NCBI GenBank assembly: GCA_002790835.1
Contig: PFVX01000022.1
Span: 4,308-68,307, forward strand
Source: a bacterium CG_4_9_14_3_um_filter_65_15
GTDB taxonomy: Bacteria > Krumholzibacteriota > Krumholzibacteriia > LZORAL124-64-63
DNA: 64,000 bases
Direction: 5' to 3'
A program made the position numbers and the translations under genes. Below, in pieces: positions 1-64,000 of this stretch (within the stretch, counting starts at the first letter, position 1; each line of letters begins with the position of its first letter). The notes beneath the pieces were generated by a model that was given only the letters and a program-made list of their open reading frames with translations, was not told the DNA's origin and made no database searches.

Positions 1-1
1 C

Positions 2-748
2 GCCGCAATCAGCGAGACGCTCCTCGAAAGCGAGTTGTTCGGGTACCGCAAGGGTGCATTCACAGGTGCCGACTCCGATCGTGAGGGTGTCTTCGAGGCG
101 GCGTGCGGAGGGTCGATCTTTCTCGACGAAATCGGTGAGGCCGGTGCTGCGGTTCAAGCCAAGCTCCTGCGGGTTCTGGAAGAGAAGAAGATCAATCGCG
201 TGGGTGACCCGCGCGAACGGGCGGTGGATGTTCGCATCCTTGCGGCCACCAATCGGCCCCTGGAAGATGCCATCGTCGCGGGCGATTTCCGGGAAGATCT
301 CTATTATCGCCTCCTGGTGTTTCCGCTGGACGTGCCGCCATTGCGGGAACGAACACAGGATATTTTTCTCCTGGCGACCCACTTCCTGTCCGCTTTGGGG
401 CGCCACGAAGCGACCCTGGATCCAGCGATCATCCAGCGGTTGGAGTGCCATCGGTGGCCGGGCAACGTCCGCGAGCTGCGAAACCTTTTGGAGCGGGCCC
501 ATATCCTGGCCGGCAGCCATCCCATCGGCCCCGAGCATATTCTCCTGGATGTGGCCGGGCCGTCCCGGGACCGTGGGGTGGGTCCGGTTCGGGACAGCTT
601 GGATCTGGACAACAACGCGCGTGAGCTCATCCGTTTGGCCCTTGCCCGAAGCGGGGGCAACAAGAGTGAGGCGGCGAAACTGCTGGGGATCACCCGCAGG
701 ACACTGTATTCCCGGCTCAAGCTGTTGGGCTTGGAAGTGCAGAAGTGA
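2..748 (+). CDS. Sigma-54-dependent transcriptional activator (NtrC/Fis family), 5'-truncated by the window edge
   Basis: The frame is open from position 2 (AAISETLLESELFG). It has the GAFTGA loop, FLDEIGE Walker B, AATN, FREDLYYRL, WPGNVREL and a C-terminal Fis HTH (GNKSEAAKLLGITRRTLYSRL). Confidence 0.95.
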   Translation, partial: AAISETLLESELFGYRKGAFTGADSDREGVFEAACGGSIFLDEIGEAGAAVQAKLLRVLEEKKINRVGDPRERAVDVRILAATNRPLEDAIVAGDFREDLYYRLLVFPLDVPPLRERTQDIFLLATHFLSALGRHEATLDPAIIQRLECHRWPGNVRELRNLLERAHILAGSHPIGPEHILLDVAGPSRDRGVGPVRDSLDLDNNARELIRLALARSGGNKSEAAKLLGITRRTLYSRLKLLGLEVQK

Positions 749-867
749 ACCTGGAGGTCCACACCATGACCGCACGACTGATTCGTGACCTCTGCTGGAG
801 TTTTGTAGATTTTTCTAATGTATTGTGGTGTAACCGCTTTGGAGATCGACAAACTCCAGGGCCGACC

Positions 868-883
868 TGGCACGGAGTCTGCT
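868..883 (+). promoter_or_regulatory. Sigma-54 (-24/-12) promoter
   Basis: TGGCACGGAGTCTGCT has GG-N10-GC spacing and matches TGGCACG-N4-TTGC. An AT-rich tract lies upstream (800-830), and the site is directly downstream of a sigma-54 activator gene. Confidence 0.75.
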
Positions 884-899
884 CAGTCGGTGAAGGGGT

Positions 900-1979
900 A
901 TGCCCGTGACAGCCAAGTTGAGAGAAAGAAGCATCGTGTATTCCCATTCTCCAATTCCCCGATTTCAGCTGGGGCTACCTTTTTTGGCGGCAGTGCTTCT
1001 GGCTGTGTCGTTGCCGTTAGGATCCGCACGGGGACAAAGCGTGGATCGGGGGACGGTGGAGGACTTCATCGATCAGACCGGTGCTTTGTTGGACTGGGCC
1101 GGGGAAATCGTTCGGGACAGCGGCAGCCTCAGGGCGCGGCGGGTCCTGGGCGAAGCCACCCGGCTGCATAGCAGAAGTCAGTCCATGCTGACCCAGGACC
1201 ACTTGGCGGTGACCCTTTCGACATCTCGGCGCGCCCGCGCTGCGACTTTCCATGCCGCACGCCTTGCCCGGGAGGCATTGGTGTTCAGCGAGCGTTTTCA
1301 GCTCCTGTCGGAGCGGTTTGCCCGGCGGCGCGAGGATCTGCAGGACAAAGCCCAGGAGGGACGGAATCAGATGGCCCTGGACCTCCTGGTTCGGGCGGAA
1401 GACCAGGATATTCGTGCCCACGAACAATACACCCAGGGCGACGCGCGTCAGGCATGTCGCATTCTGGAGCAAGTGGAAACCCTTCAGAATCGGGCAGCCG
1501 GGTTGTTGGGCGTGGGGCCCGTCCCTGAGAATCTGGATGCCCTGTTGTCGCATACGGCCGACAGGTTGGACCGGGCGCGGGAAATGTTGGGTCCCGGCGC
1601 ATCGGCGCGCTCCCTCTCCCTGCTGAAAGACGCGGAATCGGCCCTGGACCGGGCACGGGATTTCCAATCGCGGGGTATGCCCGGCCGGGCACTGAAAACC
1701 GGCGAACTGGCCCGTGATCTCATCGAGAAGGCCATGTTGGGGCCGATGGGACCCGATGACCCGGCTGAGGTCGCACAACGTCAGATTGAAAACTGGGACG
1801 CTCGCGAGAGCCGTATTCCCCCAGACCTGGACGCAGCCCTGGTCGACCTGATGTCGGGGGCGCGGGAGCATCGGCGGTCGGCCCAGGCCATGTTGGAGGA
1901 TGGGCGGCCCTTGATGGCGCTGCGTCAGATCAAGTTGGCTCACGACCTGCTTGACCAGGTGGAAAGGCGATCCCGGTAG
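900..1979 (+). CDS. Secreted all-alpha-helical repeat protein, function unknown
   Basis: 359-aa ORF with a signal-peptide-like hydrophobic stretch ending ARG/QS, then about four helical repeats of ~75 aa. Exact start uncertain. Confidence 0.75.
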   Translation: MPVTAKLRERSIVYSHSPIPRFQLGLPFLAAVLLAVSLPLGSARGQSVDRGTVEDFIDQTGALLDWAGEIVRDSGSLRARRVLGEATRLHSRSQSMLTQDHLAVTLSTSRRARAATFHAARLAREALVFSERFQLLSERFARRREDLQDKAQEGRNQMALDLLVRAEDQDIRAHEQYTQGDARQACRILEQVETLQNRAAGLLGVGPVPENLDALLSHTADRLDRAREMLGPGASARSLSLLKDAESALDRARDFQSRGMPGRALKTGELARDLIEKAMLGPMGPDDPAEVAQRQIENWDARESRIPPDLDAALVDLMSGAREHRRSAQAMLEDGRPLMALRQIKLAHDLLDQVERRSR

Positions 1980-1984
1980 CATCC

Positions 1985-3280
1985 TTGCGCCACATATTGC
2001 GGGTCACCCTCACGTTTATCCTGTGGGTCTGGGCCTTGGGAAATCCTTTGGTCGGGAGTTCCTTGGCGTCGGCTGCGACGGACCAGGACATCTGGACCCT
2101 ACGCCTTGCCGGGGGTTACGAGGTCTTCACCAACGCATTCTCACTTGCCGAAAACGACACCACCGAAACGATCGCCGAAGCCACTTTCACCACGAGTGTG
2201 ATGGGCCGTTCCGGCCGTGGTTCTCGGCACCGGTGGCTCCTATCTGCCGAGTCTTCTCTGGGTACTGAACTTATCCGTGAACGCATAGACGGAGATTTCC
2301 GCTGGTGCGACGAAAGTGGGGCACCCCGATTGCGTTTCAGCTGCTCCGGGCGTGCCCGCCAGTATCGTCAAGAGACCGTTTACGGACTCAGCAGCGATTC
2401 CGGGGAAGGTCGCATGGATCTGCGCGGATATCCCGTGGCGGGAGGCGACTATTCCCTGGAAACCCGCGCCTGGACCAGCGGGCTGTACTATCAGGTTCCC
2501 TCCACCCTTGAGCTGGATCAACGGGAAAAGGGCGGCTCCCTGGTCATGCGGCACGGTCAGCCGACCGGAGCAAACTGGAGCATGGGAGCCCATTTTGCCC
2601 GTCGCACCTATCCCGATTCCACCGGGCTGGATCGCAACACTACCGGTTGTGAAGGGTCGTGGGAGGGATCCCGGTTGCGGATATATCAGCGCAGCGATCG
2701 TCGCGCGGTCAAGGACGAGGAAACCCGTTCCCCTGCCTGGAACCACTGGACGGACCTGGATCTGGAATTGCCCTTCTCCTCAGGCGCCGTGTTCCTGGAG
2801 TTGCAGGACGAGATCTGGAAGTACGACCTCGTCCAGGGCGCCTTTCCCGATTACCTGCGCACCTCCGCCCGTTTGGGCTATGACTGGGGCGATTTGCTCG
2901 CCGTGCGTTGGCGGGTGGGCCTGAGCGGCGAGATCATGCGCAGCGATGATGACTCCGAATCCTATGATCAATATGGAGTTTTGGCCGGGGTGGAGTCCTA
3001 CGGCCTGGATATGTCGGGTTCATTGCTGGTGGAAAGCGGTTGGCGTCGGTATCGGGGGCAGGATGGGGAATTTGATGCTGCCGATGGAACTTGGTCGGAC
3101 TATTCGGGCACGGGGTTTACCGACTTCAACTATTGGAAGATCTGGTTGACGGGGGGTTGGAATCTGACCCCACGTTTGGCGCTGGATCTGTTGGCCAGCT
3201 ACGAACCCGAACGCCACGGGGAAAAGTCGGACGACACGACCCTGGGCTTTGCCAGCGTCCGACTGGTATGGCGGCCCTAA
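1985..3280 (+). CDS. Putative outer-membrane beta-barrel protein, function unknown
   Basis: Signal peptide, Trp/Tyr/Gly-rich amphipathic strands and a C-terminal strand ASVRLVWRP. Starts 5 bp after the previous gene. Confidence 0.7.
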   Translation: MRHILRVTLTFILWVWALGNPLVGSSLASAATDQDIWTLRLAGGYEVFTNAFSLAENDTTETIAEATFTTSVMGRSGRGSRHRWLLSAESSLGTELIRERIDGDFRWCDESGAPRLRFSCSGRARQYRQETVYGLSSDSGEGRMDLRGYPVAGGDYSLETRAWTSGLYYQVPSTLELDQREKGGSLVMRHGQPTGANWSMGAHFARRTYPDSTGLDRNTTGCEGSWEGSRLRIYQRSDRRAVKDEETRSPAWNHWTDLDLELPFSSGAVFLELQDEIWKYDLVQGAFPDYLRTSARLGYDWGDLLAVRWRVGLSGEIMRSDDDSESYDQYGVLAGVESYGLDMSGSLLVESGWRRYRGQDGEFDAADGTWSDYSGTGFTDFNYWKIWLTGGWNLTPRLALDLLASYEPERHGEKSDDTTLGFASVRLVWRP

Positions 3281-3303
3281 TCACCGTCCTAGTGGAAATT
3301 CGT

Positions 3304-3480
3304 TTACCAGCGGACCTGGGAGGACGACGTCGCCGCCGGGGTGGATCGTGGTTCTTTGACCTTCACGATTTCCGGCTTATTCAATTCTGCGATGACCAGC
3401 ACCACCACGCTGGAAGCGACCAGGAAGCCGAGGAAGACGACGATCCAGATCCAGGGGTTGTCGTAAAGCCACTTGCGCAT
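3304..3480 (-). CDS. Small single-TM CcoH/FixH-like protein (58 aa; not in ORF track)
   Basis: Translated by hand: MRKWLYDNPWIWIVVFLGFLVASSVVVLVIAELNKPEIVKVKEPRSTPAATSSSQVRW*. GGGGA RBS; sits directly after ccoG; the W-Y-x-x-P-W-x-W plus TM pattern resembles the FixH N-terminus. Confidence 0.7.
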   Translation of the reverse strand: MRKWLYDNPWIWIVVFLGFLVASSVVVLVIAELNKPEIVKVKEPRSTPAATSSSQVRW

Positions 3481-3504
3481 GGGTGTCCCCAGGCTGCTTC
3501 CCGG

Positions 3505-4902
3505 TCAAGGGCCGAGAAAGCGCACCTTGATGTTCTGGGTTTCGCCGGTGATGGAGTCGGTGACCGTGAAGGAGAAGTTCTCCGGTTGAGAATAGCTGGT
3601 GCGGGGCATCTCCGCAAACGCGGTCAGAGGGACGTCGGACAGGGGGTCCAGCTCGATGCGGTCCTGAGGGATGATGAAATCGGTGCCGGGGCAATCCGCC
3701 AGGGCGTCGGGGGCGGCGGTCAGGAGGTAGACCCTGCGCTGGGTCGACTTGTTCTGCAGATGCATGGAGTAGAGGTTGCGGATCTTGCCCTCCTGGAATG
3801 TGAAGGGCAGGCCCTGCGAGCGCAAGATCGTGACCTGGAAGCTCTCCCGTTGGGCGGCGCGATTCACGAACAGGCCGCAGAGGGCCAGGATGACGGCGGC
3901 GTAGATGAAGAAGCGGGGGCGCAGCAGCTGGGACTTGCCGGTCTCGAAGCCGCGGGAGGAATCGAACCGGATCAGACCGCGGGGCTTGCCGATTTTGTCC
4001 ATGATCTCGTCGCAGGCGTCGATGCAGTTGGTGCAGCCGATGCACTCCATCTGCAGGCCGTTGCGGATATCGATCCCGGTGGGGCAGACTTCCACGCAGC
4101 GCTGGCAGTCGATGCAGTCGCCGCCGGTCTCCACACCCTTGTGCCGGGGCTCGCCGCGCCGCTCGTCGTACCCGATGACGATGGTGTCGAAGTCCACGAG
4201 GGTGGCCTGGAGGCGCCCGTAGGGGCAGATGATCAGGCAGGTCTGCTCGCGGAACCAGCTGTAGTCGAAGTACAGCATCGCGGTCCAGAACATGCTCCAG
4301 ACCAGGGGCGTCAGGTCGCCGTGGAAGAAGGGAATGTCCCGCAGCATCTGGCGGGTGGGGATGAAGTAGCACATGAAGGCGATGGACAGGTTCCAGGCCA
4401 GGAACAGGAATGCGGTGTGTTTGACGACCTTGCGGATCCACTTGTCGGGTCCGCCCTTCTTGTTGCGACGCATGCGCTCGATGCGCCGCCCCTCGAACAG
4501 GCGCTCCAGGGGGCGGTAGACTCCTTCCATGAACACGGTCTGGGGGCAGGCGAAGCCGCACCACACCCGGCCGAACACCGTGGTGACGACGAACAACCCG
4601 ATGCCCAGGCCGATGAGGACGAAGAAGAACAGGTGGAAGTCCTGGTTGGTGAAGGAGGCGCCCATGAGATAGGCCGCCCGGTGGGGTAGGTCGATCAGCA
4701 CCATGGGATGCCCGCCGACGGTGATCCACGGGGCGAGCAGATAGACCGCGATCAGCAGGACGAAGATGAAATAGCGCCGCGTCGTCCAGCGACCCTTGAC
4801 CTCGGCCACCTGGAGGAAGTTCCGGGAGCCGTCCGGATTGATGGAATAGACGGTGTCGAGGTCCGGACGGCGTTTCGGATCCTGCGTGTCACTTGAACTC
4901 AC
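3505..4902 (-). CDS. ccoG: Cytochrome c oxidase accessory protein CcoG/FixG (4Fe-4S cupric reductase)
   Basis: GRVWCGFACPQTVF, CLIICPYGRLQ, CIDCQRCVEVCPTGIDIRNGLQMECIGCTNCIDAC, and a C-terminal Ig-like domain. Confidence 0.95.
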   Translation of the reverse strand: MSSSDTQDPKRRPDLDTVYSINPDGSRNFLQVAEVKGRWTTRRYFIFVLLIAVYLLAPWITVGGHPMVLIDLPHRAAYLMGASFTNQDFHLFFFVLIGLGIGLFVVTTVFGRVWCGFACPQTVFMEGVYRPLERLFEGRRIERMRRNKKGGPDKWIRKVVKHTAFLFLAWNLSIAFMCYFIPTRQMLRDIPFFHGDLTPLVWSMFWTAMLYFDYSWFREQTCLIICPYGRLQATLVDFDTIVIGYDERRGEPRHKGVETGGDCIDCQRCVEVCPTGIDIRNGLQMECIGCTNCIDACDEIMDKIGKPRGLIRFDSSRGFETGKSQLLRPRFFIYAAVILALCGLFVNRAAQRESFQVTILRSQGLPFTFQEGKIRNLYSMHLQNKSTQRRVYLLTAAPDALADCPGTDFIIPQDRIELDPLSDVPLTAFAEMPRTSYSQPENFSFTVTDSITGETQNIKVRFLGP

Positions 4903-5488
4903 ACGGTTCTCCCTGGGATTCCTTGCCCGGGACGTTGGTGTCCCTGAGGGTCAGCACGTAGGCCAAGACCGATTGGGTCCGGGTGGGGCCCAACTGGTTC
5001 ATCCAGGCGGGCATGCCCTTGGCGGCGACTCCGGTCTGGATGACTTTCAGCATCTGCATGGGCTCGCAGCCGTGGATCCAGTAACCGTCGGTCAGGTTGG
5101 GACCGACCAGGCCCTGTCCCTTGTCCAGATGGCAGGCCACGCAATGCTTGACGAAGAGTTCATGGCCTTCGGTGATCTTCGACGGCACCTGGCTCATCAT
5201 GACCAGGGTCTCGTTGGTGATGCCCGCCTTGGCCGCCCTGGCCAGCTGGTCTTCCTGGGCCTGGAGCATGACCTGCTCGAACCGTGCCTGCGGCAGGGGC
5301 TGCAGCTTCAGCGTGTGGAACGTGATCCAGTAGAAGAGGGCGAAAATCATGCTGCCCCACATGATCCACAACCACCAGTTGGGCAGGCGGTTGTCGAACT
5401 CCTGGATTCCGTCGTACTCGTGGCCCATGACGGAGTCCTGCTGGTAGTGGGTCCGGTTGTCCCGGGGTGTGTGGTTTTCCTGGGTCAT
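4889..5488 (-). CDS. ccoP: cbb3-type cytochrome c oxidase subunit III (monoheme)
   Basis: GHEYDGIQEFDNRLPNWW N-terminus, a single CVACH, GPNLTD, and KGMPAW. Confidence 0.93.
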   Translation of the reverse strand: MTQENHTPRDNRTHYQQDSVMGHEYDGIQEFDNRLPNWWLWIMWGSMIFALFYWITFHTLKLQPLPQARFEQVMLQAQEDQLARAAKAGITNETLVMMSQVPSKITEGHELFVKHCVACHLDKGQGLVGPNLTDGYWIHGCEPMQMLKVIQTGVAAKGMPAWMNQLGPTRTQSVLAYVLTLRDTNVPGKESQGEPCEFK

Positions 5489-5706
5489 TGGCCCGGTCCT
5501 CCCAAGTCTTGGTTTCTCCGGTTAACGGGCTCGTGCAGGACGGCGTCGTCCGCCAGGGGCAGGGACGCGATCTCCCGCAGCTTGTCCTTGTCGCGCAGGC
5601 CGAGGAACACGAAGGCCAGCACGATGACGAAGATGGCGACGAAGATCAGCAGGCCGACCAGGGGCCAGACCAGATGTTCGCTGCCGGAGAAGTACTGCTG
5701 AAACAT
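5485..5706 (-). CDS. ccoQ: cbb3-type oxidase subunit CcoQ
   Basis: 73 aa with one TM helix followed by EIASLPLADD; lies between ccoNO and ccoP. Confidence 0.85.
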   Translation of the reverse strand: MFQQYFSGSEHLVWPLVGLLIFVAIFVIVLAFVFLGLRDKDKLREIASLPLADDAVLHEPVNRRNQDLGGPGQ

Positions 5707-5709
5707 GGT

Positions 5710-8142
5710 CTACTTCCCGTCTCCCGCCGCGGTCTGGGCGGCCTGCTGGGGCTGCGCGCCGGCGGCATCGGTCGCGGAGGTGACCGGCGGGGCCAGCACA
5801 GGTTGCGGCCCGCGACCCAGACGCTGGAGATAGGCGATCACTCCCGCCAGCTTGCTGTCCGGGAGAATGGTCACGCCCTTGCCTTCCAGGTCGGCCGCGA
5901 TCAGTTCGCCCTGGCTCCGGAAACGCTGCTCGGCCATGTCGAGATCCTCGTCGGAGTAGGGCACGCCCAGGACGCGCAAGACTTCCATGCGGTGCCGGGT
6001 TGTCGCCGCATCGAGGGTCTCGGTCTTGAAGTGGGTATAGGTCGGCATGATGGATCCGGGCGAGGTGGAGCGCGGGCCCATCAGGTGCAGGAAGTGCCAC
6101 AAGCTGTCGTACTTGCCGCCTTCGCGGGCCAGGTCGGGTCCGGTGCGTTTGCTGCCCCACTGGAAAGGATGATCCAGGAGGGATTCCTCCATGCGGGAAT
6201 AGTCGCCGTAGCGCAGGACCTCGTGCCGGAAGGGCCGGATCATCTGGCTGTGGCACACATAGCAACCCTCGGAGACGTACACGTCACGCCCGGCGAGTTC
6301 GAGAGGGCTGTAGGGCTTCTGGGTCCATTTCGCCTGTTCGGCCAGGGCCGGGTTCGCCGCCACCATCTCGTCGGTGATCTGCACCGGCACCTGATTGCTG
6401 CTGATCAGGGTGGGGATGATCTCCACGGCGCCGCCCACCAGGATGGCCAGCAGGGCCAGGATGGTGAAGACCAGGGCGTGGCGCTCGACCAGCCCGTACC
6501 AGTGGCCCCACTTGCGCTGCTGCAACCCGTAGGAGATGAGCGCGGCGATGCAGATCACGATGAAGAGGGAAAGCACCACGGGGCTGACCATGGGGCCGAC
6601 GGCGCCGAAGAGGACGGCCAGCACCAGGATGGCGGTGATGAACAGCATGGGCGCGCTGGTCAACAGGGCCCAGGCGCTTTCGCCGTGGGGTTCGGTCTTG
6701 CGGGCCGGGACCTGGATGCTCACCACGGCGGGGCTGCCCTGCCGTGCGGTCATGATCAGGTTGTAGACCATCAGGAAGATGCTCGAGAAGTACAGGAGGC
6801 CGCCCAACAGCCGCGTGTGGTACATGGCCAGACTGTTGGTCAGGCCCTCGATAAAGTCGGGGTACTTGAGGAAGCCCTCGGCGTCCAGGGCGCGCCAGAA
6901 CAGGCCCTGGCTGACGCCGCTGACCCACATCGAGACGATGTAGAGCAGGATCCCGACGGTGGCGATCCAGAAGTGGACCTCGGCCAGCTTCCTGGAGTAG
7001 AGCTTGGTGCCGTACAGCCGAGGCCACATCCAGTACAGGATGCCGAAGGTCATGAAGCCGTTCCAGCCCAGGGCGCCGCCGTGGACGTGGCCGATGATCC
7101 AGTCGGTGTAGTGGGCCAGGGCGTTGACGCTCTTGATGGACAGCAGGGGGCCTTCGAAGGTGGCCATGCCGTAGAAGGTCACCGCCACGACGAAGAACTT
7201 GATCACCGGGTCGGTGCGCAGCTTGTCCCACGCCCCGCGTAGGGTCAAAAGGCCGTTGAGCATGCCGCCCCAGCTGGGGGCCCACAGCATCACCGAAAAG
7301 ATCATGCCCAGGGTCTGCGCCCAGTCGGGCAGCGCGGTGTACAGCAGGTGGTGGGGGCCGGCCCAGATGTAGATGAAGATCAGGGACCAGAAGTGGACTA
7401 CCGAGAGCCGGTACGAATAGACCGGGCGATCGGCCGCCTTGACCATGAAGTAGTACATCAGCCCGAGGGGCGGGGTCGTCAGGAAGAACGCCACCGCGTT
7501 GTGCCCGTACCACCACTGAACCAGGGCGTCCTGGACGCCGCCGTAGATCGAGTAGCTGTGGGTCAGGCTGGTGGGAATCTGCAGGTTGTTGACGATGTAC
7601 AGGACGGCGATGGTTACGATCGTCGCGATGTAGAACCAGATCGAAACGTACAGGTTCTTCTCGTTGCGCTTGGCCAGGGTCCAGAAGAAATTCGCCCCGA
7701 AGATCACCCAGACCACCACCACCAGCAGGTCGATGGGCCAGATCAGCTCGGCGTATTCCTTGCCCTGGGTCAGGCCCAGGGGATAGGTGACCGCGGCCAG
7801 GACAATTATCAGTTGCCAGCCCCAGAAGTTGGCCCAGCTGAGGACGTCGCTCGCCATGCGCACCTTCAGCAGGCGCTGGGTCGAATAGTAGATTCCCGCG
7901 AACATGCCGTTACCCACGAAGGCGAAGATGGCCGCGTTGGTGTGCAGCTGGCGCAAGCGGCCGAAGCTCAGCCATTCCAGGCCGAAATTGGCCTGCCAGA
8001 AGGAAAGCTGGGACGCGATCAGGACGCCCACCAGTAAGGCCACGACGCCCCAAAGGACGGTGACGATGGAAAAGGCGCGGACGACAGCATCGTCGAAAAC
8101 GACGGTCTTCATCCCAGTATCGGGGCTGGTTACGGCTTCCAT
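5710..8142 (-). CDS. ccoN: Fused cbb3-type cytochrome c oxidase subunits I/II (CcoN-CcoO)
   Basis: CcoN motifs FGRLRQLHTN, QWWYGHNAVAF, WAGPHHL and IGHVH. CcoO motifs EGCYVCHSQMIRP and WGSKRTGPDL. AGGAGG RBS. Confidence 0.97.
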   Translation of the reverse strand: MEAVTSPDTGMKTVVFDDAVVRAFSIVTVLWGVVALLVGVLIASQLSFWQANFGLEWLSFGRLRQLHTNAAIFAFVGNGMFAGIYYSTQRLLKVRMASDVLSWANFWGWQLIIVLAAVTYPLGLTQGKEYAELIWPIDLLVVVVWVIFGANFFWTLAKRNEKNLYVSIWFYIATIVTIAVLYIVNNLQIPTSLTHSYSIYGGVQDALVQWWYGHNAVAFFLTTPPLGLMYYFMVKAADRPVYSYRLSVVHFWSLIFIYIWAGPHHLLYTALPDWAQTLGMIFSVMLWAPSWGGMLNGLLTLRGAWDKLRTDPVIKFFVVAVTFYGMATFEGPLLSIKSVNALAHYTDWIIGHVHGGALGWNGFMTFGILYWMWPRLYGTKLYSRKLAEVHFWIATVGILLYIVSMWVSGVSQGLFWRALDAEGFLKYPDFIEGLTNSLAMYHTRLLGGLLYFSSIFLMVYNLIMTARQGSPAVVSIQVPARKTEPHGESAWALLTSAPMLFITAILVLAVLFGAVGPMVSPVVLSLFIVICIAALISYGLQQRKWGHWYGLVERHALVFTILALLAILVGGAVEIIPTLISSNQVPVQITDEMVAANPALAEQAKWTQKPYSPLELAGRDVYVSEGCYVCHSQMIRPFRHEVLRYGDYSRMEESLLDHPFQWGSKRTGPDLAREGGKYDSLWHFLHLMGPRSTSPGSIMPTYTHFKTETLDAATTRHRMEVLRVLGVPYSDEDLDMAEQRFRSQGELIAADLEGKGVTILPDSKLAGVIAYLQRLGRGPQPVLAPPVTSATDAAGAQPQQAAQTAAGDGK

Positions 8143-8195
8143 AGGGCGTTCCTTCCTCCTCGGCTAGTTGGACCGGCATGACAGGAGAGCCGGGG

Positions 8196-8438
8196 TCATG
8201 ACCCGGGGGAATCGTCCACGGAGGACGAATCGACACCATTTAATCCAATTCCCATTCGACTGTCATCATTCAATTTATTGCGTCCCGTTTCATGCATCCC
8301 GTCGTCCTCGGCAAGCGGCAGCAGGGAAAGGCGTTCGCCGTGTTCGAAGTCGCCATCGACGAGGCGGGAGAAGAAAAACACCAGGCCGGATATGACCAGA
8401 GTCAGGCTGATGAACACGAGGGCGATTATGATGTCCAC
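8196..8438 (-). CDS. ccoS: cbb3 oxidase maturation protein CcoS/FixS
   Basis: GTG start after AAGGAGG, overlapping the ccoI stop. MDIIIALVFISLTLVISGLVFFFSRLVDGDFEH matches the FixS pattern. The ORF-track start at 8723 is too far upstream. Confidence 0.85.
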   Translation of the reverse strand: MDIIIALVFISLTLVISGLVFFFSRLVDGDFEHGERLSLLPLAEDDGMHETGRNKLNDDSRMGIGLNGVDSSSVDDSPGS

Positions 8439-10891
8439 GACAACCTCCTTCCCGCCAGACGCAGGGCGGTCAGGGAGACCACCGAGATCGAGCTGATCGG
8501 CATGATGATCGCCGCGACCACGGGGGTGACCAGGCCGGCCAGGCAGAGGCCCACCGCTCCCAGGTTGTACACGACCGCCAGGAGCAGGTTGTCCCGCACA
8601 ACTCGGCGCAGATCCTTGGCCGCGGCCAGGGAACGGCCGATGGCGTCGATGCCGTCGCCCAGGAAGTAGAAGTCGGCCTTGCCCGGCAGCACGGGCCGGT
8701 CGACCGCCGGCGTGGCGGCGCACAGGGCGGCGGCGAAGCTGGGGCTGTCGTTGAGGCCGTCGCCGACCATCAGGGTGTCCCGCTCATCAAGCCGGCGCAC
8801 GAGTTCGGCCTTGGCCTCCGGGGTGAGCCCACCCCAGGCGCAATCCTGGGGGATGCCCAGCTCGGCGGCCGCACGGTCGACCTTGTCCTGCCGGTCGCCG
8901 CTGAGCAGGAATATCCGGTAACCGGCCGCATGCAGGCGTTCCACCTCGTCCGGTGCGTCTTTCTTGAGGTCTTCCTGCAGGCTGAAGGCAGCGACGAGTG
9001 CGCCGTTGCAGGAAAACGCCGTGGTCCCCGAGGAAGCGATCGTTTCTTTTTCCCCGGGGCAGGCAAAATCGGGTTGGCCCAGGCGCCAGGTGTCGGCTTC
9101 GAGGATGAGTTCCAGGCCCGATCCGGGAATTTCGCGCAGGTCCTCGGCGGTGTTGGCGGAAAATCCGTTCGCCTCGCTCTCCGCCGCCCCTGCGGAGCGC
9201 AGCGCCCGGGCCAGGCACGCGCTGACCGGATGGTTGCTGCGCGAGGTCATGTGGAGCAGGACGCGCTGTTCCCGGGGGTCCAGATCCAGCAGCACGCTCC
9301 GGGATTGCGGCGCAAGGGCGAGGCGGTCCAGGGTGAGGGTCCCGGTCTTGTCCAGGAGGATCTTGCGCACCGCAAGGGCCTTTTCCAGGAAGGTCGGTTT
9401 GCGTAGGAAAACGCCGGCGCGACGCAGGGCTCCGTGGATCAGTTCTTCGGCCAGGGGGGTTGCCAGGCCGAGGGCGCAGGGGCAAGTGACTACCAGAATG
9501 GCGATGGTCACCTTGATGGCCTGGGTCGGATCCTGCGGGACCCAGATGGCGAACCCGGCTGCGGCGGCGGTCAGGACGGCTCCGACATACCAGCTGCTGA
9601 CTCGATGCCACCAGCGGGGGCGGAATTCCTCGTCGGCGACGGTGGTCGCGCTCAGCAGGTCCTGCAGGCGGCTGGTATCGAAATTCTCCATGGCTGTGGC
9701 TGAAAAACCGTGGGAGGAGGCGTTGAAGGCACCGGCGGGGATCCGGTCGCCCGGCAGGTAGTCCACGCGGGCGGATTCTCCCGTGATCCAGTCCATGCTC
9801 ACGGTGGTGCCCCGGCGCATGAGCATGGCCTCGGCCGGAACCAGGTCGCCGGGCGCGATCCACAGCTCATCGCCCTGATTCAAGCGGGGAGCGGCGACGG
9901 CCTCGAGATCGCCGTTGGCGGTCTTGCGCTTGACGGTCAGGTTCTCCGCCCCGGACGTGTCCAGCAAGCTGTTGCGGTTGCGTTCCAGGATGTGCTCCTG
10001 GGCCCAGCGACCCACCAGCATGAGGGCGATGAAAACGGTCAGGCTGTCGAAATACGCGTGGTCGGGACCGGCGGTCAAAAAGGCGTAAACCGATCCGGCG
10101 TAGGCCAGGACCATGCCCAGGGAAATGGGCACATCCAGGTGCAGGACACCGCGGCGCAGGCCGGCGGCCGCGCCTTTGAGGAACACGCCCCCACCGGCCA
10201 GCAGGCTCACCGTCGCCATGCCCAGGCTGAGCCAACCGAAGAAGTGATAGAGGTTTCCGTAGGCCAGGCCGAAATAGAAGCTCAGGCTGAACATCATGAC
10301 GTTCAGGGCCATGGAGATGGCGATGGCCATGCGCAGCAGGAGGCCGCGCGAGTGCCGGCGCACCCCGCGTGTGCTGGGGCCCAGCCGGTAACCGAAGCGT
10401 TCGATCTCGCCCAGAAAGGCCTTGAGGTCCCCCCGATCCGGGTCCCAGGCCAGTTCGACCTTACCCAGGGTGGGGTTGATGCGGATCATGACGCCGGCGT
10501 CCTGGCGGCGAAAGAGCTCTTCGATGAGCCACACGCAGGCCGCGCAGTGGACCCCCTGGATGTCCAGATCCAGGCGCAGAGGGCCGCTGCCCACGGTGAT
10601 CTCGGCTTCCCTTTCGGCCAGCAGTCGTTCGAGCCACCCGAAGCTGTCGGGTCGCAGGTCCACGGCCGGAGACGTCGTTTCGGGGGTGAGGTCGTAGTAG
10701 CGTTCGAGCTCGGCCTGGTGGATCAATTCGTACACACCGGCGCACCCGCGACAGCAGAAGGGGCCGTCCTCGGGTTTCCAGAAGCGGCCCAACGAATTCC
10801 CGCAATGCAGGCAATGGCCGATTTCGGCAGCGTGCCGATAATTCTCCGGCCAATCGTCGGGCAGGGGCATGTTAAATGTCGTAGCGGTCAT
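8426..10891 (-). CDS. ccoI: P1B-type copper-translocating ATPase CcoI/FixI
   Basis: N-terminal CLHC...FCCRGC, HMA motif GVHCAAC, TGES, CPC, DKTGTLT and MVGDGLND. Confidence 0.95.
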   Translation of the reverse strand: MTATTFNMPLPDDWPENYRHAAEIGHCLHCGNSLGRFWKPEDGPFCCRGCAGVYELIHQAELERYYDLTPETTSPAVDLRPDSFGWLERLLAEREAEITVGSGPLRLDLDIQGVHCAACVWLIEELFRRQDAGVMIRINPTLGKVELAWDPDRGDLKAFLGEIERFGYRLGPSTRGVRRHSRGLLLRMAIAISMALNVMMFSLSFYFGLAYGNLYHFFGWLSLGMATVSLLAGGGVFLKGAAAGLRRGVLHLDVPISLGMVLAYAGSVYAFLTAGPDHAYFDSLTVFIALMLVGRWAQEHILERNRNSLLDTSGAENLTVKRKTANGDLEAVAAPRLNQGDELWIAPGDLVPAEAMLMRRGTTVSMDWITGESARVDYLPGDRIPAGAFNASSHGFSATAMENFDTSRLQDLLSATTVADEEFRPRWWHRVSSWYVGAVLTAAAAGFAIWVPQDPTQAIKVTIAILVVTCPCALGLATPLAEELIHGALRRAGVFLRKPTFLEKALAVRKILLDKTGTLTLDRLALAPQSRSVLLDLDPREQRVLLHMTSRSNHPVSACLARALRSAGAAESEANGFSANTAEDLREIPGSGLELILEADTWRLGQPDFACPGEKETIASSGTTAFSCNGALVAAFSLQEDLKKDAPDEVERLHAAGYRIFLLSGDRQDKVDRAAAELGIPQDCAWGGLTPEAKAELVRRLDERDTLMVGDGLNDSPSFAAALCAATPAVDRPVLPGKADFYFLGDGIDAIGRSLAAAKDLRRVVRDNLLLAVVYNLGAVGLCLAGLVTPVVAAIIMPISSISVVSLTALRLAGRRLSWTS

Positions 10892-10978
10892 GGATTATCC
10901 CGGTTGGTAGCCGAAAACCGTGCGAAACATAGAGAGAATTTGTCCGGTAGTCAACCTAGCGAAACACTAGGAATTTCC

Positions 10979-11734
10979 TCAAAAGACGGGCCAAAATCCC
11001 CATTTGATCCCGGCCACGATTCCGAACATCTTGCCGGACCGCAAGAGGAATTCGATCCCGACAAATATCACCAGCAACGATGCCACCAGATTGAATTTCC
11101 GCTGCAGGGCCGGCGCCAGGCGTCCGGCCCCCAGGCCGATGGCCACCAGGACGGGCATGGTCCCCAGGCCGAAGGCTACCATGGTTCCCGCGCCATGGAG
11201 AGGCGTGGGTGCGGTGAGGGCCGCAATGGCCATGGCGTAGACGGGGCCGCAGGGCAAAAATCCGTTGGCCACGCCGAGAAAGTAGCGACCGGCCAGGCTG
11301 GATGTGCCCACCAGTCCCATGAATTTTTCCCCGGTGAACCTCCCCAGGCGACTGCTTTCGATGATGCGGCCGGTGGGCACCCAACCGCGCAGACCCATGC
11401 CCATGACGACCATCAGGGCTCCGGCGATCAGGAACAGCGTTCCCCGCACGGTGTTGGAGGGCCCGGTGGCCTGGGCGGCGGTGGCCAGCAGTCCAAAGGC
11501 CACGCCGATGACGGCGTAGGCGTTGAGGCGGCCGAAATGGTAGATCAACAGGGCCGGCAAGAGGGCGCGCAGGCGGCCGTCGTGGCGGCCTTGGGCGAGG
11601 CTGAAGGTGCTGACCAGCGGGCCGCACATTCCGATGCAGTGGCCCAGGCTGGTGGTCAAACCGATCCCCATGGCGGCCCAGATGGTCAGGGCTGCCACAT
11701 GGATGTCGGAAGCGCTTCCGCAACAGCTTTCCAT
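10979..11734 (-). CDS. DsbD_2/TauE-like membrane protein (cbb3 assembly)
   Basis: HCIGMCGP, GFLPCGPVY and FGLGT motifs. Start reassigned to MESCCGS, which follows an AGGAG RBS. Confidence 0.88.
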   Translation of the reverse strand: MESCCGSASDIHVAALTIWAAMGIGLTTSLGHCIGMCGPLVSTFSLAQGRHDGRLRALLPALLIYHFGRLNAYAVIGVAFGLLATAAQATGPSNTVRGTLFLIAGALMVVMGMGLRGWVPTGRIIESSRLGRFTGEKFMGLVGTSSLAGRYFLGVANGFLPCGPVYAMAIAALTAPTPLHGAGTMVAFGLGTMPVLVAIGLGAGRLAPALQRKFNLVASLLVIFVGIEFLLRSGKMFGIVAGIKWGFWPVF

Positions 11735-11862
11735 GACGTCTCCTGGTGGGGGTCCCCCCATACTATGCTGCGGGCGTCGGCGGGGCAACGCGATTGACGG
11801 TTTCCGGCGATCCGGTCGAGATTGCGTCAAACCCTCGTCCTCAAGGACCGTGCTGAAGGAGA

Positions 11863-12135
11863 ATGATGACCTGGCGCCAGGAATCCTCCCCCACCATGCG
11901 CTTCTGGAATCTCATCAAGGCCTTTGAGGATCGGGCGGGGTATGGCATTCTCATCAACACGAGTTTCAACGTGCGGGGCGAACCGATCGTCTGCACACCC
12001 CGGGATGCCTACCGTTGCTTCATGCGCACGGATATGGATGTGCTGGTCCTGGAAAACCTGGTCCTGGAAAAAGGGGATCAACCCGACTCCGACCCGCTGG
12101 AAGCGGCCGCCGCCGGGGTCTTCCCCTTGGATTGA
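11863..12135 (+). pseudogene. C-terminal fragment of a NodU/CmcH-family O-carbamoyltransferase
   Basis: LINTSFNVRGEPIVCTPRDAYRCFMRTDMDVLVL is the conserved C-terminus of a normally ~550-600 aa enzyme; only ~90 aa are present. Confidence 0.8.
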
Positions 12136-12150
12136 AGCGAATGGCTGAAC

Positions 12151-12315
12151 ATGTCTTACCTGCGGCACCTCGATCGCCTGCTCCGGGAAGTCTGGAGCGT
12201 CGCCCGCGCCAACCGCGCGTGGTGGATGGTGCCGCTGGAGTTGGTCCTGCTCGTGCCCGCGGCCCTCATCAATTCGGGGCAGGTCGCCGCACCCTTCATC
12301 TATACGCTTTTTTGA
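12151..12315 (+). CDS. DUF5989/SxtK-like small membrane protein (54 aa; not in ORF track)
   Basis: MSYLRHLDRLLREVWSVARANRAWWMVPLELVLLVPAALINSGQVAAPFIYTLF*. The WWxxP...APFIYTLF signature is typical of this family, which usually follows carbamoyltransferase genes. Confidence 0.8.
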   Translation: MSYLRHLDRLLREVWSVARANRAWWMVPLELVLLVPAALINSGQVAAPFIYTLF

Positions 12316-13415
12316 TCCTGTGCTGCGCGGGCCTGGCCGCCCCGGCCGGCGGGCAGGAGGCTGCGCCCCACCGGGCACCGCACGTGCCCTGGCTGGAGGA
12401 CGCCCCGTGGGCCGAGGTCCTGAAGCAGGCCCGCGAGGTTTCCCTGCCCATCCTGATCGATTTCCACGCTTCCTGGTGCGGCCCGTGCAAGGCCCTGGAT
12501 GCCATGGTCTACAACGAGGCCGAGGTGATCCGGGAATTGGCTGACGTGCTGACCCTCAAGGTGGATGTGGACCGCCCCGATGCCGAGGCCCTGGAAAAGG
12601 AATTCGGGGTCACCCGTTTGCCGACCCTGATTTATTGCGACTCCGAGGGGCAGCGCTGGGGAAGCTTTACGGGCTTCGTTTCCGCCGATACGTTTCTGGC
12701 TCGGGTTCGGCAGTGGAAGCGATCGTTGAGCGGTGAACGGGAATTCCTGGCCCGGTTGGAGACCGCCCCGGATGATCCGGTGATCCTGATGGAAGCCTTC
12801 AACCGGAGCAAAGGGGCGGGACGTTCCGCCGAAGCGGCGGGATTTCGGGAACGGCTGTTGACGCTGACGCGTCCGGACCGGCGGCACGAAGCGGCCCGGC
12901 AGCTGGTCATCATCGCGACCAACGAATTTTTGAGCGGATCTGCGGATGAAGCGCAGGATCTGATCCGCCGGACCGAAACCATGTTCCCCGCCGATGGCCA
13001 GGATCTGGGCCGCGACCTTCGGCTGCGCGACCTGGAATCCCTGGCAAACCTCACCGGGTTGCAGGAGCAGCTGCCCGATACCCTCGGCCTCCTGGAAACC
13101 TATTCCCACATGATCAAACTGGATCGCGGATACGTGCCGGCCCTGGAGGGTTTTGCCCGCACCGCCCTGGCCGGGGGAATCCGCCTGCCGCAGGCTACGA
13201 CCTGCGCCCTGCGGGCGGTGATCCGCAGCGACAACCGCCCCGATCTGCTGGCCTTGCTTGCGGCGTGCTATCAGCGACGGAGTTTTCATGCCCGCGCGGT
13301 CAAGTGGATGGAAAAGGCGGTGGCCGCCGCGCCCGACAACCTGGAGTTCCACGACAGGCTGGGGCTCTACCGGTCGACCTGCCCGCCCTGGATGCGGCCC
13401 CCTGATCACAACTAG
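12312..13415 (+). CDS. Periplasmic thioredoxin-family protein with a helical/TPR-like C-terminus
   Basis: Signal-like N-terminus, ILIDFHASWCGPCKAL, cis-Pro loop RLPT, and a TPR-like tail. Probable TTG start overlapping the upstream TGA; the ORF-track start at 12015 is unlikely. Confidence 0.85.
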   Translation: MILCCAGLAAPAGGQEAAPHRAPHVPWLEDAPWAEVLKQAREVSLPILIDFHASWCGPCKALDAMVYNEAEVIRELADVLTLKVDVDRPDAEALEKEFGVTRLPTLIYCDSEGQRWGSFTGFVSADTFLARVRQWKRSLSGEREFLARLETAPDDPVILMEAFNRSKGAGRSAEAAGFRERLLTLTRPDRRHEAARQLVIIATNEFLSGSADEAQDLIRRTETMFPADGQDLGRDLRLRDLESLANLTGLQEQLPDTLGLLETYSHMIKLDRGYVPALEGFARTALAGGIRLPQATTCALRAVIRSDNRPDLLALLAACYQRRSFHARAVKWMEKAVAAAPDNLEFHDRLGLYRSTCPPWMRPPDHN

Positions 13416-13429
13416 AGATTTCTTTAACC

Positions 13430-13546
13430 CATAAAGAGGACCGGCCTCGTATAACGAAGCCGGTCCAACGGCATGTCGGTGGGGGATTGGAGGGAGATAC
13501 CGACAAGCCGCGTGCTCAAAAAAAGGATTGTTTTTCCACCCCGACA
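13430..13546 (-). ncRNA. Candidate independently transcribed small RNA
   Basis: Own sigma-70 promoter, an internal hairpin with a C-rich loop and a terminator hairpin plus U-tract. It lies between convergent genes, after the RND operon terminator. Ends are approximate. Confidence 0.6.
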
Positions 13547-13551
13547 GAGAA

Positions 13552-13580
13552 ATAGTAGAGGATTGAGAGGCGGATGGCAA
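13552..13580 (-). promoter_or_regulatory. Sigma-70 promoter of the candidate sRNA
   Basis: TTGCCA-N17-TACTAT on the minus strand, with a very AT-rich upstream tract (13581-13670). Confidence 0.7.
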
Positions 13581-13771
13581 TGATAAAAAAGGGATAAACG
13601 AAATTAATTGAGATATAAACGGGATAAAATCTATATGAATAAGGCATTAAAAATATTAAAAAGTTAAAAAACAGCCATCCATCCGGGTTGTTGATTTCGA
13701 ATATAGATGCGGTTTAATTGTTGAATTCCAACTGGTTGAGTGGGATATATTCCGGGCCCCTGATCGGGGTC

Positions 13772-13804
13772 AAAAAAACCTGGGAGGGTCGGCGTCCTCC
13801 CAGG
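13772..13804 (-). terminator. Rho-independent terminator of the RND operon
   Basis: Minus strand reads CCTGGGAGG-loop-CCTCCCAGG followed by TTTTTTT, about 40 bp after the RND stop. Confidence 0.85.
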
Positions 13805-13842
13805 AAAAAACCCCATAAAAATTAAGGAAAACCCCAATACAT

Positions 13843-16800
13843 CTATCGCTTGTACAGATAATACGCCAGGGGGATGACCACCACCGTCAGGACCGTCGAC
13901 AGGAGCGAACCCATCATGAGGCTGATGGCCAGCCCCTGGAAGATGGGGTCGAACACCATGACGAACGAACCGGTCACCACCGTGCCGGCGGTCAGGGCGA
14001 TGGGCAGGAAGCGCACGGCCCCCGATTCGATGACCGCGTCCTGCAGGTCCAGCCCGTCATTCAGGCGCGCCTCGATGAAATCGATGAGCAGGACGCTGTT
14101 GCGCACCATGATGCCCGCCAGCGCGATCACCCCGATCATGGAGGTGGCGGTGAAGAAGGCGCCGAACATCAGGTGTCCGGGGATGATGCCCACCAGCGTC
14201 AGGGGGATCGGGATCATCATCAGCAGGGGCACGGTGAAGTTCTGGAACATGCCCACGATCAGCAGGTAGATGATCACCAGCACCACGGCGAAGCTGATGC
14301 CAAGGTCGCGGAACACCTCGTAGGTGATGTGCCACTCCCCGTCCCACTTCATGGCGTACTCGTCCTCGGTCTGCGGTTGGACGGTGTTGAACTTCTTGAT
14401 GTGGGTGCCGTCGGGCATGATCAGCTTGTCGATCTTCTTGTTCATGTCCAGGATGCCGTAGACGGGCGATTCCAGCTCCCCGGCCACGTCGGCGGTCACG
14501 TAGATCACCGACTTGAGGTCCTTGCGGTGGAGGCTCTTCTGGTTGACGTCCGTTTCCACCTTGATCACGTCCGACAGGGGAATCAGGGCGCCCGCGCGGC
14601 TGCCGATGTAGAGGTCGCCGAAGCTCTGGGGGTCGGAACGGTCGGCCAGGGGCAGGCGCACGTTGATGGGCACCGGCTCGGCCGCCGCGTCCATGTGGAC
14701 CAGGCCCTGGTCATAGCCGTTGAGCGCCACGCCGAGGGTCATGGCCACCTGCTGGGTGCTGACGCCGCGCACGGCGGCCCGATCGGTATCCACGGCCAGG
14801 CGGTACCGGGTCTGGTCGCCCTCGACGAACCAGTCCACGTCGACCACGCCGGGGGTGGAGTTGAACACTTCCTTGATCTTGCGGGCGGCTTCGAGACGGC
14901 CCGCGAAAGTGGGTCCGTAGACCTCGGCCACCAGGGTCGACAACACCGGCGGTCCCGGCGGCACCTCGACGATCTTGACCGCGGCGCCGAAAGGGGCCGC
15001 CAGTTCGTCGATGGGGCCGCGCACCCGCTTGGCCAGGGCGTGGCTCTTGTCGCTGCGCTTGGCCTTGTCCACCAGGTTCACCTGGATGTCGGCCACGTTG
15101 GGCCCCTGGCGCAGGAAGTAGTGCCGCACCAGACCGGAGAAATTCACGGGAGCGGCCACGCCGGAATAGATCTGGTAGTCGGTCACTTCCGGCACGGTGG
15201 ACAGGTAGTCGCCGACCTCCCGGGCCAGCTGGGTCGTGGTCTCCAGGGTGGTCCCTTCGGGGGTGTCGATGATGACCTGGAATTCGCTCTTGTTGTCGAA
15301 GGGCAGCATCTTGACCTGCACGGTGCGGGTCACGAACAGGATCGTCGAGGCCCCCGTCAGCACGGCGACCACCAGGAGCGCCATGATCCCGCGCCGGGGG
15401 TTTGCCACGAGCGGGCGTACCAGCCGGTTGTAGACCTGGTAGATCTTGGTCTGCTGCAGACTGTAGCTGTCGGCTCCCCCGCCTTCGATGGTGCCGTCGC
15501 CCACCATGTCGTCGTGCCAGTGCTGTCGAGGTTTGAGCAGGCGCAGCGCCAGCCAGGGCGAGATGGTCAGGGCCACGAAGAGGCTGAAGACCATGGCCAG
15601 CGACGCACCGACGGGCATGGGTCGCATGTAGGGTCCCATCAATCCGCGTACGAAGGCCATGGGCATCATGGACGCGATCACCGTCAAGGTTGCCATGATG
15701 GTGGGGTTGCCGACCTCGCGAATGGCGCCCAGGGCGATCTTCAGGCTGCGCTCCCCGGCCATCTGGAAATGACGGTGCATGTTCTCGACGATGATGATCG
15801 TGGCGTCGATGACGATGCCGGTCACCAGGATCAGCGCGAACAGCGTCACCCGGTTCAGGGTGTAACCCTGGATGTAGTACACGAACAGGGTCAGCGAAAA
15901 GGTGGTGGGGATGGACAGGAAGATGATGGTCGCCCCCCGCCAGCCCATGGCGAAGAACACCACGATCACCGCCAGGAAGATGGCCAGGGCCAGGTTGCTG
16001 ATCAGGCTGGATGCCTTGTCCTGGGCCGTTGCGCCGTAGTTGCGGGTCACGGTCACGTTGACGTCGTCGGGCAGCAGCCGCGGTCGCAGGGTCTCGATCT
16101 TCTCCAGCACGGCCTCGGCCACGCGGGTGGCGTCACTGCCCTTGCGCTTGGCCAGGGTGATGGTCACGGCGGGGTGCTCCGAACCCACGGCGTAGGCGTC
16201 GGTATCGATGCCCTGCTGGACCGCGGCCGGGCCCAGGCCCAGGAAGGTGTAGTTGTCGATCTCTCCCGGCCCGTCGGTCACCGTCGCAATGTCCATCAGG
16301 CGCACGGGTCGCTCGCCGAAACTGCCCACCACCAGGTTGGCCACGTCGCCGGCCGAGCGCAGGAACATGCCCGTCTCCACCAGGAATTGCCGGTTGCCGG
16401 TGGCGAACCCGCCCGAGGGCAGGTTCTGGTTCTGCATCTGCAGGGACGGCAGGATGGACAGGGTGGTCAGGTTGAAGGCCGCCATGCGCTGGGGGTCCAG
16501 CTGCACCTGCACGGTGCGTGGCCGGCCGCCGATGATCTCGCTCACCGAAACATCGGGGATGTCCATCACTTCGTTGCGCAGGACTCCGGCCAGCTGGCGC
16601 AGGCCGTAGCCGTCGTATTCGTCGCTCCACAGGGTCACCGCCATCATGGGCACGTCGTCGATGCTGCGGACCTTGATCAGGGGCGGCGTGATGTTCGGGG
16701 GCCACATGTCGGCGTTGCCGTACATCTTGTTGGCGATACGGGTCAGGGCCTTTTCCTGGTCGGTGCCGACGAGGAAGCGCGCCGTCACCAGGGAGAAGCT

Positions 16801-17118
16801 GGGGTAGCTGGAAGAGTAGACGTACTCGACGCCCTCGATCCCCCAGACCTTCTGTTCCATGGGCCGGGTGACGATGTTCTCGACTTCCTGGGGACTGGCG
16901 CCCGGCATCATCACCAGGATGTCGATCATGGGCACGACGATCTGCGGTTCCTCCTCGCGCGGGGTCAGCGAGAGGGAGAACAGGCCCAGCAACAGGATCG
17001 CGATGATGAGCAGCGGCGTGATCTTCGAATTGATGAAGACCCTGGCCAGGTTGGCGGCGAAGCCCAGGTTCAGCTTCGTCTCGGGCAACTCGGGCAGGGG
17101 ATTCTGGCGCTGGTCCAT
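13843..17118 (-). CDS. RND efflux permease (AcrB/CusA superfamily; sulfur-associated 'PREEEPQI' clade)
   Basis: 1091 aa with 12-TM RND architecture; TPREEEPQIVVP, GIVIDATII and GIMVRNSVLLIDF. Confidence 0.93.
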   Translation of the reverse strand: MDQRQNPLPELPETKLNLGFAANLARVFINSKITPLLIIAILLLGLFSLSLTPREEEPQIVVPMIDILVMMPGASPQEVENIVTRPMEQKVWGIEGVEYVYSSSYPSFSLVTARFLVGTDQEKALTRIANKMYGNADMWPPNITPPLIKVRSIDDVPMMAVTLWSDEYDGYGLRQLAGVLRNEVMDIPDVSVSEIIGGRPRTVQVQLDPQRMAAFNLTTLSILPSLQMQNQNLPSGGFATGNRQFLVETGMFLRSAGDVANLVVGSFGERPVRLMDIATVTDGPGEIDNYTFLGLGPAAVQQGIDTDAYAVGSEHPAVTITLAKRKGSDATRVAEAVLEKIETLRPRLLPDDVNVTVTRNYGATAQDKASSLISNLALAIFLAVIVVFFAMGWRGATIIFLSIPTTFSLTLFVYYIQGYTLNRVTLFALILVTGIVIDATIIIVENMHRHFQMAGERSLKIALGAIREVGNPTIMATLTVIASMMPMAFVRGLMGPYMRPMPVGASLAMVFSLFVALTISPWLALRLLKPRQHWHDDMVGDGTIEGGGADSYSLQQTKIYQVYNRLVRPLVANPRRGIMALLVVAVLTGASTILFVTRTVQVKMLPFDNKSEFQVIIDTPEGTTLETTTQLAREVGDYLSTVPEVTDYQIYSGVAAPVNFSGLVRHYFLRQGPNVADIQVNLVDKAKRSDKSHALAKRVRGPIDELAAPFGAAVKIVEVPPGPPVLSTLVAEVYGPTFAGRLEAARKIKEVFNSTPGVVDVDWFVEGDQTRYRLAVDTDRAAVRGVSTQQVAMTLGVALNGYDQGLVHMDAAAEPVPINVRLPLADRSDPQSFGDLYIGSRAGALIPLSDVIKVETDVNQKSLHRKDLKSVIYVTADVAGELESPVYGILDMNKKIDKLIMPDGTHIKKFNTVQPQTEDEYAMKWDGEWHITYEVFRDLGISFAVVLVIIYLLIVGMFQNFTVPLLMMIPIPLTLVGIIPGHLMFGAFFTATSMIGVIALAGIMVRNSVLLIDFIEARLNDGLDLQDAVIESGAVRFLPIALTAGTVVTGSFVMVFDPIFQGLAISLMMGSLLSTVLTVVVIPLAYYLYKR

Positions 17119-17119
17119 G

Positions 17120-18217
17120 TTACTTCACCACCTTGTCGCCCTCGGCCAGGGGCTGCTGGCTCGATAGCACCACGGTCTCGCCGCCGGCCAGGCCGGAAAG
17201 GGCTTCGGTCCGGTCACCGTGCGGGCGACCCAGGCGGATCCAACGCAGGTGGGCGGTCCCATCGTCGCGGACCAGCCACACGCCCGTCAGCTGACCCCGG
17301 CGGATGATGGAAGTGGAAGGCACCAGGACCTTCGACGCCGCGGGTCCGTGCAGGACGACCCGGGCGAACATGCCGCTGCGGAGCCTGCCGTCGGTGTTGT
17401 CCAGGGCGGCCTCGATGTCGTAGGTGCGGCTGCCGGGGTTGGCGGTGGGGACGATCTTGGTGATTTCCGCCTGGTAGACGGCTCGGTCCAGGGAGGTGAC
17501 GTCGATCCGCACGGGATCGCCGATCCTCAGGCTGGAGATGTCCTTCTCGCCCACATGGGCCACGACCTTCATGCGCGCGGTATCCTCGAGGATCAGCAGG
17601 GGCATGCCGGGGTTGGCCATGTCGCCCGCCTCGATCATCTTGCGGCCCACGACACCGTCGACCGGAGCGACGATGTCCACGTAGCCGAGGTGCACGTTGA
17701 CCTCACGCAGCCCGGCCTTGGCCATCTCCAGGCCGGCGGCGGCGCGGTCGCGTCCGGTCAGGACGTCGTCGAGCTGCTGGCGGGAGACGGCTTTCGCGGC
17801 GTACAGGTTCTCGAAGCGCTCGGCCATCTTCTCGGCGTTGGCCAGGACGGCCTTCGCCTCGGAAATGCCCGCCTCGGCCTGGGCTTTCTTGGCCATCAGG
17901 TCGGTATCGTCGATGCTCAGCAGAGGAGCGCCCTTGCGGACCGGTTGGCCCTCGGCGATGTGGATCTTCTTGACCCAGCCCATCATCCGCGTGGAGATCG
18001 TGATCGAGGTCTCGGCCTCGAGGCTGCCCACGGCGATCATATCCCGCGGGACTTCCTCGCGCTGGACGCCGGCGGTCTCGCAGCTGACGGTTTTCGGCTC
18101 CGGGGCGTTGGTCTCGGAGCTTTTCGTGCATCCGCTCAGCAGGGTCAGGACCGTGCCGGTCAGCACGGTCGCTGCGGCCAGTTTTCCCCCGAGGGTATTG
18201 CGGCGTGTCGTTGCCAT
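17120..18217 (-). CDS. RND periplasmic adaptor (MFP), lipoprotein
   Basis: Lipobox LSGC, lipoyl-hairpin-lipoyl organisation, IVAPVDGVV and LRSGMFARV. Confidence 0.92.
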   Translation of the reverse strand: MATTRRNTLGGKLAAATVLTGTVLTLLSGCTKSSETNAPEPKTVSCETAGVQREEVPRDMIAVGSLEAETSITISTRMMGWVKKIHIAEGQPVRKGAPLLSIDDTDLMAKKAQAEAGISEAKAVLANAEKMAERFENLYAAKAVSRQQLDDVLTGRDRAAAGLEMAKAGLREVNVHLGYVDIVAPVDGVVGRKMIEAGDMANPGMPLLILEDTARMKVVAHVGEKDISSLRIGDPVRIDVTSLDRAVYQAEITKIVPTANPGSRTYDIEAALDNTDGRLRSGMFARVVLHGPAASKVLVPSTSIIRRGQLTGVWLVRDDGTAHLRWIRLGRPHGDRTEALSGLAGGETVVLSSQQPLAEGDKVVK

Positions 18218-18236
18218 GAAGGAGAGCCTCCTGGAG

Positions 18237-19688
18237 TTAGCGATCCTGTTCGGGGTTCGCGTTCGAGTCCCGGCGGTCGAGCACGTCGGCGCCGACGGGG
18301 ACCGCAGCCATGTATTCGAGTCGGGCCAGGCCGACCTGGTAGTCGTGCAGGGCCTGGACGAGGTTGCCTTCGGCCATGTTGGCCGCCGCCTGGGTATCCA
18401 GAAGGTCGACCATGCTGACCAGACCTTCGCGATACTGGTTGGTGACGATGCGCAGCCCCTCGCGGGCGGAAGTCACCGCCTCACGCGCCACCGCCACCTT
18501 GTCGTGGGCGGCGGCGAGGTTGAGCCAGGCCTCGGTGGCCTGGACGCCGGCCTGGCGGGTTTCGAAATCGGCCATGTATCGGGCCGCCCGTTCCTGGGCG
18601 CGCGCCTTCTTCAACGCGCTGATGTTCTGCAGCCCCTTGAAGACATCCCAGGTGGCGTACACCCCGAGGGTCCAACTGTCGGCGTCGTTTCCGAAGATCT
18701 TGTCCTGGCTGTAGTAGTCCTTCTGCACGCCGAGATTCACGTGCGGGAGCATGGCCCCGCGGGCGACGCCAACCATCTTGCCTGCGGCATCGGCCTGCTT
18801 CCGCCGGGCGGCGATGTCCGCGCGGCTTCGGGAGCCGGCGGGATCGAACTGCGCCGGGGGTGGGGTCACGGGTTCGACTTCCAGATCCCGGGCCACAGCC
18901 AGGGGGAGGTCGGTGTCCACGGCCGTCAGGAGCTTGATGTATTGCCCGGCCACCGCGACCATGTTCTGGACCTCGATGAACCGCTGCTGCAGGCCGCTGA
19001 GATAGACCTTGGCCTGGAGCAGGTCGGCCTCGGTCGCCATCTCGTTGTCCACCATGGACTGGGCTTGGCCCACGTGCCCCTCGGCCGAAGCCACCGCGGC
19101 CTTCATCACGCGTTCGTAAGCCTGGGCCAGGGCCAGCCCTTCGTAGGCCTCGATCGCCTTCAAGGCCACGGTCTGTCCGGCACGCTGGTGGTCGAGGGAG
19201 GCGGCGTCGCTGGCGGCGTTGGCCGCCTGCTTGCCGAACAACCCCATGCCGCCGTTGAAAAGCGGCTGCAGCAACTGCAGGCGCGTGATGCGTTGATTGG
19301 TCTCGCCGGGATAATTCAGCCCCACGGGGCCGAAGTCGGTCTGCGGGTTGACCGCGCGGTTCTGCAGGCGGAAACCGAAGCTGCTGAGGGCGTCGTCGCT
19401 GCGCAAGAAGAACTCGCCCAGTTGCATTTGGGGCAGGAAGCCCCGCCAGGCGCCCTGGGCGTCGGCGGCGGCGGCATCCTGCATGGCCTGCGAGGCGGCG
19501 AGCATCTCGTTGCCCTGGCGGGCCGACAGCAGGATCTTGCCTCGATCCACGAAGAGGGTGTCGTCGTGCACGACGCCGATCCGGGTAACGTCATTGGCCG
19601 CGGTGGCGGTGTTCTCGGCGGCGCTGCCGTTGACGGGGACCACCGCCGGGATCAGAAGCATGAGGATTCCGATTCCTTTGCGAATCAT
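18237..19688 (-). CDS. TolC-family outer-membrane efflux protein
   Basis: Signal peptide, two OEP repeats (QPLFNGG; YREGLVSMVDLLD); upstream of the MFP and RND genes. Confidence 0.9.
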   Translation of the reverse strand: MIRKGIGILMLLIPAVVPVNGSAAENTATAANDVTRIGVVHDDTLFVDRGKILLSARQGNEMLAASQAMQDAAAADAQGAWRGFLPQMQLGEFFLRSDDALSSFGFRLQNRAVNPQTDFGPVGLNYPGETNQRITRLQLLQPLFNGGMGLFGKQAANAASDAASLDHQRAGQTVALKAIEAYEGLALAQAYERVMKAAVASAEGHVGQAQSMVDNEMATEADLLQAKVYLSGLQQRFIEVQNMVAVAGQYIKLLTAVDTDLPLAVARDLEVEPVTPPPAQFDPAGSRSRADIAARRKQADAAGKMVGVARGAMLPHVNLGVQKDYYSQDKIFGNDADSWTLGVYATWDVFKGLQNISALKKARAQERAARYMADFETRQAGVQATEAWLNLAAAHDKVAVAREAVTSAREGLRIVTNQYREGLVSMVDLLDTQAAANMAEGNLVQALHDYQVGLARLEYMAAVPVGADVLDRRDSNANPEQDR

Positions 19689-19704
19689 GTCGGACTTCTC
19701 CTGG

Positions 19705-19911
19705 TTAAGCGGCGTCGCCGGTCGAATCGGGCACGCCCAGTTTGCGCAGGATGGAGGACATCAGGCACCATTTCGTCAGGCCGCTCTGGAAGAGGTTGGC
19801 GCCCACGAACGCGGTGAACCAAAGCCAGTTGGGATGGACGAAATGGGCCAGGGCCAAACTGCCCAGGATCATGGCCCCCGCAATGACGTGAAGGAGGCGG
19901 TCGACGGTCAT
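19705..19911 (-). CDS. DUF2892/YgaP-like membrane protein
   Basis: MTVDRLLHVIAG...FVGANLFQSGLTKWCLM; AAGGAG RBS before the ATG at 19911. Confidence 0.9.
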   Translation of the reverse strand: MTVDRLLHVIAGAMILGSLALAHFVHPNWLWFTAFVGANLFQSGLTKWCLMSSILRKLGVPDSTGDAA

Positions 19912-19980
19912 GTCAGGATCTCCTTGGCTCATGGGCCTCGGCCGGAAAGGGGCCGGCCCCCTTAAATCAACTATCTGCGA

Positions 19981-20009
19981 ATATTAAAATTTAATCAGTT
20001 CATTGTCAA
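19981..20009 (-). promoter_or_regulatory. Sigma-70 promoter of the DUF2892-RND operon with an overlapping palindrome
   Basis: TTGACA-N17-TAATAT on the minus strand; the inverted repeat ATTAAA-A-TTTAAT (19983-19995) overlaps the spacer and -10. Confidence 0.75.
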
Positions 20010-20145
20010 GAGGGTTTTTGTGGAACCGTTAGAACCTTAACAGGTTGTTCCTCCCCGTCAATTCCTCTGGTGGGTGGCGAGCGACGGCCCTTGCAGGTAA
20101 TGTGGGCTGCGGCCTTGTGGCACCGAGCCCAAACTGGAGGATAGC

Positions 20146-21087
20146 ATGTCCGCGCCACCGCAACGAGAGCTTTTGATCGCCCGACCTCGCGGGTTTTGCG
20201 CCGGGGTCGATCGCGCCATCGCCGTGGTCAATCTTCTGCTGGAACAGAACGGCGCACCGCTGCATGTGCGGCGGGAGATCGTGCACAACAAGTCCGTGGT
20301 CGAGGATTTCCGGGCGCGAGGCGTGGTTTTCGTGGATGAACTGGGCGAGGTGCCCGACGGCCAGGTGGTCGTGTTCAGCGCCCATGGCGTGTCACCGGCC
20401 GTGCGGGAGGACGCCGATCGGCGCGGCCTGCGGGTCGTGGATGCCACGTGCCCGCTGGTGACCAAGGTCCACCAGGAGATCGTCAAGCACGCCGCCGAGG
20501 GTTATCGGTTGATTCTCATCGGGCACGCGGGCCACGACGAGGTTCTGGGGACCATGGGCGAAGCGCCGGATCGCATCACCCTGGTGACGAGCGTGGCGGA
20601 TGTGGCCGCACTGGATTTTCCCGCCGGAACGCCGCTGGCCTACGCCACGCAGACCACTTTGAGCGTCGATGAAACGCACGACATCGTGGCCGCTCTCAAG
20701 GCCCGTTACCCCGATCTGCACGAACCCCGGCGCAGCGATATCTGCTACGCGACCCAGAATCGGCAGGATGCCGTCAAGGCGCTGGTTCAGGCGGGCGTTC
20801 AGCATCTGCTGGTGGTGGGCTCGCGGACCAGCAGCAACAGCCGGCGCCTGTGCGAGGTGGCCGAGAATCTGGGGGCATCGGCTTCCCTCATCGACAGCAG
20901 CGAGGACATCGACCCCGGCCGCCTGAGCTCCGTCGCGGTCCTGGGCTTGACTGCCGGAGCCTCGGCGCCCGAACACCTGGTTCAGAATGTCGTGGTTCAT
21001 TTGCGCCGGGAAGGCTGGAATCCGCGGGAATTGGTGACCCTGGAAGAAAATGTCGCCTTCAGCCTACCTAGTGAGTTGATTGGATGA
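20146..21087 (+). CDS. ispH: 4-hydroxy-3-methylbut-2-enyl diphosphate reductase
   Basis: PRGFCAGV, IVHN, SAHG, DATCPLV, DICYATQNRQ, SSNS and TAGASAP. Confidence 0.97.
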   Translation: MSAPPQRELLIARPRGFCAGVDRAIAVVNLLLEQNGAPLHVRREIVHNKSVVEDFRARGVVFVDELGEVPDGQVVVFSAHGVSPAVREDADRRGLRVVDATCPLVTKVHQEIVKHAAEGYRLILIGHAGHDEVLGTMGEAPDRITLVTSVADVAALDFPAGTPLAYATQTTLSVDETHDIVAALKARYPDLHEPRRSDICYATQNRQDAVKALVQAGVQHLLVVGSRTSSNSRRLCEVAENLGASASLIDSSEDIDPGRLSSVAVLGLTAGASAPEHLVQNVVVHLRREGWNPRELVTLEENVAFSLPSELIG

Positions 21088-21107
21088 CAAGAAGTTATGC
21101 CCATATC

Positions 21108-21160
21108 TATGCAGATTTGCATAAATTGGACTTTACACCGTTCAATTGACCGTCTATCAT
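21108..21160 (+). promoter_or_regulatory. Palindromic site plus sigma-70 promoter of the ArsR gene
   Basis: TATGCA-GATT-TGCATA (21108-21123) followed by TTTACA-N17-TATCAT (21132-21160). Confidence 0.6.
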
Positions 21161-21239
21161 CGTCTTAACGCAACCCGTTGGCCGGCATGACCCCAGCTCG
21201 GTTCGACGGCCGGTGTATCACTCTGGTGAGGTCACGGGT

Positions 21240-21575
21240 ATGGAAAAAAAACTGTACGAAATGCAAGCCGAGCTCTGCAAGACCCTGTCGAATCCCAAGC
21301 GTTTGGAGATCCTGGATATTCTCAAGGAACGCGACGAGATCTCGGTCAACGACTTGGCGGAATTGCTGGAGATTCCCAAGGCCAATACGTCCCAACACTT
21401 GGCCGTGCTGCGCCAGGCGCGAGTGGTGAACACCCGCAAGGACGGCATCAACGTCTACTATAGCCTCCGGTCGGACAAGATTTCCGAAGCCTGCGCCCTG
21501 ACCCGCCAGATCCTCCTGGAGAGGCTGCAGGATCAGGTCAACCTGTCGGATCTGATCCAGAAGAACCAGACCTGA
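21240..21575 (+). CDS. ArsR/SmtB-family transcriptional regulator
   Basis: LSNPKRLEIL, wHTH SQHLAVLR and wing VYYSL; Cys residues in the first (ELCK) and last (EAC) helices. Confidence 0.92.
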   Translation: MEKKLYEMQAELCKTLSNPKRLEILDILKERDEISVNDLAELLEIPKANTSQHLAVLRQARVVNTRKDGINVYYSLRSDKISEACALTRQILLERLQDQVNLSDLIQKNQT

Positions 21576-21581
21576 CCCCCG

Positions 21582-24500
21582 TTACGGCAGCAGGGTTTTT
21601 GCCAGACGATCCACCAGCAGGTGGATCGTCTGCGTATCGGGCCTCAGGGGGGCGGGCCAGCTCTGCGAATCGGTCGTCAGTTTCCGGATGACGTCGTCCG
21701 GTCCCGGCGGGACGTCATCCACGATGTATCCTGCCTGTCGCAGGTCGGATTCCAGTTCATTCACCTTGGCCTGCTGGAGGCGCTTGACCTTCTTCTCCCG
21801 CAACCCCGCGATCAATTCCTTGCCGCTGCCGCAGACCTTTTCCCGGAATTCCTGGATCTGCGGCAGCAATCCGGAACTCCCCAGGACGCTCTCCTGCAGG
21901 ATCTGCGGCGTTATCCGCGGGGGGCGGCCACGCCGCCACAGGGGAAGGAACTGGTGCCAGAGCTTGACCACGGCGTCGAGACGCTCGGTTTCGGCGGGAG
22001 TGACGGTGCCGCCTTCGGCCAGTTGCACCTTGGCCTGGCGCCAGCGGCCCACTGTCGAGACGCCCGCGGTCAACAGGCGGTGCAGCAGGGGCAAGTCCCC
22101 ACTCAACAGATAGAACAGGTGGAGGGCTTCGGGTTCGTCGAATAGCCCAGGTTGCGGAACCTGGAGCGCCGCGGCGTAGGCGGCGCCGTCCATGCCCGCC
22201 GGGTCGGGGGGCAACAGGTCCGCTCGCCGTTCCTCGGACCAGACGGACAGGATGTCCGGGGGCGTCGCGGCGGCGGTTTTTCGCACCTCGGCCAGGTCGA
22301 CGACATGGGGGGGATCCAGGTTTTCCCGGGCGAGAATCTTCCGCCAGGCGTCCACCTCGCTGGGACGGGCGCAGATGGAGATGATCTGCAGGCCTTTTTC
22401 CCTGGCGATCCGTCCCAGGCCGACCACGGCGGCGGCGAAGCGTTCGGGGTCGCTGGTGGTCAAGGCGTCGTCCAGGAACAGAGGGGGATGGTCTGGAATG
22501 TTCTGCGCCGCCAGGAAACCCATGCGGACCGCCAGCAACAGCTGGGTTCGCGTGCCGGTGGAAAGTCGCGCGAGGTCCAGGTCGAGCCGGGTGTCGGGGT
22601 CGTGCACCACGAAGGTGGATTGTCCGTCCGCCAGGGGAGAGCAGGCCAGCGTGTAGGGCAGGCCGGTGATGAGATCCAGGAGATCCTCGGCGCGGTCCAG
22701 GGCGTCCGGTCGCGTCGTGTTGCTGTATTCCCTGGAGACTTCATCCAGGAGAAGGCAACCCAGGCCGTCCTCCAGCCGGGTGCGCCAGGTAGCGGCGAGA
22801 TTCCCCTCGAGGCGGGCCTCGTCGGCCAGGGCGGATTCCAGATCATGGCCCTGGGACGCGGCCTCGAGTTCTGCGCTCAGGGCGCCGATGCTCGTGTTGA
22901 TTTCGTCGGCCCGTGCGGCGAGATCCTCCTCCTGAAGCAGGCGTTCGGCAATTGCGCCGGGTTCCCATTGCCGGGGGTCGTCGTCGGGAAAGAAGCGGTC
23001 CAACGCGGCGAGTCCACGGTCGAGCTGCTGGAGTCGGCCTTCGGTCTCCTTGATGCGGTCGACCAGGTCATGATGGCGGCTTCCGGCCCGTTGCAGTTGT
23101 TCCAGATCGCGACGATTCCGGTGGTCGGCATCCAGCTCGAGGGAGCGGAACAGTTCCTCGTCATCCTGCTCGTACCGTTGGCCCAGGCGCTCCAGGCGGT
23201 CGCACTCCAGCCGGGCGGCCGCCAGATCCTGGCCGAGCTGCGCCCGGTCGGACCACTCCCGGTCCAGGCGGACCAGGGCCCCGCGCGCGGCTTCGCCGTC
23301 GTCCACCGTGGGCCGGCCCAGGCGGACCAGAAGAGTGTTGACCGCATCCCGAACCAGGTCCCGTTGTTGCCGGGCGGCGGCTTCCGCGCTGCGGGCCTTG
23401 GCCAGGCGGCGCCGTTCATCCTGGGCGTTTCGCACGCGGTCCAGCACGAGGAACCCATCGGCATCTTCCAGGTCCAGGGAGACGCCGTGGGCCTGCAAAA
23501 GATCGGTCAGGCGGGAGCGGGCTTGGTCCCGCTTCAACTCGGCGTCCCGCAGACGCAGCTCGTGTTCGGCGCCCGTAACGGGAGATCCCCGCCGGGTGGC
23601 CACCAGGATGATGCCGCCGGCCAACCCCAGGGCGCATACGACGCCGCCCCAGAGGCGGAGGTCCGGCGCCAGGAACATCAGCGCCAGGCCGATCAGGGCC
23701 GTCATGGCCGGGGCGATCCCCAGCACCCACGTTCGCTGCGGAGCGCCGGCTGGTGCATGGTCCCCCAGGTCACGCAGACCATCGGCAATGGCGCGCCGGT
23801 CCCGGTACTTCTCCCAGGCGTCCTGGATGCGACGCACGGTGTCCGCATCGAGATCGCCGGCCACGCTGTCGGAGTCGGAAAGACCGGAGGTGGACTCCGC
23901 GCCGGACCATTCGGCCACGGTGCGACGAGCCTGGTCCAGACGGGCTTCCGCCTCCTTCAGTTCCGTGATGCGGCCCTCCAGCTCCGCCCGGTCCCCGGCC
24001 TGGTCCGGGGCGGAGGTCGGTGGGTCGGCCGGAAGTTTGCCCTGCAGATCATCACAGCGGGACCGCGCGTTTTCCAGCTCCGCGCGGACGTTCTGCAGGT
24101 CCTGCCGCCGCTGGTCGAACAAGTCGAGATCCTGGGCGCCCATCCTGGCCGCGCCGGGGGCCAGGGCCCCGAGTTCGCTGCGCAGATCCTCCAGTTCCCG
24201 TTCCAGATCCCGGCGGTCGCGGAGGGCCGCCAGGAGATCCCGGCGTTCCCGCGCCAGACGGGCTTGCCCGCTGTCCCGTTCGAGATTCTTCAGTTTGCGG
24301 CGATCCTGATCCAGGGCCTCCTGGCGGCTGGTGATCGTCCGGACCCGGCGCCGAGCCTCCTCCAGGTCGCGTTTCAGGACCCGGATACTCAGCCCCGAAG
24401 TCGTGAAAAGGGAATCCCGCAGGCCGGCGGTATCGAGCCCACCGGCCAAATCCACCGTCAGCCGCCGGGCGAGGTCGGCGTCGTCGCCGTCCAGATGGGT

Positions 24501-24839
24501 GGGCATCAGGTCGAGGATGTCCAGGTGGTAACAGGCTGCGAGGTGGCCGGGCGGCAGCTCGGGAGCGGGTACGGTCCGCCCATCTTCGGTCCAGATCACG
24601 CTTGAGGCGGCGCCCACACCGGTGAGGGTCCGGCCCGCGCTCTGCAGGCGCACCCGGATCTCCCGCTGCGGATCGGAGGAGAACCGCTTTGGCCACAGCA
24701 GCCAGGCCACGGCCCGGGCCACCGAACTCTTGCCCGACCCGTTGGGGCCGGTCAGAAGGTTCAGGCCCGGTTGCAGGTCGAAGCGGAATCCCGGTTCGAT
24801 GCCGGGCAGGCGGGTGACGCCGATTTCAAGAAGATCCAC
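21582..24839 (-). CDS. YhaN-like SMC/Rad50-type coiled-coil ATPase with a central TM hairpin
   Basis: GTG start after AGGAGG. Walker A GPNGSGKS, long coiled coil, two TM segments, signature LSTGT and Walker B LFLDD. The ORF-track start at 25208 overlaps the upstream gene. Confidence 0.88.
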   Translation of the reverse strand: MDLLEIGVTRLPGIEPGFRFDLQPGLNLLTGPNGSGKSSVARAVAWLLWPKRFSSDPQREIRVRLQSAGRTLTGVGAASSVIWTEDGRTVPAPELPPGHLAACYHLDILDLMPTHLDGDDADLARRLTVDLAGGLDTAGLRDSLFTTSGLSIRVLKRDLEEARRRVRTITSRQEALDQDRRKLKNLERDSGQARLARERRDLLAALRDRRDLERELEDLRSELGALAPGAARMGAQDLDLFDQRRQDLQNVRAELENARSRCDDLQGKLPADPPTSAPDQAGDRAELEGRITELKEAEARLDQARRTVAEWSGAESTSGLSDSDSVAGDLDADTVRRIQDAWEKYRDRRAIADGLRDLGDHAPAGAPQRTWVLGIAPAMTALIGLALMFLAPDLRLWGGVVCALGLAGGIILVATRRGSPVTGAEHELRLRDAELKRDQARSRLTDLLQAHGVSLDLEDADGFLVLDRVRNAQDERRRLAKARSAEAAARQQRDLVRDAVNTLLVRLGRPTVDDGEAARGALVRLDREWSDRAQLGQDLAAARLECDRLERLGQRYEQDDEELFRSLELDADHRNRRDLEQLQRAGSRHHDLVDRIKETEGRLQQLDRGLAALDRFFPDDDPRQWEPGAIAERLLQEEDLAARADEINTSIGALSAELEAASQGHDLESALADEARLEGNLAATWRTRLEDGLGCLLLDEVSREYSNTTRPDALDRAEDLLDLITGLPYTLACSPLADGQSTFVVHDPDTRLDLDLARLSTGTRTQLLLAVRMGFLAAQNIPDHPPLFLDDALTTSDPERFAAAVVGLGRIAREKGLQIISICARPSEVDAWRKILARENLDPPHVVDLAEVRKTAAATPPDILSVWSEERRADLLPPDPAGMDGAAYAAALQVPQPGLFDEPEALHLFYLLSGDLPLLHRLLTAGVSTVGRWRQAKVQLAEGGTVTPAETERLDAVVKLWHQFLPLWRRGRPPRITPQILQESVLGSSGLLPQIQEFREKVCGSGKELIAGLREKKVKRLQQAKVNELESDLRQAGYIVDDVPPGPDDVIRKLTTDSQSWPAPLRPDTQTIHLLVDRLAKTLLP

Positions 24840-26136
24840 GACGGACCTCCTGGTCGGCTGTGCGGGCATCGAGGATGCGGTAGGCCTGTTGCACCAGGAT
24901 CTCGCGGAGTTCGGCCCGGCCCAATTCCTTGTGCTCGGCGGAGAGGTGGGCGAAGTCCTGGTGCGCCTGCAGGTCGCCCAGGGCAACCTGGGCCTGCGCA
25001 AGGATGCGGCCGGCCGGTTCGCCGTCGGGGTCGTCCTGCAGAGCCAAGATGGCCCGGGCCAGCAGGGCGGTGGGGTCATCGCGCCGGGCGATCTGCTGCA
25101 GGTCATGGTCACCGGTGACCCGGGACCGGAGTCGCTGGACGAAGAGCCGGACGCCATCGGCCGAAGTGGACAGGCTCGGCAGGTCCCAGGCGCCGATGGT
25201 GTGCGCAATCTGCATGGGGTGCGCCACCCGTCCGGTCAATTCCATCCGAAAACCCAAAGCCTGCAGTTCCTCTGCCTCGGGAGCGGCCCGCCGCCACTCG
25301 AGCATGGCCTTGAGGATGGCGGGGGCCAGGCTTTCGCGGGGGTCGACAAGATCGGGGCAAGGCAGTTGCCGGTGTTCCCAGCGCAGGGGGGCCAGGGGCA
25401 ACCGCTCGGCGGTCCACTGCCCCCGCGCATCCAGGCCGGCCAGCACCGGGCCGTGGACCCCCGTCTCGCTGGGGTCAAGGGGCGTGAGGGATCCCAGGTA
25501 CATGGGGGACCCATCGGCGGCCACGGGGTCGGGCCGGTGGATGTGGCCGAGAAACCAGCGCGAATACCCCACGGCCCGCAGGGCGCTCGCGGTCACGGGA
25601 GCGTAGCGGCTGGAGGGGTCTTCCAGGTCGGCGTGGAGCAGCCCCACGGTGACTTCTGCGGCCTGGGGCGCAGGCGGGGGAGAATCGAGGGGACTGGTGG
25701 CGTGATGGCGGTCGGGAAACGACCAACCGACGATGCGGATCGGCAGGGATGCGCCGCTGCGTACCAGGTGGGAACTCCAGGTTCCCCCCGCTCCCAGCAG
25801 GTGGAAGCCTTCTCCCAGTTCGGCGGCCAAGCGGGGCAGGGTCCGGGTGTCGTGATTGCCGGCCACGGCCACGACCTGGATGTTCTGCTCCAGCAGCGAC
25901 CGCATGGCGGCATCCAGGGCGCCGTAGGCCTCGAACAGGTCGTTGGAGCCTTCCACCAGATCCCCGGCGAAGGCCACGGCCTGGACCCGATGGCGGACCG
26001 CGGCGTCGACGACCCGCTGCAGGGCGGCGGCGGGCCCGTAGGTTTCCGGCCCGAGCTCATCGGGCAGACCGGTGGGACGGCGTCCGAGATGCATGTCGCC
26101 GACCAGGAGAATGCGAGTGGAAAGATCCGGGGACAA
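24826..26136 (-). CDS. YhaO/SbcD/Mre11-like metallophosphoesterase nuclease
   Basis: GDMHLG, AGDLVE, GNHD, LLH and LGHIH motifs; overlaps the start of the ATPase gene. Confidence 0.9.
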   Translation of the reverse strand: MSPDLSTRILLVGDMHLGRRPTGLPDELGPETYGPAAALQRVVDAAVRHRVQAVAFAGDLVEGSNDLFEAYGALDAAMRSLLEQNIQVVAVAGNHDTRTLPRLAAELGEGFHLLGAGGTWSSHLVRSGASLPIRIVGWSFPDRHHATSPLDSPPPAPQAAEVTVGLLHADLEDPSSRYAPVTASALRAVGYSRWFLGHIHRPDPVAADGSPMYLGSLTPLDPSETGVHGPVLAGLDARGQWTAERLPLAPLRWEHRQLPCPDLVDPRESLAPAILKAMLEWRRAAPEAEELQALGFRMELTGRVAHPMQIAHTIGAWDLPSLSTSADGVRLFVQRLRSRVTGDHDLQQIARRDDPTALLARAILALQDDPDGEPAGRILAQAQVALGDLQAHQDFAHLSAEHKELGRAELREILVQQAYRILDARTADQEVRRGSS

Positions 26137-26224
26137 TGGGCGCGCTCCAGGGAAAAATTCTTCCCTCCCATTATGATGCGCGCCGCAGGCACTGTCCAGC
26201 GCCCGCTGGGGAGAATGGGGGAAA

Positions 26225-27136
26225 TCAGTCCAGGAGCTTGAGGATCTCCATGGATTGTTCGATTTCCGCCTCGATGGCCGAGCGATGCAGGTCGAAGTCG
26301 TCGAGGGAGAATTCCAGAAGTTTGAGGGCGTCCTGCGAACACTTCTTGGGAGCCCAGGCTCCCGGCGCTCCGAGGTCCATCTGGTAGGACAGGAAATCGG
26401 CCACGTGCACCAGAGACGCCAAGTGAGGAGCCTTGGTTGCGGTAATGGGCAAGTGGTGGCAGTTCACGGCATCGGAGATGTGGGGAGGGAATTTCCACTG
26501 CTTGAACACCGTCTTGGCGATCATCGCGTGATGGGACTGGAAGAGGGCCTTTTCGCACTCGAACCAGGACAGGTGCAGCTCTTTGGCCGCATAGCAGACC
26601 TCATCGAAATCCTCGGGGAAGTAACGCTTCTCGATGAGTTTGCCGGCGTCGTGGAGCAATCCGGCGACGAAGGCCTCCTCGGCCTGCTGGATATTCAGGA
26701 CCGGTGCCAGGACCTTGCAGATACTGGCCACGGCGACGCTGTGCCGCCAGTACTGGGCCATGTCCAGGTGAGGGTTGGACTCCTCGTCCTTGAAGTAGTC
26801 GAAAACACTGATGGCCAGGGCCGCGCTGCGCACGGCCTGGAAGCCGAGAATCACCACGGCGCGGCTGATGGTGTTGATGTGCTTGCTGTAGCCGTAGAAG
26901 GCGGAATTGACCAGGTGCAGGACCTTGGCGGTCAGGGCCTGATCCTGGGAAATGATCTCCGCGACCCGGGACACGCTGACTTCCGGGTCCTGCATCTGCT
27001 GAAACAGTGCCTGATAAATCACCGGGAGGGTGGGGATCTCGGTGATGATCCCCTTAAGTTCCCGGGGGTGAAGATCCATCAGAGATTTTGTCATCGCGGA
27101 CGTCACAGTCTTCTCCTCGAAGATGGGCGTGCTCAT
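26225..27136 (-). CDS. Stand-alone HDOD-domain protein
   Basis: IPTLP, DQALTAKVLHLVNSAFYG, WRHS, GLLHDAGK and WKFP. Start uncertain. Confidence 0.9.
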   Translation of the reverse strand: MSTPIFEEKTVTSAMTKSLMDLHPRELKGIITEIPTLPVIYQALFQQMQDPEVSVSRVAEIISQDQALTAKVLHLVNSAFYGYSKHINTISRAVVILGFQAVRSAALAISVFDYFKDEESNPHLDMAQYWRHSVAVASICKVLAPVLNIQQAEEAFVAGLLHDAGKLIEKRYFPEDFDEVCYAAKELHLSWFECEKALFQSHHAMIAKTVFKQWKFPPHISDAVNCHHLPITATKAPHLASLVHVADFLSYQMDLGAPGAWAPKKCSQDALKLLEFSLDDFDLHRSAIEAEIEQSMEILKLLD

Positions 27137-27184
27137 GCTAGGTAACTTCTTTATCGGAAGGGGAAACAAGGTGATTAAGGAAAA

Positions 27185-28240
27185 TCAGGAGGAAAATACC
27201 AGGTGGGGATCGCCGGTTGCATGGGCGGTGACCTCGCCGATGACGGAGGCGGCAAGCACTCGGGATTCCTTTGTACCGGCGATCATCTCATCCAGCCGAT
27301 CGGCGGCCACGGCCACGAGCAAGCCGCCGCTGGTCTGCGGATCGTTGAGCAGACCGATCATGTCCTCGCCCAATTCCTGGGCGTAGCGGATCCGACCGGC
27401 GGTGAACCGGGAGTTGGAAACCGTTCCCCCGCAGGTGAAACCCTGGCCGCAGAATTCCACCGCATCGGGCAGCAGGGGCAGGGCGGAGCAGATGATGGTC
27501 AAGGTGGCATCCGACCCGGTTGCCATTTCCAGGGCATGGCCGGTGAGGCCGAAACCGGTCACGTCGGTGCAGGCGGAGGCGCCGAGGTCGAACAACCGCA
27601 TACCGATGTCGTTGAGCGTGGTCATGGTCGTGATCAAGGCTTCACTGTGGATTTCATTCAGCAGGCCCTTCTTCATGGCGGCCACCAGCGCGCCGGTCCC
27701 CAGGGGCTTGGTCAGGACCAGCTTGTCCCCGGGCCGGGCGGAGCTGTTGCGCAGCAGGCGGCGGGGATCCACCACGCCGGTCACGCTGAGCCCGAATTTG
27801 ACCTCCTCGTCGCGCACGGTGTGACCGCCGGCCACGGAGCAACCGGCCCGCCGACACACGTCGGCACCGCCGGCCAGGATCTCGCCCAGAACGGAGTTGG
27901 GCAGCCCGGCCGGGGGATACCCCAGCAGGTTCAGGGCCATCAGCGGGGTGGCGCCCATGGCGTAGATGTCGCTCAGGGAGTTGGCGGCGGCGACCTGTCC
28001 GAAGGTGAAAGGATCGTCCACCACCGGAGTGATGAAGTCGGCGGTGGATACCACGGCCCGCTCGGCGTCCAGACGGTAGACTCCGGCGTCGTCCGCCGTC
28101 TCGAATCCGACCAGCAGGTCGTCCGAGTTGGTGGCTTGAATGGATCCCAGGATTTCGCTCAAGTCCCCCGGACTCAATTTGGCCGCTCAGCCGGCGCTTT
28201 TGGCGAAGCGAGTCAGGGCGATTCGTTGGGATTCGCGCAT
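27185..28240 (-). CDS. selD: Selenide, water dikinase (selenophosphate synthetase), selenocysteine-containing
   Basis: AAGGAGG RBS and ATG at 28240 give MRESQRIALTRFAKSAG-TGA-AAKLSPG, with the in-frame TGA (28187-28189) at the catalytic Cys/Sec site. DDAGV, ANSLSDIYAMG, GGHT, DVTGFGL and DPQTSGGLL follow. Confidence 0.95.
28159..28177 (-). promoter_or_regulatory. Candidate bacterial SECIS hairpin of selD
   Basis: TTGAGTCC-GGG-GGACTTGA starts ~10 nt 3' of the UGA and has a G-containing apical loop. Confidence 0.55.
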
Positions 28241-28463
28241 GGTTTTTCACCTCCTTTCCTCGGACAGATTACCGCTAACCGGTTGATTGTCAACCCCCTC
28301 CATTGATAACTGGTTATCTGTATCATAATAAATAATCAAATAGTAAAGAAAATGAATTGACAAAATCATACTCCTTTAGGATGGTATTAGCGGCCCGGAG
28401 CGCGGCGTCCCCCTCCCGCCCGGATCTCAAGGTCATGGGAATCCCCTTCCCAGCGGCCCCCCA

Positions 28464-29555
28464 ATGAGAGGAGCTTGCCATGTCAAGCCGGATATCTCGC
28501 CCATCCTACTGATCCTCCTGTTCACCCTCATTCTCCTCGTCGGAAAGGCGCCTTCAAGTCGCGCCTGGGCATCCGGGGATTTCGTCCTGCTTGTCAACAA
28601 CGACCTGGGCATGCACTGCATGAACCAGAGCCACAAGTACCTGTCCATCCTGCCGCCTTACAACAATCTCCAGGCCCAGATCATTCTCAAGGGTGACGCC
28701 ACCCGCAAGCCGCGAATCATCACCGGGACATACATCACCGGTTCGGAGCTGACCTACTCCATTCCCGGCAACACCTACTCCGTGGGCAAGACCGATTTCT
28801 GGACCTACGACCAACACCTGTTCGGGGTCGACCTGCCGGACAACGTCGGCCTGACCGGCAACGGTCTGACGGGATCCTTCACCCCGATCGCCAACGGGTT
28901 CATCGCCACCGGGATTCCGGTGACGCCGTTCCCCGACGCCACACCGACCGTTGAGCATCCGTACCAGAAGGCCTTGATCGAACTGACGGATTCCGACGGC
29001 ACCGTGCTGGTCCGAAGCACACCGGTGATCCCGGTCTCGGTGGAAGTGAACTGCGTGACCAGCGGACTCCGGGGTTGGCCGCGTGTCAGCACTGCCATCC
29101 CGGGCCCAACACCCGCTGCCTGCGCGGCACCATGGCCAATGACCACAACATGATCTGCCCGGATTGCCGCGGCACCATGGCCAACGTGGCCAGCACCATC
29201 CGCAACGGCCGCATTCCCTGGCTCGAGGAGCCGGCCTGCAGTTCCTGCCATACGAGCCGGTACGGCGAACCTGCGGGCAAGCTGTACCGCAACTCCCGCG
29301 GCCACGGCGGGGTGATGTGCACGGGCTGCCACAACAGTCCCCACGCCATCTTCCCCAGCCGCGAAGAGAACGACAACCAGGTCATGGTCGATCTGCAGGG
29401 ACACGCGGGCACGCTCAGCGATTGCACCGTGTGCCATGGCATCACTCCCTCGGGTGACGGACCGCAGCGGACGCAACGTTTCCCCCGGCGTGTACTTCGT
29501 GCGCCGGGACGACGGCAGCACCCATGCGGCCGGCAAGATCGTGGTGGTCAACTGA
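28464..29555 (+). pseudogene. Degraded secreted multiheme cytochrome c with a FlgD-type C-terminal tail
   Basis: Frame 1: signal peptide and NDLGMHCM, breaking at VNCVTSG. Frame 2: CQHCH, CPDCR (mutated), CSSCH, CTGCH, CTVCH. A further frame change gives TDRSGRNVSPGVYFVR...GKIVVVN*. Confidence 0.75.
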
Positions 29556-29626
29556 GCCTCCGGGGGAGCCGTCGGGCCACCTGGAGAAGGACTGGATGGT
29601 TCCCCATGATGTTTGTTCGTCCTGTG

Positions 29627-29660
29627 AAAAAGCCCGATCCCCATGCGGGGGACCGGGCTT
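29627..29660 (-). terminator. Rho-independent terminator after glnS
   Basis: Minus strand AAGCCCGGTCCCC-loop-GGGGATCGGGCTTTTT. Confidence 0.75.
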
Positions 29661-29680
29661 GGGAAAGGATGGCATGGCCG

Positions 29681-31444
29681 CTAACCCGTCTTGCCGCCCG
29701 CCTCCAACTTGGCCCAGCTGTCCTTGAGGGTCACGGTGCGGTTGAACACCGGGCGACCGGGCTGGGAATCCTGCGGGTCGGCGAAGAAATACCCCTGCCG
29801 CATGAACTGGCAGCGGTATCCGGGCTCGACGCCGCCCAGTCCCGGTTCCAGCTTGCACCCCGTCAGCACTTCCAGGGAATTCGGGTTCAGGTTGTCGAGG
29901 TAGTTGCCGCCCTGATCGGGGAAGGGCTCGCGGAACAGGTTGTCGTAGAGCCGGACCTCGGCGTCCACCGCGTGATCGGCGGAGACCCAGTGCAGGGTGC
30001 CCTTGACCTTGCGCCCGTCGGGCGAGTCGCCGCCGCGGGTCTCGGGATCGTAGGAGCAGCGAAGTTCGACCACTTCGCCGGTGTCCGGGTCCTTGACTAC
30101 CGCGTCGCAGGTGATGAAGTAGGCGTGCTTCAGACGCACCTCGGCGCCGGGCTTGAGGCGGAAGAACTTGCGCGGGGCCTCCTCGCGGAAGTCGTCCTGC
30201 TCGATCCAGATTTCACGGCTGAAGGGCACTTCGCGCGTCCCGGAAGCGGGATCCTCGGGGTTGTTCACGCACTCGATCTGCTCGACCTGACCCTCGGGAT
30301 AGTTGGTGATGACGACCTTCAACGGCCTGAGCACGGCCATCACCCGGTCGGCGGTCTGGTTCAGCTCCTCGCGCAGCGCCCACTTGAGCAGGTCCAGATC
30401 CACGGTGGAGCTTCGCTTGGCGATGCCGATCCGCTCGTTGAAGTTGCGGATGGACGAGGGCGTGTAGCCCAGGCGCCGCAGCCCGCTGATGGTGGGCATG
30501 CGGGGGTCGTCCCAGCCCGAGACGTGGCCCTCCTGCACCAGCTTCAACAGCTTGCGCTTGCTCATCACGGTGTAGGTCAGGTTCAGGCGGGCGAACTCGA
30601 TCTGCCTGGGTTTGTGCGGCACCGGCAGGTTCTCGATGAACCAGTCGTACAGCGGCCGGTTGACCTCGAACTCCAGGGTGCAGATCGAATGGGTGATGCC
30701 TTCGATGGCATCGCTCTGGCCGTGGGCGAAATCATAGAACGGGTAGATGCACCACTGGTCGCCGGTGCGGTGGTGATGGACCTTGCGGATCCGGTAGAGC
30801 AGGGGGTCGCGCATCTTCATGTTGGAATGGGCCATGTCGATCTTGGCCCGCAGGGTGTACTGGCCCTCGTCGAACTCGCCGTTCTTCATGCCCTCGAACA
30901 GGCGCAGGCTTTCCTCCGCAGGGCGCTCGCGATCGGGGCTGGGTCTTCCGGGTTCGGTGACCGTCCCGCGATAGGCGCGCACATCCTCCAGGGACTGGCT
31001 GCAGACGAAGGCCTTGCCCGCGGTGATCAGGTGGACCGCCCAGGCGTAGAGCTGGTCGAAGTAGTCGCTGGCGAAGAACTCGCGGTCTTCCCAGTCGGCG
31101 CCCAGCCAGCGCAGGTCAGCCTTGATCGATTCGACGTACTCCGTCTCTTCCTTCTCGGGATTGGTGTCGTCGAAGCGCAGGTTGAACTTGCCGCCGAATT
31201 CCTGGGCGATGCCATAGTTCAGCAGGATGGCCTTGGAATGGCCGATGTGGAGGTAGCCGTTGGGCTCGGGGGGAAAGCGCGTGTGGACCCGGCCCTCGTT
31301 GCGTCCGGCGGCCAGATCGTCTTTGACGATGGCGCGGATGAAGTCCACGTTCTCGTTTTCCTGCTCCCGGTCGGGAACCGGAGCGCCGGTTTTGCGGTCG
31401 TCGTTCATGTCGCCGGAACCATCTTCTGCTGGGGTGGACGCCAT
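29681..31444 (-). CDS. glnS: Glutamine--tRNA ligase
   Basis: [37 protein letters not shown] and [10 protein letters not shown]; no YqeY tail. Start could be 31408. Confidence 0.97.
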
Positions 31445-31521
31445 GGCCCCTTGCGGGAACCGGAGGCTTCAAGCTAATTCCCAGCATACCGGATGTCCAC
31501 GCCTCATGCCAAGGAGACCCC

Positions 31522-32298
31522 ATGTCCCTGCGAACCCACATCCACCACGGATGGGCCGAACTGGTGCTTGCGGACCCTCCCCGCAACGTTTTGCACGCGG
31601 ACCTGCTGCGGGGTCTGGCCGAAACCCTCGTTGAACTGGCCGCGGAGGCTCCGGTGTTATTGCTGCGATCCCAGGGCCGACATTTTTCCACCGGTTACCC
31701 GATCGGAGACATTCCCGAGGAGATCTTCCACGAGGATGCCGAGGTGCGGGCGGCCACCCCGTTCGAAACGGTCATGCAGCGTCTGGTGGACTATCCGGCG
31801 CCGGTGATCATGGCGGTGCAGGGCGACGCCTGGGGCGGGGCGGTGGAGATGCTGGCCTGCGCCGACCTCCGCGTGGCGGCCGCAGGGGTGCGGGTCGCGC
31901 TGACGCCGGCGCGACTGGGCCTGATCTACAGCCACACCGGATTGCGCCGCCTGGGGCGGGCTCTCGGCTCGCCTTTGTTGCGGGAGATGGTCCTGACGGG
32001 GTTGCCGGTGACGACGGACCGGTTGGAACGGACGGGATTCTTCAGCCGCGTGGTCACGGCCGAGGATCTGGAATCCTGCACGGGGGAAATGGTCGACGCC
32101 GTGCTGTGCGGCGGGCCCCAGGCCCTGCGGGGCACGCGCCACGTGCTGCGGATCCTTGAGGAGACCGAAAACTTGGCCCAGGAAGAGCTGGCGAAGATCG
32201 CCCGATTGCGGCACCGGTCGCGCCTGAGCGCGGAGTTCAATGATGCCCAGGCGGCGTTTCTGGAGGGCCGCCCGTCACCTTTTCGCAAAGGTGAATGA
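31522..32298 (+). CDS. Enoyl-CoA hydratase/isomerase (crotonase) family protein
   Basis: HFSTG, PVIMAVQGDAWGGAVEM and AFLEGRPSPF; AAGGAG RBS. Confidence 0.88.
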   Translation: MSLRTHIHHGWAELVLADPPRNVLHADLLRGLAETLVELAAEAPVLLLRSQGRHFSTGYPIGDIPEEIFHEDAEVRAATPFETVMQRLVDYPAPVIMAVQGDAWGGAVEMLACADLRVAAAGVRVALTPARLGLIYSHTGLRRLGRALGSPLLREMVLTGLPVTTDRLERTGFFSRVVTAEDLESCTGEMVDAVLCGGPQALRGTRHVLRILEETENLAQEELAKIARLRHRSRLSAEFNDAQAAFLEGRPSPFRKGE

Positions 32299-32304
32299 GA
32301 CTGC

Positions 32305-33645
32305 TCAGAAGTTGAAACGGTCCATGAACTCGAAGCCCCATTTACCGCTGCTGGTGCGGGCGGCCTCGAAGCGCAGCTGCAGGGTGTCGAGGTTCAGGTG
32401 CAGCCCGGCGCCGGCGCTCTGAATGGCGCGGCCCGGGTCGTCTCCGTCGAACCACGCGTCTCCCGCGTCGCCGAAAAAGTGGATGCCCACGCCCACCAGT
32501 TCTCCCTGGGGCGAGATCGGCATCAGGAACAGCGGTACCCGATACTCCGCCGACAGCAGATACCCGTGCTCTCCTTCGCGTTGGCCGAAGGGGTAGCCGC
32601 GCACGGTTTCCGGTCCCCCGAAGAAGAGCGTGTTGTCCAGTTGCGTGGGCCCGTCCGTCGACCGTCCCCAGGCGTGGACCGCCAGGATGTGGTGCTTCCA
32701 GGGCAGGGGGACGAAGACGCGTCCGTCCAGGGACGATTCGAGATAGGAGGCGAAGTCGTCGCTGGACCAACTGCGCAGGCGAGCCTCGAGGAAGACTCCC
32801 CGCCGGGGGTAATAGGGATTGCTGCGGGAATCCACGCCGACGGCACCTTCGACCCGCCAGTACCCTTCGGTGTGAGCGGAGTAGGCAGCGGCACCGGGAG
32901 CCGGGGGGTCGTTGTCCCGCAGGGGGAGGGCCCAGGCGTAGTCGTCCCGCTGCTCGAAGCTTCCGCGTGCCACCCCGGCGGCGGCGAAGAAGGGACCCCA
33001 GGCGTTGCGGATGGCGGCGGCCGCCTCCCACTTGCGAAAACGGGTGGGCCGGAAGGCGAAATCGGCCTGCTCGTAGCCTGCCTCGAGGTGCGCGGATAGG
33101 CCCGTGCGACCGAGGAACCAGGGCCGGTCCCAGGTCAGATGCCCCTGCTGCGCGTAGAGCCCGATTCCCTCGATGCGCAGGTTCTCGCCGTGGCCGCGGA
33201 AGTTCCGCTGCTCGACATAGGCGCCCAACAGGTACTTGAAGCGGCGGTCGTAGCGGACAATGGGGCCGTAGTAGGTCTTCAGATCCTCCTCGACGGTGAT
33301 CTCGAGCACGGCCTCGTCTTCGGTGTCGTCGTAGTCCACGTCAACGGTGCGGAAGAACCCCGAATCCTCCAGCCGGTCCCAGGCCGCTTCCACGTCCTTT
33401 TGCGTGACGGGTTCGCCGATTCCCAATCCCATGATCCGCAGGATGACGGTCTCGTCCGTGTGGTGGTTGCCGTGGATGATGACTTGTCCCAGCGCGAGTG
33501 ATTCTCGGTCGTGCAGGGGAAAGGAGAAGGTCTCCGGTGCGGATTGGGCGCAGACGGGGACGGCAAGCGATCCCGCCATGACGCAAACCAGCACGGGAAT
33601 GAGCACGGGGGCGGCGAGGGAACGCCATTTCAGGGAAGCGGACAT
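32305..33645 (-). CDS. Omp85/BamA-TamA family outer-membrane protein with one POTRA domain
   Basis: Signal peptide, POTRA (GNHHTDETVILR...RLEDSGFF), GGPETVRGY, SAEYRVP, FGDAG and C-terminal Phe. Confidence 0.85.
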   Translation of the reverse strand: MSASLKWRSLAAPVLIPVLVCVMAGSLAVPVCAQSAPETFSFPLHDRESLALGQVIIHGNHHTDETVILRIMGLGIGEPVTQKDVEAAWDRLEDSGFFRTVDVDYDDTEDEAVLEITVEEDLKTYYGPIVRYDRRFKYLLGAYVEQRNFRGHGENLRIEGIGLYAQQGHLTWDRPWFLGRTGLSAHLEAGYEQADFAFRPTRFRKWEAAAAIRNAWGPFFAAAGVARGSFEQRDDYAWALPLRDNDPPAPGAAAYSAHTEGYWRVEGAVGVDSRSNPYYPRRGVFLEARLRSWSSDDFASYLESSLDGRVFVPLPWKHHILAVHAWGRSTDGPTQLDNTLFFGGPETVRGYPFGQREGEHGYLLSAEYRVPLFLMPISPQGELVGVGIHFFGDAGDAWFDGDDPGRAIQSAGAGLHLNLDTLQLRFEAARTSSGKWGFEFMDRFNF

Positions 33646-33687
33646 GGTTCACCAGGTTGACGAGGGCGGACGATTGCCGGGAACACC

Positions 33688-34416
33688 TCAATTATGCCTG
33701 AGGTCTTCCCTTTGTCCAGCAGTCTCCGTCGGGCTGGGGCCCTCCTCGCCGACGGAATGGCTGTTTCCGGGGGCGTAAAGGGACAGCCGGATACAGGTCA
33801 GCCCGCAGGGTCCGAGATCCTGCTCCAGGATTTGCGGACCCAGGTCCACCAATCTGTTCTGGAGAGCGGCGAAATCCGAGGACGCCAAACCGCCAAGGGC
33901 GCAGGTCAGGGCGCGCGGCAGGCTCGCGCGCAGAAGCTGATCCACGAGACGACCCACGAAGGCGGGGTCGATGCATTTGTTGCCGGCCAGGAAGGTGGTG
34001 AAGAAGGCTCGCGGGTCGGCGATGGCGACCTCGGCGTTGCCCATGAGAGAGCAACCGGCTCCATTGTCCCAGAGCAGGGGGTCGGACCGGGACCAGGCGA
34101 ATTGCAGGTTTTCGCTTTGGTCCAGGAAGATCACGTGCTGGTCCGGGGCGATGGAGCCGGGCCCGGTTCCCACGGGTAGCAGATGGCGGCCCGCCGAGAG
34201 GAACCGGGACAGGCGGCTCCCCTCGGTGACCAGGGCCACCTGGTCTGCGCGAAGGTCCAATTGGATGGTGCGGCCGCGAAAGAAGCCCAGGTCCAGGGGG
34301 CCCTGCAGCGCGCCTTGATGGGGATCCAGCGACCAGGCCACCACATCGTCCTGGGCCGCGGATAAGGTCAGGGTCGTGACAGGTGTCTCGAAGTCGATGA
34401 GGGTCGGCCGTGGCAT
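33688..34416 (-). CDS. Divergent SPFH/Band-7 (YdjI-like) domain protein
   Basis: GAAGGAG RBS before MPRPTLIDF; DQVALVTEG...AGRHLL, VIFLD, IADPRAF and LGPCGLTC resemble the SPFH_1 fold. Confidence 0.55.
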   Translation of the reverse strand: MPRPTLIDFETPVTTLTLSAAQDDVVAWSLDPHQGALQGPLDLGFFRGRTIQLDLRADQVALVTEGSRLSRFLSAGRHLLPVGTGPGSIAPDQHVIFLDQSENLQFAWSRSDPLLWDNGAGCSLMGNAEVAIADPRAFFTTFLAGNKCIDPAFVGRLVDQLLRASLPRALTCALGGLASSDFAALQNRLVDLGPQILEQDLGPCGLTCIRLSLYAPGNSHSVGEEGPSPTETAGQREDLRHN

Positions 34417-34445
34417 GTTGACTCCTTCATCCGGATCACCCGCAG

Positions 34446-34964
34446 CTAGCGCGGTGTGAATTCCGATTCCCAACCCAACCCGAGCAGGTAGTTCCGCTCT
34501 TCGGTCACTTCGCTGAAGGCTGCCAGATCCTGCGACAAGATGGCGGCCTCGGTCTTGAACCAGCTGGACGCGGGTACTCCGGTTTCCAGCCGGTGCACCA
34601 GGGTCAGGGCTTCCTCGATCAGGATGATCAGCCGCACGTCCAGCCCTTCGAGTTCACCGATGGTGGTGTCGTGGTCGCCGACCAGGCACACCAGGCCCTC
34701 GCGGTCCAGGCGGCGGAAGATCACCCCGATGCGATCCACCAGGCCGTCGATCATGCTCTCCATTTCCGAACTCAGGAACTGGGATTTCTTTTCGGCGATG
34801 CTGAGCAGGTACTCCCCACAGTCCTTGAGCATCAGGCCCAGGGCATGGCGGTACTCCCGTTCCTTGGCGGCGGCCTCGGAAGTGGTCCGGTAGTCCCGGT
34901 AATCGGGAATCTTCAGCATCAGCGCGGTCATCTCGGGAATGCTCATCCTGGCTGCTTGAAGCAT
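34446..34964 (-). CDS. Conserved helical hypothetical protein
   Basis: Host-like codon usage; KIPDYRDY...EREYR motif. Start is 34964 or 34946. Confidence 0.65.
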   Translation of the reverse strand: MLQAARMSIPEMTALMLKIPDYRDYRTTSEAAAKEREYRHALGLMLKDCGEYLLSIAEKKSQFLSSEMESMIDGLVDRIGVIFRRLDREGLVCLVGDHDTTIGELEGLDVRLIILIEEALTLVHRLETGVPASSWFKTEAAILSQDLAAFSEVTEERNYLLGLGWESEFTPR

Positions 34965-35269
34965 GGTGCAATTCTCCGGTTGTCGTTGCGTTCGCGGCAG
35001 TCCTTTGACGGAGTCGGGATGCGTGCTGCCCGCGCGGCCCCTCTCCACGACGGGAAACGGCAAGGAATATTCCGCAATCTCAAGAAATCATGGGAAGCGT
35101 CGGCAAGATTCACTCAAGGTGAAGAAATCAAATCAATTACGCTATTAAGGAGTTGAGCCGGAAGGTCGGTTATGCCCGGGGAATGGCCCGCTCAGGTGTC
35201 GCCGGCATGGCAAAGCGCAACTTGCGCCCGGCCGGGGAGGGCGAATCTGCAACATGGCCGCATCCGCGG

Positions 35270-36178
35270 TCAATCCTCGCGTCGAACGACCGGATTGCTC
35301 AGGCTGCCGATGCCCTCGATGGTGACGGTGACCGTGTCGCCGGGCTGCAGGAATACCGGGGGATCGCGGAAAACGCCCACGCCACCGGGGGTGCCGGTGG
35401 TGATGATGTCGCCGGGAAGCAGGGTCATGGTGCGACTGATATAGCTGATCAACTCGTCCACCGGGAAGATGAGGTTGTCGGTATTGCTGCTCTGCATGAG
35501 CTTGTCGTTCCAGTGACAGGTGATGGCCAAGCCCGAAGCCAGGGGGGGCAGCTCGTCCGTGGTCACCAGCCAGGGGCCGCAGGGGCCGCCGGTGTCCATG
35601 CTCTTGCCCCGGAAGAACTGCTTGTCGCTGTACTGGGCCTCGCGGTCGGAGACGTCGTTCATGCAGGTGAATCCGGCGATATGTTCGGGCGCCTGCCGCC
35701 TGGTGATCCCCCGGCCGGGTTTGCCGATGATCACGGCCAGTTCGGCTTCGGCATCCACCTGGGTCGCATCCGCCGGCAACTCGATGGGCAATTCGGGAGC
35801 CTGGAGGCACGACGGCGCCTTGGCGAACAGCAGCGGACGCTGGGGCAGGCGCTTGTTCTGCTCCTCGGCGTGGTCGTGGTAATTCAGGCCCACCGCGATG
35901 ATCTTCGACGGCAGGATCACCGGGGTCAGCAGGCGCGCCTGCCGGAGGTCGAAGTGCGGCAGGGTGGGCGCTATCCCTTTTTCCCATCGGGCGGCGATTT
36001 CCGCCGCCCGGGGCGCAAACTCCGCAAAGATGGTGCGCACGGAGGCGAGATCCGGCAGCATGAGGTGCAGGTTGCCCGGCAGCGAGGGCTGGCAGGCCAG
36101 CAGATCCAGCCCCACGGTATCGCTGAGGGCCAGGCCGGGGCGGGGCATGGTTCCCCGCTGATAGTTCAGGAGTTTCAT
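35270..36178 (-). CDS. Fumarylacetoacetate hydrolase family protein
   Basis: KIIAVGLNYHDH, DAEAELAVIIGK, NDVSDR, GKSMD and TGTPGGVG. Confidence 0.93.
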   Translation of the reverse strand: MKLLNYQRGTMPRPGLALSDTVGLDLLACQPSLPGNLHLMLPDLASVRTIFAEFAPRAAEIAARWEKGIAPTLPHFDLRQARLLTPVILPSKIIAVGLNYHDHAEEQNKRLPQRPLLFAKAPSCLQAPELPIELPADATQVDAEAELAVIIGKPGRGITRRQAPEHIAGFTCMNDVSDREAQYSDKQFFRGKSMDTGGPCGPWLVTTDELPPLASGLAITCHWNDKLMQSSNTDNLIFPVDELISYISRTMTLLPGDIITTGTPGGVGVFRDPPVFLQPGDTVTVTIEGIGSLSNPVVRRED

Positions 36179-36226
36179 GGCGGGATTATCGTCAGGACCG
36201 AGCGAAGCGTCTACCAGGAAATGCGC

Positions 36227-36257
36227 AAAAAAAAAGGGCCGGGTTGAACCCGGCCCT
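36227..36257 (-). terminator. Rho-independent terminator after hsp20
   Basis: GGGCCGGG stem followed by a run of nine T on the minus strand. Confidence 0.9.
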
Positions 36258-36283
36258 CGACCACAGCTTGATCGTCGCGGTGA

Positions 36284-36703
36284 TCAGTCTTCCTGGACGA
36301 CGTCGATGCGCCGCGGAAGGCTCTGCTCGCTCTTCGGCAGAGTGATACGCAGCACGCCTTTGTCCAGCTTGGCCTTGACCTGATCCTGGGCGATGGTGGT
36401 GCCCAGGCGGAAGGAGCGGCTGAAGCTGGCCCGCGCGGGGCGTTCCCGGCGCAGGGTCTTGAAGCCTTCGGGTGCCTCGGTTTCGGTCTTGGTGCTGACC
36501 CAGAGGGTCTGCTGGTCGAGGTTGAGTTCGAGATCCGCCGGGCTGACGCCGGGCATGTCCATGACGATCATGTAGTCCTTTTCGGCTTCGAGAATGTCGG
36601 CGCGCGGGGTCCACCGGGTCTCGCCGTCGGCCTCGATCCAGGGATCCATTTCCCCGTTCAAGGCGGCGTTCAGCATGCGGGTCACGGGTAGCAGGTTATT
36701 CAT
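36284..36703 (-). CDS. Hsp20/alpha-crystallin small heat-shock protein
   Basis: WTPRADILE, DMPGV, FSRSFRL and KGVLRITLPK; GAGGAGG RBS. Confidence 0.95.
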   Translation of the reverse strand: MNNLLPVTRMLNAALNGEMDPWIEADGETRWTPRADILEAEKDYMIVMDMPGVSPADLELNLDQQTLWVSTKTETEAPEGFKTLRRERPARASFSRSFRLGTTIAQDQVKAKLDKGVLRITLPKSEQSLPRRIDVVQED

Positions 36704-36919
36704 TTCTGGTCCTCCTCGGGTTTGTATGGTACTTGTGGTGCCGGTGTCGGCCCATTGTGCTTCCGGGCACCAAGCCTCGGTTTCACACCCTTGATAACAA
36801 TGAGCGTGCCCAAATTGAGCCCACTGCGCGGTCTTGCTTCTAATTTATTCAATAACAATATGATAACCATCCCGTGGTCGGGGTCTGTCCGCATCTCATG
36901 CCGGAAACCAGCGGGGAGC

Positions 36920-38677
36920 ATGACAGGAGAAACCTGTCAAAATGGCACTCATGCCAGACAAAGGGTCCGAAGTGGTCTGACAATTCTGGCATTCGGGTTG
37001 TGCCTGGGGGCGGTCACTGCGGCCCGGGCCGAAACGGCTCCTGTGGATTCCCTATCGGTGGGCGAAATCCAGATCCGGCAGAGGTCCATTTTCTCGGCTG
37101 AAGAGGAACAATCGGGCACGCTGCTGGTGGGTACCGTTCGCCGTCTCATGAACCGGTTGCATTTCAATACCCGCAAGTGGGTCATCCGCCGGGAACTCCT
37201 GTTCCGGACCGGCGAACCGCTGCGGCCGAACCTGTTGGCGGAAACCGAGCGCAACCTCCGTACCCTGGGCTTCCTCAACGATATCCGCGTTCAACCCACC
37301 GACACCCTGGCGGGCGGCCGGGTGCCCGTGGAGGTTTCGCTCCGGGAATCCTGGTCCCTCAGAACGGATTTCTCCTACACTCAGGCCTCCGGCGGCGACT
37401 CGCGGTGGAACGTGCAGATGTCGGACAACAATTTTCTGGGCTACGGCGTGACCATGGGGGCGGGGGTCGGCGGAGATGAGGACGCGGGGTTTTGGAACCT
37501 GTGGTATCGCCAGCGACGTTTTCTGGGCACGGAGCTGTACTTCGGGATGGACGACCGCGAACGGGATGACGGTTACATCCGGGAGATCTTCATCCACCGC
37601 CCGTTCTGGGCCGAAGGCGACCGCTGGGGCCTGGAAACCCGCTATTGGGATCATTCCCTGAACGAGCGCTACTACCTGAGCAACGGCGGTCCGGCCGGCG
37701 TGGATCCGGAACGACCGTCCAGCCTCTATGCCCTGCTTTCCCGCCGGGAAAAGGGGGCGGAAATCAGTGTGTTGTTACGGGCCGGCCGGAGCGATGAGGG
37801 CCGGATCTGGCGTCCGGGTCTGGGGGCGCGCTGGACCGAGACCCGCCTGGATCCGGGTGCGGGTTCCCGGGTCCTTTCCGATGGCTGCGTGATGGATCTG
37901 GCCTGGCTGGCCGGTCCGGACCAGCCGTTGGGCCGCGATGACGGCACCACGGTGTGGCCCTACTTCCGGCTGCACACGCGTGGGCGGGGCTGGACCAAGG
38001 AACGGTTTATCCTGCATTATGGAGCGGTGGAGGACATCAACCTGACTCCGGTGGCGGACGTCAAAGTGGGCCCGGTGCTCGCGGCCCTGGGCACCGATAC
38101 CGCCTCGGGTGAGGATCGCTGGCGGGCCGAGGGCATCTGGGAACAGTGGGTGGTGTCGGGCCCGGGCGTGATCCTTTTGCACGGCAGCGCCGAGGCGGAG
38201 TGGGGCGCGGCGGCGGCCGACTATCACCGCTATTCCCTTCTGGCCGGCTGGATGGGACACTGGGGAGCTGAGGATACGCCGTGGCTGACGCGGGCCTTCG
38301 CGGAATACGGCCACGGGCAGGCGCTGGTCGGCTCCCGGGCCTTTACCCTGGGACTGGATCAGGGTCTGCGGACCCTGGAGTTCGACGGCATGGCCGGTGA
38401 CCGGCTCCTGCGTTGGACACTTGAGGAGGGCAAGGTGCTTCCCGGTGAAATGCTGGGCATGTTCCGCTACGGGCTGGGAGCCTTCTTCGCCTCCGGCGCA
38501 GCCTGGTGGCAGGACGAGGACCGGGACTCCGGCGACGCCCGCCACGAAGTCGGGTTCGGCTTGCGTTTCGGACCCACCCGGTCGGCCAATGCTGCCACCG
38601 GGCGCATCGACGTTGTCTGGGACCTCGATCATGGCGACGGTCCGGTGTTGACCGCCACCACGCAGGGATTCTTCTGA
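36920..38677 (+). CDS. Omp85/BamA-like outer-membrane protein with one POTRA domain
   Basis: Signal peptide ending ARA; TRKWVIRRELLFRTGE...ETERNLRTLGFL POTRA, NFLGYG, GLRTL and C-terminal FF. Start uncertain; the ORF-track start at 36722 is unlikely. Confidence 0.8.
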   Translation: MTGETCQNGTHARQRVRSGLTILAFGLCLGAVTAARAETAPVDSLSVGEIQIRQRSIFSAEEEQSGTLLVGTVRRLMNRLHFNTRKWVIRRELLFRTGEPLRPNLLAETERNLRTLGFLNDIRVQPTDTLAGGRVPVEVSLRESWSLRTDFSYTQASGGDSRWNVQMSDNNFLGYGVTMGAGVGGDEDAGFWNLWYRQRRFLGTELYFGMDDRERDDGYIREIFIHRPFWAEGDRWGLETRYWDHSLNERYYLSNGGPAGVDPERPSSLYALLSRREKGAEISVLLRAGRSDEGRIWRPGLGARWTETRLDPGAGSRVLSDGCVMDLAWLAGPDQPLGRDDGTTVWPYFRLHTRGRGWTKERFILHYGAVEDINLTPVADVKVGPVLAALGTDTASGEDRWRAEGIWEQWVVSGPGVILLHGSAEAEWGAAAADYHRYSLLAGWMGHWGAEDTPWLTRAFAEYGHGQALVGSRAFTLGLDQGLRTLEFDGMAGDRLLRWTLEEGKVLPGEMLGMFRYGLGAFFASGAAWWQDEDRDSGDARHEVGFGLRFGPTRSANAATGRIDVVWDLDHGDGPVLTATTQGFF

Positions 38678-40203
38678 TGAACGTGACCGCCAGACCCGAT
38701 GCATCCCGCAGTGTGGCCAAGAACACCCTGCTGCTGACCCTGGGGCTGTTGTCCGGCCGAGCTCTGGGCGTGATCCTGATCCGCAAGATGACCCCCATCC
38801 TGGGGACCGAGGGCATCGGGGTCTGGGGCGCGGCGGTGGACATCTCCGCCATTTTGCAGGTGGTCACCAACTTCGGCCTGGGCACCCTGCTGACCCGCGA
38901 GATCACGCGCGCCCGGGGCATGACCCTGCACCTGTTCTGGAACACGCTCAAGGTGCGTTGGCTGATCGCCGCGGCCTGCTACCTGATCCTGTTGCTCTAC
39001 GTGGGCGCGGGGAGCTTCACGGACCTGGCGCGTCAGGCCACACTGATCATGGGGTTGGCCATCTTCATCGAGGGCACGAGCATGGCCTGCGACGCCGTGT
39101 TGCAGGCCCACGAAAAGGTGCAGTACCAATCCCTGGGCCAGATCCTTTCCGCCCTGGTCTACTTCGTCCTGGGGTGGCTGTGGCTGGATGCGGGCCACGG
39201 TCTGATGGGTGTGATCTACGCCAACATGATCAGCCGCGTCGTGCGCCTGGCGATCATGGCGCCGCTGATGTTCATGACCACGGGTCCCTGGCGGCGGAGC
39301 GCCGAGGGGGAACAGGCTCCGGATCTGCGCTGGATGATGAAGCTGGGCCTGCCCCTGTTCCTGGCCACCACCTTCGGCATCGTCTACACCAAGATCGACA
39401 CGGTGATGCTGCGTCAGATGGTCGGGGATTCGGCGGCGGGAATCTACGTGTTGGGCCGGCGGGCCCTGGACCTGATGCTCATCCTGCCCAACATCTTCGG
39501 GACGGCCCTGTTTCCGGCCATGGCGCGCTACGGCATGAAGGACTCCGCCGACACGATCCGCCTGGGAGAGCGTTCCCTGCGCCTGATGATCACCCTGATG
39601 CTCCCGCTGACCCTGTTTCTGACCTTCACCGCCGGACCGATCATCCGCTTGCTGGACCCCAGCAGCGGCTTTGCCGATTCGGTGCCCGTCCTGATGATCG
39701 TGATCTGGGGCTTGCCGCTGCAGGCGGCGAACATCGTCTTCAACCGCATGCTGATCACGGCGGACCGCGAACGGGCCTTCATCTTCATCGGCCTGTTCTC
39801 CATGCTGGTCAACATCACCCTCAACACGCTGTGGATCCCGCGCTACCTGTATATCGGGGCGGCGGCCGCGACCATCGTCAGCATGACCGTCAGTTTCCTG
39901 CTGCACCTGCGCTACCTGGTGCGCTCGGGTTACCGCCCGCCGTTCCGCCTGGCCATCGGCGGCCCCGTGCTGGCCACGGCCGCGGCCTGGTTCGGCAGCG
40001 TGGGGGTGTGGAGCCTGCTGCGCCCCCAGTGGGGATGCGATGTCTTGTCCCTGCCCCTGCAGGACGGATGGTGGCCCTTCCTGGCGGTGACCGCAACGAC
40101 GGGGGTTCTCTACGTGGGATTCCTGTTTCTGCTGAGGGTGATCCGGGCGGAAGATCTCCGGGTTCTGCAGAATCTGCTCAAACCGGGGAAACTCGCGGGT
40201 TGA
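38677..40203 (+). CDS. Wzx/RfbX polysaccharide flippase
   Basis: ATG overlaps the upstream TGA; VAKNTLLL, FGLGTLLTREI, KIDTVML, ALFPAMAR and GAAAAT. Confidence 0.88.
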   Translation: MNVTARPDASRSVAKNTLLLTLGLLSGRALGVILIRKMTPILGTEGIGVWGAAVDISAILQVVTNFGLGTLLTREITRARGMTLHLFWNTLKVRWLIAAACYLILLLYVGAGSFTDLARQATLIMGLAIFIEGTSMACDAVLQAHEKVQYQSLGQILSALVYFVLGWLWLDAGHGLMGVIYANMISRVVRLAIMAPLMFMTTGPWRRSAEGEQAPDLRWMMKLGLPLFLATTFGIVYTKIDTVMLRQMVGDSAAGIYVLGRRALDLMLILPNIFGTALFPAMARYGMKDSADTIRLGERSLRLMITLMLPLTLFLTFTAGPIIRLLDPSSGFADSVPVLMIVIWGLPLQAANIVFNRMLITADRERAFIFIGLFSMLVNITLNTLWIPRYLYIGAAAATIVSMTVSFLLHLRYLVRSGYRPPFRLAIGGPVLATAAAWFGSVGVWSLLRPQWGCDVLSLPLQDGWWPFLAVTATTGVLYVGFLFLLRVIRAEDLRVLQNLLKPGKLAG

Positions 40204-40285
40204 TTTCGGTACCTCGCTTCGTGTATTCGTAGGAGACCCGCATCGGGTTTGCAGCATCCCAGTTCCCGAGACCGGAAAGGTCCTC

Positions 40286-41953
40286 ATGCAACAGCTCAAC
40301 GATTTCGCCGCCGGCCTGTCGGGCACGGTCTGGGGCTGGCCCGCGGCCTTTCCCCTCATGGTCGCCGCCCTGCTGCTGACCGGACTGGTGATGACCGCGA
40401 CACTGCGGTTCATCCAGTTGCGCCGGCTCAAGCACAGCTTCGACGTGATCCGCGGCAAGTACGACGACCCCTCCCATGAAGGGGACCTTTCCCACTTCCA
40501 GGCCCTGACCACGGCCCTGTCGGCCACCGTCGGCATCGGCAACATCGCCGGCGTCGCCACCGCCCTGCACTATGGCGGTCCCGGCGCGCTGTTCTGGATG
40601 TGGGTGACGGCGGTCTTCGGCATGGCGTTGAAGTTCTCCGAGTGCACCTTGTCCCAGAAGTTCCGCGTGATCCTGCCCGACGGCAGCGCCTCCGGCGGTC
40701 CCATGTATTACATCGAAAAGGGATTGGGGCGGTCCTGGAAGCCCCTGGCGGTGGCGTTTGCTGTGTGCGCCGTGATCTCCAGTTTCGGGTCCGGCAACAG
40801 CATCCAGGCCTTCACCGTTGCGGATCAGATCCGCGCCGACCTGGGCGTTCCGACCTGGATCACGGGGCTCCTGTCCGCCGGCCTGGTGGCTGCGGTGATC
40901 CTGGGCGGCATCAAGCGCATCGGCTCGGTGACCAGCCGGCTGGTCCCTTACATGGCCGTGATCTACGTGACCGGAGGGCTGCTGGTCCTGGTGCTGAACT
41001 TCGCGGCCTTGCCCGGAGTGCTGGCCGACATCCTGACCTCGGCCTTCCAGCCGGCGGCCCAGCTGGGCGGTTTCGCCGGCGGCTCGTTCATCTTCATGCT
41101 CACCTGGGGCGTCAAGCGGGGGCTGTTCTCCAACGAATCGGGCCAGGGTTCGGCTCCCATCGCCCACGCCGCAGCCAAGACGGACGAGCCGGTGCGCGAG
41201 GGCGTGGTGGCCATGCTGGGGCCGTTGATCGACACCCTGATCATCTGCTCCATCACCGGTCTGGTGATCCTGACGACGGGCGTGTGGCACGAAAAGATGG
41301 CGGACGAGATCCCCGTCAACGCCCAGTCGGCCATTTCGGCCATTGCCCTGGACGCCGAGATCGCCACCGACGGCCAGGTGCGCGGAGTCGACCTCTTCAG
41401 CGGCGAGGTGACGTGCCGGGACGGAGTGCCGGCCGGTTTGCAGCTGGTCCGCAACCATTCGGTGGTGGACGGGCCCCGGCTGTTGCTGTCCGACGGCTCG
41501 GGCTTCACGGGTGATTTGACGGTCAAGGAGGGGAGCCTGGAAACGGACAGCCTTCCGGGTCTCACCTTGACCGGCTTCATGGCCCAGAACGGGTCCCCCC
41601 TGACCGCATGGGCCTTCCAGAAAGGCCTGTCGCGATTCGGCGGCTGGGGCCACTACCTCATCACCCTGGCGGTGGTGCTGTTCGGCATCTCCACGGCCAT
41701 CAGCTGGAGCTATTACGGCGACCGCGCGGTGGTCTACCTGTTCGGCACACGCTATGTCGTCTTCTACAAGCTGGTATTCGTCCTCATGAATTTCCTGGGG
41801 GCCATTTTCTCGCTGGAGATGGTCTGGAATTTCGGAGACACTGCCCTGGGTTTGATGGCCCTGCCCAACCTGATCGGCCTGGTTTTCCTGTCCCGGAAGG
41901 TCAAGGGCATGAGCGATGAGTACTTCGCGCGGGAGCAAGTACCCCTGCGTTGA
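40286..41953 (+). CDS. Sodium:alanine/glycine symporter (AGCS family) with a periplasmic insertion
   Basis: ATVGIGNIAGVA, GGPGALFWMW, GGPMYYI, RGLFSNESGQGSAPIAH and WSYYG. Confidence 0.93.
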   Translation: MQQLNDFAAGLSGTVWGWPAAFPLMVAALLLTGLVMTATLRFIQLRRLKHSFDVIRGKYDDPSHEGDLSHFQALTTALSATVGIGNIAGVATALHYGGPGALFWMWVTAVFGMALKFSECTLSQKFRVILPDGSASGGPMYYIEKGLGRSWKPLAVAFAVCAVISSFGSGNSIQAFTVADQIRADLGVPTWITGLLSAGLVAAVILGGIKRIGSVTSRLVPYMAVIYVTGGLLVLVLNFAALPGVLADILTSAFQPAAQLGGFAGGSFIFMLTWGVKRGLFSNESGQGSAPIAHAAAKTDEPVREGVVAMLGPLIDTLIICSITGLVILTTGVWHEKMADEIPVNAQSAISAIALDAEIATDGQVRGVDLFSGEVTCRDGVPAGLQLVRNHSVVDGPRLLLSDGSGFTGDLTVKEGSLETDSLPGLTLTGFMAQNGSPLTAWAFQKGLSRFGGWGHYLITLAVVLFGISTAISWSYYGDRAVVYLFGTRYVVFYKLVFVLMNFLGAIFSLEMVWNFGDTALGLMALPNLIGLVFLSRKVKGMSDEYFAREQVPLR

Positions 41954-42867
41954 AACCCTGGCCCGGTAACCGCTGCGACCCGGTTCGCGGCAAACTCGAG
42001 GTGCCCGACATCATGAGCAAAGCAACCGTTCCCGAGGCCGACCTCAAGCTGCGGCAGGCGAAATTGGCGAGCCGGAGTGAATTGACCGCCCGCAACTCCG
42101 AGCGACACTGGCTGTACGAGCAGTCCGTGCAGAACGTCGAGTTCGAAGTCGGCTTCATCGAGAGGGTCTACCGCAAGGAATTCGGCCACCGGCCCCATTC
42201 GCTGCGGGAGGACTTCTGCGGGACCGCGCTGCTGAGCGCCGCCTGGGTGGCCCGGCGTCGCGACAATATCGCCCTGGGCGTCGACCTCGACGGTCCGACC
42301 CTGGACTGGGGCCGCCGCAACAACCTGGCTCCGCTGGGTGAGCGTGGGGCGGCGGTGACCCTGATCGAGGACGACGTGCGCAACGTCGCCGGTCCGCCTG
42401 TGGAGGTGACCGCGGCCACCAACTTCAGCTGGTGGGGCTTCAAGACGCGCGCCGAACTCCAGGCCTATTTCCAGTCCGCCTGCGCGGGGCTGGCCGACGA
42501 GGGCATGCTGCTGCTGGATTGCTTCGGCGGGCCGGAAGCCCAGGTGCCGCAGATCGAGGAGCGCGAACTGGAGGGGTTCACCTACCTGTGGGACCAGGAT
42601 GATTTCAATCCCATCACCAACGAGATCCGTTGCATGATCCATTTCGATTTTCCCGACGGCAGCCGCATGAAAAACGCCTTCCGTTACGATTGGCGCTTGT
42701 GGACCCTGCCGGAAACATGCGAAATTTTGCGCGCCAGCGGTTTTCGCAAGACCGTGGTTTACTGGGAAGGCACCGATGGGGACGGCGATCCCAGCGGGGT
42801 GTTCCGCCCCAGTACCAAAGGTGATCTGGCACCAGCTTGGGTGGCCTACATTCTGGCATTCCGATGA
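41950..42867 (+). CDS. Class I SAM-dependent methyltransferase
   Basis: LREDFCGTA motif-I variant, GVDLD and YDWRLWT. Start could be the ATG at 42013. Confidence 0.8.
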   Translation: MKPWPGNRCDPVRGKLEVPDIMSKATVPEADLKLRQAKLASRSELTARNSERHWLYEQSVQNVEFEVGFIERVYRKEFGHRPHSLREDFCGTALLSAAWVARRRDNIALGVDLDGPTLDWGRRNNLAPLGERGAAVTLIEDDVRNVAGPPVEVTAATNFSWWGFKTRAELQAYFQSACAGLADEGMLLLDCFGGPEAQVPQIEERELEGFTYLWDQDDFNPITNEIRCMIHFDFPDGSRMKNAFRYDWRLWTLPETCEILRASGFRKTVVYWEGTDGDGDPSGVFRPSTKGDLAPAWVAYILAFR

Positions 42868-42926
42868 AACAACAAGGACCCGGTGAATCCGGCGCCGGTG
42901 GACCGGCGGATCATGGGGGCGACAAC

Positions 42927-43205
42927 ATGGACTTCAAGGTCTGCGCACAGTGCGGTGGCGAAATCGAGGGACAGGGCGTCCTGTTCAAGAAGAAGCATTT
43001 CTGCTGTGACGAGTGCTGCGAGGAATTCGAGGATCTGCTGCTGGTTGGCAATGGTCCCGATCCGGTTGATCTGGATCTCGGCGACGATGTGGACATCGAG
43101 GACGAGAGCATGGATGATTCCGCCGATCTGGAAGATCTGGACGAGGATCTGGACCTGGACCTGGACGATCTGGACGAGGACCTGGATCTCGACGATGACT
43201 TCTGA
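42927..43205 (+). CDS. Small Cys-rich (TRASH/zinc-finger-like) protein with a highly acidic tail
   Basis: MDFKVCAQCGGEI...HFCCDECCEEF followed by D/E/L repeats. Confidence 0.7.
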   Translation: MDFKVCAQCGGEIEGQGVLFKKKHFCCDECCEEFEDLLLVGNGPDPVDLDLGDDVDIEDESMDDSADLEDLDEDLDLDLDDLDEDLDLDDDF

Positions 43206-43235
43206 GCCCTCAAGCGGGAAGTTGCCGGGATAGAG

Positions 43236-43261
43236 GAAGCCGTCCCCAAGGGGACGGCTTC
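43236..43261. terminator. GC-rich hairpin between convergent genes (possibly bidirectional terminator)
   Basis: GAAGCCGTCCCC-AA-GGGGACGGCTTC; no strong U-tract on either side. Confidence 0.6.
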
Positions 43262-43293
43262 GTCGTGCTGCTCAGTGGTTCGCGGGGCTGTGA

Positions 43294-43650
43294 TCAGCCG
43301 CAGCCGCTGCAGCCTCCGCTGTTGCAGTCGCCGGCTCCCGCCGCGCCCAGGGTGAGCATATAGCCCTTGCGGTAGGCCTCGTTCACGTAATCGATGGTCA
43401 GGCCGCCGCTCTGCTGCAGAATTTCTTCGGTCTGGTTGTCCAGCAGGAACTTGATCCCGTTGTTTTCGACGACCTTGTCGTCATCCTTTGGCTCATCCAG
43501 AGCCATGCCGATTGACGGCCCACCTCAGCCGAAGCCCTGGACGAAGAGACGGACGCCCTTGCCCGCATACTCGTTCCAGTCGAATCCGCCGAAAGCCTCG
43601 TCGGCCGTGGCGGAGACATTGATCAATTCAGCAACACTCACATCTACCAT
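43294..43650 (-). CDS. HesB/IscA-like selenoprotein
   Basis: Reading through the in-frame TGA (43525-43527) gives ...KGVRLFVQGFG-U-GGPSIGMALDEPKDDD...CNSGGCSGCG. Start is ATG 43650 or GTG 43641. Confidence 0.88.
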
Positions 43651-43791
43651 CCTCAAGTGGTGGCCCACCGCAGGGGCGGGCCGAAATCCATCAGATTCCC
43701 CCAAGCGCTCAATCGCCAGGGGGCTGATTCACCTTATCGGCACCAATCAAACATCTTTTCGCAAAAAAGCAACTTCCCGGCGATTCGGACC

Positions 43792-46700
43792 TCAGGCCCG
43801 GGGTGGGTTGTCCAGAGCCTCCTGTGCGTGATCCGGTTCGAGCCCGAACAGGTGCTTGAAATCCACCAGGAGCGTGAAGCTGACCGGCACCAGGATCAGG
43901 GTGATGGCCGTGGAGAACATGACCCCGAAGCCCAGGCTGGTGGCCATGGGAATCAGGAATTTGGCCTGCAGGCTTTTTTCGAGGAGCAACGGAGTCAAAC
44001 CGGCGAACGTGGTCACCGACGTCAGCATGATGGGTCGGAATCGGCGCTGGCCGGCTCCCATGACCGCCTCGCGCAGGGGTGTGCCGGATCGGTAGGACCG
44101 GTTGATGAAATCGACCATGATCAACGAGTCGTTGACCACGACCCCGGTCAGGGCCACCAGTCCGAACATGCTGATCATGGTGAGGTTCATGCCCATCAGC
44201 AGGTGGCCCCAGATGGCACCGACGATGCCGAAGGGGATGGCGGTCATGATGATCAATGGCTGCATGTACGAGCGGAACAGCACGGCCAGCAGGGCGAAGA
44301 TCAGCAGCAGGGCGAACAGGAAACCGCTGCGCAGGCTGCCCAGGGAGTCCGCCTGGTCCTTGGCCTGACCTTCCATGCTGTAGCTGAGGCCGGGATAGGC
44401 GGCAATGAGGTCGGGCAGGATGTTCTGGCGCAGATCCCGGTTGACCTCGTCGGCGTTGGCGAGGGCCTGGTTCACATCCGCGGTGACGTTGACCACCCGC
44501 TGGCGGTTGGACCGCTGGATGGACGCGAAGCCCCGTCCCATGGTCACCTCGGCCACCTGGGAAAACGGGACCTCGGAACCGCCGGGAGTGCGGATGCGCA
44601 TGTTTTCGATGTCGCCGAGGGAACGACGGTCGTCCTCGGGATAGCGGACCATGACCTTCACCTCGTCGCGGCCGCGCTGGATCCGCATGGCCTCGGCGCC
44701 GTAGAACCCGGAGCGGACCTGGGAGGCCAGATCCGCGAGGGTCAGGCCCAGGGGGCGCGCGCCGGGCATGAGCTTCAGCTTCATCTCCACCTTGCCCTCG
44801 CGAAAGCTGTCCGAGATGTCCTGCACGCCGGGGTAGGCTGCGAGTTTCTCCTTGAGGACGTTTCCGGCGCTGGTGAGGTCATCGCTGCCCGACGAGGTCA
44901 ACTGGACGAAGATGGGGCTGCCGCCGTGGAAAAGGTCGGCGCTGAAACCCAGGGCCACCGCGCCGGTGATGGGTCCGCAGTTCCGGCGCCAGCGGTCGGC
45001 CATGGCCCGGCTCGGAACGCCGCGGATTTCCGCAGGCAGCAATTCGGCATTGACCTCCACCAGATAGGCGCCCCCGGGTGTGGTGCCGCCGCTCCGCTCG
45101 TTGGCCTGGGGCTGGGAACCGACGTTGGTCGAAACGTGATTCACCAAGGGCGGCGCGTCGGCGGGGCGGTCGGCTGCGTACACCTCCAGGGTCTGCTGCA
45201 GGGATAGCTCGAGCTGTTCGGCGGCGGCCCGCGCCTCGGCCATGGTGGCGCCCTGGGGCAGGGTCAGGTCGGCGATCAGGTTGTCCGCGTCCACCGGCGG
45301 CATGAAGACGAACTTCAGATGACCTCCGGCAAACCAGCTGACGGTGACCAGCAGGGTGCCGACGGCGAGGGCCACGACCAGGGCCCGGTTCTTCAGGGCG
45401 AAATTCAGGCTGGTGCGGTAGGTCTTGTCCCGCAGTTCATCCATGCGGCCCTCGAAGCCGTCCTTGATCCTGGCGTACCAGCGGGGTCGGGGATCGTTCG
45501 GGACGACGCCGGCTTCGACCCGACGCACGCGGATGGTGGCCAGGTGGGCCGGCAGGATCAGCAGGGATTCGGTGAGGGAGAATACGAGGATGGCGATGAC
45601 CACCACCGGGATGTTGAACATGAACTTGCCCATCATGCCCTCGACGAAGGCCAGGGGCAGGAAGGCCGCCACGGTGGTCATGACCGCGAAGACCACCGGT
45701 CCGGCCACTTCCCGTGTGCCCAGGGTGGCGGCGCTCTGGGCGTCGTGCCCGCGTTTGCGGAAGGTGAAGACGTTTTCGCCGACCACGATGGCGTCGTCCA
45801 CCACGATACCGAGGGAAACGATGAACGCGAACATGCTGATCATGTTGAGCGACACCCCGAACCAGGGGATCACCCACAGGGCGCCCAGGAACGAGACCAG
45901 GATGCCCGAGCTGACCCACAGGGCGAGACGGAACTCCAGGGACAGCGCCAGGACCAGGAACACGAGCACCAGACCCATGGCGCCGTTCTTCAGCAGCAGG
46001 TCCATGCGGCTTTTGTAAATGGCCGAGCGGTCGTGCCACGTGGTGATGCCGATGCCCGGGGGCAGGTCGCCCGCTAGGTCCTCGATGTAGGATTTCACGA
46101 GCTTGGTCACTTCCAGGACGCCCTGGTCGCCGGTGCGGTAGACCGAGACCATGGCGGCGGGCCGGCCGTCGAGATAGGTGGCGACGTCCACGTCCTCGAA
46201 ACCGTCCCGGATGGTGGCCAGCTGGGACAAGGGGACCCGCGAGCCGTCGGGCGCGGTGACCACCACGATGTTCCCGAACTCCTCACCGGTATAGAGTTGC
46301 CCCTGGGTGCGCACCAGGATTTCCCCCACGTCGGTCTTGACGCTGCCGCCGGGCAGGTCGAGGCTGCCGGTCTGCACCGCGCGGGTGACGGCGGCGAGGG
46401 TCAGATCGTATTTGCGCAGGGCCTTCTCGCTGACCTCGATGGAGATCTCGAAAGGGCGGGTTCCGTTGGTCACGGCGTAGGAGATGGTGTTGGTGCCCAG
46501 CAGGTCGTCGCGCACCCGGTCGGCCACCAGCTTCAGTGTCTTCTCGTCGGTGTCACCGTAGAGATAGATGTCGATGGCCTGTTGCTTGCGCTCCATCAGG
46601 GAGATGATGGGTTTCTCGGTTTCCTTGGGAAAGGTGATGATGCGGTCCACGGCGGCCTTGACGTCGTCCAGGGCCTGCCGCTTGTCGGCGCTGCGCAGCA

Positions 46701-46986
46701 GTTCGACGGTGACGGTGCCCACGCCCTCGCTGGCGATGGAGGTGATCTTCTTGACTCCCTCGATCCCCTGCAGCTTGTCCTCGACGATGAGGCAGACGCC
46801 TTTTTCCACGTCTTCGGGAGTGGCTCCCAGGTAGGGCACCGACACGGAGATCATGTCCATGTCGATCTCCGGGAAGACCTCCTGCTTGATGGACGAAGCG
46901 CTCATCAGACCGGCCACGCAGATGGTGATCATCAGCAGGTTGGCCGCCACGTGGTTTTCGGAGAACCAGCGAATCATGCCGTTCAT
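43792..46986 (-). CDS. RND efflux permease (AcrB family)
   Basis: VAANLLM, LGIVVDDAIVVGEN, GVVVNDSL and RFRPIMLTS. Confidence 0.94.
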   Translation of the reverse strand: MNGMIRWFSENHVAANLLMITICVAGLMSASSIKQEVFPEIDMDMISVSVPYLGATPEDVEKGVCLIVEDKLQGIEGVKKITSIASEGVGTVTVELLRSADKRQALDDVKAAVDRIITFPKETEKPIISLMERKQQAIDIYLYGDTDEKTLKLVADRVRDDLLGTNTISYAVTNGTRPFEISIEVSEKALRKYDLTLAAVTRAVQTGSLDLPGGSVKTDVGEILVRTQGQLYTGEEFGNIVVVTAPDGSRVPLSQLATIRDGFEDVDVATYLDGRPAAMVSVYRTGDQGVLEVTKLVKSYIEDLAGDLPPGIGITTWHDRSAIYKSRMDLLLKNGAMGLVLVFLVLALSLEFRLALWVSSGILVSFLGALWVIPWFGVSLNMISMFAFIVSLGIVVDDAIVVGENVFTFRKRGHDAQSAATLGTREVAGPVVFAVMTTVAAFLPLAFVEGMMGKFMFNIPVVVIAILVFSLTESLLILPAHLATIRVRRVEAGVVPNDPRPRWYARIKDGFEGRMDELRDKTYRTSLNFALKNRALVVALAVGTLLVTVSWFAGGHLKFVFMPPVDADNLIADLTLPQGATMAEARAAAEQLELSLQQTLEVYAADRPADAPPLVNHVSTNVGSQPQANERSGGTTPGGAYLVEVNAELLPAEIRGVPSRAMADRWRRNCGPITGAVALGFSADLFHGGSPIFVQLTSSGSDDLTSAGNVLKEKLAAYPGVQDISDSFREGKVEMKLKLMPGARPLGLTLADLASQVRSGFYGAEAMRIQRGRDEVKVMVRYPEDDRRSLGDIENMRIRTPGGSEVPFSQVAEVTMGRGFASIQRSNRQRVVNVTADVNQALANADEVNRDLRQNILPDLIAAYPGLSYSMEGQAKDQADSLGSLRSGFLFALLLIFALLAVLFRSYMQPLIIMTAIPFGIVGAIWGHLLMGMNLTMISMFGLVALTGVVVNDSLIMVDFINRSYRSGTPLREAVMGAGQRRFRPIMLTSVTTFAGLTPLLLEKSLQAKFLIPMATSLGFGVMFSTAITLILVPVSFTLLVDFKHLFGLEPDHAQEALDNPPRA

Positions 46987-48191
46987 CGTCCGGCTCCCTT
47001 CCCGGAGTCGATGGTGTCGCCGTTGGCCGCAGCCGGCTTCTCGCCTTCACCCTTGACCCGCACAGGCATTCCCTCGGTGACCACCTGCAGGTTGCTGGTG
47101 CAGATCATCTCGCCGGGTTCGAGGCCTGCGGTGATCAGGGTGTTCCGGGTTCCGGCATGGGCAACCTGCACCGGCCGGATGGTCAGGGTCCGCTCGGGGG
47201 TGATGACCCAGACCGTGTCGTCGGTGCGCAAGGCGTCGCGCAGGATGGTCACCGCCGCTGGGGGCGGGTCTTTGCGGAAATCCACGGTCACGAACATGCC
47301 CGTCAAAAGGGCGGGTCGGTCAACGCCGGCCCGGAAGGGGTCGGGGATCTCCACCACGACCGGCACCTGGCGGGTGGCGGGGTCCACCGTGCCGCCCAGG
47401 CGCACGGCCTGGCCAGGCCAGGTGGAGGTGTGGCCGGCCAGATCAGCCCGGACGGTGACGGGCGCGTCCGCCTTGCGGCCGTCGGCCACCCGGATCCACT
47501 CCATGTCCTCGGCGGAGACGGGAACCGTCACTTCGGCGATGTCGGTGGAGTAGAAGGCGCCCACCGTGGTGCCGGCCCGCAGGTACTGACCCAGGTCGGC
47601 CATCGATGCCTCGACGCGCCCGTCGAAGGGGGCGGTGAGGTAGCAGCGGGACAGGTTGGTCTCGGCGAGGTCGAGCGCGGCGGAGGCGGCGTCCACCGAC
47701 GCGCGGGCCTGGGCGATCTGGGGTTCGTGCAGGACGAGGGGAGAAGCCTGCTCTCCGGCGTGGAGGCGTTCCCATTCCCCGCGCGCGATACGACCCTCCT
47801 GCTCGGCCATGGCCAGGGTGGTGCGGGCCGCGGCCAGGTTGGCGCGGGCCAGGGCGCGGGCCTGCAGGTAGTCGGTTTGTTCGATGACCAGCAGGGTGTC
47901 CCCCGCGGAGACGAATTCACCCGCTTCGAAGCGGAGAGACTTGGCCTCCACGCGGCCGTTGACCTGGGGGATGATCTCGATGCGTTGCTTGGCGACCACC
48001 GTGCCGTAGCCCGTGATGACCACCGGATCGACGGCGGGCTTGACGATCTGGGCGGTTACCAGAGGCGCGGGCCGCTCCGGCCGTTGATGGGCGGGCTTTG
48101 GCCGCATCTTGATCATGGCGACGCTGATCACGAGCGCCACCAGGACGACGGCCACGGGCAGGACGATGCGAAACAGGGCGGATCGCTTCAC
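46983..48191 (-). CDS. RND periplasmic adaptor (MFP)
   Basis: N-terminal TM, PQVNGRV, LTAPFDGRV and GMFVTV. Confidence 0.92.
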   Translation of the reverse strand: MKRSALFRIVLPVAVVLVALVISVAMIKMRPKPAHQRPERPAPLVTAQIVKPAVDPVVITGYGTVVAKQRIEIIPQVNGRVEAKSLRFEAGEFVSAGDTLLVIEQTDYLQARALARANLAAARTTLAMAEQEGRIARGEWERLHAGEQASPLVLHEPQIAQARASVDAASAALDLAETNLSRCYLTAPFDGRVEASMADLGQYLRAGTTVGAFYSTDIAEVTVPVSAEDMEWIRVADGRKADAPVTVRADLAGHTSTWPGQAVRLGGTVDPATRQVPVVVEIPDPFRAGVDRPALLTGMFVTVDFRKDPPPAAVTILRDALRTDDTVWVITPERTLTIRPVQVAHAGTRNTLITAGLEPGEMICTSNLQVVTEGMPVRVKGEGEKPAAANGDTIDSGKGAGR

Positions 48192-49675
48192 GGCGAAACT
48201 CCTTGGTTGGTCTGGGGTTCGGGGAGGTCGGATTCGGTGGCGTCCAGGGAGGGATCCCAGGGTCCGCCCAGGGCTACGATGAGGTTCACGCGCGCCGCGT
48301 TGCGCTGGCGCTCCACGGTCAGCAACTGGTTCTGGGTGGCATAGGATCGGCGCTGGGATTCCAGCATGACCAGGATGTTGTCCAGGCCGCGGCGGTAGCG
48401 GTCGGCGGCCAGCCTCTCGGCCTGGACCGCCGCCTGGGTGGCTTCGCCCAGGTCGCGCTGTTGCAGGGCCAGGTAGTAATCCAGATCCAGGGCGTTCTCC
48501 ACCTCCGCGAAGGCCTCAAGCACGGTCTGGCGATAGCCGGCGGCGGCCTGGGCGGCGCGGGCCTCGGCGGCCTTGTACTGGGCCTTGGTCGCCCCGCGGT
48601 TGATCAGGGGCATGACGATGTTGCCGACCAGGGACCACACATCGGTTCCGGATTTGCCGAGCTCGGAGAGTTCGCGCGACGAGAATCCCGAACTTCCGGT
48701 CAGGGAAATGCGTGGATAGAGTGCGGCCTTGGCCTGACCGACCTGGGCCACGGACGCATGCAGCCGCAATTCGGAGGCCTGCAGATCGGGACGACGCTCC
48801 AGCAGGTCCGAGGGCAGGCCTTCGGGGACCGAGGGGAGGGTTGTGGCGGTCACCATGTCCCGGTCAGGCCGATCCCTGGGAGCCAGCCCGTGGGGATAGG
48901 ACCCGCAGAGGATTTCCAGGCGCCGGCGGGCCGCCGCCAGCTGTTGTTGCAGGGGCGGAAGCCCGGCCTGGGCCGCCAGCAGATTCTGCCTCGCCAGCTC
49001 GAAATCGAGGGACGGAACCAGCCCCTGCCGGTAACGGTCCTCCACCGCCTCGAGCGTCTGCCGGTAGCTCGTCAGGGTGGCTTCGGTCAACTGGGTGCGC
49101 CCGGACAGTTCGAGGGTCTCGAAGCGGGCGTTGATCACGGCCGCGACGATGCTGCGGGCCAGGGCCGCCCGTTCGTGGTCGCTGGCCAGCAGGCTGGCCA
49201 CCGCGGCCTCGTCTCCTCGGGCCACTCGGCCCCACAGGTCCGCTTCGTAGCGCGCGGTGGCGCTGGCCGAAAACGAGGTCAGGTGGGGCGAGACGAATCC
49301 CGGGAAATTGAGGTTGGCCGATTTGCTCCGGCTGGCGGTACCGCCCACTTCGATGCTGGGCCACCGGTCGGCGCGGGCGCCTCCGGCCAGGGCGCGGGCT
49401 TCGAGCACGCGGGCGGCGGCGGCCTGCAGATCCGGATTGTGGGCCAGGGCTCGTTCCACCAGGCTGTCCAGGGTGGCGTCGTGGAATCCGGTCCACCAGC
49501 GGCCGTCCCGGCCCGAACCCGCCTGAAGCGCCAGAGACGTCCTGACGGCCGTGCTGTCGTGGGCCGACCAACCGGCCGGGACTTCGGTTCCCAGTTCGGG
49601 GCGACGGTAGTCCGGCCCCACCGCGCATCCGGCCAGCAGGGAAAGGGTCGCCGCCGCAAGGATGATCCGTTTCAA
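48188..49675 (-). CDS. NodT/OprM-family outer-membrane efflux lipoprotein
   Basis: TTG start overlapping the TetR stop; lipobox LAGC-AVGPDY, YEADLWG, LPSDLLERRPD and ALGG. Confidence 0.92.
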   Translation of the reverse strand: MKRIILAAATLSLLAGCAVGPDYRRPELGTEVPAGWSAHDSTAVRTSLALQAGSGRDGRWWTGFHDATLDSLVERALAHNPDLQAAAARVLEARALAGGARADRWPSIEVGGTASRSKSANLNFPGFVSPHLTSFSASATARYEADLWGRVARGDEAAVASLLASDHERAALARSIVAAVINARFETLELSGRTQLTEATLTSYRQTLEAVEDRYRQGLVPSLDFELARQNLLAAQAGLPPLQQQLAAARRRLEILCGSYPHGLAPRDRPDRDMVTATTLPSVPEGLPSDLLERRPDLQASELRLHASVAQVGQAKAALYPRISLTGSSGFSSRELSELGKSGTDVWSLVGNIVMPLINRGATKAQYKAAEARAAQAAAGYRQTVLEAFAEVENALDLDYYLALQQRDLGEATQAAVQAERLAADRYRRGLDNILVMLESQRRSYATQNQLLTVERQRNAARVNLIVALGGPWDPSLDATESDLPEPQTNQGVSP

Positions 49676-50367
49676 GCCGATTCCTCCCGATTCATGCCGG
49701 TGATGGCGGCCGTGGTGAAGCGAGTGATGTGGTCGGTCACCTGCTCGATGTAAACCGGCAACGGTTCGCCCAGGACGGGGAAGATCCGCAGCATGATGCC
49801 GTAGGTCTCGTTTTGCGGGTCCATGGCTTCCTTCTTCACCCAGCGCATGATGAAATGGTGGATCTGGCCGACGATGCTGGCGATGATCCACGTCATCTGG
49901 TCCGGATCGAGTTGGGGCGCCACATTCTGGAGCGCGCTGGAGAAGCTGGAGAAGACCGGCTGGATCATGTTCTTGAACATCGCACCCCGATCGCACGCTT
50001 CCGGCTCGTGCAGCTCCCGGGATACGGCCATCAGGAACCCCGGCCCGCCGTCGGCCGCCAGAGTGCCTTCGAGGTATTCGTTCACCAGGGTGCGGATGAC
50101 CATGGCCAGGGTGGGGGGTGGATTCGATTCCTTCTGCAGGGCTTCCAGCGCTTGCAGAGTGCGATCGCGCTGGGCGCTGAAGCGCCGGGCGCAGACCTCG
50201 TGGAAGAGGTTCTCCTTGCCCTGGAAGTGATAATTCACCGCCGCGATATTCACCCCTGCGGCGGCAGCCAGTTCTCGGATGGAAACCTCGTCGAAACCCC
50301 GGCTGGCGAAGAGGTGTTCAGCCGCTTCCAGCAGGCGGTCCTTGGTGGGAGGTGATGGGTCGGTCAC
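49672..50367 (-). CDS. TetR-family regulator (CecR/DUF1956-like)
   Basis: TKDRLLEAAEHLFASRGFDEVSIRELAAAAGVNIAAVNYHFQGKENL. Confidence 0.92.
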   Translation of the reverse strand: MTDPSPPTKDRLLEAAEHLFASRGFDEVSIRELAAAAGVNIAAVNYHFQGKENLFHEVCARRFSAQRDRTLQALEALQKESNPPPTLAMVIRTLVNEYLEGTLAADGGPGFLMAVSRELHEPEACDRGAMFKNMIQPVFSSFSSALQNVAPQLDPDQMTWIIASIVGQIHHFIMRWVKKEAMDPQNETYGIMLRIFPVLGEPLPVYIEQVTDHITRFTTAAITGMNREESA

Positions 50368-50385
50368 GAAGGCCTCCTCGAAGCC

Positions 50386-50437
50386 TCAAACACTCGGTTG
50401 AAACAGAGAAATTAAACAACCGTTTGAATTGTGTCAA
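50386..50437 (-). promoter_or_regulatory. Sigma-70 promoter with two TetR-type operators
   Basis: TTGACA-N17-TAATTT. Operators TTCAAACGGTTGTTTAA (50412-50428) and TTCAACCGAGTGTTTGA (50386-50402). Confidence 0.8.
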
Positions 50438-50454
50438 GGGTTGATTCCTCTCCC

Positions 50455-50495
50455 CAAAACAATCGTCCCCGGAAACCGAAGCCTCCGGGGACGAT
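50455..50495 (-). terminator. Rho-independent terminator
   Basis: ATCGTCCCCGGAGGC-TTCG-GTTTCCGGGGACGAT followed by TGTTTT; UUCG tetraloop. Confidence 0.85.
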
Positions 50496-50547
50496 CTCAT
50501 CACACTCTCCGTGTTCCCGCCCCGAGGGCGAGGCCTAAAGCGCGATG

Positions 50548-52482
50548 TCACTTGACCATGATCATCTTGCGAACCTGGACCACTTCGGCCCCGATGCGCA
50601 GACGGGCGAAGTAGGTGCCGCTGGCCAGATTCCGGCCGGCGTCATCCTTGCCGTCCCAGTGCACGGTGTAATCGCCGACGGTCAGGGCGTCCTGCATCAG
50701 GGTGCGCACCTTCTCGCCGCGAATGCTGTACACGTTCAACTGGACCAGATTGTCCTGGTTGACCTTGAACTTGATCGTGGCGTTGGGGTTGAACGGGTTC
50801 GGGTACAGGGCCGTCAGACCGCCGGCTTTTTCCATGGGGGGCAGCTGGCCCTCCACGGCGCTGGCTCCGGTCAGCACCAGGTACTGATCGGCGAAGGGGC
50901 GGATGACGAAGTTTCCGTAGGAGTACTCCATGAAGCCCTCGGGCTTGACCACGTCGCCGGGAATGGCCACGTAGGTCAGAGCCTGGGTCGGGGATACCGT
51001 CAGGGAGTCGGCCTGGGCGCCGGTGCTCGAGACATCGAACTCGCCGTAGGCGGCGAAGCCCAGGGTGTCCGTCACGGCCACGGGACCGGTCTTGACCCAG
51101 ACGGCTTCCCAGGCTTCGCCCAGGTTGGTGGTCTGATCGGACAGAATGTTGGTGGCCACGTACGGGGCCGCCGGCAGTTCCTGTCCGAAGCCGGTCAGGT
51201 AGACCGCGTCGGCATTGTTGGGCACGAATTCGGTCATGCCGAAATATTCCGAGCCTTTTCCGCCGAGTGCGACGGCGTCGCCGCGGTAATAGCTGAATGT
51301 CCCGGAGGTCTCATAGACCAGGACCCCGCCGAAGGCGTAGGAACCGGATCCGGGATTCACGGCGGGCTCCTGCACGTAGAACTTGCTGGCGGCGCCAGAG
51401 TCCCCCGTACCGACGGTGACCACACCTCGGATGTTCAGGAACTTGCCGTTGAAGGAACTCGACTGGGAGGCGCTGTCGGGGTGGGCGTACTGCATGGCGT
51501 AGATGCTGGTGAAGCCCACGGCCATGCTCCGGAATCCGGTCGGGGCGTTGCCCGGCTGGGTAACGGTCTGGACACCGGTGTCGGTGGCCTCGATGTAGAA
51601 GTCGATCTGGGAGCTGGAATGGCCACCGGGAATGGTGCCCGCCCAGGTATCACCCGAAGTGTTGCTCATTGCCGTGGTGCTCCACGCGCCGGGGATCGTG
51701 CCGTCACTGTCCCGGTAATAGAGGTTCGCGTTGTTCACGCCGAAATCGTCGACGATGGTGGCCGAAATGGTCACCGCATCGGCGGCCTCGGGAACCCAGT
51801 TGTCGGCGTTGACGCTGGAGATCACGGGCAGGGTGTCCCCACCGGGGTTTTCCACCAGGTCGGCCTGCCAGCGGGGCTTCAGTTCGATGGTGGAGTTGAA
51901 GGTTACCACGGGGGAGGTCACCTGGTAGGTGTCGCCCAGGGCCACGGCGCCGATGTCCACGCCGGTGGTGCTGTCGATGTAGACCAGGATGGTGTCGCCC
52001 AGGCCGTTGGCCAGGGAAAAGTTGAAGGCGTTCTTGATGGCCACCGTGCCGATGGTCGAGACCAGGGTGCCCACATTCTCGTAGGTGGCGAGGATGTCCT
52101 CGATGTTCATGGGCGTGGGGACGACGGTGTTGCCGGTGGACAGGACGGTGAAGGTGGCGGTTCCGAGCTGGATTTCCCCGCTGAAGGCGCCGACCGTGCC
52201 GGTGACTTCGACTTCGCTACCCTCAGCCACGGAGGTCCCACTCTGATAGATGGAGATGCCGCCTGTGGCGCCCTGGATGTAGTGCGAACCGGAACTGTAC
52301 CTCAGGTTTTCGTAGACGACTCCGTGAACGGTCACGACCTGACCAGCGAAGGGGCTCGCCGGCACGCCGACGGGGGTGTAGGTCTGGATGGTGTCGATGT
52401 CCGTATACTGGGCCGACGCGACGCCGCCCAGACACATCAGGCACATACTCAGCAGCGCCACACCAAAAAGATGCTTCTTCAT
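50548..52482 (-). CDS. Secreted multi-OB-fold protein with a C-terminal FlgD-Ig tail
   Basis: Signal peptide (ASA/Q); repeated 'S.F.GQ.V...GVV...YIQ' OB-like modules; an Ig-like module; YPNPFNP...WDGKDDAGRNLASGTYFARL...KMIMVK tail. Confidence 0.85.
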   Translation of the reverse strand: MKKHLFGVALLSMCLMCLGGVASAQYTDIDTIQTYTPVGVPASPFAGQVVTVHGVVYENLRYSSGSHYIQGATGGISIYQSGTSVAEGSEVEVTGTVGAFSGEIQLGTATFTVLSTGNTVVPTPMNIEDILATYENVGTLVSTIGTVAIKNAFNFSLANGLGDTILVYIDSTTGVDIGAVALGDTYQVTSPVVTFNSTIELKPRWQADLVENPGGDTLPVISSVNADNWVPEAADAVTISATIVDDFGVNNANLYYRDSDGTIPGAWSTTAMSNTSGDTWAGTIPGGHSSSQIDFYIEATDTGVQTVTQPGNAPTGFRSMAVGFTSIYAMQYAHPDSASQSSSFNGKFLNIRGVVTVGTGDSGAASKFYVQEPAVNPGSGSYAFGGVLVYETSGTFSYYRGDAVALGGKGSEYFGMTEFVPNNADAVYLTGFGQELPAAPYVATNILSDQTTNLGEAWEAVWVKTGPVAVTDTLGFAAYGEFDVSSTGAQADSLTVSPTQALTYVAIPGDVVKPEGFMEYSYGNFVIRPFADQYLVLTGASAVEGQLPPMEKAGGLTALYPNPFNPNATIKFKVNQDNLVQLNVYSIRGEKVRTLMQDALTVGDYTVHWDGKDDAGRNLASGTYFARLRIGAEVVQVRKMIMVK

Positions 52483-52891
52483 CCTTTCGGCCTCCTTAAT
52501 TTGCAAGGGTTCAAAACTAACCTTCTCGCGATCACTCGGTATCAGGTGTCAAGCGATGGGACCCAAGTGGGAAGCGAGAGATGTCCGGCCAAGCCGGACG
52601 GGGATCCTCAACCCGCGGGTCGGGCTCCCGATTGTTGGACCTTTCTGATGGTCCGGGTGTGGCGCCTTGACCAAATTTCCCGGAATTACCACCTCCTCCC
52701 AAAATGTATCGTTGGATGGCAAAAACCCATTGAATCTCACTAATCGAAAGTGATTGTAACACAAGGTAAAGGGTTTTGGGGAAAAATGATGTTAATCTTG
52801 GGTTATTTCCATGTATTTCGGCAAAAACAGAAATCCGATGTCCCCTCTGGGCCAATTGGCGAAAAAACAACAGGATTCGGGCTTTCTGCGC

Positions 52892-54466
52892 TCACAGATA
52901 CTCCGGTTTGACCAGGCAGCGACCCGTCATTTCCGGGGGTTGGGCGATTCCGAGCAGCCCCAAAATGGTGGGCGCGATGTCGGCCAAGCCCCACGGTCCC
53001 TTGCCCAGGGCGTCCAGGTGGCCTGCGAAACGCTTTCCGGCCACCACGAACGGGACCGGGTTGAGGGAGTGCTGGGTCAGAGGGGAGCCGTCGGGTCCGA
53101 TCATCTCATCGCAGTTGCCGTGGTCGGCGGTCACCAGCCAGGTCGTCCCGGCGGCGAGGCTGGGCGGCATGATCTCGCCGAGCAGCCTGTCCAGGGTGGC
53201 GAAGGCCTGGATGGCGGCTTCGAGATCGCCGGTGTGTCCGACCATGTCACCGTTGGCGAAGTTCACCACCACGATGTCGTGGCTGCCTTTGGTGCAGGCC
53301 TCGGCCACGACGGCGGCCACGGCGGGGGCGCTCATTTCCGGTTGCAGATCGTAGGTGGCGACCTTGGGGGAGGGAATCAGCTTGCGCTCTTCGCCGGGAA
53401 ACGGTTCCTCGCGTCCTCCGTTGAAGAAGTAGGTGACGTGGGCGTACTTCTCGGTTTCGGCCGTTCGCAAATTGCTCAGTCCCTCCCGGGCGAAGACCTC
53501 GGCGAGACCGTTGCGGGGCTGGGCGGGATGGAACATCGCCGGCAGATCCATGGTCTCGTCGTAGGGCGTCATGCACAGGTAGGACACGCGGGGGCGGTCC
53601 GGCACGGGAAACCCGTCGAAGCCCTCCTGCTTGAAGGCCCACGTCAGTTCGCGGGCCCGGTCGGCCCGGAAGTTCCAGAAGAACACCCCGTCGCCGCCGC
53701 CGATGGTGGCCACGGGGGCGCCGTCGGGAGTGACGATCACGGTCGGTTGGATGAATTCGTCGGTGGCGTCTTCGGCATAGGAGGCGCGAACGGCGGCCAC
53801 GGGATCGTCGGCTTTTGCGCCCTCGCCCCGGACCAGGGTTTTCCAGGCTTTTTCCACCCGGTCCCAGCGCTTGTCCCGGTCCATGGCCCAGTAGCGTCCG
53901 CACACCGAAGCGATCTGTCCGGTGCCAATTTCGGTCAGACGCGCCTGCAGATCCTCCAGATAACCGGCTCCGGCGTGGGGGTCGGTGTCGCGCCCGTCCA
54001 TGAAGGCGTGAATGAAGATCTCGCCGATTCCGGCCGCTGCGGCCTCGCGGACGATCCCCAAAAGGTGGTCGGTGTGGCTGTGAACACCACCGGGTGAGAC
54101 CAGGCCCAGCAGGTGCAGGCGGCCGGAGCCGGCCATGACCGAAGAGACGAACGGGGCCCACGCCTGCGCGCCGGTGAATTCGCCGTTGGTGAAGCTGTTT
54201 CCGATCCGGACCAATTCCTGGGGAATGGTGCGGCCCGCTCCGATGGTCAGGTGGCCCACTTCACTGTTGCCCATCTGGCCCTCAGGCAGTCCCACGGCCA
54301 GTCCGCCGGGCTCCAGCGTGGTATGGGGGAAACGCGTAAAGAGGGAGCGATAGAATTCCGGCTCGGAGGCGATGACCGCGTTGCCGACCTCTGATCCGGG
54401 GCCGGTGCGGTAGCCGACTCCGTCGAGGATGCAGAGCACGAGGCGCGGGCGGGCAGGTTCGGTCAT
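52892..54466 (-). CDS. gpmI: 2,3-bisphosphoglycerate-independent phosphoglycerate mutase
   Basis: GQMGNSEVGH, GRYWAMDRD, NFRADR, ETEKYAHVTYFF, DMVGHTG and TADHGN. Confidence 0.97.
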   Translation of the reverse strand: MTEPARPRLVLCILDGVGYRTGPGSEVGNAVIASEPEFYRSLFTRFPHTTLEPGGLAVGLPEGQMGNSEVGHLTIGAGRTIPQELVRIGNSFTNGEFTGAQAWAPFVSSVMAGSGRLHLLGLVSPGGVHSHTDHLLGIVREAAAAGIGEIFIHAFMDGRDTDPHAGAGYLEDLQARLTEIGTGQIASVCGRYWAMDRDKRWDRVEKAWKTLVRGEGAKADDPVAAVRASYAEDATDEFIQPTVIVTPDGAPVATIGGGDGVFFWNFRADRARELTWAFKQEGFDGFPVPDRPRVSYLCMTPYDETMDLPAMFHPAQPRNGLAEVFAREGLSNLRTAETEKYAHVTYFFNGGREEPFPGEERKLIPSPKVATYDLQPEMSAPAVAAVVAEACTKGSHDIVVVNFANGDMVGHTGDLEAAIQAFATLDRLLGEIMPPSLAAGTTWLVTADHGNCDEMIGPDGSPLTQHSLNPVPFVVAGKRFAGHLDALGKGPWGLADIAPTILGLLGIAQPPEMTGRCLVKPEYL

Positions 54467-54471
54467 GGCGG

Positions 54472-54855
54472 CTATCGCTCCTTGGACAGGATCGTGCGGG
54501 GTCGGGACAGGAGTTCCGTTTCCCCCAGTGACATCATGATCATGCGCTCCACAGGATAGACGTCCTCGGCGGCGTTCGCCTGTCCGGGATCGCCCGGCAG
54601 GGAGCTCAACCCTGCGCCGGGCTGCAGGATGGCCCGGGTGACTTCCCGTCCGTCGGGCAACAATTCACTGACGCGCAACAGACCGGCCTTCAAGTGGTAT
54701 TCGCGATCAGCCCTCGGGTGGAAGAGTTGGGACGAGACCAGAGTCACGGTAACATCCTCGTCGCCCGGGCGGTCCAGCCAGCTCCCCGGCGGGCCGGCTT
54801 TGCGGACCAGACGCAACAGGTTCGAAGGGGAAGTTTCGGGGGATTCAGGGGACAC
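54472..54855 (-). CDS. Truncated Crp/Fnr-like cNMP-binding-domain protein lacking the HTH
   Basis: YHLKAGLLRVSELLPDGREVTRAILQPG resembles the Crp beta-roll; 127 aa only. Confidence 0.55.
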   Translation of the reverse strand: MSPESPETSPSNLLRLVRKAGPPGSWLDRPGDEDVTVTLVSSQLFHPRADREYHLKAGLLRVSELLPDGREVTRAILQPGAGLSSLPGDPGQANAAEDVYPVERMIMMSLGETELLSRPRTILSKER

Positions 54856-54979
54856 GAATGCCTCCGGGTTGGGGTGCGAACGGGTCGCTCATGTGTCCTT
54901 GTAGGATACCCGGTTGGGGCGAGGAAGCAACCATTCGGCTGCGGCTCAAGCGATACGGAAATTCCTAGCGCGATAAACC

Positions 54980-54999
54980 ATACCATATTACTATGGTAT
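54980..54999. promoter_or_regulatory. Perfect palindromic operator upstream of the oxidase operon
   Basis: ATACCATA-TTAC-TATGGTAT. Confidence 0.6.
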
Positions 55000-55070
55000 T
55001 TGCTTTTCATGATCATCTGGGCCTCGGGTGTTCAGGAAGCGGTCTCGTTTCGGGGGGATAACTTGTTGCC

Positions 55071-55931
55071 ATGAAAAAAATTATATGGTTTCCGCGGCAT
55101 TGGTCAGCCTTTGCGCTGGCGGGCGTTTTGGCTTTGGGATGGGCCAATATCGCCGGTGCGGAGGATGCCCCGGCGCCGGTGGCGGCCCCAAAAACCGCCG
55201 GACTCGGCGAGGTGGCGGAATTCGAGGAACACCTGGGCGGGATGATCCCCGTCGATCTGACATTTTTCGACGAGACCGGCCAGGAAGTGACCCTGGGCGA
55301 AATCCTGGACAAGCCCACCATCCTTTCGATGGTGTACTACGACTGCCCCGGCATCTGCACGCCCCTGCTCAACGAGGAGGCGGACGTCCTGGGCAAGTCC
55401 AACCTCGACCCGGCCAAGCAGCCCTTCCAGCTGTTGACCGTCAGCTTCGATCCCCGTGACGACTTCACCATGGCGGCGGCCAAGCAGACCAACTACCTCA
55501 AGGTGGTCGGGCGCGACCTGCCGCCCAACACCTGGCGCTTCTTCACCGGAACCCAGGAGAACATCGACCGCCTGACCGAGGCGGTCGGCTTCCGCTACAA
55601 GCGCGCAGGCAAGGAATTCACCCACCCCGGCGGGCTCGTCATGATCGCTCCCGGCGGCAAGATCGTGCGCTACCTGTACGGCATCCAGTACCTGCCGTTC
55701 GATTTCGAGATGGGGGTATACGAGGCGGCCAAGGGCTCGGTCCAGCCCACCACGGCGCGGCTGTTGAACTTCTGCTTCAGCTACGACCCCTCGGGGCGGA
55801 CCTACGTCTTCAACCTGGCCCGCGTGGTCGGGATCGTGATGCTCGTCTCCCTGGTGATCTTTATCATCTTCCTGTTCTTCAGCACCCGCGGCATGCGCGG
55901 AAGAAAGGATAAAGCCCATGGCAGGTCCTGA
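55071..55931 (+). CDS. SCO1/SenC copper chaperone
   Basis: YYDCPGIC, VSFDP, WRFFTG, the conserved His (FTHP) and a C-terminal TM. Confidence 0.93.
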   Translation: MKKIIWFPRHWSAFALAGVLALGWANIAGAEDAPAPVAAPKTAGLGEVAEFEEHLGGMIPVDLTFFDETGQEVTLGEILDKPTILSMVYYDCPGICTPLLNEEADVLGKSNLDPAKQPFQLLTVSFDPRDDFTMAAAKQTNYLKVVGRDLPPNTWRFFTGTQENIDRLTEAVGFRYKRAGKEFTHPGGLVMIAPGGKIVRYLYGIQYLPFDFEMGVYEAAKGSVQPTTARLLNFCFSYDPSGRTYVFNLARVVGIVMLVSLVIFIIFLFFSTRGMRGRKDKAHGRS

Positions 55932-57579
55932 TGGCGGCGCTCCCGCTTTCGGCACGACCGGCAGCTATCTCGACACGTTTCCCGGATCGCAGGGGGCGTG
56001 GGGCTGGCTGACGACGGTCGATCACAAGAAGATCGGCCTGATGTACGCCTCGGCCATGTTCACCTTTTTCCTCGTGGGCATGGCCCTGGGGCTGTTGATC
56101 AGGTTGGAGCTGCTCAACCCCGGCACCCAGTTCATCGGGCCGCGCGCCTACAACTCGGTCTTCACCCTGCACGGGGTGATCATGATCTTCCTGTTCATCG
56201 TGCCGGGGATTCCCGCCATTCTGGGCAACTTCATCCTGCCCCTGCAGCTGGGCGCCGACGATGTGGCCTTTCCGCGGCTCAACCTGCTGAGCTGGTACGT
56301 TTACATGGTGGGGGCGGTGATGGCCATCGTCTCGCTGTTCACCAACGGAGGGACGCCCGACACCGGCTGGACCTTCTACGCCCCGTACGCGGTGACCACC
56401 GACACCAACGTCTCCATGGCGGTGATGGCGGCCTTCGTCCTGGGGTTCAGTTCGATCCTCACGGGGATGAACTTCATCACCACCATCCACCGGCTGCGGG
56501 CTCCGGGCATGGGCTTCTTCCGCATGCCGCTGTTCTGCTGGGGGCTGTACGCCACGGCTTGGATCCAGATCATCGCCACCCCCGTGGTGGGCATCACCCT
56601 GGTGCTGCTGTTCCTGGAACGGGTCCTGGGCATCGGATTCTTCGATCCCTCGCGCGGAGGCGATCCCATCCTGTACCAGCACCTGTTCTGGATCTATTCG
56701 CATCCGGTTGTCTACGTGATGATCCTTCCCGCCATGGGCATCATCTCGGAGATTCTGCCCGCCTTCTCCCGACGGACGATCTTCGGCTACAAGGCCATTG
56801 CGATCAGCTCCATGGCCATCGCCGGAGTGGGTTACCTGGTGTGGGGCCACCACATGCTGACCGCGGGCATGAGCGACACCGCCCGCTGGGTGTTCAGCCT
56901 GCTGACGTTCTTCGTGGCGATACCGACGGGGGTGAAGATCTTCAACTGGCTGGCCACCCTCTACAGGGGGTCCATCGAAGTCCGGGTACCCCTGCTGTGG
57001 GCCATGGGCTGGATCTTCCTGTTCTCCATCGGCGGGTTGACCGGGTTGGCCCAGGGCGCCCTGGCCACCGACATCCACCTGCACGACACGGCCTACATCG
57101 TGGGGCACTTCCACTACACCATGTTCGGCGGGGCGGCCGTCGGCCTGTTCGCCGGCATGCACTTCTGGTTCCCCAAAATCTACGGGCGCATGTATAACGA
57201 GAAGCGCGCCACCTGGGCCTTCGGTCTGTTCATGGTCGGCTTCAACATGACCTACTTCTCGCTGCTGGTGATCGGCCTGATGGGCATGCCCCGGCGTTAC
57301 CAGGATTACCTGCCCCAGTACCATACCGGCCACGCCATCTCCACGGTGGGTTCGTGGGTCATGGTCTCGGGAATCCTGCTCATGTTCTTCAACCTCTGGC
57401 GCGGTTACCGCAACGGCAAGATCGCCGGGGACAATCCCTGGGGCGCGACGACCCTGGAGTGGAAGACAACCTCGCCGCCGCCCTTGCTGAATTTCGCCAC
57501 GCCGCCCACGGTGACCACCGGGCCCTACGACTTCACCGAGATCCTGGAAAAGGGTCATGACCCGGAGGCTCGTTCATGA
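55918..57579 (+). CDS. ctaD: Heme-copper oxidase subunit I (A2 type)
   Basis: DHKKIG, GWTFYAP, GGDPILYQHLFWIYSHPVVY, WGHH, HDT...HFH and GMPRR. Confidence 0.97.
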   Translation: MAGPDGGAPAFGTTGSYLDTFPGSQGAWGWLTTVDHKKIGLMYASAMFTFFLVGMALGLLIRLELLNPGTQFIGPRAYNSVFTLHGVIMIFLFIVPGIPAILGNFILPLQLGADDVAFPRLNLLSWYVYMVGAVMAIVSLFTNGGTPDTGWTFYAPYAVTTDTNVSMAVMAAFVLGFSSILTGMNFITTIHRLRAPGMGFFRMPLFCWGLYATAWIQIIATPVVGITLVLLFLERVLGIGFFDPSRGGDPILYQHLFWIYSHPVVYVMILPAMGIISEILPAFSRRTIFGYKAIAISSMAIAGVGYLVWGHHMLTAGMSDTARWVFSLLTFFVAIPTGVKIFNWLATLYRGSIEVRVPLLWAMGWIFLFSIGGLTGLAQGALATDIHLHDTAYIVGHFHYTMFGGAAVGLFAGMHFWFPKIYGRMYNEKRATWAFGLFMVGFNMTYFSLLVIGLMGMPRRYQDYLPQYHTGHAISTVGSWVMVSGILLMFFNLWRGYRNGKIAGDNPWGATTLEWKTTSPPPLLNFATPPTVTTGPYDFTEILEKGHDPEARS

Positions 57580-58208
57580 GCGCGGAGAACACCATGGACC
57601 AGGTCCACCAACTGGAGCACCACTACGACCCCGAGGGGTCGAAGACCGGGATGTGGCTGTTCCTGTTCACGGAGCTGCTCCTGTTCGGCGGGTTGTTTCT
57701 CATCTACGCGGTGTACCGCTCCATGGACGCTGAGGCGTTCCATCACGCCGCCGGGGAACTGAACAAGGCCCTGGGCTCAATCAACACCGTGGTGTTGCTG
57801 ACCAGCAGCCTGACCATGGTCCTGTCGATCAACGCCCTGCGGCGCGGGACCATCGGACGTTGCCTGGCCCTGCTGGGCTCGACCTTGGCCCTGTCCTGCG
57901 TCTTTTTGGTCATCAAGTTTTTCGAGTGGAGGGCCAAGTACCACCATGAGATCTTCCCCGGCATGGAGCACCTGCATTCCCTGCCCAACGGGGAGGCGGT
58001 CTTCTTCAATCTCTACTTCATGATGACCGGCCTTCACGGAATCCACGTGGTGATCGGAATGATCGTGATGTTGGTGATGGCCGCGAAGATCCGTGCCGGG
58101 AAGATCACTTCCGCACGACCCGACGCCCTCGAGTACACGGGTCTGTACTGGCACTTGGTCGACCTGATCTGGGTCTTCCTGCTGCCTTTGTTCTACCTGA
58201 CGAACTAG
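57576..58208 (+). CDS. ctaE: Cytochrome c oxidase subunit III
   Basis: GMWLFLFTE, NTVVLLTSS, TGLHGIHV and YWHLVD. Confidence 0.95.
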   Translation: MSAENTMDQVHQLEHHYDPEGSKTGMWLFLFTELLLFGGLFLIYAVYRSMDAEAFHHAAGELNKALGSINTVVLLTSSLTMVLSINALRRGTIGRCLALLGSTLALSCVFLVIKFFEWRAKYHHEIFPGMEHLHSLPNGEAVFFNLYFMMTGLHGIHVVIGMIVMLVMAAKIRAGKITSARPDALEYTGLYWHLVDLIWVFLLPLFYLTN

Positions 58209-58231
58209 AGCCGGTTGAAAGGGATTCGCGC

Positions 58232-58543
58232 ATGAATCAGACAACTACCCTGGGCGGCAAGGCGGTGGTGAAAGCCCACCTTCTTCCCGACGGACTTTTC
58301 GTGCTGGTCTGGGTCGGCCTGCTTCTGCTGACCGCGGCCACCGTCTCGGCCTCCGTGTTCTTTCCGGGCAAGATCGGCATTGGCGTGGCCCTTCTGGTCA
58401 CGCCGGTGAAAGCGGCGCTGATTCTCTTGTACTTCATGCATTTGAAGTACGAGAAAGTCGGTTTCCAGGTGATGTTCCTGGCCGCCGTGGGCATCCTGGC
58501 CACCTTCATGGGCCTCACGTTTTTCGATTACCTCCAGCGATAA
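58232..58543 (+). CDS. Cytochrome c oxidase subunit IV
   Basis: Three TMs; KAALILLYFMHLKYE. Confidence 0.9.
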   Translation: MNQTTTLGGKAVVKAHLLPDGLFVLVWVGLLLLTAATVSASVFFPGKIGIGVALLVTPVKAALILLYFMHLKYEKVGFQVMFLAAVGILATFMGLTFFDYLQR

Positions 58544-58552
58544 GGGCGGGGC

Positions 58553-59449
58553 ATGAACGGCGCTTCGAGTTACGCGGGCCTGGTGGATCGGGCCTTCATC
58601 TTCATCCTGGGCACCTCGGTCCTGCTCCTGGTGGGGGTCACGGCGGTGATGATCGGGTTCATCATCCGCTACCGCCGCAGCAAGAATCCCAACCCGGCCC
58701 AGATCGAGGGCAGCGCGACCCTGGAGACCATCTGGACCGTCCTGCCCACCATCCTGGTGCTGGTGATGTTCTACTACGGTTGGGCGGGCTTCAAGGTCAT
58801 GCGGGACATTCCGGACGGCGCCGAGCAGGTGACGGTCAAGGCCAAGAAGTGGTCGTGGCTGTTCGAGTACGAGAACGGCAAGGAATCGACGGAGCTGATG
58901 GTGCCGGTGGGCAGACCGGTGGCCCTGAACCTGACATCCTCGGACGTGATCCACAGTTTTTTCGTGCCGGCCTTCCGGCTGAAGGAGGATTGCGTGCCCG
59001 GCCGCACCAACCACGCCTGGTTCGAGGCCATCCGGCCGGGTCGGTTCGATTTGTTGTGCGCCGAGTACTGCGGCGACCAGCACAGCGCCATGCTGTCCAA
59101 GGTGGTGGCGGTTCCGGCCGACTCCTTCGACGCCTGGTTGGGGCTGGATTCCGGCCCGCCCACCGGCCGCCAGTTGCTGGATCTGCGGGGTTGCGCGGCC
59201 TGCCATACCATCGACGGCAAGAAGCTGGTGGGCCCGTCGTTCAAGGGAGTCTTCGGGGAGAAGGTTACCGTGATGACCGACGGGGTGGAAAGGACCATCG
59301 AGGTGGATGAGGACTATCTGCGTCGCTCGATCCTGAACCCCAAGGCCGATCTGGTGGGGGGATACGAGGACAAGATGCCTGAACAGCGCGACCTCGTCAC
59401 CGACGAGGAAGTGGAGGCCATCATCAAGTTCATCAAGGGGCTCCGCTGA
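58553..59449 (+). CDS. ctaC: Cytochrome c oxidase subunit II with fused cytochrome c
   Basis: LETIWT, DVIHSF, CuA motif CAEYCGDQHSAM and heme motif CAACH. Confidence 0.96.
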   Translation: MNGASSYAGLVDRAFIFILGTSVLLLVGVTAVMIGFIIRYRRSKNPNPAQIEGSATLETIWTVLPTILVLVMFYYGWAGFKVMRDIPDGAEQVTVKAKKWSWLFEYENGKESTELMVPVGRPVALNLTSSDVIHSFFVPAFRLKEDCVPGRTNHAWFEAIRPGRFDLLCAEYCGDQHSAMLSKVVAVPADSFDAWLGLDSGPPTGRQLLDLRGCAACHTIDGKKLVGPSFKGVFGEKVTVMTDGVERTIEVDEDYLRRSILNPKADLVGGYEDKMPEQRDLVTDEEVEAIIKFIKGLR

Positions 59450-59451
59450 CG

Positions 59452-60315
59452 GTGAAACCCTGGCTGGAACTGCTGAAGCTGCGGATCACGGTGGCCTCGA
59501 CGGTCACCACGATGGTGGGTTACGTCATGGCCCGCGGCCGTTTCGACGGGGGCCTGGCGTTCGTGGCGGGTGGGATCTTCCTGCAGGCCTGCGGGGCCGC
59601 GGCGTTGAATCAGATCCAGGATTCGGCGGTGGATGCACGGATGCCCCGAACGGTTGGTCGCCCCTTGCCCTCCGGACGCATCAGTCGCCGGGCCGCCTTG
59701 ATCTACGTGGCCGCCCTGCTGGCCATCGGCACCGGCCTGTCCTGGCTGGTGTCGCCCCTGGCCGCCCTGCTGGGTCTGGCCGCGGCCGTGGTCTACAACG
59801 GAATCTACACACCCCTGAAACGCGTGACCCCCTTCGCCGCCCTGCCCGGCGCCCTCATCGGCGCCCTGCCTCCGGTGGCGGGATGGGTCGCGGCGGGGGG
59901 ATATCTCAGCGACCCGGTCATCCAGGTCGTGGCCTTCTTCTTCTTCCTCTGGCAGATTCCCCACTTCTGGCTGCTGCTGCTGTTCTATGAGCGCGATTAC
60001 CTTGCCGGGGGCATGCCTTCCCTGTTCGACCGCTTCGACCGCCGCCAGGTGACCCGCTTGACCTTCCTGTGGATCGCCGCCGTGGCCGTTGCCGCCCTGC
60101 TCATGCCCCTTTTTCGGGTGTTCGATCATCCCTGGCTGGGGTTTGTCCTGGCGGGTGCGGGCCTGACCGTGGTGTTGAGGGCGTTGGCGTTGTTGCGGGA
60201 TCCCCTTAGGGGATGGGCATCCGGTTTCGGCCGCACCTGCCGGCTCAGATTCATGGAGATCAACATCTTCGCCCTGCTGGTGGCCATTCTGATGGTGGTC
60301 GACGGGATCTCCTGA
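59452..60315 (+). CDS. ctaB: Protoheme IX farnesyltransferase (heme O synthase)
   Basis: LNQ, DARMPRTVGRPLPSG, YTPLKR and WQIPHFW. Confidence 0.93.
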   Translation: MKPWLELLKLRITVASTVTTMVGYVMARGRFDGGLAFVAGGIFLQACGAAALNQIQDSAVDARMPRTVGRPLPSGRISRRAALIYVAALLAIGTGLSWLVSPLAALLGLAAAVVYNGIYTPLKRVTPFAALPGALIGALPPVAGWVAAGGYLSDPVIQVVAFFFFLWQIPHFWLLLLFYERDYLAGGMPSLFDRFDRRQVTRLTFLWIAAVAVAALLMPLFRVFDHPWLGFVLAGAGLTVVLRALALLRDPLRGWASGFGRTCRLRFMEINIFALLVAILMVVDGIS

Positions 60316-60623
60316 GCGCCAAACCTCATCCCCGATTTCGGCTGATAATTCATTGACATTTTGGGATATTTTTGGGATCATGACTTTCTCGCCCAGTCTC
60401 GGATTAGGGATACCGGGATTTTTTTCAAGATTATAGTTGAATAATTGTGGTCTCGACCGCAGGCATGGATGCCTCATGCCTGGATTTTGCGTGAATCCAG
60501 CGTGGTAGAGCAAACTTCGGCCAAGGGGGTGATCTGTCCTGGCATCGGGCCGTGATCGGCCCGTGTCCTGATTTTTCGAATTCGTCAGCTATTTACCATT
60601 TTTCCGGAACGGGAGGGAATCAC

Positions 60624-63600
60624 ATGCGTGAATTCCAAAAGAAGCACCTGCTGGCAATCGCCCTGCTGGCTTCGATGTTGGCGGTCACTGCCCAGGCGGC
60701 GACCATCAACGTGCCCGTCGACCATTCCACCATCGAGGCCGCCATCGCAGCGGCAGCACCGGGGGACATTATCGAGGTCGCGGACGGGCCGGCCTATAAT
60801 CCGGTCGGCACCCTGACCATCAACAAGGCCCTGACCATCCACGGGCAGAGCATGGGGGGCGTAGTCATCAACATTCCCGCAGCCGGAGGCTACGGCATCT
60901 CCGTGGGAGCGTCCAATGTGACCCTGAGCAACTTCACTCTCGTGGCCATCGCCGCCAACGAGAACTATCCCATCCACGCCAGCGGGACGAGCAATCCGCC
61001 CAACGGCTGGGATTATCTGACCATCCAGGACGTCACAGTCCAGGGAGCCCATCGCCGGGCCGGAATCGACGTCCACGGCTACAACCATGTCCTGCTTTCC
61101 GGGTTGTATTCCAGTGATGCCTGGGGCGGCAACGGCTTGCAGATCACCGGTTGCGTGGACGTTTCCGCGGACTACATCACAACGACCAACAACGCCTGGG
61201 GGAGCATCGCGATCTACAGCTCCCAGTATCTCAACCGCGGCAGCTCCGGTGTGACCATCGACGGGACCACCTGCAGCCTGGGCGAGCAAAACCTCTTCAA
61301 CCAGGACGAGTTCGGCTATTTCAACACTGGGATCACCGTGACGGGTTACGACTACCTGGTCCGCAACGCCGCGGTGGTGGGATACGACTGGTACCAGGAC
61401 ACCCTGGCCGACGCGAAGGCCTTCGCCTTGGCCGCCGAGGGCGGGGCGCCCGGCAACTATATCGAGACCATCGTCGGAGGGACCTTCACCGTCCCCGCGG
61501 GCTTGACCATCCAGGCCGCGGTCGATGCGGCCGCGCCCGGTGACTTCGTCAGCGTGGAAACCGGCCTTTTTCCCGAGCAAGTGCACATCACCAAGAACCT
61601 GACGGTGCAGGGCGCCGGGACGGACTTGACCGTGATCCAGGCACCCGCTTCCTGCCCGCTGTTCTTCATGACCGGTACCAACCAGAACCACCCGATCGTC
61701 TTCGTCGATGGTGCGACCACCGTCGACATGTCCCTGATGACCATCGACGGCGACGGACAGGGCAACGCCAACTACCGGTTCCAGGGCGTGGGCTTCTGGA
61801 ACAGCGGCGGTTCGCTGACGGACATGAAGGTACTCAACATCATGGACACCCCGTTCAGCGGCGCCCAGCACGGCGTGGGCGTCTACGCCTACAACGACAC
61901 CTCCGGGCCCTACACCATCGCCATGACCAACGTGCTGGTGGACGACTTCCAGAAGACCGCCGTGGCCCTCAGCGGTGACGGTCTGACGGTGGCCCTGGAC
62001 AACGTGACGACACCTGGCGGCGGCCCGACCTCGGTGACCGCCCAGAACGGGATCCAGGTCGGCTACGGGGCGACCGGCACGGTGGCCAACTGCACCATCA
62101 GCGGCATGGATTATACGGGCGACAGTTGGACCGCCTCGGGCATGATATTGTCTAATAGCACGGGGTTCGGCGTGGACAACGTCACCCTGACCGGGTGCCA
62201 GACGAGCGCCTACATCATCGATGCCAGCGGCAACTTCGACAACTGCACGGTGACCGCCCCGACGGGCGACGCCATGTATGTCTACAGCACCGGCGCCAAG
62301 TCCGGCGTGACTCCGCGCCGCCTGGCCCAACCCTTCGACCCCAGGGCGGGCAAATCCGCCGACAAGGCCGCCGCCAGCGTGAGCATCGACGGCGGGACGT
62401 TCATCGGGACCGGCGCTGCCGACAGCTGGGGCCCGACGGCCTACGGCTACGGACCGGCGACCTTCACCCTGACCAACAGCGAGGTGACCAACTGGGATTG
62501 GGGTGTGGTGAACTACGATTTCGGCGGAGCCACCTTCAACACCAACATCCACGGTTGCAACATCCACGGCAACACCAGCTACGGCTTCTTCACCAACGCC
62601 ACCGTGGCGGCCGACGCCACCTGCAACTGGTGGGGGGATCTCAGCGGGCCCGACTACGCGCCCTTCAACCCCAACCCGGCCGGTGACGCGGTGACGGACT
62701 TCACGTCCTTCGCGCCCTGGCTGGACTCCGTGGGCGGAACCTGCAACCAGTACGGCGACAACAACATCGCCGCCGCTCCGACGGGCGAGATCTCCGCCTG
62801 CAACACCTGCTTGACGGTTCCGGTCGAGTTCACCCGTTTGGACACGTCGCCCCTGCGTGGCGTTTCGGTGACTTTCGAGCTGAGCAGCGAGCTGGAGCTT
62901 TGCAGCGGCACGAGCTCTATCAAGCTGGCCACAGGCACGGGTAGCTTGTACGACGGCTACGGCAACACCCAATTTTTCGTCGTCGACAACGGCGCCGGGT
63001 CCTACACGGCCGACGCCACCCTGCTGGGCACCCCCTGCGGGGTGACTGCGGGCGGCACCGTGTTCACCGTCGATGTGACCAGCGCGTCGGGCATCATCAC
63101 CGATACCACCGGGATGATCACCGTCACCAGCGTTACTGTGCGTGACTGCGTCAACGTTCCGCTGCCCGGTATCCCCGGACCGGCGGCCACGGTCACCATC
63201 AACAACGGTGCGCCCGGTGTTGTGACGGATCTGAGCGCTGCGCAGCTCAAGACCGGGAACGACACCAACGGCACGACCAAGATCAATCTGACCTGGACCG
63301 ATCCCGTCAATCCGGACCTGGCGACAATTGAGATCTATCGCAAGGGCTTCGGGGATTATCCCGAGTACGACGACGGTACCGGCGCGGTGCCGACCGCACC
63401 GGCCACGCCGGCGGCCGCACTCACAGCCGGCTGGTCCTTTGTCGCCAGCGTCGCGGCTGGTGCTCAAGCCTACCCGGACGAGCCTGCGAACCGCGATTTC
63501 TGGTACTACGTGGCGTTCGCGAACGACGGGTGCAACGACAGCGCCGTCTCGAGTATGACCGACGGCACGCTGAACTACCACCTGGGCGACGTGGTCAGCG

Positions 63601-64000
63601 TCCCGATTCCGGCGGATCCGGGAGAAAACGTGGTTGATACTGCGGACATCTCCCGTCTTGGCAGTCACTATGGGATCTCCCTGGCTCTGTACGGGGACGC
63701 GTATAACTACCTGGACGTGGGTCCGACCACCGACTACAGCGTGGACGCGCGGCCGACCACCGACAACAAGGTCCAGTTCGAGGACCTGATGATGTTCGCC
63801 ATCAACTACGGAAACGTTTCCAAGTCCTTTGGTCACCCGGTGGCGGCGGCCGTCAACGCCCTGGCGCTGGAAGTCACAGTCAACGACGGATCAGACGGCA
63901 CTATCGAGGCCACCCTGACCATGTCCGGCGACGGACAGGTGCAGGGCTTGAGCGCGCCCCTGGCGTGGAACGGCAGCGTCGTGCGGCCGGTGGGCATGGT
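60624..64000 (+). CDS. Large secreted parallel beta-helix surface protein, 3'-truncated by the window edge (not in ORF track)
   Basis: GGGAGG RBS; MREFQKKHLLAIALLASMLAVTAQA/ATINVPVDHSTIEAAIAAAAPGD; second cap TIQAAVDAAAPGD; NWWG motif; Fn3-like and dockerin-like segments. Spot-checked in the same frame up to the window end. Confidence 0.9.
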   Translation, partial: MREFQKKHLLAIALLASMLAVTAQAATINVPVDHSTIEAAIAAAAPGDIIEVADGPAYNPVGTLTINKALTIHGQSMGGVVINIPAAGGYGISVGASNVTLSNFTLVAIAANENYPIHASGTSNPPNGWDYLTIQDVTVQGAHRRAGIDVHGYNHVLLSGLYSSDAWGGNGLQITGCVDVSADYITTTNNAWGSIAIYSSQYLNRGSSGVTIDGTTCSLGEQNLFNQDEFGYFNTGITVTGYDYLVRNAAVVGYDWYQDTLADAKAFALAAEGGAPGNYIETIVGGTFTVPAGLTIQAAVDAAAPGDFVSVETGLFPEQVHITKNLTVQGAGTDLTVIQAPASCPLFFMTGTNQNHPIVFVDGATTVDMSLMTIDGDGQGNANYRFQGVGFWNSGGSLTDMKVLNIMDTPFSGAQHGVGVYAYNDTSGPYTIAMTNVLVDDFQKTAVALSGDGLTVALDNVTTPGGGPTSVTAQNGIQVGYGATGTVANCTISGMDYTGDSWTASGMILSNSTGFGVDNVTLTGCQTSAYIIDASGNFDNCTVTAPTGDAMYVYSTGAKSGVTPRRLAQPFDPRAGKSADKAAASVSIDGGTFIGTGAADSWGPTAYGYGPATFTLTNSEVTNWDWGVVNYDFGGATFNTNIHGCNIHGNTSYGFFTNATVAADATCNWWGDLSGPDYAPFNPNPAGDAVTDFTSFAPWLDSVGGTCNQYGDNNIAAAPTGEISACNTCLTVPVEFTRLDTSPLRGVSVTFELSSELELCSGTSSIKLATGTGSLYDGYGNTQFFVVDNGAGSYTADATLLGTPCGVTAGGTVFTVDVTSASGIITDTTGMITVTSVTVRDCVNVPLPGIPGPAATVTINNGAPGVVTDLSAAQLKTGNDTNGTTKINLTWTDPVNPDLATIEIYRKGFGDYPEYDDGTGAVPTAPATPAAALTAGWSFVASVAAGAQAYPDEPANRDFWYYVAFANDGCNDSAVSSMTDGTLNYHLGDVVSVPIPADPGENVVDTADISRLGSHYGISLALYGDAYNYLDVGPTTDYSVDARPTTDNKVQFEDLMMFAINYGNVSKSFGHPVAAAVNALALEVTVNDGSDGTIEATLTMSGDGQVQGLSAPLAWNGSVVRPVGM

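Follow-up and report, generated by a model that had tools for sequence, protein, structure and literature searches.

A predicted small RNA with a near-invariant C-rich loop in one family of the class Krumholzibacteriia

We report a predicted small RNA gene on the minus strand of a 64,000-nucleotide stretch of DNA (the window, by which we mean that whole stretch) from a bacterium of the phylum Krumholzibacteriota, of which we know no cultured member. The predicted transcript of about 115 nt (13431..13545, minus strand), whose extent is the sum of its parts, would carry a single C-rich loop on a hairpin, followed by an intrinsic terminator. Conservation in relatives, covariation in the helices and a conserved promoter together place the element beyond chance, and we are highly confident that it is a real small RNA gene. 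Our overall reading, to which we assign a probability of about 0.55, is that of a family-specific, independent small RNA gene whose loop pairs with mRNAs.

Structure of the predicted RNA

The gene lies in a gap of 427 bp (13416..13842) bounded by the stop codons of two convergent genes, a thioredoxin-TPR gene on the plus strand (12015..13415) and an AcrB-type RND permease gene on the minus strand (13843..17118; Pfam ACR_tran, E 2.7e-149). Read along the minus strand, the gap holds an AT-rich, UP-like tract (13581..13670), with a GC content of 0.28-0.33 as against 0.6-0.7 in the flanking genes, and then a -35 box, TTGCCA (13575..13580), and a -10 box, TACTAT (13552..13557), separated by a spacer of 17 nt. 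TTGCCA-N17-TACTAT (13580..13552) was the sole sigma-70-like site found within 12800..14400. Relatives have TTGCnn at the equivalent place, and T-rich runs immediately 5' of the -35 box recur among the nearer ones. Since initiation usually occurs about 7 nt beyond a -10 box, the predicted start of transcription is near G13545.

The RNA would begin with a variable leader of about 34 nt (13512..13545, minus strand), which ends in a U-run and whose sequence is unconserved outside the genus. Hairpin P1 follows (13468..13511, minus strand), and was obtained in the minimum free energy (MFE) and centroid folds as well as in the RNAalifold consensus. It consists of an outer helix, GCGGC/GCCGU, in which either side has one bulged U, and an inner helix, UGUCGGU/ACCGACA, which encloses a loop of 18 nt, AUCUCCCUCCAAUCCCCC (13481..13498, minus strand). 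The loop, presumed to be the functional site, is left unpaired by all three of these folds, and is laid out as CUCCCUCC-AAU-CCCCC, with CCUCC contained in CUCCCUCC in addition to the run of five C. The 3' part of the RNA is an intrinsic terminator hairpin of 13 pairs, GGACCGGCUUCG-UUAUA-CGAGGCCGGUCC (13438..13466, minus strand), and a U-rich tail, UCUUUAU (13431..13437, minus strand). A T-rich run is found after the terminator stem in most of the aligned homologues, though not in all (L072 has GCTTCCCGG). On the plus strand there is no T-run after this stem, and a C-A mismatch lies within it. A preliminary description of the locus had assigned the gap between convergent genes, the AT-rich tract, the two promoter boxes, the hairpin and the terminator to particular minus-strand positions, where all of them were found; its claim that the terminator pairs fully only on the minus strand was likewise correct.

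The minus strand folds with a predicted energy of -50.1 kcal/mol (z -4.59), which none of 200 shuffled sequences equalled, and the plus strand with -45.9 kcal/mol (z -3.41; 1 of 200 shuffles as good). We aligned 64 distinct cores of 93 nt using MAFFT. Under the two-helix structure, 95.4% of the cells of this alignment were paired and 15 of the 24 pairs showed compensatory changes; none of 500 column shuffles attained any of the five measures used, and controls in which the structure was slid along the alignment paired at 20-54%. RNAalifold independently yielded the same helices, with 21 pairs, 13 of which had compensatory changes. A covariance model, R1, was then built, and 96 distinct sequences, variants and metagenome copies included, were aligned to it. 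In this fitted alignment, where the fitting itself leans towards the structure, 96.9% of the cells were paired and compensatory changes were seen in 20 of 24 pairs (0/500 shuffles), distributed as 5/5 pairs of the outer helix, 4/7 of the inner helix and 11/12 of the terminator. The comparative support for the RNA is strong, comprising 96 distinct sequences, helices that covary and conservation of both promoter and terminator; it could enter RNA family databases in its present form, and its inclusion would improve the annotation of the metagenome-assembled genomes of this group.

The alignment also bears on the strand that is transcribed. Of the 64 sequences, 51 have a U-G pair at one position of the inner stem and 10 have one at another. 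These pairs would be C-A on the opposite strand, and the strand is thereby fixed as minus.

Distribution in the phylum and constancy of the loop

A BLAST search with a query of 276 nt detected a core of about 80 nt, comprising the hairpin and the terminator, in 32 of the 36 family genomes searched (E <= 0.001, identity 75-96%); the 24 genomes searched from the other families in the class gave no match with E below 0.05. Among these 60 related genomes, the promoter and leader were matched by BLAST only in the closest one. By comparison, a control query of 311 nt, taken from an ordinary intergenic region on another contig, had just one weak match among 60 family genomes, and no genome of the window's own genus was matched.

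We extended the search by running R1 over 150 other genomes of the phylum, 60 from the same family of Krumholzibacteriia and 90 from eight other families. Matches were obtained in 57 of the 60 family genomes, the three without a match being genomes of 75-84% completeness. Five of the 90 genomes from other families matched, all weakly; the loop was present in G072, the one of the five that was inspected. A pattern made of the inner stem and the loop gave 62 loci, with one match each, over a collection of species-representative genomes. Where the labels of these loci named a taxon, it was Candidatus Krumholzibacteriota or Krumholzibacteriia, except for some labelled 'uncultured Fibrobacteraceae' and one labelled 'Gemmatimonadales'. 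As judged from these sequence searches, the small RNA is specific to a single family within Krumholzibacteriia. The preliminary description had proposed a search of related genomes for homologues and covariation; homologues with covarying helices and a conserved loop and promoter were found, as shown by the figures given here and by those for the promoter below. One genome of the window's own genus has a copy (L027) that is interrupted by the end of its contig.

The loop is the only strongly constrained part of the hairpin, and was invariant or nearly so in the 29 loci found by BLAST. In a set of 208 genomes of the phylum, the exact 16-mer CTCCCTCCAAWCCCCC was present in 66 of the 90 further genomes from the family, in 1 of 43 from the family designated f3 and in 0 of 74 elsewhere, while the reversed pattern, used as a control, gave no match in the 208. 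More than one exact copy was seen only in G023 (three copies) and G035 (two). Some genera of the family that lack the exact 16-mer retain the RNA with a variant loop, such variants being confined to three genera: genus g13 has a deletion of 1 nt (CUCCCUCCAA-CCCCC), genome G160 has UUUCCCUCCAAAACCCC, and in genome G013 the loop is shortened. Because the search patterns that retrieved loci L031-L092 and L189-L263 included the loop itself, its identity in these loci is partly by construction, and the BLAST-found set and the covariance-model matches are the independent basis for its constancy. A near-invariant loop of 18 nt would provide a precise handle for synthetic tests in a group that has not yet been grown.

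The strict constancy of the whole 16-20 nt, spacer included, exceeds what a short seed would need, and would also fit recognition by a protein.

Related designs, proposed function and possible partners

Searches of Rfam 15 gave no matches at the gathering score for the whole window and, when 18 homologues and paralogues were queried, none at E <= 0.1, and at E <= 10 the locus returned spurious hits only, the best of them, below threshold, being a plant miRNA (E 0.24). The covariance models of RsaE/RoxS, 6C and LhrC did not match the small RNA. In a literature search the loop 16-mer was found in no paper, and the matches listed for a 10-mer were unrelated. A separate search found no described small RNA from Krumholzibacteriota, and in the portions of text returned the phylum and small RNAs occurred together only in a survey of CsrA.

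Several described RNAs are nevertheless built in a comparable way. The cuckoo RNAs of Alphaproteobacteria (CcsR, NfeR1 and others) combine one anti-Shine-Dalgarno-like loop motif with freely varying stems, and have two to four adjacent hairpins, each displaying CCUCCUCCC in its loop, according to passages of their published description (PMC4615179). As far as those passages go, the RNA described here resembles them in having a C-rich, anti-Shine-Dalgarno-like hairpin loop that is kept while the stems vary, and in having copies on other stems, but differs in having a single motif hairpin and the loop CUCCCUCCAAUCCCCC instead of CCUCCUCCC. It also belongs to another phylum and has no sequence or covariance-model relation to them.

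The C-rich loops of the 6C small RNA of Actinobacteria are two in number and of the C-run type. Excerpts of one study name L2 and L3 among the C-rich loops of 6C, of which there is more than one, and state that they bind several mRNAs without chaperones (PMC6486639). On that partial account, both RNAs are small, widely conserved, from high-GC lineages and equipped with a C-rich loop, 6C acting chaperone-free and no Hfq being found here. Unlike 6C, the Krumholzibacteriia RNA has one loop, of 18 nt with two C-blocks, and it has no Rfam match at E <= 10.

In Firmicutes, part of the text of PMC2790875 describes how RsaE and RNAIII prevent initiation by binding to Shine-Dalgarno sequences through unpaired UCCC motifs. 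To the extent of that text, RsaE/RoxS and the other RNAs with UCCC motifs (RNAIII, other Rsa RNAs and LhrC) share with our RNA a 5' hairpin and a stable terminator, and RsaE-type RNAs share with it an unpaired C-rich motif in the most conserved part, with block of the ribosome-binding site proposed for both (PMC2790875). The lineage and the sequence are different, there is no Rfam match, and the targets of RsaE are proven. The sponges of Csr/Rsm proteins have several GGA-bearing loops, whereas the RNA described here has one C-rich loop and its only GGA is at the foot of the terminator. Since it departs from cuckoo, 6C and RsaE RNAs in covariance-model match, in the number of motif hairpins and in the sequence of the motif, we take it to be a new family of a known design. 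The family was previously uncatalogued. Its presence in another deep lineage, with a high-GC genome, no Hfq and an anti-Shine-Dalgarno-like C-rich loop, supports a repeated origin of this design.

In the mechanism that we propose, a sigma-70-type promoter would drive transcription of the variable leader, then of the loop hairpin and then of the intrinsic terminator. The loop would act in trans as a seed, pairing with single-stranded regions of mRNAs that are rich in G, the main candidate sites being Shine-Dalgarno regions of the GGAGG type and runs of GGGGG, and pairing may block ribosome binding or alter mRNA stability. As in RsaE/RoxS, 6C and cuckoo/CcsR RNAs, pairing would be independent of Hfq and would draw on several G-C pairs. 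The 3' end of the 16S rRNA in the host genome is of the canonical CCUCC type (GGAUCACCUCCUUUCU), from which ribosome-binding sites of the GGAGG type are expected, and no Hfq was found by PF17209 in this genome (3.39 Mb in 94 contigs, 95% completeness). The CCUCC-type end, the lack of a detected Hfq and the precedents of RsaE/RNAIII, 6C and cuckoo RNAs together favour chaperone-independent pairing. By analogy with these precedents, we put the chance that the loop pairs in trans with G-rich or Shine-Dalgarno sites of mRNAs at even or very slightly better.

The search for such sites was carried out at several levels. In the host genome, near-complements of the loop were seen at two places only: C66:24335, with 2 mismatches in 19 and -35.9 kcal/mol, and C69, where a perfect match of 14 nt lies in a 3' UTR (-34.2 kcal/mol). 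The C66 site is intergenic and unconserved even within the genus (one weak match in 60 family genomes), and both sites may be due to chance. Across 61 family genomes, complements of 16 nt of the loop with <=2 mismatches were about as frequent as those of a reversed control once the RNA gene itself was set aside. In a duplex scan of 4185 start regions, which were called roughly by a heuristic based on GC3 and Shine-Dalgarno sequences and not by a gene finder, the real loop formed 229 duplexes at <= -20 kcal/mol, as compared with 127-243 for six shuffled C-rich loops. The top match, at the start of a putative beta-CASP metallo-hydrolase gene (-29.2 kcal/mol), was to a site whose complementarity is absent in 28 orthologous start regions. 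Pairing of the loop with the start regions of neighbouring genes was weak (-7.6 to -15.1 kcal/mol), and no pairing with rRNA stood out, the best duplex (-22.1 kcal/mol) falling within the bulk of genome-wide matches. No conserved complementary site for the loop was found in the host genome, the family genomes or the start regions. The preliminary description had called the element an undescribed trans-acting translational regulator. That it is undescribed was upheld by the Rfam searches of the window, the locus and the 18 homologues; Shine-Dalgarno pairing was not, with no conserved site detected and a scan result similar to that of shuffled loops.

The loop also occurs on stems that are unrelated to P1. 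G072, of family f3, carries an identical loop on a wholly different stem, CCAGGGU/ACCCUGG, with its own terminator. The second copy in G035 (C448) is on the stem CCCGGGACC/GGUCCCGGG, and G023 has two further copies (C2 and C5), one of which has its own TTGAAT-N17-TACAAT promoter and a terminator. In three genomes of genus g9, a receiver-domain gene is preceded, at a distance of 35-45 nt, by a long hairpin that contains UAUCCCUCCAAACCCCCC. A scan with the loop alone returned 78 rows, made up of 75 metagenome loci and 3 loci from a viral collection. The canonical stem was present in 44 of the 78, and in one more the loop was one base shorter. In ten metagenome loci the loop was borne by a long stem, GGCGCC...GGCGCC, whose start is some 9-10 nt beyond a -10 box; eight of the ten are in one assembly, which also has one canonical copy. 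In three of these long-stem loci GGAGG-N5-ATG follows the loop hairpin by 35-45 nt, and a sequence complementary to the loop's 3' half, GGGGAU or GUGGGGGAU, is present in the spacer of two of the three. About 15 other rows were not canonical hairpins, at least nine of them being C-rich, low-complexity matches without a hairpin fold. The three contigs that carry the motif and are labelled viral by the collection include two with hairpins on other stems. The loci with replaced stems include L186 and L187.

These copies bear most directly on the main rival to base pairing, in which the loop is read by an RNA-binding protein, the small RNA is a decoy that titrates this protein, and the loops on other stems are the protein's mRNA targets. 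Such an arrangement would resemble the Csr circuit, the role of GGA being taken by a C-rich motif. It is consistent with the retention of all 16-20 nt of the loop, the AAU spacer included, on fully replaced stems (G072, G035:C448, G023:C2/C5 and L186/L187), with the position of the loop hairpin at the predicted 5' end of a transcript in the ten long-stem loci, eight of them from one assembly, with the placement of the loop ahead of the receiver-domain gene in genus g9, and with the failure to find a conserved complementary RNA site. On the other hand, no protein emerged as a candidate, known sponges have several sites as opposed to the one loop hairpin of this RNA, and extra copies are as rare as the counts for G023 and G035 among the 208 genomes show. 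A single loop on variable stems is, moreover, also a hallmark of the base-pairing cuckoo RNAs, going by the passages cited above (PMC4615179). We regard titration of a protein by the RNA as improbable, though it deserves to be weighed.

A wider version, in which the 16-20-nt loop is a module dedicated to recognizing one partner, be it a protein or one particular RNA, and is set on unrelated stems such that the small RNA and mRNA hairpins compete for that partner, is in our view somewhat more doubtful again. Some lineages would then carry the loop at the 5' end of several mRNAs, along with extra small RNAs. If true, this would be a titration circuit like that of Csr/Rsm, built instead on a C-rich loop.

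Genomic context and transcriptional independence

The RND gene is the last gene of an OEP-HlyD-RND operon, just past which a LytB gene lies in the window (20146..21087, plus strand), giving the order LytB, RND operon (where present), small RNA and thioredoxin-TPR gene. Promoters were searched for as TTGnnn-N16-18-TAnnnT within 162 nt upstream of the core in 62 distinct loci. A match was obtained upstream in 60 of the 62, as against 5 in an equal length of downstream sequence and 8 in the reverse complement. The distance from the end of the -10 match to the core was mostly 30-65 nt (range 8-90 nt), from which the RNAs of relatives are expected to be roughly 100-150 nt long. These sequence data support the view that the small RNA is an independent, non-coding transcription unit with its own conserved promoter.

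The RNA might instead belong to the RND efflux operon as a cis element, whether as its 3' UTR, as a second terminator or as a site of processing. An RND gene is indeed upstream, on the same strand as the RNA, in 32 of 41 distinct loci with enough flanking sequence, and in distant genera its open frame stops just 86-137 nt ahead of the core. However, the RND gene in the window has a strong terminator of its own (13804..13779, minus strand), a hairpin followed by seven T, and in 60 of the 62 loci the core is separated from the RND gene by a promoter match. In 8 of the 41 loci a gene other than RND is upstream; in L012, the one of the eight that was scanned, this is LytB/IspH, divergent from the RNA, and one genus has no adjoining RND operon. 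The paralogues and the G072 copy are also found in other contexts. The small RNA persists where the RND operon is absent, and we consider a mere cis element of the operon very unlikely. The preliminary description had argued that the element is an independent unit since the RND operon ends in its own terminator; both the terminator and the independence were confirmed, the latter by the conserved promoter and by the genus without the operon.

Still less credible is control of a gene further downstream by the element as a leader, attenuator or riboswitch. The succession of a hairpin and a terminator is the usual layout of an attenuator, and the terminator's 5' half contains ACCGGC, with which GUCGGU in the 5' strand of P1 could pair. 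Against this, the next gene is convergent in the window, and a convergent thioredoxin-TPR gene is downstream in 23 of the 41 distinct loci with enough flank; conservation is confined to the loop, with no conserved junction resembling a ligand pocket.

The least probable explanations, which we set aside, are a small protein gene, suggested by an ORF of 43 aa (13647..13516) and shorter ORFs that overlap the region but opposed by the span of the 43-aa ORF over the promoter and leader, where the sequence is unconserved, by insertions and deletions of one nt within the conserved core and by the change of the core AUG to ACG, AAG or UUG in relatives, and a mere terminator of the convergent thioredoxin-TPR gene, suggested by the position of the terminator hairpin 22 nt beyond the plus-strand stop codon but opposed by the plus-strand mismatch and missing T-run noted above. 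Most frames are open in a GC-rich stretch of 93 nt, so that an open-frame test on the core was uninformative, and the case against coding rests on the indels and on changes in the helices that are compensatory and not codon-like. The same observations agree with the earlier statement that the unit has no credible ORF.

Two further identities were considered for the element. A repeat or mobile element was rejected because the small RNA is present in single copy in the host genome and is syntenic. The SRP RNA and the 6S RNA of the host genome were located at C53 (64.7 bits) and C94 (60.2 bits), respectively, both on contigs other than that of the small RNA, which excludes its being either of them.

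Identical loops on unrelated stems

Additional copies of the C-rich loop of hairpin P1, identical to that of the predicted small RNA, are borne by wholly different stems in genomes of the phylum Krumholzibacteriota. These lie on contigs C5 (L166) and C2 (L165/L137) of genome G023, on contig C448 of G035 (L163) and on contig C206 of G072 (L124, positions 617-703). The loop copy on G023 contig C5 has both a promoter (TTGAAT-N17-TACAAT) and a terminator of its own. Genome G072 belongs to f3, a family other than that of the small RNA, and the loop copy found there is possibly the result of a binning error, because the contig carrying it is 3.4 kb in length.

In three genomes of one genus, the loop UAUCCCUCCAAACCCCCC was seen on a long hairpin located 35-45 nt upstream of a receiver-domain gene (L167, G014:C5; L168, G156:C17; L169, G158:C6). 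The response regulator encoded downstream is 144 aa long and contains a receiver domain (Pfam Response_reg, E 9e-21), and the hairpin may be related to the small RNA and act in cis. Two IMG/VR contigs that are filed as viral, L186 (16.4 kb) and L187 (48.5 kb), also hold hairpins bearing the loop of the small RNA. The L186 hairpin scored 48.4 bits with R1, the covariance model built from small RNA cores, and has its own terminator.

A long-stem class in metagenome contigs

Long hairpins of a second type, GGCGCCnGGCyGGG...CCCGGnCnGGCGCC, display the same loop and are represented by 10 loci on metagenome contigs (L196, L203, L206, L208, L213, L223, L224, L226, L227 and L255), with a -10 box approximately 9-10 nt before the start of the hairpin. 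A single assembly holds 8 of the 10, two of which share a contig and are separated by 1.7 kb. GGAGG-N5-ATG is found downstream of the hairpin in L208, L223 and L224, where the protein encoded by the following gene begins MALKDFV or MALRDFV. The 3' half of the loop is complementary to the spacer in L208 and L224.

Complements of the loop in the same genome

Only one near-perfect complement of the loop (17/19 positions) was detected in the genome of the window, on the plus strand of contig C66 (24335-24353; L122:1336-1354). A sigma-54-like motif, TGGAC-N7-TGCA, precedes this site by a few bases, and the gene upstream looks to have a putative NtrC-like C-terminus. Conservation of the C66 region was not found in relatives. 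Contig C69 holds a 14-nt perfect complement to the loop's 3' half (about 23645-23660; L123:846-861), located after a stop codon and before a terminator hairpin; it could be a sponge site or a chance match.

Neighbouring genes

In the window, LytB/IspH (20146..21087, plus strand) is divergent from the OEP-HlyD-RND operon (13843..19688, minus strand). The operon is missing in genus g2, where the small RNA directly adjoins LytB; a gain or loss of the operon must therefore have taken place between these two neighbours, whose positions are fixed. The thioredoxin-TPR gene is adjoined on the minus strand (8426..12378) by genes for a P-type ATPase, which has a cation-ATPase metal-binding domain at its N-terminus, and for a DsbD_2 membrane protein, as well as by a 183-aa ORF without a Pfam match. 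The group as a whole has the appearance of a cluster for metal and redox maturation.
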